A DNA stretch of 26,007 nucleotides from an uncultured archaeon (GTDB taxonomy: Archaea > Asgardarchaeota > Lokiarchaeia > Sigyniarchaeales > SOKP01): positions 1 to 26,007 of the forward strand of contig CAZBPC010000045.1 of the NCBI GenBank assembly GCA_964493715.1, given 5' to 3'. Position 1 is the first letter of the stretch; each line of letters starts with the position of its first letter. This document shows, in pieces, positions 1 through 26,007 of this stretch. Position numbers and translations under genes: made by a program. The notes beneath the pieces were generated by a model that made no database searches, was not told the DNA's origin, and saw only the letters and a list, made by a program, of their open reading frames with translations.

Positions 1-2313
1 TGGTGTCCAAAATGTGCGACAGTACTAGCTAACGAGCAAGTGTTAAATGGTAACTGTTGGAGATGTAATTCTGAAGTGGATCAAAAATTTCTTACTCAAT
101 GGTTTTTAAAAATACGAGATTACGCAGAAGAACTCCTTGATGGATTAGATTCGGTGGATTGGCCCGATAAAGTAAAAATTATGCAGAGAAATTGGATCGG
201 AAGGTCAGAGGGAACAATAATTAAATTTCCAATTGTCGATGAAGACCGAACAATTGATATCTTTACTACAAGACCCGATACTTTATTTGGCGTAACATTT
301 ATGGTCTTCGCGCCTGAACATCCATGGATAAAAGAATGGGTAAAAAACACTGAATTTGAAAATCTTTTTGACAAATTTTATCAAGAGGTACTTAAACAAG
401 ATAAATTCGAACGTACTGATGTTGAAGTTGAAAAGAAAGGGATGTTCATAGGGAAATATGCTATAAACCCCCTTACAAATGAAAAAATACCCATATATAT
501 CGGGAATTTTGTTGTATTCGAATATGGTGCAGGTGCCGTTATGGCAGTCCCTGGGCATGATTCAAGAGATTTTGAATTTGCTAAAAAATATAATATTCCA
601 ATTAAAATTGTCATTCAACCATTTGATTATCAATTAAATGCAAGTAAAATGACGCGTGCGTATGAAGGAGAAGGTATTCTAGTTAATTCTGGTGAGTTTG
701 ATGGGATTGATAATAAAAGCGCTATAAAAGAAATTACCTTAAAACTCGAAGAAATAGAAAAGGGAATGGCAACAATAAATTATAGACTAAGAGATTGGTT
801 AATTTCAAGACAAAGATACTGGGGTTCCCCAATACCAATCATATATTGTGATGATTGCGGAATTTTGCCAGTACCATATGATCAGCTTCCTGTAGAGCTA
901 CCAGAGGATGTTGAATTTACAGGAAAAGGAAATCCTTTAACAACAAGCGCAAGCTTTTTAAAAGTTCAGTGTCCTAAATGTAATAAACCCGCTAGACGAG
1001 AAACAGATACGATGGATACATTTGTAGACAGTTCATGGTACTTTTTTAGATTTTGCGATCCCCATTCTGTAAATTTGCCCTATACTAATAAAATAGCGAA
1101 TTATTGGATGAATGTCGATCAATATATTGGTGGAATTGAACACGCGATACTCCATTTACTTTACGCAAGATTTTTCACAAAAGTTGCACGAGATATAGGG
1201 ATGCATTCATTTGATGAACCTTTTCAAAGATTGTTGACTCAAGGTATGATAAATAAAGCACATCCCTATTGTCCAAATTGTGGAATTTTTGCTATGAAAG
1301 CGGAAATGCATAACTCAAAATGTAAAAGATGTGGTAAGGAGTATATCTTAAAAAGCGTAAAAATGAGTAAAAGTTTAGGTAATACTGTTGATCCTATTGG
1401 GATCATGGAAAAATATGGAGCAGATGCTTCAAGATTTTTTATACTGTTTGGAGCCAGCCCAAAATCGGGACTAGAATGGTCAGATGAAGGGGTTGATTTT
1501 GCTTATAAGTTTATAAAAAACACATATTCGTTAATTTTCAATGAACCTGAAATCGTAAGGAAAGACGTAAAAATCCGTGATAAACTTATTGATTATTATC
1601 TGAACAAGACCATAAAAAATGTCTCTAAACATATGGAAAAAATAGAAATAAGAGATGCAATAAACGATCTCATTCAATTGACATCTGAATTAAATAAATA
1701 TAAAATTGAAGGTATTAATTATGCAACGTTTAAAAAGTGTCAAATTAATCTTATTTTAATGCTGCATCCCATAATTCCTCATGTGACTGAAGAGTTATGG
1801 GAATATGTGGGTAAAAAAGGTTTTTTAAGCTTGGCTAAATGGCCAGAATATGACGAAACCCCCCTTACTCCGATAAATGATTATAAGTGGAATCTGTTAT
1901 ATGATACAATTGATGCGATTAATCACATCTTATTAATTATTAAAAAAGAGAAAGTAACAGAAATTACTCTTATTACTGCTGTTCAGTGGAAATTTAAGTT
2001 ATATACACAATTTATGGACATTGTTACAAAAACAAAGGAACAAAAAGAAATCATTAAAATACTCATAAAAAACGATGAATTCAAGTCACAGGGTAAGTTT
2101 ATAGTAAAAACTGTTGATAATTTAATGAAAAATCTGGGAAAAGTCATTAAAACACCTATCAATGCTAATGAAGAGCTGGATTTCTTTATCGAAATATCAC
2201 CTATTTTAGAAAAAAAATATAACTGTTCTGTTAAGATAATCAATGAAGAAAAATCCACGGATCAAAAAGCAAAACAATCTCTACCGGGGAGACCTGCAAT
2301 CATAATTAAATAA
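1..2313 (+). CDS. leuS: Leucyl-tRNA synthetase, bacterial-type core, 5'-truncated by window edge
   Basis: Frame is open from base 1 ([14 protein letters not shown]...), so the GTG at 40 is internal. Motifs: [19 protein letters not shown], editing domain FTTRPDT and [68 protein letters not shown]. The HIGH motif lies upstream of the window. Confidence 0.97.
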
Positions 2314-2458
2314 TTGATTCTATCAAATCATAATGATTTCTATTATCAATTTATCACGTCGATATTAACTCAATTAATTTAAATAGATGTATTTTAATCA
2401 TATAATAAGATGAGCTAAAAATTATCTTTATTCGAAAAACTACTTATTCTATTTTATT

Positions 2459-3319
2459 ATGACATTTTATGAACTTTCAGTTATAACAAATACGGGTTTT
2501 CCTTATTATCATTTAACAATAAAACCCCCCCCTCAAGGTGTTAATTTATATCTGAGATTTTTTGATTTCTCAATGAATAACCCGAGTCAAAATGTCACAC
2601 TAGATTCTCTCAGTCTGTTTGAATTAAATGCTGGTTTAGTATCAGCTCTGTATGAATTTGCTAAAAATATTGATAAAAAAATCGAAATCATTGAGTTTTC
2701 ATCGGATTGGAAATTATCACAGAAGGAAGAACAAATAAAAAATAAAGGAGATGTGTTGATCACTACCCAAACAGAAACTTATCTTTTACATAATTCCATA
2801 AAAGCAAAAATTAAATTGATATATGAGACATTTATTGCTCCAAAAATACCTTTAGTAACCGCATTAGAAATTCTACAAAATGAAGAGGATAAGATTTTAG
2901 AAATTTTAACTGACTTTAAGGCAAGATCCCGTGTTATAAATCACAAAAAAGAGCTAGGTCAATTAACTCGTTCCTTTTTAAATGAAATGGAAAATTATGG
3001 TTTACTTTCTATTTGTGTTACTTCATTTGATCTTTCTCCAATTATGATATTTGGAGGAAAGTTTGATTTCAAAGATATTGATTCAATGTTGAGGAATATA
3101 TATGTATTTCCAGAAATAAGCCCACTAGAGTGGATATACAGGCAATCATTTAAATCTAATAATGATCCTATTTGGGTTTATATTATTAAATCTGGAGTTG
3201 GTCCAACTATCGATGGTTTATTTGAACCCTATTTTTATCTCTTAATAACTGAACCTCAATCCTATCTGGGTGAATTTCCCAGTAAATTAACAACAAAATT
3301 TAATCAAGTATTAGGATGA
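2459..3319 (+). CDS. Hypothetical protein, possibly longin/roadblock-like fold
   Basis: 286-aa ORF. N-terminal pattern (ELSVITNTGFPYY ... LNAGLVSALYEFAK) resembles longin/roadblock-fold proteins common in Asgard archaea. Fold call is tentative. Confidence 0.6.
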   Translation: MTFYELSVITNTGFPYYHLTIKPPPQGVNLYLRFFDFSMNNPSQNVTLDSLSLFELNAGLVSALYEFAKNIDKKIEIIEFSSDWKLSQKEEQIKNKGDVLITTQTETYLLHNSIKAKIKLIYETFIAPKIPLVTALEILQNEEDKILEILTDFKARSRVINHKKELGQLTRSFLNEMENYGLLSICVTSFDLSPIMIFGGKFDFKDIDSMLRNIYVFPEISPLEWIYRQSFKSNNDPIWVYIIKSGVGPTIDGLFEPYFYLLITEPQSYLGEFPSKLTTKFNQVLG

Positions 3320-3338
3320 AAAAAATATAGATTTTAGA

Positions 3339-4106
3339 TCATTGTGCTTTTTCCGCAGCTTTAATTATCTCATAAAAACTTAAAGCTTCTAATGAAGCTC
3401 CTCCAACTAAACCCCCATCAATATTATCTTTAGAAAAAATAGCTTCTGCATTGTTTGGTTTGATTGAACCACCATACTGGATTCTTACCTTATTCCCCAC
3501 TTCCTCGTTAAATCTTGTTACCACTAATGATCGTATGTAAGAATGGATTTCTTCAGCTTGCTCTGGCGTAGCTGTTTTTCCCGTTCCAATAGCCCATATC
3601 GGTTCATAGGCTATTATTGTTTTGACAATTTCTTCCTTCGAGATGTTTTTAAATGTGTTTTCCATCTGATATGCAATAATCTCTTTTGTTTTCCCTTCTT
3701 CTCTTTGATGTAGATGTTCACCAATACACACTATGGGTATTATATCAATCGATAATGCTTTTTTTAATTTTTTGTTTATTAAATCATCTGTTTCCTTAAA
3801 TATATTCCTTCTCTCACTATGACCAAGGATTACATATTCAACACCCATTTTTTTTAAGAAAATTGGAGAAATTTCACCTGTAAATGCTCCATCTTCTTCA
3901 AAATACATGTTTTGGGCAGCTACTTTTATGTTAGTGCTTTTTGCTCTGTTAACAACAGATTCAAGGGCAGTAAAAGGGGGAGCGACAATAATGTCCACTT
4001 GTTCAATCTTCTTCACCATAGGTCTCAAAATATTTAACATTTCTACTGCTTCGGAAGGAACTCCTAAATTCATTTTCCAATTCCCTCCTATTATAGGTTT
4101 CCTCAT
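3339..4106 (-). CDS. tpiA: Triosephosphate isomerase, bacterial/eukaryotic-type
   Basis: GNWKMN, AAQN, GAFTGEIS, ILGHSERR, AYEPIWAIGTGKTAT, YGGS, GGLVGGASL. Start placed at ATG 4106 (MRKP), with GGTGG SD-like sequence just upstream. The ORF track gives 4118. Confidence 0.98.
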   Translation of the reverse strand: MRKPIIGGNWKMNLGVPSEAVEMLNILRPMVKKIEQVDIIVAPPFTALESVVNRAKSTNIKVAAQNMYFEEDGAFTGEISPIFLKKMGVEYVILGHSERRNIFKETDDLINKKLKKALSIDIIPIVCIGEHLHQREEGKTKEIIAYQMENTFKNISKEEIVKTIIAYEPIWAIGTGKTATPEQAEEIHSYIRSLVVTRFNEEVGNKVRIQYGGSIKPNNAEAIFSKDNIDGGLVGGASLEALSFYEIIKAAEKAQ

Positions 4107-4189
4107 ATAAACCACCATGTTCTTAATTAATTTAAAAAATTGAATTAGATTAGCTTCAATTTGTATTGAAATTTCAAGTATTGCTTTAT

Positions 4190-4200
4190 TTATATTAGTT
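4190..4200 (-). promoter_or_regulatory. Putative BRE/TATA promoter of tpiA
   Basis: Minus-strand AACTAATATAA; an identical 11-mer lies upstream of the thioredoxin gene (5279-5289). Confidence 0.4.
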
Positions 4201-4223
4201 ATTAAAAAGATTAGAAATATGGA

Positions 4224-4727
4224 TTATTCTTCTTTCTTAATTTTATCTGATAATTTTGTTGCTTCTAGAAGTCTTTTTACTTCATCTACATCCGGAGCCA
4301 AAACTTTAGGCAATCCCAACTGATCTCTTCTTCGTTCTATTGCAGGTTGCATTGGAATTGCTTTTCCATTTTCAAAGATCGTCGTTGCTTGTGTTGTATA
4401 ATAATCCGGACCTTCTCCTCGTTCTATACTCATATTTTTTAGAATAGTGAATATTTCCGTGAGTTCGACCTTTTGCGGGCAGATCTCATCACAAGTGTCA
4501 CAGACGGTACATCCCCATATACTAAAAGCATTTTCCTTCCCGAATATCTTTTCTTTTAATCCAAGTAAAGCATCTAGAATCAATCTTCTGGGATTGTATC
4601 GCCCATTAGTGATTTGAGCAACGGGACAAGCACCACTACAAGTAGCACATTGGTAACAATAAGCAAGGGTACTACCTATATCTGATTGGATGATCTGGTT
4701 CCTAAAATCAAAATCTATAGTTGCCAT
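4224..4727 (-). CDS. hdrC: Heterodisulfide reductase subunit C-like 2x[4Fe-4S] protein
   Basis: CYQCATCSGACP and (IWG)CTVCDTCDEICPQ motifs, YNPRR, C-terminal RRRDQLGLP. ATG at 4727 (MATID) preferred over TTG at 4736. Confidence 0.88.
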   Translation of the reverse strand: MATIDFDFRNQIIQSDIGSTLAYCYQCATCSGACPVAQITNGRYNPRRLILDALLGLKEKIFGKENAFSIWGCTVCDTCDEICPQKVELTEIFTILKNMSIERGEGPDYYTTQATTIFENGKAIPMQPAIERRRDQLGLPKVLAPDVDEVKRLLEATKLSDKIKKEE

Positions 4728-4859
4728 TTTTAACAATATTGTTTTTTCTAAAGTTATATATTTATAACTTTCATTAAATTTTAAAATTAATTCTTTTAAA
4801 ATTTCTATTTTATTAAAAAATAGTATTTAAAAAATTAAAGAAACAGTAATTTCTGGTTT

Positions 4860-5216
4860 TTACATCTTTGAGATGATTTCTTTTAGTACGGGTTCTCCCG
4901 CTGCACCAACCATTATGCCATTACGGACAACTGGTTCATCTTGAACTTCAATAGTATGTTCCAGAAGGTGACCATCTTTAAAAAATAATAAAGTAGGAAT
5001 CGCTGTTATCCCAAACTTATTACCAAGAGGACGATTTTGATCAAGGTCAACTTTCAGTAGTTTAATCAAACCTTCTTTCTCTAATTTTTCTAAGATCGGA
5101 GATACCCACTTGCAAGGACCGCACCAATTCGTATACACGTCGATAATGACCTTTCCTTCATTCATATCATCTGAAATCAAAAGTCCAAACTTCTTTAATT
5201 CTTCGATACTCATCAT
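4860..5216 (-). CDS. trxA: Thioredoxin
   Basis: WCGPC active site, KVDLD, cis-Pro motif AIPTLLFFKDG. Confidence 0.93.
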   Translation of the reverse strand: MMSIEELKKFGLLISDDMNEGKVIIDVYTNWCGPCKWVSPILEKLEKEGLIKLLKVDLDQNRPLGNKFGITAIPTLLFFKDGHLLEHTIEVQDEPVVRNGIMVGAAGEPVLKEIISKM

Positions 5217-5240
5217 TTAATTTACCATTAAATAATTATG

Positions 5241-5258
5241 TCATTAGTGAACTAATGA
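5241..5258. promoter_or_regulatory. Inverted repeat, putative operator upstream of thioredoxin
   Basis: TCATTAGT-GA-ACTAATGA, a perfect 8-2-8 dyad between the putative TATA (5279-5289) and the trx start codon. Confidence 0.45.
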
Positions 5259-5278
5259 AGAAAATAATATTCTTTTCC

Positions 5279-5289
5279 TTATATTAGTT
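5279..5289 (-). promoter_or_regulatory. Putative BRE/TATA promoter of thioredoxin
   Basis: Minus-strand GAAACTAATATAAG; shares an 11-mer with the tpiA upstream region. Confidence 0.4.
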
Positions 5290-5486
5290 TCAGTTATAAA
5301 AATTATGAGAAATATGGTGATTAAGAGTATTTTATTTTATAAGGAAATTGTTGAGGATAATTTAAAAATTAAGTATTTTTTGGATAGGATCATACTAAAC
5401 ATCCATTAATTGAATTAAAAACTTTATTATAACTCTCATATTTTTTAGATATAATTTGTTTTAACATTATTCTAGTTGTATAAATA

Positions 5487-5990
5487 ATGAATTATTCTAG
5501 GAATGAATTGGTGCAATCCGAAGCGACAATGAATCAGATGAGAAATTCAATTTATATACTCCAACGATTTATGAAAAAAAATGGTTTAACTGAGATTAAA
5601 CAAAGATTAAATAGAATGGGGAAAAACATTGCTCATACTTATGTGAAATATTGGAAACCTATTGAAGTAATTGATATCAACAATATTAGTGATAGCTTAG
5701 CTACCATATATAAAAATGTTCTTAGTAGCACGGTTTCAATTGAAATTAATTCAAATAATAACACAATTTCAGTTAAAGATAATGATTGTTCTTTATGTAA
5801 ATATCAGTTTGGGGATATTGAAGTAGCGGGTTGCGAAGTAATTGCTAGTATGGTAGCTGAATTTGTAAATCTTATTAATGCCCATTCGGGATCCTCATTT
5901 ATTTTAGAACCCCTTAATATTAAAGAATCACGCGCATTGGGCAATAAAACGTGCATTCATGTCTATAAATATCTTGAGGGAGGTAAATAA
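5487..5990 (+). CDS. V4R / TRAPP (Bet3-like) fold protein
   Basis: RLNRMGKNIA helix resembles the Bet3-family L..MG.NIG motif. V4R-type Cys pattern CSLC ... GCE ... TC. Confidence 0.7.
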   Translation: MNYSRNELVQSEATMNQMRNSIYILQRFMKKNGLTEIKQRLNRMGKNIAHTYVKYWKPIEVIDINNISDSLATIYKNVLSSTVSIEINSNNNTISVKDNDCSLCKYQFGDIEVAGCEVIASMVAEFVNLINAHSGSSFILEPLNIKESRALGNKTCIHVYKYLEGGK

Positions 5991-5992
5991 CA

Positions 5993-7468
5993 ATGGGTAC
6001 AGTTCAATGGCTATTAAAAAAAATAACAAAAATCTTTGGAAGGAGTACTAATTCTTTGTTTTATACTCTTCTATATAGGGAGATTTTGAAAGAAATTAAT
6101 GAAATTACAGAGAATGAGGAAGATACTCTCGTTCTTTTAAGAGAAATCGGAAAAAGAGCATCATTTGAGTCTTGTAATCGACATCCTACCGTGTTTAAAT
6201 TTATGCCTGGAAATCCTCAAAAAGTTCTTGAATATTTTGAGTTGCTTTGGGTAGTAGTTTTCGGAAAAGAACTTGCTGAAGGGGATTTAACACATGAAGA
6301 AATCGTAAATAAAGATTCAAAATATAATGAATATAAAATTAAAATCAAAACTTGTCCTATATGTGCTGGTTATGGTCAAGATGATGAGGATACTTTTGAT
6401 TTTCGAAAAATCAGAAATAAAAATACAGAAGGTTTAGCGTGCGGTTTAACAGGAATGTTGGAAAGCGTAGCAAATTACATTCTAAATATAAAAAAGAGCG
6501 AATATCGAATATCAATATACGAACAAAAATGCATGGCTAAAGATGAGGAATGTCTTCAATTCACATGTAAGATTTATGATGTCGCTAAATGGGAGGAGAT
6601 GTCTTCGATTAATATTCAAGATCAGCTAAAATCAGGCGTGCTTTTTGAAGAATCAGTAGGCGAAAGTGAAATTCCAGATACGAAATCAGATTTTTTTGAC
6701 AAACTCCAGGACGTCATATCCTTAGATAAAATTGAAGAGTTATTGGACGAACCCTTAGAGGGAATTAAGAAAAAAGTTGCAGAAGTAATACGAGATAAAT
6801 TAAATATGGAACCCGATCATTTCTTTGACTACTTTCGAAATTATGAAGATGATTTAATAAGAATTATTGGGTTCCTCATGGTTCATCTTTTAAATGAATA
6901 TGGTGGTTTAATTGAAAAGATTTTGGAAAATAAAACTTTTTCGAAAATTATTGGTTATTTCTTCAATCAACTTAAAGAATTTACCATGCTTTTTATTCCC
7001 ATAGACGTTATCAACGATTATCACCAATTAATGGTTAGTTTTTTAGAGGGTTTAGCACCACCTGAAATGGTAGAAAACATAAAACTTTTTTCTGGAAAGG
7101 ATGATATCACTTTTTTTTATGAGGGCGCTCAAATGGCACTTGAAAACCTTGGAATTGATTTTACTGAATTAAAAGATAATGTTTGGGAAGAATTAAGAAG
7201 AGAGAAAAAGGATGAATTAGTATCTTCAGATCCATCCCTGATTGACAAAACTGAAGAACAGCTTCCAAAAATCATCCGCATCGTACAAGAAGTTTTGATG
7301 TTAATTGGTGATATTTTTACCTTACCATTGAGAGTTCTAATTTCAGAGAGCCATTACGGATTAAAAACAGCTATAAATTCTGTCGTTTCTGAAGAAGAAG
7401 GTTTATATGGTAAAATCAAAACCAGACTAGATGTTATATTCGATTATATTCAAGAAATCCGTAAATAA
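5993..7468 (+). CDS. V4R / TRAPP (Bet3-like) domain protein with long acidic helical C-terminal region
   Basis: NSLFYTLLYREILKEINEITENEEDTLVLLREIG resembles the Bet3 N-terminus. Cys pattern CPIC ... ACG ... KCMAKDEEC. Starts 2 nt after the upstream stop with a GGAGG SD, implying translational coupling. Confidence 0.7.
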   Translation: MGTVQWLLKKITKIFGRSTNSLFYTLLYREILKEINEITENEEDTLVLLREIGKRASFESCNRHPTVFKFMPGNPQKVLEYFELLWVVVFGKELAEGDLTHEEIVNKDSKYNEYKIKIKTCPICAGYGQDDEDTFDFRKIRNKNTEGLACGLTGMLESVANYILNIKKSEYRISIYEQKCMAKDEECLQFTCKIYDVAKWEEMSSINIQDQLKSGVLFEESVGESEIPDTKSDFFDKLQDVISLDKIEELLDEPLEGIKKKVAEVIRDKLNMEPDHFFDYFRNYEDDLIRIIGFLMVHLLNEYGGLIEKILENKTFSKIIGYFFNQLKEFTMLFIPIDVINDYHQLMVSFLEGLAPPEMVENIKLFSGKDDITFFYEGAQMALENLGIDFTELKDNVWEELRREKKDELVSSDPSLIDKTEEQLPKIIRIVQEVLMLIGDIFTLPLRVLISESHYGLKTAINSVVSEEEGLYGKIKTRLDVIFDYIQEIRK

Positions 7469-7499
7469 TATAAAAATTAAAATAAATAAAAAAAATTTT

Positions 7500-8198
7500 T
7501 TAGGTTTTTAATCCTAGATACATCCAAAGAGCAAAAGTCATCATAACTCCGCGAACAAATCCTATGGCTATACCTGGAGGAATTATAGAGTCTAATGCTC
7601 CACAGACAACAAAAATTATAAATCCTAGCGCTAAATAAATAAATTTCTTTCTTAATTCTCCTGTTGCTTGTTTTGCTTTTATTAGGAAGCCAATACCAAG
7701 AAATACTAGGGTCGATACGAGGAACAATGCAATTAATAAAAATGTTGGATGCGTTCTAACAAAACTAGCATCAATTAATTCATCACCTGGATTATTAAGT
7801 GTCCATGTGAAGGATGCGTTTGTTTGGAACCATAAAAAATACTCAAACACTAATCCTAATGCTATAAATATTCCAACGATTACCCATTTTTTTTTTGGAA
7901 ACATCAAGGATCCACCAAGATACATTGCCACTACTAAAGCAGGAGCAACCCAAAGATAACTCAAGATGGAATATAAAGAAGTAGGTGTAATATTTGTGTG
8001 AAAGAAAAGAACCAATATGAAATCTATAAAAGGTCCTAACCACAAGAAACCAACAAAAAACATTGTCAAACCGGCCCAAGCTAATAATTTCGCACCTAAT
8101 TTACTCGCTCGATAAAATGATAACAAACCAAAGATAGTTGCAGACAAAATAATTCCTGATGCTGTAAGGCCATCTAACCATCCTAATGCGTCAATCAT
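7500..8198 (-). CDS. Stand-alone seven-transmembrane protein (HisKA_7TM-like sensor domain)
   Basis: Seven hydrophobic segments with a longer loop between TM4 and TM5, no cytoplasmic output domain, GGAG SD upstream. Confidence 0.65.
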   Translation of the reverse strand: MIDALGWLDGLTASGIILSATIFGLLSFYRASKLGAKLLAWAGLTMFFVGFLWLGPFIDFILVLFFHTNITPTSLYSILSYLWVAPALVVAMYLGGSLMFPKKKWVIVGIFIALGLVFEYFLWFQTNASFTWTLNNPGDELIDASFVRTHPTFLLIALFLVSTLVFLGIGFLIKAKQATGELRKKFIYLALGFIIFVVCGALDSIIPPGIAIGFVRGVMMTFALWMYLGLKT

Positions 8199-8451
8199 AA
8201 CAATATCTCCTTTTTTTAGTTTAATTTTATTTAAATTTTATATATTATATTGTGGATTGTGTATTTATAATTACTTCTTGACTTAAAATTTATCTTCTTA
8301 TCTTAATAGTCCATAAGTTAGTAGCTTAATTTTTTACTAAAGACCCTTTGTATTAAAAAAAAAGATTTTATTAAGGAAATTGATATAAATTAATATTAAA
8401 TTATAATTCAATAAATTCAACAAAAACTATCTAAAATTTAGAGTTTTTATT

Positions 8452-11049
8452 ATGAGAAATCTTGCAAAGAAAGCTGTAATAAAATTATCTTTTTTTATAC
8501 CACTTGCAATTATCATTATGACTGTCTTTTCATTACCCTTAATGGGCATCCCCCCGTTAGGTAACCTCTTATTCCCTGGAAACGGAGTATGGAAAGTTCC
8601 AGGAGAGCTTCCAGCAGCAGAAAGATTAAACGTGCCCGGATTAAGAGGGGAAGTGACCGTTATACGAGATGATTGGGGCATACCATATATTTATGCTGAC
8701 TATGAAGAAGATCTCTTTTTTGCTCAAGGTTATTGTCATGCACAGGATAGACTCTTCCAAATGGATATGACACGTCGCCAAGTACGAGGAATGTTGTCAG
8801 AAATATTGGGTGAAGATTTATTACCTACCGATAAATTTATGCTCGCTATCGGGATGGAAGATTGGGCAATTAAGACAGATGAATTGTTAAAGAAAATGTA
8901 TAGCAATGGGACCCTTGAATTCTTTAGTTCATTTGAAAGGTATGTGGATGGAATAAATTACTACATTGGATCGCACGAAGATGTAATTCCATTAGAATAT
9001 CATCTATTGGGCTTTAAACCTACTGAATGGAGCACTATCGATACTTTGTGTTTAGTCCAAGAAATGGCAAGGCAGATGTCTTGGAATTATAATGATTTGG
9101 ATAGATACACCGCTCTACTAGCTTTAAATAGCATTAATAATACTTATTATAACGAATTATATGGACTTACCTTGCCATACCAAATTCCTATTGTCCCTGA
9201 TTATGGAGGATTCCCAGAAAGTCCAATGAAAGCCGCAATTGAAGTGAATCCTAGTTTTGCTTTAAAATCTGAAATTCAAAATTTTCTAGCGAATGTCCAA
9301 AAAATAGATTCGGAGAAAACTTTGATGGAAAGCCAAAAAGATCAAAAAGTAGGGTCAAATAATTGGGTTGTAAATGGTACTTTAAGCAGTACTGGAGCAC
9401 CAATCCTGTGCAACGATATGCATCTTGGTTGGATAATGCCTGGAGTATGGTATGAGCAGCATTTAAAAGCAGAAGATACTGGATATCATGTGTATGGATT
9501 TATAATACCCGGTATGCCCGGTGTTGCCGTAGGACATAATGAAAAAGTCGGTTGGGGTTTTACCAATACCGGATATGATGTTATAGATTGGTATTACTAT
9601 AATACTGACGGACCAAATCAATACATTTACAATGGCACTTCAACACCGTATACTGAAAAAACCTATAGTATCAATGTTAAAAACCAAGAATCTGTAGAGT
9701 TTACTGTTAGACATACCGTTCATGGTCCTGTGTTAAGCGATATGCGTGATTTTGGATTGCCGCAATCTTTGGGAAATATAGTTTTAGCGCCAAAATGGAT
9801 TACAAACGGTTATTTCTTTAACATACTTGCAGGTAATGGTTTCGATCGAGCTACAAATAGAAGTGATTTTGATGAAGCTTCAAAATATTGGACGCTTCTC
9901 GCACAAAATATAGTATATGCAGATGTTGATGGAAATATTGCTATTCGACCGACAGGAAAAGTTCCAATTCGGGACGATTCAAGGATTCCAACGGGACATC
10001 TTGGTAACGGAACCATTCCATACAATGGATCTAATGGAGAGGGAGAATGGATTGGTTTCATACCCTTCGAAGATTTGCCTAATTCTCTTAATCCAGAACA
10101 GAACTATTTAGCTTCCGCTAATCAAATTGTTGCAGGACCCGACTATAATGGTTATTTCTTACAAAATGAATACGCTGATGGATATAGAGCTAGAAGGATA
10201 AATGAACTGCTTATGAATGCTGCTGATGGATCCATAAGTGTTGAAACTATGAAAATCATCCAAAATGATGTGAATTCAACGGCTGCGAGAGCTTTCATCC
10301 CAGAATTAATTGAAGTTATTAATGACTATTATGGCCTTACACCTCCTACAAAAATAAACAATGTTCTTACAGAATTAGAAAGTTGGCATTTTGTGATGGA
10401 TAAAAATGCAGCTGCACCCACTATTTATCGCAAGTGGAGAGATTTTTTCGAAGATTTTACTTTTAATGATGAAAAGGAAACTTATGGCTTTAATACAAGA
10501 ACAAGAATTGTTGTTTTGGAATATTTGATGAAGGAAGACGAATCTTCCCATTGGTTTAATAATGTTTCTACACCTCAAAACGAAACTAGAGATGATATAA
10601 TGATGATAGCATTAAATGCCACAATCAATTGGTTGGAAAGTTTTTATGGTTCTGAGGACCCATCAACTTGGAGGTGGGGTAATATACATAAGGTATATTT
10701 TACATCTCTTACTCAATTAGATCCACTTAGTAAAGGACCTTATGAAGCTGACGGAGAAGGATATACTATTAATCCAGCTGGAGTAAATATTGACAATATG
10801 AAAAATATAGGAGTTGCGAGGGGTGGAGCATCTGAACGCTTAATTTTAGACTTTAGTAATCTGAATAATTCTTTAAGCGTTATCCCTTCGGGACAAAGAG
10901 GTCTTTCAAACTCAAAACACTATTCGGATCAACTAGAACAACTTTTCCTACAAGGAAAATACCACTTTCAATATTTTACGAATACATTATATAACTTTCC
11001 CACAAGTTCAATTGAATCTCAAATATTTTTCTTTCCAATAGGAGGTTAA
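8452..11049 (+). CDS. Penicillin acylase family (Ntn hydrolase, peptidase S45), membrane-anchored
   Basis: N-terminal TM; RDDWGIPYIYA, FAQGYCHAQDRLFQMD, nucleophile site GSNNW, NDMHL, TVHGP, QNIVYADVDGNI, WRWG, PSGQ...HYSDQ. Confidence 0.95.
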   Translation: MRNLAKKAVIKLSFFIPLAIIIMTVFSLPLMGIPPLGNLLFPGNGVWKVPGELPAAERLNVPGLRGEVTVIRDDWGIPYIYADYEEDLFFAQGYCHAQDRLFQMDMTRRQVRGMLSEILGEDLLPTDKFMLAIGMEDWAIKTDELLKKMYSNGTLEFFSSFERYVDGINYYIGSHEDVIPLEYHLLGFKPTEWSTIDTLCLVQEMARQMSWNYNDLDRYTALLALNSINNTYYNELYGLTLPYQIPIVPDYGGFPESPMKAAIEVNPSFALKSEIQNFLANVQKIDSEKTLMESQKDQKVGSNNWVVNGTLSSTGAPILCNDMHLGWIMPGVWYEQHLKAEDTGYHVYGFIIPGMPGVAVGHNEKVGWGFTNTGYDVIDWYYYNTDGPNQYIYNGTSTPYTEKTYSINVKNQESVEFTVRHTVHGPVLSDMRDFGLPQSLGNIVLAPKWITNGYFFNILAGNGFDRATNRSDFDEASKYWTLLAQNIVYADVDGNIAIRPTGKVPIRDDSRIPTGHLGNGTIPYNGSNGEGEWIGFIPFEDLPNSLNPEQNYLASANQIVAGPDYNGYFLQNEYADGYRARRINELLMNAADGSISVETMKIIQNDVNSTAARAFIPELIEVINDYYGLTPPTKINNVLTELESWHFVMDKNAAAPTIYRKWRDFFEDFTFNDEKETYGFNTRTRIVVLEYLMKEDESSHWFNNVSTPQNETRDDIMMIALNATINWLESFYGSEDPSTWRWGNIHKVYFTSLTQLDPLSKGPYEADGEGYTINPAGVNIDNMKNIGVARGGASERLILDFSNLNNSLSVIPSGQRGLSNSKHYSDQLEQLFLQGKYHFQYFTNTLYNFPTSSIESQIFFFPIGG

Positions 11050-11053
11050 AAAA

Positions 11054-11470
11054 ATGGAAATCGAAAGGAGAACCTTTTTAATAAGTCTAATCATTGTTTT
11101 ATGTCTAACTATGCTATTAACACTAGTTCCAGTTTGGCAGTTAGTCATAATCCCTGGTATTATTGCCGGAATGCTTAACAAATCGTTGAAATATGGAGTA
11201 CTAAGTGGTTGTATAGGAGTTACACTTTCGTGGGGGATTTATACTTTAGTTGGAGTGATTACAAGGAACGCATACACAATACTTGACCAGTTTGGAGCGT
11301 TAATTCTTGGAGAAGGATTTGGTTGGTTAATTCTATTACTCATCATCCTGTTAGCCAGTACATTTGGGGCTATTGGAGGTGGAATTGGTAACGGATTTAA
11401 GGCTCTAATTAACGCATACCTCGAGAAGCATCCTTATCGAGATTCAGAATTGCAATATAAAGAAAATTAA
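11054..11470 (+). CDS. Small Gly-rich membrane protein (about 4 TM)
   Basis: Hydrophobic helices with GxxxG motifs; 4 nt after the acylase stop, with a GGAGG SD. Confidence 0.75.
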   Translation: MEIERRTFLISLIIVLCLTMLLTLVPVWQLVIIPGIIAGMLNKSLKYGVLSGCIGVTLSWGIYTLVGVITRNAYTILDQFGALILGEGFGWLILLLIILLASTFGAIGGGIGNGFKALINAYLEKHPYRDSELQYKEN

Positions 11471-11568
11471 ATAATTTTTTTTCATTCATTTTTTTGAATA
11501 AAATTCTTTTTTAGGTACATTGTCGATTTTTCAATTATTCAAATCATAATAAAGTAGATTAATACAAA

Positions 11569-11940
11569 TTAATCTAATAAAGCGGCAATCCTATTTGAAA
11601 CACTTTGAATATTCAGAAAGACCATTCCTAAACTAGCATTAGCATTACATAACGTACATAAAATTGCATTTTCCCCAGCTTTAGATAAAATAATAATTCC
11701 GTTTACTCCTTCTATCAAAATTCTTTTAAGTTCTCCTCGATTTAATTCCTCTACAGCACGTTCCGAAACACTCTGTATAGCGGCCGACATAGCAGATACA
11801 ATCCCATCATTAACATTTCTACTTAGGACTGAACAAATTGGTAATCCTTGGATGCTAACGATTGCAGAACCCTCTATATCTGAGTTAACCGCAGACAATT
11901 TCCTTAATAAATCTGTCAGTTCACTGATATTTTCAGACAC
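11569..11940 (-). CDS. Roadblock/LC7 (MglB-like) domain protein
   Basis: IEGSAIVSIQGLPICS, VSAMSAA..SVSERAVEEL.RGEL..ILIEG..G, LGMVF. GTG start with AAGGAGG SD. Confidence 0.93.
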   Translation of the reverse strand: MSENISELTDLLRKLSAVNSDIEGSAIVSIQGLPICSVLSRNVNDGIVSAMSAAIQSVSERAVEELNRGELKRILIEGVNGIIILSKAGENAILCTLCNANASLGMVFLNIQSVSNRIAALLD

Positions 11941-12115
11941 TCTTGACTTCCTCCTTGTTTTTTATAATGAGAAAACACATTAAGTTATATAATCTATTAA
12001 ACTTAACTTTATTTATTTGTAATGTTTTCTTAATAAATTTTTAATTATCAGATAAATAAATTTGATATTTCTTTTTTAAAAAATATTTTTATCAATTTTT
12101 ACATTTAGTACTTCA

Positions 12116-13096
12116 ATGACTGAAAATAAAAATTTAAAAGATATTTCTGACGCACAAAAAGAGAAAGAAAAGAATGAACAAGGAGAAGAAGAGAAACATC
12201 ATCAAATCCAATCATTGAAAAAAGCGGGAAATATAGCTCAAGAAACGAAAAAGTTCATTAAACCGAAAATTAAGATAGGAGCTAAAGTACTCGAGTTAAT
12301 TGAATCTACAGAATCTAAGATAGTTGAATTAGGAGGAAATTGGGCTTTCCCTACAAATATAAGCATAAATAACATAGCTGCACACTATACTTCTCCAATA
12401 AAAGATGATAACTTAATAATTCAAGAAGGAGATATTGTCAAAATAGATCTCGGTGTACATATTGATGGTTTTATTGTAGACACTGCTTTTTCAATAAGCT
12501 TTAGTGAGGAAGAACGACTTGAAAATATCATTCAAGCAACAGAAGTAGCAATAGAAGCTGCGAAAAATATGGCAAAACCAGAAGTTAATACGAAAGATAT
12601 TGGGAAAAAAATTGAAAGTATTATAAAAGGTTTCAATTATAACCCAATAAAGGAGTTAGGGGGACATCAAATTGAACAATGGATTGTCCATGGTAAAAAA
12701 GCACTTCCTGAATTGGGTTCACAAGGGGGAGATACTATGGAAGTAGGAGATGTATTTGCAGTTGAAATTTTTGCTAGTACTGGTGAAGGATCCATTCATA
12801 ATACTAAATATTCATATATCTATGAATTAAATCCATACGTTGGAAGAGTTCCATTAAGGAGAAAATCATCAAAACAAATTTTAGCCCATATCAATAAAAA
12901 TTATAAGACTTTACCATTTGCAGAAAGGTGGCTAGCAAAAGATTTTAGAATGGGAGTGGCATTTGGTCTACAAGAATTAATTCAACAAGGAAAACTTAGA
13001 GTTCACTACGTATTAGCAGAACAAAAGGGAGCCTATGTTGCTCAAAGTGAAGAAACAATAATTATCACAGAAGACAGTTTTGAACAGTTAACTTAA
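12116..13096 (+). CDS. map: Methionine aminopeptidase type II
   Basis: AFP, AAHYT, KIDLGVHIDG..VDTA, GGH, AVEIFASTGEG, type II insert (YKTLPFAERWL), VAQSEET. Confidence 0.96.
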   Translation: MTENKNLKDISDAQKEKEKNEQGEEEKHHQIQSLKKAGNIAQETKKFIKPKIKIGAKVLELIESTESKIVELGGNWAFPTNISINNIAAHYTSPIKDDNLIIQEGDIVKIDLGVHIDGFIVDTAFSISFSEEERLENIIQATEVAIEAAKNMAKPEVNTKDIGKKIESIIKGFNYNPIKELGGHQIEQWIVHGKKALPELGSQGGDTMEVGDVFAVEIFASTGEGSIHNTKYSYIYELNPYVGRVPLRRKSSKQILAHINKNYKTLPFAERWLAKDFRMGVAFGLQELIQQGKLRVHYVLAEQKGAYVAQSEETIIITEDSFEQLT

Positions 13097-13117
13097 ATTC
13101 TATATTGCTTCCTCATT

Positions 13118-14224
13118 ATGAACAAATTAAAAATTTGCTTGATTAGCCTTACATTTTCTCCTGATAGTCAAGATGGAGCTGCAAAATTCATTACTGGAGT
13201 TTATAACTATCTAAAAAAGCAAGGACATAATGTAAAAGTAATTACGGGAAAATGGAACATCGATTTAAAAAATCCAGACATTATACAAGTGAGTTTGATA
13301 AGGAAAAGTTATTTCTGGCTCCCACAATTTATATATAAAGTTAATAAAATTATGAGAACATCAAATTTTGATGTTATTCATTTAAATGGACCTAAAGCTT
13401 TAATACCTTTTTTATTCTCAAATCAGAAGAAGTTTTTCTCTACGATCCATGATTTAGGACCAATTGAAACGAAATTTTCAATACTTCCTATCGAAAAAAT
13501 ATTGATAAAACAATTAGTAAAAAGAGCATCGATCATAACAACCTGTTCTGATTTTGTAAAGCACCAAATTAAGCAAATCTTTCCAAAAACTGACATTAAT
13601 AAAATATTCAATTTATATTCTGCAATCGAATCAAAATTTATCTCATGTCCATCAGAAGCAACGTTATTAAAGAGAAAAATGGGATTGGAAGGACCGATTC
13701 TTCTGTACATAGGTCGTATTGCTTCATATAAGGGAGTTCCAGACATAATTAAAGCATTTCAACTTGCTAAACAACAGATTAAGAATCTTGAGTTAGTTAT
13801 AGGAGGAACTCCTGATTTTTCAATGAAAAAAACATATGAAGAATGGATAGAAAAATATCCTGATATCAAATTTACTGGTTTCGTTAATACAGATGAGATT
13901 CCAATCTATTATTCGATGGCTGACATATTTATCACTTATTCTTATGCTTCCGAGGGTTTTGGATTAACTCCTATAGAAGCGATTGCATGTGGTACTCCTG
14001 TAATTTGTTCCTCCCTTAAAGTTTTTAAAGAAGTTTTAGGCGATAATGCAATTTTTGTTCCTCCAAGGAGACCAGATATCCTGGCTAAAGAAATAATTAA
14101 CCTTATTAAGGATGATGACAAGAGGAAAAAATTAATAGAAAGATCTAGCTCTTATATTAAAAGATTTTCATGGGATTCAGTTGGACAAAAATTAGAAGCA
14201 ATTTATTATAAATTATTAAATTAA
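13118..14224 (+). CDS. Glycosyltransferase family 4 (GT-B)
   Basis: STIHDL, LYIGRI...KG, EGFGLTPIEAIACGTPVI, FSWD. Confidence 0.94.
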   Translation: MNKLKICLISLTFSPDSQDGAAKFITGVYNYLKKQGHNVKVITGKWNIDLKNPDIIQVSLIRKSYFWLPQFIYKVNKIMRTSNFDVIHLNGPKALIPFLFSNQKKFFSTIHDLGPIETKFSILPIEKILIKQLVKRASIITTCSDFVKHQIKQIFPKTDINKIFNLYSAIESKFISCPSEATLLKRKMGLEGPILLYIGRIASYKGVPDIIKAFQLAKQQIKNLELVIGGTPDFSMKKTYEEWIEKYPDIKFTGFVNTDEIPIYYSMADIFITYSYASEGFGLTPIEAIACGTPVICSSLKVFKEVLGDNAIFVPPRRPDILAKEIINLIKDDDKRKKLIERSSSYIKRFSWDSVGQKLEAIYYKLLN

Positions 14225-14238
14225 TAAAGATACTTCAG

Positions 14239-15333
14239 TTATTTATTTATGTTATTCATAACATAGTTAAAGCAAATATCGTTAGGGTTGTCGAATTTAC
14301 TAATAATCTTTTTGAAGGATAAATCAAATCGATTACTAAAGTCACCTCGCGAAAGATATTCTATTGATTTCTGAATTACTTTTTTCGGATCTTTTATATG
14401 ATGTAACGGAAATCCGTTTTTTATTAAAAATTGTTCTTGTGGAGCTGTTTCTCCTGGAAAAAATTCGATGCTTGGAGTTCTTAAAAGGCTGGATTCTCGT
14501 ACTATTGTACCTCCACCGCTAATTACTAAAGCAGAATAAAAACATAAGTCTACCATATTTGGCATAAATCTTGTTAAAATAATATTCTGATCGTCAATTA
14601 TCCCTGAAAGATTTTTTTCTAAAAACTTTTGTTGTTTATCAGTTCTTACTATTACAATATATTTATGTTCAGGAAATTCATTGTATATAGATGGCAAGAA
14701 TTCGCTTATGAGTGTTCGATCTGGAGCTAGATCGTTTATAAAATAGCTTGCAAATGATGGTTCACTTCTAATAATCAAGAAATTTCCCCGTTCTAAATCA
14801 AATCTATCAAGAACCTGAGAATTTGGGTTATATTCAGATAACCAAGCGATTTCATCAATCCCATTATATTGGATTATTTTTTCGGGATCAGCATGAAGAT
14901 TTATATACCACTCCTTTGGTACACATTTAGGAGTGATTATTTTATCCAAGAATGGAAATAAAAGTTTACAAACAGGAATATTGCGCGGTTCATCATTATA
15001 ACCAATTGAAGGAATGTTCAAGCCGTAAGATATCCTTGCACCTTCAACAGAAGAGAATGTAACAAAAAAATTGGGATTAAATTTAGTTACTAACGGAAAT
15101 AAATCCTTTAATCGTTGGATATATTCTTTTAGTTTATTTTCTAACTTCTCTCCACCATGAATACCAACTTTTTGATATGAAAAACCAAATTCATCTAATA
15201 TTTGGAATGTGGAATCATAATCTCTTGCAGTGATTAATATCTCAAGACCTTCGGATTGAAATTTGTCTATAAGGGATTTAAACATAATACCCGTTTTTGG
15301 CTCTTCAATATCTATCCATATTTTTTTATTCAT
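14239..15333 (-). CDS. DUF354 family GT-B fold protein (putative glycosyltransferase)
   Basis: KIWIDI, ILITARD, GIHGG, YNGIDEIAW, IIRSEP..ASY, ISGGGTIVRES. Confidence 0.82.
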   Translation of the reverse strand: MNKKIWIDIEEPKTGIMFKSLIDKFQSEGLEILITARDYDSTFQILDEFGFSYQKVGIHGGEKLENKLKEYIQRLKDLFPLVTKFNPNFFVTFSSVEGARISYGLNIPSIGYNDEPRNIPVCKLLFPFLDKIITPKCVPKEWYINLHADPEKIIQYNGIDEIAWLSEYNPNSQVLDRFDLERGNFLIIRSEPSFASYFINDLAPDRTLISEFLPSIYNEFPEHKYIVIVRTDKQQKFLEKNLSGIIDDQNIILTRFMPNMVDLCFYSALVISGGGTIVRESSLLRTPSIEFFPGETAPQEQFLIKNGFPLHHIKDPKKVIQKSIEYLSRGDFSNRFDLSFKKIISKFDNPNDICFNYVMNNINK

Positions 15334-15355
15334 GAGGTTTAATCACATCTTCGAT

Positions 15356-16093
15356 TTATAAATTTGATACATTTTTAATCTTCTTGGCGGGATTCCCAAC
15401 TACAACATCATATTCTTCAGTATCTTTTGTAACAATAGAACCAGCCCCTACAATTGTTCCTTTTTTCAGCTTTAGTCCCGGAAGAATAACTGAATTTGCT
15501 CCCAAAGAAACTTCATCTTCAAGTGTAGGGCCCTTTAAATCATAATCCTTTCGCATCATATATTTATCGTTAGTTAATTTACTGTAGGGACCCATAAATA
15601 CATTATTTCCAATTTTGCAAAACAACGGGATATAAACTCCCGTTTGAATACTCACATTCTCACCAATATCCACATTCCCATCAATGACCGAATTAGTTCC
15701 AATTAAAGAATTTCGACCAATTTTTGTTTTTTCCCGAATCATTACACCATGCCCCGTTTGACAATTATCACCCAAAATAACATTTGAATATATTATAGTT
15801 CCCGCTCTTATAGTGCACGTTCTACCGATCTCTATAATCTCATTGCTGCTTTCAATACCCAAGCTATTATTTTTGACGAATCTTTTTAATTCTTCTCTTT
15901 GTGGATGACCTATTATACAATTTTCCCCAATATATGTTCCTTTTTTGATTAAAGCCTTTCCATAGATTGTTGTATTTTTCGATACGTATACATTTTCTTC
16001 AATTACTACACTGGATCCAATTGAACAATAGTTATCAATGAAAGAACTATCATCAATTTTTGCATTAGAATGAATTTTTTTAATTATTTTCAC
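15356..16093 (-). CDS. Left-handed beta-helix (hexapeptide) acyltransferase, probable nucleotide-sugar N-acetyltransferase (WbpD/WlbB-like)
   Basis: Many [LIV]Gxxxx hexads; FMGP...LTNDKY, SLGANSVILPG, VGAGSIVTKD, VVGNPA. Confidence 0.88.
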   Translation of the reverse strand: MKIIKKIHSNAKIDDSSFIDNYCSIGSSVVIEENVYVSKNTTIYGKALIKKGTYIGENCIIGHPQREELKRFVKNNSLGIESSNEIIEIGRTCTIRAGTIIYSNVILGDNCQTGHGVMIREKTKIGRNSLIGTNSVIDGNVDIGENVSIQTGVYIPLFCKIGNNVFMGPYSKLTNDKYMMRKDYDLKGPTLEDEVSLGANSVILPGLKLKKGTIVGAGSIVTKDTEEYDVVVGNPAKKIKNVSNL

Positions 16094-16149
16094 CTCAGTC
16101 TAATCATTTCTTACCAATTTCATACTTCATTTAAAAGTTAATAAATTAA

Positions 16150-16443
16150 TTAATTTTGACACTTACATGGATTAGCATTGCATTTCTTACATTTATCAGG
16201 ATATTTGAAAGCTAACGCTTTTTCTAAATCAATTTCCATTAAATTTGCAATTGAAGCCGTCCATGCTATTATATCAGCCAATTCTTCTGATATTTTAGCG
16301 GGATCAATTAATTTTTCATTCAGTAGTGTAGCTAATTCTCCTATTTCTTCTATAAGCCATATAAATGTGCTATTAATTCCCCTCATTGAATCTTTTTTAA
16401 AATAGAGATTTCGAATTAGAGCCTGAAATTCAGAAATTTTCAT
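16150..16443 (-). CDS. MazG-like nucleotide pyrophosphohydrolase
   Basis: WLIEEIGELA and EELADIIAW motifs; C-terminal KYP..CKKC...PCKC. Confidence 0.9.
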   Translation of the reverse strand: MKISEFQALIRNLYFKKDSMRGINSTFIWLIEEIGELATLLNEKLIDPAKISEELADIIAWTASIANLMEIDLEKALAFKYPDKCKKCNANPCKCQN

Positions 16444-16485
16444 TGTAAGGATGAAGGTGGTTAAGTTATTTCAATGAAATAGTTC

Positions 16486-16695
16486 TCATGCTCCAGGAGT
16501 AAAAAACCAATTAAATACACCTAAATGAGCAAGAAATACGACAACAATTAGCGCTATTGAGATTATTACAGTACTGATAGGGCTTACTTTAAGACCGATT
16601 GAACTATCCTCAAAAAACCGCATTAACCCTGCCCCTCCTAATGGCATGGGTGCAGTACCACTTCTTCTTTTTTTCCTTCTAGATTGACTTGACAT
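16486..16695 (-). CDS. secG: Preprotein translocase subunit Sec61-beta (archaeal SecG)
   Basis: Basic N-terminus, GAGLMRFFED, LKVSP, single C-terminal TM ending in H. Confidence 0.92.
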   Translation of the reverse strand: MSSQSRRKKRRSGTAPMPLGGAGLMRFFEDSSIGLKVSPISTVIISIALIVVVFLAHLGVFNWFFTPGA

Positions 16696-16837
16696 AGTTT
16701 AATCTGAAATAATTTCTTATTAAATTATTAAAAAATTGCACATATAATAAGTTTTATTTTGAATTGTGGTGGAAAATATGATAAATTTTTATTATTAATT
16801 TTAATTATCTTCAGATAGTTTAAGAAAGATATGGTTT

Positions 16838-18688
16838 ATGGTAATGATGAATAAAAAGAAAATTTCGGCAATTTTTGCTGGGTTATTAGTATTCTTGATT
16901 ATCGTTTCATTTTTTGTATTCCCTCAAGGAAATTCACAGTTGAATCAAGAAAAAGAAGAAAGTTTAAGATTATCTGCAAACTTTGAAGGATTTGAAAATA
17001 TCCTAATAACTGATATAAAGCATAACGTTAATATAAGTGGATATGGACTCGTAAATATTGAAGATAGACTCACGATATTAAATCAAAATTCTAATCCAAT
17101 AACTTCAATTTTTATGGGAATTCCTCTCAATAATTCTGAAAACTTAATCTATTTGGTAGCAACAGGAAGCACCAATAATGCTCTTGTTACTGAACGCCAT
17201 TCTATCGTTTATGATAATTATGAAATGATCTCTATATCTTTTGATTCTCCCCTGCTCCCTCAACAATCTCGGATCATTAAAATAAGGTTTACCTTAAAAG
17301 ATCAATTAAATTACCTTTTTACAGGAGGAAGACAACAAATCGTTTTTGCAGGAAATATATTTCCTTACATACCCTACAAAGCAGAAGGTGATATAAAATC
17401 TACCTTTAAATTGCCACAAGGCGCAACTGAATTGTCACATGATCAAGTATCTGGAATGGGAAACAATCTTGGTGATACAATCTTATATGATTTGGAACAA
17501 AGTATTGAATATGGGCATTTAGATCCGTTTTTAGTAAATTTAGGTGCAGATAAGGAAATTAATATAGTTTTCGAACACAGTTCTGAAACTAAACTTGAAT
17601 TAGAGCAAATTAATCGTGAAATAGCAATCTCCCCCTGGGGAATAATCAAAGTTAAAGAGGATCATGTCATGAAAAATGTAGGCGTCATTAATATCTATAG
17701 CTTATCCTTCCAAGTACCAAATGATGCAATTAATATACGAGTATCGGATAGTCTTGGTGAATTGTTAGGTACGGATATAAAAGTTACTGAAAATAATAAT
17801 AAGGAAATCGTGATAAACCTTCTGTATAATAGAGCTTCATTAAATCCTAATTCCAACCTAAGATATACAATTGAGTATAATTTACCTTTTGATAATCATT
17901 TCTCAATAAATTGGTTCCAAGAATCAATACAACTGAACTTAATCACGACAATTCATGAATTTTTTGTCAGAAATCAAATTATCAAGGTTTTTATTGAGGG
18001 ATGTGGCACTATTGATTATATATCAAGTCCTCCCGATGGTATCAATCAAGTGAGTGGTTCTAAAATACTTTTGTACTCCTCGGAAGATATTAGTCCTCTT
18101 GAAGATAAAATAATACTCTTCACATTTACCCTAAACTACTTCGATCTATTGGTTAGACCAATAATACTGCTCTTGCTAATAGCCTCGATACTATCAATAT
18201 TCGTTGTTCTAACAAAAACTAGGAAGAAAGAAGGGGATGGTGAGTTATTTAAAACAGAATTAATTCCTATCAACGAGATCAGAGAATTTTGCTCGTTATA
18301 TGAAGAAAAAAATGCCCTAATTCTTGAAATGAGAAAAGCAGAGGAAGAAGCTAAAAGGAAAAAAATGCCTAAAAAATCTTATAACAATATCGTAAATAAG
18401 AATACCACTAAAATCGAGCAAATTAAACAAGAAATTATTCCTTTCTCAAAAATATTAGAAGAAGCTAGTGATATTTTTGGAAACATTATTAAAAAACTAG
18501 ATGTACTTGATACTGAACGAGATAGCGTAGATGATAGCATAAATCTTCTCGATACACGTTATAAAAGAGGAAAATTACCTTCTCGCGCAGCTTATCAAAA
18601 ACTTTCTGATGATTTTCTACGTAGAAAAAAGAAAATTGATCGCACAATAGACAAATATATTCAACAATTAAGAAGCTACTTATTATAA
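16838..18688 (+). CDS. Ribophorin I (OST1/RPN1)-like type I membrane protein
   Basis: Signal/anchor, two related beta-rich repeats (IKHNVNISGYGLVNIEDRLTILN and INREIAISPWGIIKVKEDHVMKN, compare ribophorin I R.IEVSHWG...VEE), VSDSLG, one TM, then a charged helical cytoplasmic tail. Confidence 0.75.
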   Translation: MVMMNKKKISAIFAGLLVFLIIVSFFVFPQGNSQLNQEKEESLRLSANFEGFENILITDIKHNVNISGYGLVNIEDRLTILNQNSNPITSIFMGIPLNNSENLIYLVATGSTNNALVTERHSIVYDNYEMISISFDSPLLPQQSRIIKIRFTLKDQLNYLFTGGRQQIVFAGNIFPYIPYKAEGDIKSTFKLPQGATELSHDQVSGMGNNLGDTILYDLEQSIEYGHLDPFLVNLGADKEINIVFEHSSETKLELEQINREIAISPWGIIKVKEDHVMKNVGVINIYSLSFQVPNDAINIRVSDSLGELLGTDIKVTENNNKEIVINLLYNRASLNPNSNLRYTIEYNLPFDNHFSINWFQESIQLNLITTIHEFFVRNQIIKVFIEGCGTIDYISSPPDGINQVSGSKILLYSSEDISPLEDKIILFTFTLNYFDLLVRPIILLLLIASILSIFVVLTKTRKKEGDGELFKTELIPINEIREFCSLYEEKNALILEMRKAEEEAKRKKMPKKSYNNIVNKNTTKIEQIKQEIIPFSKILEEASDIFGNIIKKLDVLDTERDSVDDSINLLDTRYKRGKLPSRAAYQKLSDDFLRRKKKIDRTIDKYIQQLRSYLL

Positions 18689-18723
18689 TATCTTTTTTAT
18701 TTAACTTAACAGGATTATTCATT

Positions 18724-19350
18724 ATGAAACCATGGTTATTTGATATTTTAGCGTGTCCGATCGATAAACATTTTCCTCTTAAATTGTACATTTTTTCATA
18801 TGAGACAACTGAGGATGAATTTAATGAGTTTTTAGATGTTTATGAAAATAGAAATTTGGATATAATCAACAAAGAGGAACTCATTGATTTGAGTAAGCAT
18901 GATGATAACATATTCATCAAGGATGGTATATCCATCAAAAACATTCCGTTTTCCGAATATTTAACTCTTGTTAAAGCAAGCATCAAGGAAATAGAAAACC
19001 TGATTGATAAAACGGAAATTAAGTCAATAATAAAATGTCATAAGCTCCTTACTACACAAATAATGGATAAAATAAGTAACTTAAGGAAAGGGAATTTAAG
19101 TTTGGATGAAATTAATGAAGTTTTACCCGAACTATATTTACTTAATAAATTTAAACTCGATACTGAAATCGATTCGGGATTATTGTTTTGTGAGAAATGT
19201 TTACGATGGTTTCCCATCGTAGAAAGCATACCACAAATGTTACCAGATGAATATAGAAATAAAGAAAATGATCTTCAATTCCTTAAAAACCATAAAAATT
19301 TATTTGATCCAGACTTTTTTAAACAAAAACTACATCCTTATAATCTTTAA
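18724..19350 (+). CDS. trm112: Trm112 methyltransferase activator with large central insertion
   Basis: N-terminal MKPWLFDILACPIDKHFPLKL and C-terminal EIDSGLLFCEKCLRWFPIVESIPQMLPDEYR halves of the Trm112 domain. Confidence 0.88.
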   Translation: MKPWLFDILACPIDKHFPLKLYIFSYETTEDEFNEFLDVYENRNLDIINKEELIDLSKHDDNIFIKDGISIKNIPFSEYLTLVKASIKEIENLIDKTEIKSIIKCHKLLTTQIMDKISNLRKGNLSLDEINEVLPELYLLNKFKLDTEIDSGLLFCEKCLRWFPIVESIPQMLPDEYRNKENDLQFLKNHKNLFDPDFFKQKLHPYNL

Positions 19351-19353
19351 AAA
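19346..19353 (+). promoter_or_regulatory. Putative TATA box for tRNA-Gln
   Basis: TTTAAAAA begins 24 nt upstream of tRNA position 1 and overlaps the trm112 stop codon. Confidence 0.4.
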
Positions 19354-19369
19354 ATAAGCAATATATTAT

Positions 19370-19471
19370 AGCCCGGTGGTGTAGTGGCCAAGCATCTGGG
19401 GCCTTGAACCCCGTGACCACGGTTCGAAAACAGATGAATAATTTCATCAGTCGAATGTCCGTGCCGGGCTA
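19370..19471 (+). tRNA. tRNA-Gln(UUG) with a non-canonical T-loop intron
   Basis: Acceptor AGCCCGG/CCGGGCT (A1-U72, typical of archaeal Gln), discriminator A, D-stem GTGT/GCAT, anticodon arm TGGGG-CCTTGAA-CCCCG (TTG at 19404-19406), T-stem CACGG/CCGTG. CCA is not encoded. Mature length 73 nt. Confidence 0.92.
19429..19457 (+). other. 29-nt tRNA intron at position 59/60 with bulge-helix-bulge motif
   Basis: Central 4-bp helix TTCG/CGAA, 3-nt bulges AAA and TGT, intron hairpin ACAGATGAA-TAAT-TTCATCAGT. Removal restores T-loop TTCGAAT. Confidence 0.88.
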
Positions 19472-19485
19472 TTTTAACTTTTTTT
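19472..19485 (+). terminator. Oligo-T tract downstream of tRNA, putative archaeal terminator
   Basis: TTTTAACTTTTTTT immediately after the discriminator base. Confidence 0.45.
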
Positions 19486-19592
19486 CTCGTCAAATTATTT
19501 CTCATAGATAATCAATAAAAATAAAATGTTATATTTTAGCAATTATTTTACTTTTTAGCCGTATTGACAGTCTACTTATTTAGGGAAATAAC

Positions 19593-20939
19593 ATGATGCT
19601 AACTGAACTAAATTGGGATTTTTCTGATATAATTTTACTTATTTTTATTTTTATAATAGGAATATCAATCACCTACTTTATAATTCCACCTGTAATAAAA
19701 TTGATGATAAAGAAGAATTACGTTGGATATGATATACATAAAAATAGCAAACCTCAAGTGGCTGAATCAGGAGGTATAAGTATCGTAATCGGTTACTCCA
19801 TTACTTCTATATTTTTAATTTTTGTTTTCCCTCAATTTTCAAATGATATATTTGTATTGCTTGTATCTGTAATTTTATCTGGAATCATTGGTTTTTTGGA
19901 TGATCGCATTAGACTTAAATCCAGATATAAGGTTTTATTAATTTTATTCACTGGAACGGTAATATTTATTGCAAATTTCTTTGGGTTCATAAATATTGAA
20001 TCTCCTACTATTCCATTTTTAGGACAATTAAGGTTAAACATAATTTATCCATTATTAGCACCATTAATTGTAGCTGTTTTTGGAAATACTGTTAATATGC
20101 TAGAAGGATATAACGGAGAAGGTTCAGGCACGTGCCTGATTGCATTAATCTCTTTATTTATTTGTGGATTGATATGGAATTCGGCAGAGGCTATCTTATT
20201 CACGACAACAGGTATTGCTGTTATAATACCATTCTTTCACTATAACAAATACCCTGCCAAAATTTTCCCCGGAGATGTAGGTACTTTAAGTATGGGAACA
20301 ATAATAGCGGGAGTTGCTTTATTTGGATCTTTAGAAGCAGCAGTATTTTGTGCTCTTTTAATTCATGTATTTAATAGTTTTTATGTACTTTACTCTGTTA
20401 AGGGATTTTTTGAAAGTTCAGAAATTCAAGAAGATAAGAATGATATTATTCTTCTAGAGGATGATAGAATAAAAGCTTCAAATAATGAAAAAGCAGCATT
20501 AACTTTACCACGATTAATTCTAGCTCGAGGACCGTTAAAGGAACGAGACTTAGTAAATAATTTTTTTGCTATTTCAATCATCTGTGGATTTTTTGCAATC
20601 TTTACAACTTTAATGATGTCAGTGACGATCAATAAAATAGATTTTATGCTTTTGGTCTACTTTGTACCTTGCTTAATCATATTATCTTCAATTCTTCTTA
20701 TTTTCTTTCCAAGAATTAGAGGAACAATCTCGATTATGATCATTGTAATGATTGGAGGATATCTGTTATTATTTTTTATTAAATTAGTGATAATGCCAAT
20801 TGATTTTGCTAATTTAGTCTTATTCGGAATTCTAATTCCAAGTAACATCATTATTTCTCTATTAATCGTGATTCCATGCTTAGGATTATGGTATTACATT
20901 AGTATCCGTTATTTCCAAAAGGAGTCAAAAAAAATGTAA
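19593..20939 (+). CDS. Polyprenyl-phosphate GlcNAc-1-phosphate transferase (AglH / DPAGT1 / MraY-like)
   Basis: GYDIHK...VAESGG, GFLDD, NTVNMLEGYNG, YNKYPAKIFPGDVG; multi-TM with extra C-terminal helices. Confidence 0.92.
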   Translation: MMLTELNWDFSDIILLIFIFIIGISITYFIIPPVIKLMIKKNYVGYDIHKNSKPQVAESGGISIVIGYSITSIFLIFVFPQFSNDIFVLLVSVILSGIIGFLDDRIRLKSRYKVLLILFTGTVIFIANFFGFINIESPTIPFLGQLRLNIIYPLLAPLIVAVFGNTVNMLEGYNGEGSGTCLIALISLFICGLIWNSAEAILFTTTGIAVIIPFFHYNKYPAKIFPGDVGTLSMGTIIAGVALFGSLEAAVFCALLIHVFNSFYVLYSVKGFFESSEIQEDKNDIILLEDDRIKASNNEKAALTLPRLILARGPLKERDLVNNFFAISIICGFFAIFTTLMMSVTINKIDFMLLVYFVPCLIILSSILLIFFPRIRGTISIMIIVMIGGYLLLFFIKLVIMPIDFANLVLFGILIPSNIIISLLIVIPCLGLWYYISIRYFQKESKKM

Positions 20940-21064
20940 GAGTAAATCCATAATTTTGTATTAGTATTAATATTTTTATCAAAATATAACAACATTACAA
21001 TAACAATTGAATGGAGATTTAAATTGAAAATAATAATTACAATTTTCAGAGAAAGTGAAGTTTT

Positions 21065-23602
21065 ATGAAAAAAGCAATGAGATACATATTGTTTTCTTTT
21101 TATGTTTTAATATCTATCAACATATTCATGTTATTCTTTCTTCTTTTTCTACCTGATTCATTACAAATCTTCATCGATTGGACTTTTTGGACAACAATAA
21201 TTCTATATTTATTGACTATCGAAGAATTTTATAGATTCAGTAAAGATGGAAAAAGGAGCGATCTTAGTGATATTCTTGCGATTTTTTTCTTCTTCTTTGT
21301 GATTTTATTTCTTTCGAAAGATTTGATGACTTCTATAATGGGGGCATTTTCAATATATTTATGGTTTGGAATATATGAACTTAAAGATTATCCTGTTTTG
21401 AATAAACTCTTAATTATTTCATTGGTAACTTATAATATTATATTTATCGCAGGGATCATATCTACATACCTTTCTAATCCTCTTTTTCTAAATGCCACAT
21501 TTGGTTTTTCTTTTTGGATTATTTTAGGATTAGGTTTTATACTATTTGGACGAAAATACATCATAGTTTGGAGATTTATGTCGCCCGAGTATTTAACCCT
21601 CTTTTTATATATTATAGCGTGGTTGGCAGTCGTTTTTGTTGATAAATACATTCTATTTAATTTTATCCGATATGGTCCTTTAGATTTAAGGAATTTCAAT
21701 CTTTTAGAGTTCTTTCTTAATATTTATTTTATTTTAATATTTGTGAACTGGTTAGTATATTTTATTTCGGGACCACTATTAGATAAAATGCTTGGAATTA
21801 AGAGAGTAAAAAATGGCAATCTAGTTGCTTTAGTAAATAGCGTAAAAGAAAGAATGAAGATAAAAGGAAAAGTAAAAGTAGGATTTGGTAAATATCCCAT
21901 CTTAAATGCAATGGCTTACGGTTCCATTTTTGATAAAAGAATTGCTATTATTGCTGAAGATTATGATGAGATTCCTGAAGATGAAATGAAAGGGATTGTC
22001 GCACATGAATTAGCACATTCTAAAGGAAAACACACCCTCATACTAACTCTTATAACATCGCTAGATCTTATGGTTCGAATGATACTAGGCATTCCAGCAA
22101 CTATATATGACTATACATTTGCAAACCCAAGTCTCCCCTTATTAGGGTTTTTATTATTGAATGTGGGAATATATGTCATACTCTACATTTTTGTGAGATA
22201 TTTGGAAGGGAAGGCTGATTTGAAATCCAAAAAGACAGGTTATACCCAAGAATTAGCTAAAGCACTCTATAATCTCGAAAGTTTTTACGCAACTGGAAGA
22301 GAAATTGGACTAAATACAATGCTATTGTGTGATGAAAAAATAAATAAAGATAATCAATTAATGAATTATATGGAAACTGCACAATACTTGCATAATTCTA
22401 TGATAAAGCCATCTCGAACATCACTCCTCGGAAATATATTAAATTCTCACCCCCCTAGTTATTTTCGATTGGCTGCTTTATTAGACGACAATTTAAAACC
22501 TATGAATGAGGCGTTCTTACCTTTTCTTTGCTTGAGGAAAAAAACAAGGAAAAAGTATGCTGAAAAATTTAGAAAAGCTGATAATGAGTTTAAAAAATTA
22601 GCTAACCAGAAATTCATGGAATTATTTGAGATAAATAGCGTGTCAACTTATTTGAATGGACTAAAACGTAAGGAGTTATTCAAATATGAAATAGGGAATG
22701 ATTACATGTTCAAAAATAAAATTTCTGATGAAATAGTTGTTGGAAAATTAGAAGATGTAGAAATTGTCGATGATCTTTGTGATCCTGATCGATATATTAT
22801 AATAGAACGAGAAAACACTCAAAAAAGATCATTAGAATCTTCCCAATTTGCTGAAAAAAGAATAATATATAATGGAACTTATTTTATGGATAATCTTACT
22901 TCCCTTAAATTACTTGAGCTAAAAATTAATGAGGATAAAAAAAATGGAATAATCAATTTTCTTGATAATGAAAATAATTTAATCTCCAAAGAAATTAATA
23001 AGCTTAAATTACCGTTATCAGTTGATATCATCAAGAAATTTAATAATTCGGATGTATTTTTTAAGGAAAGAGGAGTACTGAAAATAAATAAATGTATAAA
23101 TATCAATCCAGCAATGAGATTAGATGAATTTAAATTAGAATTTCAAGGTGATGAATCTTCTCGCAAAAAGGATTATATACTCACGGAATTAATAATTAAA
23201 CCAAAAAATGTATTTTTAGTTATAAGCAAGACTAGGAGCTTTAGAGCATCAGAATTGAATATATTAGAATGGCTTAAGCAAAATGAAGTAAGAACACTCA
23301 TATCTTTAAAAAAACCCGTAAATAACTCGGAAATAGGGTATTTGCTCGATATGAATTTAGGTGATGTAAATGACGAATCCAAACAGACAATGAAAGAAAA
23401 TGATAATGAAGATTTTGTATTAATTAAAAATATTTTCAAAAAAGAAGTTAAAATTCCCTACAAAACGATTGATTATTTATCTTTTGAATGTAGTACTGGA
23501 TCGATTTCAAAAAAATCAGAAACTAGCCTAATTAATAAATTTGGTTATAAAATTACGAAAAAATTAAAACCCGATAAAATATTTTACCTTAATAAAGTTT
23601 AA
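21065..23602 (+). CDS. M48 family membrane zinc metalloprotease (HtpX/Ste24-like) with N-terminal multi-TM and C-terminal soluble extensions
   Basis: LNAMAYG, DEMKGIVAHELAH (HExxH), EGKAD, LAKAL, SHPP..FRL. Confidence 0.88.
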   Translation: MKKAMRYILFSFYVLISINIFMLFFLLFLPDSLQIFIDWTFWTTIILYLLTIEEFYRFSKDGKRSDLSDILAIFFFFFVILFLSKDLMTSIMGAFSIYLWFGIYELKDYPVLNKLLIISLVTYNIIFIAGIISTYLSNPLFLNATFGFSFWIILGLGFILFGRKYIIVWRFMSPEYLTLFLYIIAWLAVVFVDKYILFNFIRYGPLDLRNFNLLEFFLNIYFILIFVNWLVYFISGPLLDKMLGIKRVKNGNLVALVNSVKERMKIKGKVKVGFGKYPILNAMAYGSIFDKRIAIIAEDYDEIPEDEMKGIVAHELAHSKGKHTLILTLITSLDLMVRMILGIPATIYDYTFANPSLPLLGFLLLNVGIYVILYIFVRYLEGKADLKSKKTGYTQELAKALYNLESFYATGREIGLNTMLLCDEKINKDNQLMNYMETAQYLHNSMIKPSRTSLLGNILNSHPPSYFRLAALLDDNLKPMNEAFLPFLCLRKKTRKKYAEKFRKADNEFKKLANQKFMELFEINSVSTYLNGLKRKELFKYEIGNDYMFKNKISDEIVVGKLEDVEIVDDLCDPDRYIIIERENTQKRSLESSQFAEKRIIYNGTYFMDNLTSLKLLELKINEDKKNGIINFLDNENNLISKEINKLKLPLSVDIIKKFNNSDVFFKERGVLKINKCININPAMRLDEFKLEFQGDESSRKKDYILTELIIKPKNVFLVISKTRSFRASELNILEWLKQNEVRTLISLKKPVNNSEIGYLLDMNLGDVNDESKQTMKENDNEDFVLIKNIFKKEVKIPYKTIDYLSFECSTGSISKKSETSLINKFGYKITKKLKPDKIFYLNKV

Positions 23603-23630
23603 TTTAAATGCTTTTTTTTTAGTGTTTAAT

Positions 23631-24596
23631 ATGGTTAGTAAAATCAGAAGTATTATAACTCTACTAAGGATAAGACAATATTATAAAAACCTCCTAATCT
23701 TTGTCGGCATCTTTTTTAGCAAGAGATTATTCGAGTTTTCTCTTTACATCCCTCTCATTTTTGGTTTTATTTTGCTATGTTGCACATCATCCTTTAATTA
23801 TATAATCAATGATATCATCGATATCGAAGATGATAAAAAACATGCTGAAAAATTGAAAAAAAAGCCCCTTGCGTCAGAGGCTTTATCAATTTATTTTGCT
23901 GTAGCCTTATTAATGGTTTTGACTGTTATTGTTGTCTTTTCACTCCTCTTTTTAATCCCAACTTTTTGGGATTGGGACTTTGCTATCATGATCTTATTCA
24001 TAGTTATCACTGGGCAGGTCTACAATCATTTTCTTAAAAATTATGCCTTTATTGATATTATCATTTTATCTACGGGATATTTATGGAGAGCATTAGCGGG
24101 TTGCATGATAATAAGAGAATTTATTTCTGCTTGGCTTTTCCTCGTTATATTTGAAATCGCAATGTTTTTAAGTATTGCTAAACGTAAAGGAGATCTCCAA
24201 TTTCTTGGTAAAGATAAAGCAATCGAACATAAAAAGGTATATGATCAATATTCCGTTAAATTATTAGATCAATTTCATGTGATGATTGCTGGATCTTTGT
24301 TCATGACGTATTCTTTATATCTAATATTGAAATTTAATTTATTTGAACAAGAAAGCATAAATTTATGGGAATATCTTGCAATATTTACCATACCAGTGCT
24401 ATTTTATATCATCATGCGATATACATATTTAACATCAGCGAAACCAGAAATTGCTCGTCGTCCCGAACGTACTTTTCTTGATAAAAGTATTTTAATTGCA
24501 GGATTTATCTTCTTGGGTACTCTTTTTATAACATTTTATTTCGAACAAATTATCCCTTTCCTTAAACAAATTATTACTTTCCTTATTAGTTTATGA
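23631..24596 (+). CDS. UbiA prenyltransferase family, decaprenyl-phosphate phosphoribosyltransferase-like
   Basis: LRIRQYYKN, YIINDIIDIEDDKKH...KPLAS, YNHFLK..AFID, RALAG, AKRKGD. ATG at 23631 preferred over GTG at 23622. Confidence 0.88.
   Translation: MVSKIRSIITLLRIRQYYKNLLIFVGIFFSKRLFEFSLYIPLIFGFILLCCTSSFNYIINDIIDIEDDKKHAEKLKKKPLASEALSIYFAVALLMVLTVIVVFSLLFLIPTFWDWDFAIMILFIVITGQVYNHFLKNYAFIDIIILSTGYLWRALAGCMIIREFISAWLFLVIFEIAMFLSIAKRKGDLQFLGKDKAIEHKKVYDQYSVKLLDQFHVMIAGSLFMTYSLYLILKFNLFEQESINLWEYLAIFTIPVLFYIIMRYTYLTSAKPEIARRPERTFLDKSILIAGFIFLGTLFITFYFEQIIPFLKQIITFLISL
24546..24584 (+). repeat. Imperfect tandem repeat (21-nt period) in the ubiA 3' end
   Basis: CAAATTATCCCTTTCCTT (24546-24563) and CAAATTATTACTTTCCTT (24567-24584), encoding QIIPFL and QIITFL. 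Confidence 0.7.
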
Positions 24597-24651
24597 AGTA
24601 AAAAGAAGATGCAGTTATAGGGTCAAATTATTTAATGCGTTATAAATAATC

Positions 24652-24708
24652 ATGCTAATTATCTTATTCATAGGATTTTATTTTGATCAAATAAGTAATT
24701 TCCTATGA
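24652..24708 (+). pseudogene. Diverged orphan copy of the ubiA 3' end (copy 2)
   Basis: Translates MLIILFIGFYFDQISNFL*; LFIGFYFDQISNFL matches LFITFYFEQIIPFL of the ubiA C-terminus at 10 of 14 residues, with many synonymous codon changes. Confidence 0.7.
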
Positions 24709-24712
24709 ATAA
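24664..24712. repeat. 12-bp perfect inverted repeat / hairpin between convergent genes
   Basis: TTATTCATAGGA (24664-24675) and TCCTATGAATAA (24701-24712), with an inner dyad TTATTT-TGATC-AAATAA. Confidence 0.75.
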
Positions 24713-24768
24713 TCCTGATATTGATACATGAGGCTTTTTTGTTTAAAAAGATATTAATGCTTCAATCG

Positions 24769-25647
24769 CTAAAACTTTAATAATTCCGATAAATTCATTT
24801 TATAAACTTGCTTATGAGATTCAATATCATAAAAATCTGACATTTTTTCTTTACCAATTATATTAGAATCCTCGAAAACTTGCAAGTTTATAGGCTCCTG
24901 TTCTTCATTCTTCAATAATTTAAGATTGTAAAAAAACACATCAATAAGATCATCATAAATTAAATAGGGAACAAATGCCTTCTTTATTATATTATCTTTA
25001 TCATTCTCATTCCAAACATCAAGATCAATTGATCGAGGATAATATTTTTCTTTCTTGATAGTATAAATTTTTTCAGTTTTTCTCTCTCCATTTATAACAA
25101 ATTGAACACTATTTCCTTCCAAAACTTGTCTGAAATGATTTAACATTTTCTCATTATATTTTACTAATTCATTTAAAGTATTTTTTTTATCTCGCAATAA
25201 ATCCAAACTTATAATATTTGAATAGGTTTCTAAAAAATTGGTCATGATGAATGTGAATTCCTGTTTTAAACTTGGAATGTCTATTTCAGTCGATATAGAA
25301 TTTTTATACCACTTAATTATTGGTTCCGGTCTTAATTCACGAAAAATAATTGACTTATATGTTTCTTTAGCATAATTAATTAGATTATTAATACCATGTA
25401 GATAAAATGCTTTGAAATTTATAAATAGTTCAAGGGATTCTGAAACTTCCTTTAATTTATCCAAATCCAGGGGAATTATGCATGTTGGTTCACCATTGGT
25501 AACTTTATCAATTCTCATTGGAACTGGTAGAATTGGTATTTTAAATAAAGTAGTACAAAAAATGTCAAAGCTAAACCCAATTAGAGCAATTTCTTTTTTG
25601 CTTGTACTTAATTTGGTTTTAACTTTTCCCTTATTTCTACTAAACAT
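24769..25647 (-). CDS. Hypothetical soluble protein
   Basis: 292-aa ORF with ATG start and no recognised motif; lies between two orphan ubiA 3'-end copies. Confidence 0.8.
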   Translation of the reverse strand: MFSRNKGKVKTKLSTSKKEIALIGFSFDIFCTTLFKIPILPVPMRIDKVTNGEPTCIIPLDLDKLKEVSESLELFINFKAFYLHGINNLINYAKETYKSIIFRELRPEPIIKWYKNSISTEIDIPSLKQEFTFIMTNFLETYSNIISLDLLRDKKNTLNELVKYNEKMLNHFRQVLEGNSVQFVINGERKTEKIYTIKKEKYYPRSIDLDVWNENDKDNIIKKAFVPYLIYDDLIDVFFYNLKLLKNEEQEPINLQVFEDSNIIGKEKMSDFYDIESHKQVYKMNLSELLKF

Positions 25648-25941
25648 AAAATTACTCAGGTAATAATGAATACTATATTTATAAATCTGTGCTTCCCTTA
25701 TTTACTTACCCATTAAATCTTTGAGAATAATTAGATTAGATTAAAAAGCATTTGTTTCAATTATTCAAAAATACTATTTAATATCATTAAGTAAATCCTC
25801 TAGTATTTATTCTATAATAAGTAAGGTTCAAGATTTACTAACACTTTTTAATTTTCTTTTGTAAGTTCTGAATTATTGATATAAAAAGGAAAAAGTTTAA
25901 GAATTTACAAATAAAAGATTAAAAAATTTTTTTAATTTTTA

Positions 25942-26007
25942 GGATTTCTCTTTTTGGGTACGATTTTTATGACCTTTTATTTCGAACAAATCATCTCTAT
26001 CTTCATT
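25942..26007 (+). pseudogene. Orphan copy of the ubiA 3' end (copy 3), runs off the window edge
   Basis: 25942-25995 matches 24501-24554 at 47 of 54 nt. Translates GFLFLGTIFMTFYFEQII versus GFIFLGTLFITFYFEQII. An in-frame TAA at 25933-25935 shows it is not part of a full gene. Confidence 0.88.

Follow-up and report, generated by a model that had tools for sequence, protein, structure and literature searches.

The present study addresses the question of why the 3' end of a ubiA-family gene of an uncultured Asgard archaeon (genome G000) recurs in the DNA that follows it, with another gene on the opposite strand between the copies. The initial annotation regarded the gene either as an attachment site struck at least twice or as the head of an array of alternative C-termini with cargo genes. 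The window, namely, the whole stretch of 26,007 nt that was analyzed, is the entire contig C45, the end of which is identical over 55 nt to the beginning of contig C32, and its relevant features are listed in Table 1.

The ubiA gene itself is intact and scored 68.7 bits against the PF01040 model, the gathering cut-off of which is 34.2. Translation from a GTG start gives 324 aa, while public gene calls use the ATG at 23631, which gives 321 aa; the top NCBIfam model was a decaprenyl-phosphate phosphoribosyltransferase, under its cut-off. The gene is present in one copy in the genome, and orthologs were found in 20 of 24 genomes of the same genus. The protease gene is its conserved left neighbor, the order and orientation of both recurring in relatives, and the two genes together were 89% identical at the nucleotide level to locus L075 across 2890 nt. 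The part of ubiA that would have been exchanged encodes one transmembrane helix of approximately 26 residues.

Table 1. Positions of genes, repeats and other features around the 3' end of ubiA in the window.
Feature	Position	Strand	Remarks
Peptidase_M48 membrane protease gene	21065-23602	+	PF01435, E 1.6e-14
UbiA-family prenyltransferase gene (ubiA), intact	23622-24596	+	PF01040, E 6e-19
T1, working tail of ubiA	24501-24596	+	GFIFLGTLFITFYFEQIIPFLKQIITFLISL, then stop
17-nt core, exact in T1 and T3	24534-24550 (partner 25975-25991)	+	longest exact match
Tandem 21-nt duplication within T1 (EQIIPFL / KQIITFL)	24544-24585	+	repeat search
Block present in G000	24597-25941		missing in G006, L075 and a co-occurring strain
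TATA-box-like motif	24625-24650	+	single copy in G000
T2, candidate degenerate third tail copy	24649-24708	+	IMLIILFIGFYFDQISNFL, then stop
g6, intact 292-aa ORF, inverted and relocated	24769-25647	-	homologs in the genus (see text)
AT-rich spacer upstream of g6	25648-25941		tblastn
T3, displaced, 5'-truncated tail copy	25942-26007	+	GFLFLGTIFMTFYFEQIISIFI...

Regarding the tail copies, T1 corresponds to the final 96 nt of ubiA, and positions 24501-24554 matched 25942-25995 in T3 at 47 of 54 nt. The seven differences fall on codon positions 1, 3, 3, 1, 3, 3 and 3, four being synonymous and the others causing I>L, L>I and I>M; the initial annotation was accurate in each of these points. This similarity is well beyond chance: a self-blastn search of the 3.68-Mb genome aligned 24483-24560 with 25923-26001 (E 6e-13), and a genome-wide nhmmer search with a model of 19 orthologous tails, G000 left out, recovered both T1 (E 2.3e-9) and T3 (E 1.3e-4). 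Third codon positions hold five of the seven differences (simulation P = 0.035), and the simulated P for three or fewer amino-acid changes, all conservative, was 0.005; with only seven substitutions behind both values, the pattern looks coding-like and is mildly significant, in agreement with the earlier proposal that T3 diverged under coding selection. An in-frame stop at 25933 precedes T3, which is therefore 5'-truncated, as had also been proposed, and its left edge is blurred, with weak similarity reaching back to 25919-25923 in AT-rich DNA. At the other end, T3 continues in register for 15 nt into C32 before a stop, which gives a total of 81 nt, and the conserved upstream region of the gene for an Opp-type binding protein (SBP) follows.

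The case for T2 is of a different strength. The identity to T1 noted at the outset was found again (10/14 aa by eye and 12/19 by tblastn), but genome-wide significance was not (tblastn E 0.34; nhmmer E 5.5, rank 7, with four chance matches scoring higher), and an E value of 2e-4 was obtained by tblastn when the search space was the 1.4 kb after ubiA only. This local significance makes T2 a suggestive candidate for a tail copy, too weak to count as a confident second strike at an attachment site. No further copies were detected in the genome by tblastn with the last 45 aa or by nhmmer with the tail model, and the gene is thus not the head of an array of C-termini. Among 29 testable loci, searched over up to 1.5 kb downstream of ubiA each, tail repeats were found in G000 and G002 only, and none were present across the full ubiA-SBP spacer of G012.

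Empty sites, in which the ubiA tail passes directly into the upstream region of the SBP gene, were found in close relatives and in a co-occurring strain; therefore, G000 holds a 1441-bp insertion/deletion polymorphism, bounded by the diverged tail repeats. In G006 and L075, the UbiA proteins of which were 88-89% and 89.6% identical to that of G000, respectively, the tail is followed by DNA homologous to C32:2-402 (78-79%). T1 is homologous to both tails through the stop codon and diverges directly after it, and its tandem duplication, the units of which (24544-24564 and 24565-24585) are 90% identical, is missing in both according to the alignment. In P0166 (90% ubiA cluster), the stop is lost and the gene reads through into the SBP upstream region. 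A public contig of 400 nt (run X8, record 28; depth 6.8) covers 24365-24564 with 10 differences, and its final 19 letters past 24564 correspond, by eye, to C32:65-83; its tail type (24472-24564) can be read only in part. All four of these empty sites are precise to the repeats. The comparison with relatives proposed in the initial annotation thus revealed that filled and empty alleles both exist, and a metagenome scan with a 21-letter core pattern returned three stretches, of which L075 alone was relevant.

The two tail copies appear to end in different allele types. The last 9 nt of T1, a short stretch, are those of G006 and L075 (a tail ending in SL before the stop), while the 3' half of T3 (IISIFI), also short, corresponds to the C-terminus in use in P0165 and P0167 (...FYFEKIISIFI before the stop); this difference argues against a simple in-place duplication. 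The ubiA products P0165, on record for seven contigs, and P0167 are 93.5% identical to that of G000, and their tails are hybrids that change from T1-like to T3-like across the 17-nt core. The 5' features of T3 (FLFLGTIFM) were found in none of the best 120 of 552 ubiA homologs, and, thus, either the source lineage of T3 is unsampled or these features reflect decay.

The block has a GC content of 23.9%, compared with 31.3% for the genome, and matched no genus genome at more than 77% nucleotide identity, the matches being confined to patches of the g6 gene. This 292-aa gene lies on the minus strand between copies 2 and 3, as originally described, but is not an orphan: homologs are present in 36 of 40 other genomes of the genus, and its family, which is specific to Promethearchaeia, belongs to the neighboring operon, since 36 of 36 informative loci have the genes arranged as SBP, g6, g3 along the same strand as ubiA. 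An alignment of nine sequences, that of G000 included, had 41 invariant columns. No match was found for g6 in Pfam, NCBIfam or PADLOC, no relatives were found on IMG/VR viral contigs, and a Foldseek search of the PDB with its AF2 model (pLDDT 70.9) gave no hit with E <0.1 and a TM score of at most 0.17. A scan of genome contigs with the single g6 protein detected no relative; the same scan with alignment A1 detected 40 loci, all with an identity of 46% or less, and proteins 99% identical to g6 are on record from two further contigs. Two other recorded proteins, P0170 and P0002, share 87-88% identity with it.

A decayed remnant of g6 lies at its customary place, at approximately C32:3199-3345 (tblastn E 1.3e-4 with the g6 of G000 and 5.5e-4 with that of G011), with 54% identity over 28 aa only. 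No SBP gene or g3 remnants were recognizable in the flanks of the block (all tblastn E >= 0.025). The g6 and SBP products of G000 showed 68% and 65% identity, respectively, to proteins recorded on contigs of up to 41,720 nt, and 63% and 61% to others recorded on contigs of up to 27,522 nt; due to these parallel affinities, a move within the operon fits as well as an import. The TATA-box-like motif also occurs in seven other genomes of the genus and ends an approximately 126-nt five-copy repeat in G003. We rejected this motif as the end of a mobile element because of its single occurrence in G000 and because the G003 repeat has only its last 25 nt or so in common with it.

Although an att-like feature is present, in that direct repeats of the target 3' end flank the block and leave ubiA intact, the proposed attachment site of an integrase-type element was not supported by a search for the corresponding machinery. 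A comparison of the 22 ORFs of the window with Pfam yielded no recombinase, as the initial annotation had stated, and neither the window nor the initial 12 kb of C32 (10 ORFs, C32:1-12000) yielded an integrase, tRNA or mobile-element gene. In the whole genome, PF00589 matched C33 (145 bits) and, weakly, C1, the former being the only clear tyrosine recombinase, and searches for serine recombinases (PF00239, PF16795) gave no match. The locus contains no Rfam family, tRNA or structured-RNA target, and the cargo of the block is a single gene of a chromosomal operon family, without replication, partition or virion genes. No IntI integrase was detected nearby, and the inverted repeats are short, AT-rich, chance-like pairs.

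The junction between ubiA and SBP has also been rearranged elsewhere in the genus. G002 carries, at the same junction, a ubiA 3' pseudo-fragment with four stops that is 88.5% identical at the nucleotide level to the ubiA of G011 versus 78.4% to that of G002 itself; the N-terminus of its SBP is 81% identical to that of G011, and the nearest relative is G008 for its ubiA and G011 for its SBP. Judged by sequence comparison, this fragment is proven to be a donor-derived precedent at the same junction, and repeated rearrangement at this junction within the genus is likewise supported. Between G000 and G006, amino-acid identity is 88% for UbiA, 32% for SBP, 39% for g6, 41-45% for g3 and 56% for the permease. 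Of 24 loci that include ubiA, 14 have SBP next to it in the same orientation and 10 have an M28 gene on the opposite strand between the two. The same architecture was found at three or more further loci of G000, on C40, C6 and C8, where a gene and one ordinary gene are followed by a 5'-truncated copy of the 3' end of the former, the differences being mostly synonymous.

We consider displacement of the ubiA 3' end by recombination at a hypervariable operon border to have an even chance of being correct, and displacement by general recombination fits the evidence better than a site-specific integrative element. A hypervariable Opp-type ABC-transporter operon, exchanged among related Promethearchaeia lineages, would have its left border at the ubiA tail. 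One or more past exchanges may have been anchored in conserved ubiA sequence, while the other end was joined out of register, either through short homology or illegitimately. Such an exchange would have placed a new tail and downstream DNA (the 3' part of T1, perhaps T2, and the inverted g6) beside ubiA and pushed the earlier tail T3 downstream, still joined to its original neighbor, namely, the SBP gene and the region upstream of it; both tail repeats would thus be scars rather than integrase attachment sites. Since T1 and T3 share approximately 85% identity and the exact 17-nt core, recombination between them could excise the block, which may be one route to the hybrid tails in close relatives. 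The order of events, the type of join and the origin of the inverted g6 are what we infer from these comparisons. Inverted g6 directly after ubiA was absent from all sampled genomes, and, thus, the donor arrangement that displacement needs was not seen among them.

The hybrid tails also suit an alternative in which an approximately 1.44-kb circular DNA with g6 and ubiA-tail homology entered by a Campbell-type single crossover in the 17-nt core, by means of either the homologous recombination of the host or an integrase whose gene lies elsewhere, and left by the reverse reaction. Direct repeats that flank the insert, each a hybrid, are the exact structure left by a single crossover; the tails of P0165 and P0167 combine the 5' half of T1 with the 3' half of T3 and switch over the exact core, as expected of an empty or excised site, and the 5' half of T3 with the 3' end of T1 gives a coherent G006-like tail. 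This route is nevertheless unlikely considering that the second hybrid (run X8, record 28) switches elsewhere, after 24564, such that one site-specific crossover is insufficient, and that the extra 21-nt unit in T1 is not expected from an in-register crossover. Moreover, C45 and the first 12 kb of C32 lack a recombinase, the one clear tyrosine recombinase being on C33, the cargo is from the family of the neighboring operon and not on viral contigs, and no circular junction was seen, although contigs could hardly reveal one. The remnant on C32 speaks for a further alternative, a purely internal rearrangement, in which an inverted copy of the g6 of the operon entered the ubiA tail with a target duplication of approximately 80 nt, after which the original g6 decayed and T3 drifted as non-coding DNA. 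The parallel affinities of g6 and SBP to the same outside lineages are consistent with this explanation, and the T3-stop changes are from G to A/T, as expected of decay at 31% GC. However, the 3' halves of T1 and T3 appear to be of two allele types rather than one duplicated sequence, their differences are biased to third codon positions, and the remnant is only 54% identical over 28 aa. We know of no mechanism for a target duplication of 80 nt, which we also counted against this rearrangement, and regard it as improbable.

An assembly artefact, in which the repeated tail would have linked different strain variants into a chimeric C45, may be suspected because C45 ends inside T3 on the 55-nt overlap with C32, breaks within T1 (24516-24545) occur in the public contigs of all four runs, and several strains co-occur. 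Against this, an independent public contig of 1596 nt (run X2, record 16; depth 18.3) spans 24516-26007 and 109 nt beyond with one mismatch and one 5-nt gap, and the depth in this run is even, at approximately 20 over ubiA versus 18 over the block. Anything joined at 24516-24545 must carry a ubiA tail of its own, and the g6 proteins with 99% identity are known from two further contigs. The break of C45 is of a generic type, since 130 of 320 contig ends in the MAG have a 55-mer in common with exactly one other end. An artefact is therefore hardly credible. The public run data consist of contigs, which are able to show presence only, and those of run X8 leave 25626-26007 without cover. Loose contig ends of low or undocumented depth were also noted at 25940 (run X2), 24492, 24540, 24759 and 25774.

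Displacement of this kind has known counterparts. In Rhs, CDI and T6SS effector loci, C-terminal displacement leaves orphan 3' modules, for which homology-facilitated illegitimate recombination (HFIR) has been proposed (PMC5361080). In these loci, a conserved 5' part of the gene anchors the incoming DNA, a new 3' end and an adjacent gene are added, the old 3' end is left downstream in 5'-truncated form, and what has been displaced is similar to genes from other strains, all as proposed for the ubiA locus; serial fragments can build up, and a dedicated recombinase is unnecessary. Unlike the loci described there, the target in the present case is a membrane prenyltransferase rather than a toxin, with no toxin-immunity pair, the exchanged helix of approximately 26 residues shows no sign of a new function, and the host is an Asgard archaeon with two or three copies at most and no array. 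The source on these loci (PMC5361080) cites work on rhs by Jackson in 2009 and work by de Vries and Wackernagel in 2002.

Phages, ICEs and archaeal elements enter the 3' ends of tRNA or protein genes by means of an integrase and supply a replacement 3' end. Integrated elements of Asgard archaea have been defined through population metagenomics (PMC11529989). In comparison with integrase-type elements in general, the ubiA locus similarly has direct repeats of a 3' end that flank the insert, an intact gene, and coexisting empty and filled alleles, but it has no integrase at or near it, the 1.4-kb block holds a single ordinary gene from the family of the neighboring operon, and the repeats are 13-16% diverged. 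As with integron cassettes, in which single promoter-less or self-contained genes are inserted at a fixed site, one gene is involved; however, IntI and attC-like imperfect palindromes are absent, and the repeats derive from a gene of the host. Campbell-type integration and its reversal, which proceed by homologous recombination, are used in archaeal genetics. A single crossover via short homology duplicates the homology on both sides, and its reversal leaves hybrid repeats, in resemblance to the present locus, but a circular form was not observed in the contig data, and a limited search revealed no natural example in which a host-gene 3' end served as the homology arm. Full-text searching, which was not exhaustive, likewise revealed no description of integration or displacement at ubiA 3' ends in Asgard archaea; the type of event is known, and it is new for these archaea.

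A bolder proposal, which we regard as quite improbable, is that single ordinary genes move between related Promethearchaeia genomes without a dedicated recombinase by using the 3' end of a conserved host gene as a portable homology arm for entry beside it and exit. If true, the ubiA locus would be one of at least four cassettes in this genome, together with those on C40, C6 and C8, and a displaced copy of a 3' end with mostly synonymous differences would be the mark of each.

Taken together, the present results correct two likely mis-annotations, namely, the supposed orphan, in fact a conserved gene of the operon, and the site, which ought not to be annotated as the attachment site of an integrative element. 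The locus is a sequence-level record of gene exchange and reshuffling among closely related Asgard archaea, in which conserved DNA gives way sharply to hypervariable DNA within the region encoding the last helix of a membrane enzyme. Filled and empty alleles coexist in salt-marsh populations, and displaced gene ends appear to retain the coding signature of their source lineage. In uncultured archaea, such scars could help to map recombination tracts and donor lineages.

The 3' end of the ubiA-family gene is present twice at this locus, which confirms the initial observation. The closest NCBIfam model for the product of this gene, decaprenyl-phosphate phosphoribosyltransferase, scored under its cut-off. 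The working 3' tail (T1) recurs as a displaced copy (T3) at the end of contig C45, and the two are identical at 47 of 54 nucleotides with four synonymous and three conservative differences, exactly as counted in the initial annotation. T3 was significant genome-wide in a self-blastn search (E 6e-13) and with an nhmmer model built from 19 orthologous tails, the source genome G000 being left out (E 1.3e-4). Three serial copies had been described; however, the middle one (T2) is doubtful because it had no genome-wide significance (tblastn E 0.34; nhmmer E 5.5, outscored by four chance matches) and reached a tblastn E value of 2e-4 only with the search limited to the 1.4 kb behind ubiA. Genome-wide tblastn and nhmmer searches of G000 found no further tail copies.

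The G000 assembly comprises 3.68 Mb in 160 contigs, and the window, which is all of C45, ends within T3, its terminal 55 nt being the first 55 nt of the next contig, C32. A break at this point is nothing special, and 130 of the 320 contig ends in this assembly have a terminal 55-mer common to exactly one other end. An assembly chimera that joined the DNA between the tails to T3 is unlikely because an independent contig from the public metagenome run X2 (record 16, 1596 nt, depth 18.3) spans 24516-26007 with one mismatch and one 5-nt gap and extends 109 nt beyond, so that both parts are contiguous outside the G000 assembly.

Coordinates of the features at the ubiA locus and elsewhere in the genomes compared (C, contig; L, locus)
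Feature	Location	Description
Roadblock/LC7-domain protein	window 11569-11940 (-)	PF03259, E 4.7e-15
ubiA	window 23622-24596	UbiA-family prenyltransferase (PF01040, E 6e-19)
T1	final 96 nt of ubiA	tandem 21-nt duplication inside; 5' half with P0165 residues; 3' half IIPFLKQIITFLISL, then stop; final 9 nt same as G006 and L075
Extra DNA in G000	window 24501 to 25942	1441 nt
TATA-box-like motif	window 24625-24650	24-26 nt, single-copy in G000
T2	window 24649-24708	doubtful copy
g6	window 24769-25647 (-)	292 aa
T3	window 25942-26007 plus 15 nt into C32, ending in stop	copy of T1; 5' half FLFLGTIFM; 3' half IISIFI...
SBP 5' untranslated and signal-peptide region	C32:196-405 (L057)	71-83% nt conserved genus-wide
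Usual g6 slot	C32:2036-3463	
Hydrophobic ORF	C32:2521-2982 (L057)	153 aa
g6 remnant	approximately C32:3199-3345	decayed C-terminal region (E 1.3e-4 and 5.5e-4)
M28-like gene of G000	C2:177-1343	
ubiA pseudo-fragment of G002	C11:696-1082 (L017, L058)	300 nt, aa 185-314, 4 stops
3'-end repeat of VWA-domain gene	C40:19951-23077 (L117)	542-aa pyridine-nucleotide-disulphide oxidoreductase, then 205-nt copy, 86% nt, 60/65 aa, same stop
3'-end repeat of DUF2804 gene	C6:50046-52824 (L118)	MFS transporter, opposite strand, then 91-nt copy, 87% nt, 24/29 aa, same stop
3'-end repeat of CdhD-like ORF	C8:45611-47255 (L120)	323-aa unknown, opposite strand, then copy with 14/14 aa, 3 synonymous changes
3'-end repeat of FlpD gene	C7:69307-71339 (L119)	URO-D-like gene, then 49-nt copy with 1-nt indels

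Empty and filled sites, the comparison of which had been proposed, do occur among relatives, with G000 filled. In G006, the closest species representative (ubiA 88-89% identical in amino acids), the tail aligns to T1 and to T3, and the sequence directly behind it is homologous to C32:2-402 (78%). The same arrangement is present in L075, a metagenome contig (ubiA 89.6%) that matches G000 at 89% nt over 2890 nt of the M48 protease gene plus ubiA and at 79% to C32:2-393, with only patchy matches beyond. Because both of these tails pass straight into C32-like DNA, the DNA from T1 to T3 is extra in G000. Record 28 of run X8 (400 nt, depth 6.8) matches 24365-24564 with 10 differences, after which its final 19 letters are those of C32:65-83 in a by-eye comparison; it represents a co-occurring strain with an empty site. 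The stretch was found wholly or partly in 24 public runs, nearly all of them salt-marsh metagenomes, and nine of the 24 runs have at least half of the sampled words.

The gene g6, which lies between the tails and was regarded as an orphan, has homologs (35-47% identity) as well as more divergent paralogs in 36 of the 40 other genomes of the genus, normally within the adjoining ABC-transporter operon; the gene is thus no orphan. The order ubiA, SBP (an Opp-type binding-protein gene), g6, g3, two permeases, and two ATPases, all in the same direction, was found in 8/8 long loci. A profile search of genome contigs yielded 40 g6 loci, none with g6 inverted, and SBP, g6, and g3 are in line in every one of the 36 whose sequence extends upstream of g6. 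In G000, g6 is inverted and placed between ubiA and SBP, and its usual slot holds a unique membrane ORF as well as a decayed g6 remnant. This ORF is membrane-like by eye, belongs to no family, and has no counterpart in nine other compared loci. The g6 gene of G000 looks intact from its sequence, and 41 columns are invariant across nine g6 sequences, including this one. No Pfam, NCBIfam, or PADLOC family was assigned to g6, its AF2 model (pLDDT 70.9) had no PDB fold match with E < 0.1, and no relatives were found on IMG/VR contigs; its fixed place suggests an accessory role in the Opp/Dpp-type operon.

The junction between ubiA and SBP borders a hypervariable region. Between G000 and G006, ubiA is 88% identical in amino acids vs 32% for SBP, 39% for g6, 41-45% for g3, and 56% for the first permease. 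The spacer has two common states in the genus, direct (14 loci) or occupied by an oppositely oriented gene for an M28-like peptidase (10 loci: L088, L090, L092, L095, L096, L098, L100, L107, L109, and L111). An M28-like gene also lies beside SBP on the opposite strand in L104, which stops short of ubiA, and in six loci (L086, L087, L093, L094, L099, and L112) it lies behind the first permease, on the strand of the operon. As with g6 in G000, its move across the operon involved an inversion. The genome G002, with a ubiA 3' pseudo-fragment between its intact ubiA and SBP, is direct evidence that recombination can leave displaced ubiA ends as scars at this junction. The fragment is 88.5% identical (nt) to ubiA of G011 vs 78.4% to that of G002 itself, which is nearest to that of G008 (91%), and the SBP N-terminus of G002 is 81% identical to that of G011; therefore, the extra ubiA end arrived with a foreign SBP operon. 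The 5' region of SBP, beyond which the gene is hypervariable, is common to paralogous SBP genes elsewhere in G017, G019, G005, and G010, and could be a second recombination anchor.

The tails themselves point to two allele types. In the G006 clade (ubiA 86-91%), the 3' half mostly reads ...FYFEQIIS-FF/FL-xSL before the stop, with variants, and in the public proteins P0165 and P0167, which belong to the 90% cluster of the G000 ubiA, the working tails have the 5' half of T1 followed by ...FYFEKIISIFI and a stop. The 3' halves of T1 and T3 appear to be of two different types, a difference that the in-place duplication of one sequence does not give. The 5' type of T3 was absent from the best 120 of 552 ubiA homologs. 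P0165, identical to the G000 protein at 288/308 residues and recorded on seven contigs (longest 20,674 nt), combines the 5' half of T1 with the 3' half of T3, the switch falling across a 17-nt stretch identical in both. The intervening block could later be lost when T1 recombines with T3; alternatively, hybrid-tailed alleles may be ancestral empty sites. Third codon positions hold 5/7 of the T1/T3 differences (simulation P ~0.035), the amino acid changes are few and all conservative (simulation P ~0.005), and on the T3 branch, with G006 and L075 as outgroups, 4/5 changes are at third positions by manual count, a modest sign that T3 may have spent most of its divergence within a working gene. 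P0166 (349 aa, same cluster) has a G006-type tail that has lost its stop, with translation continuing approximately 35 residues into the ubiA-SBP spacer; it is another empty site, and the extreme C-terminus of ubiA seems to tolerate large changes.

A self-comparison of G000 gave 53 nearby direct repeat pairs, at least three of which (on C40, C6, and C8) are further cases of the same build, namely, an intact gene, one ordinary gene, and then a 5'-truncated copy of the 3' end of the first gene including its stop; a pair on C7 is less clear. The order of DUF2804 followed by an opposing MFS gene is common in relatives, and the apparent cargo on C6 is therefore the usual neighbor. Approximately 4.7 kb are extra after the VWA gene in G000 vs G022. 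Judging from these cases, this genome seems to have acquired overlapping imports from relatives frequently.

The initial annotation favored an integrative element or cassette array, and this reading was only partly supported. As it stated, the window contains no recombinase, with none among its 22 ORFs by Pfam; the nearby tyrosine or serine recombinase sought beyond 26007 was not found in C32:1-12000, and the single clear tyrosine recombinase of the genome is on C33. Neither a serine recombinase nor an SSV-type integrase was found in G000, and the ubiA locus has no tRNA gene or Rfam family. These 22 ORFs, like the 10 in C32:1-12000, either lack a Pfam family or are ordinary genes, among them LeuRS, TIM, thioredoxin, penicillin amidase, Roadblock/LC7, glycosyltransferases, and ABC transporter parts; Roadblock/LC7 is one of the eukaryote-like signature proteins in Asgard archaea. 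The TATA-box-like motif is a candidate promoter or small-element end. It terminates a ~126-nt repeat in G003 with at least five copies, four 90-100% identical and the fifth 80% (L139-L143, L151-L155), and is also present in G042, G050, G056, G016, and G051, where its flanks are unrelated; one search listed a match in G044, which the core search did not recover.

Displacement of the ubiA 3' end through recombination with the DNA of a diverged relative fits best. Conserved ubiA sequence would have anchored the exchange at one end, with an out-of-register or illegitimate join at the other, and the old tail, T3, would have kept its former neighbor. The donor arrangement, ubiA followed by an inverted g6, is absent from all sampled genomes, which counts against this reading, and single-crossover integration of a small circle would yield the identical final structure. 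The g6 and SBP products are 68 and 65% identical, respectively, to proteins with a longest contig of 41,720 nt, a length also recorded for the ubiA protein P0116 (67%), and 63 and 61% identical to proteins with one of 27,522 nt; considering the equal lengths, the matched proteins are probably on the same contigs. These parallel affinities are as compatible with relocation within the operon as with import. Displacement of the ubiA 3' end resembles that proposed for rhs loci and Type VI secretion effector-immunity modules, for which PMC5361080 invokes homology-facilitated illegitimate recombination. In a non-exhaustive literature search that included PMC11529989 on Asgard integrated elements, neither this ubiA site nor a scar of this type was found to be reported for Asgard archaea. 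Overall, the locus is best interpreted as both a recombination scar and an insertion/deletion polymorphism where a hypervariable operon borders on conserved DNA. Events of this kind are known, and the locus adds a case from Asgard archaea.
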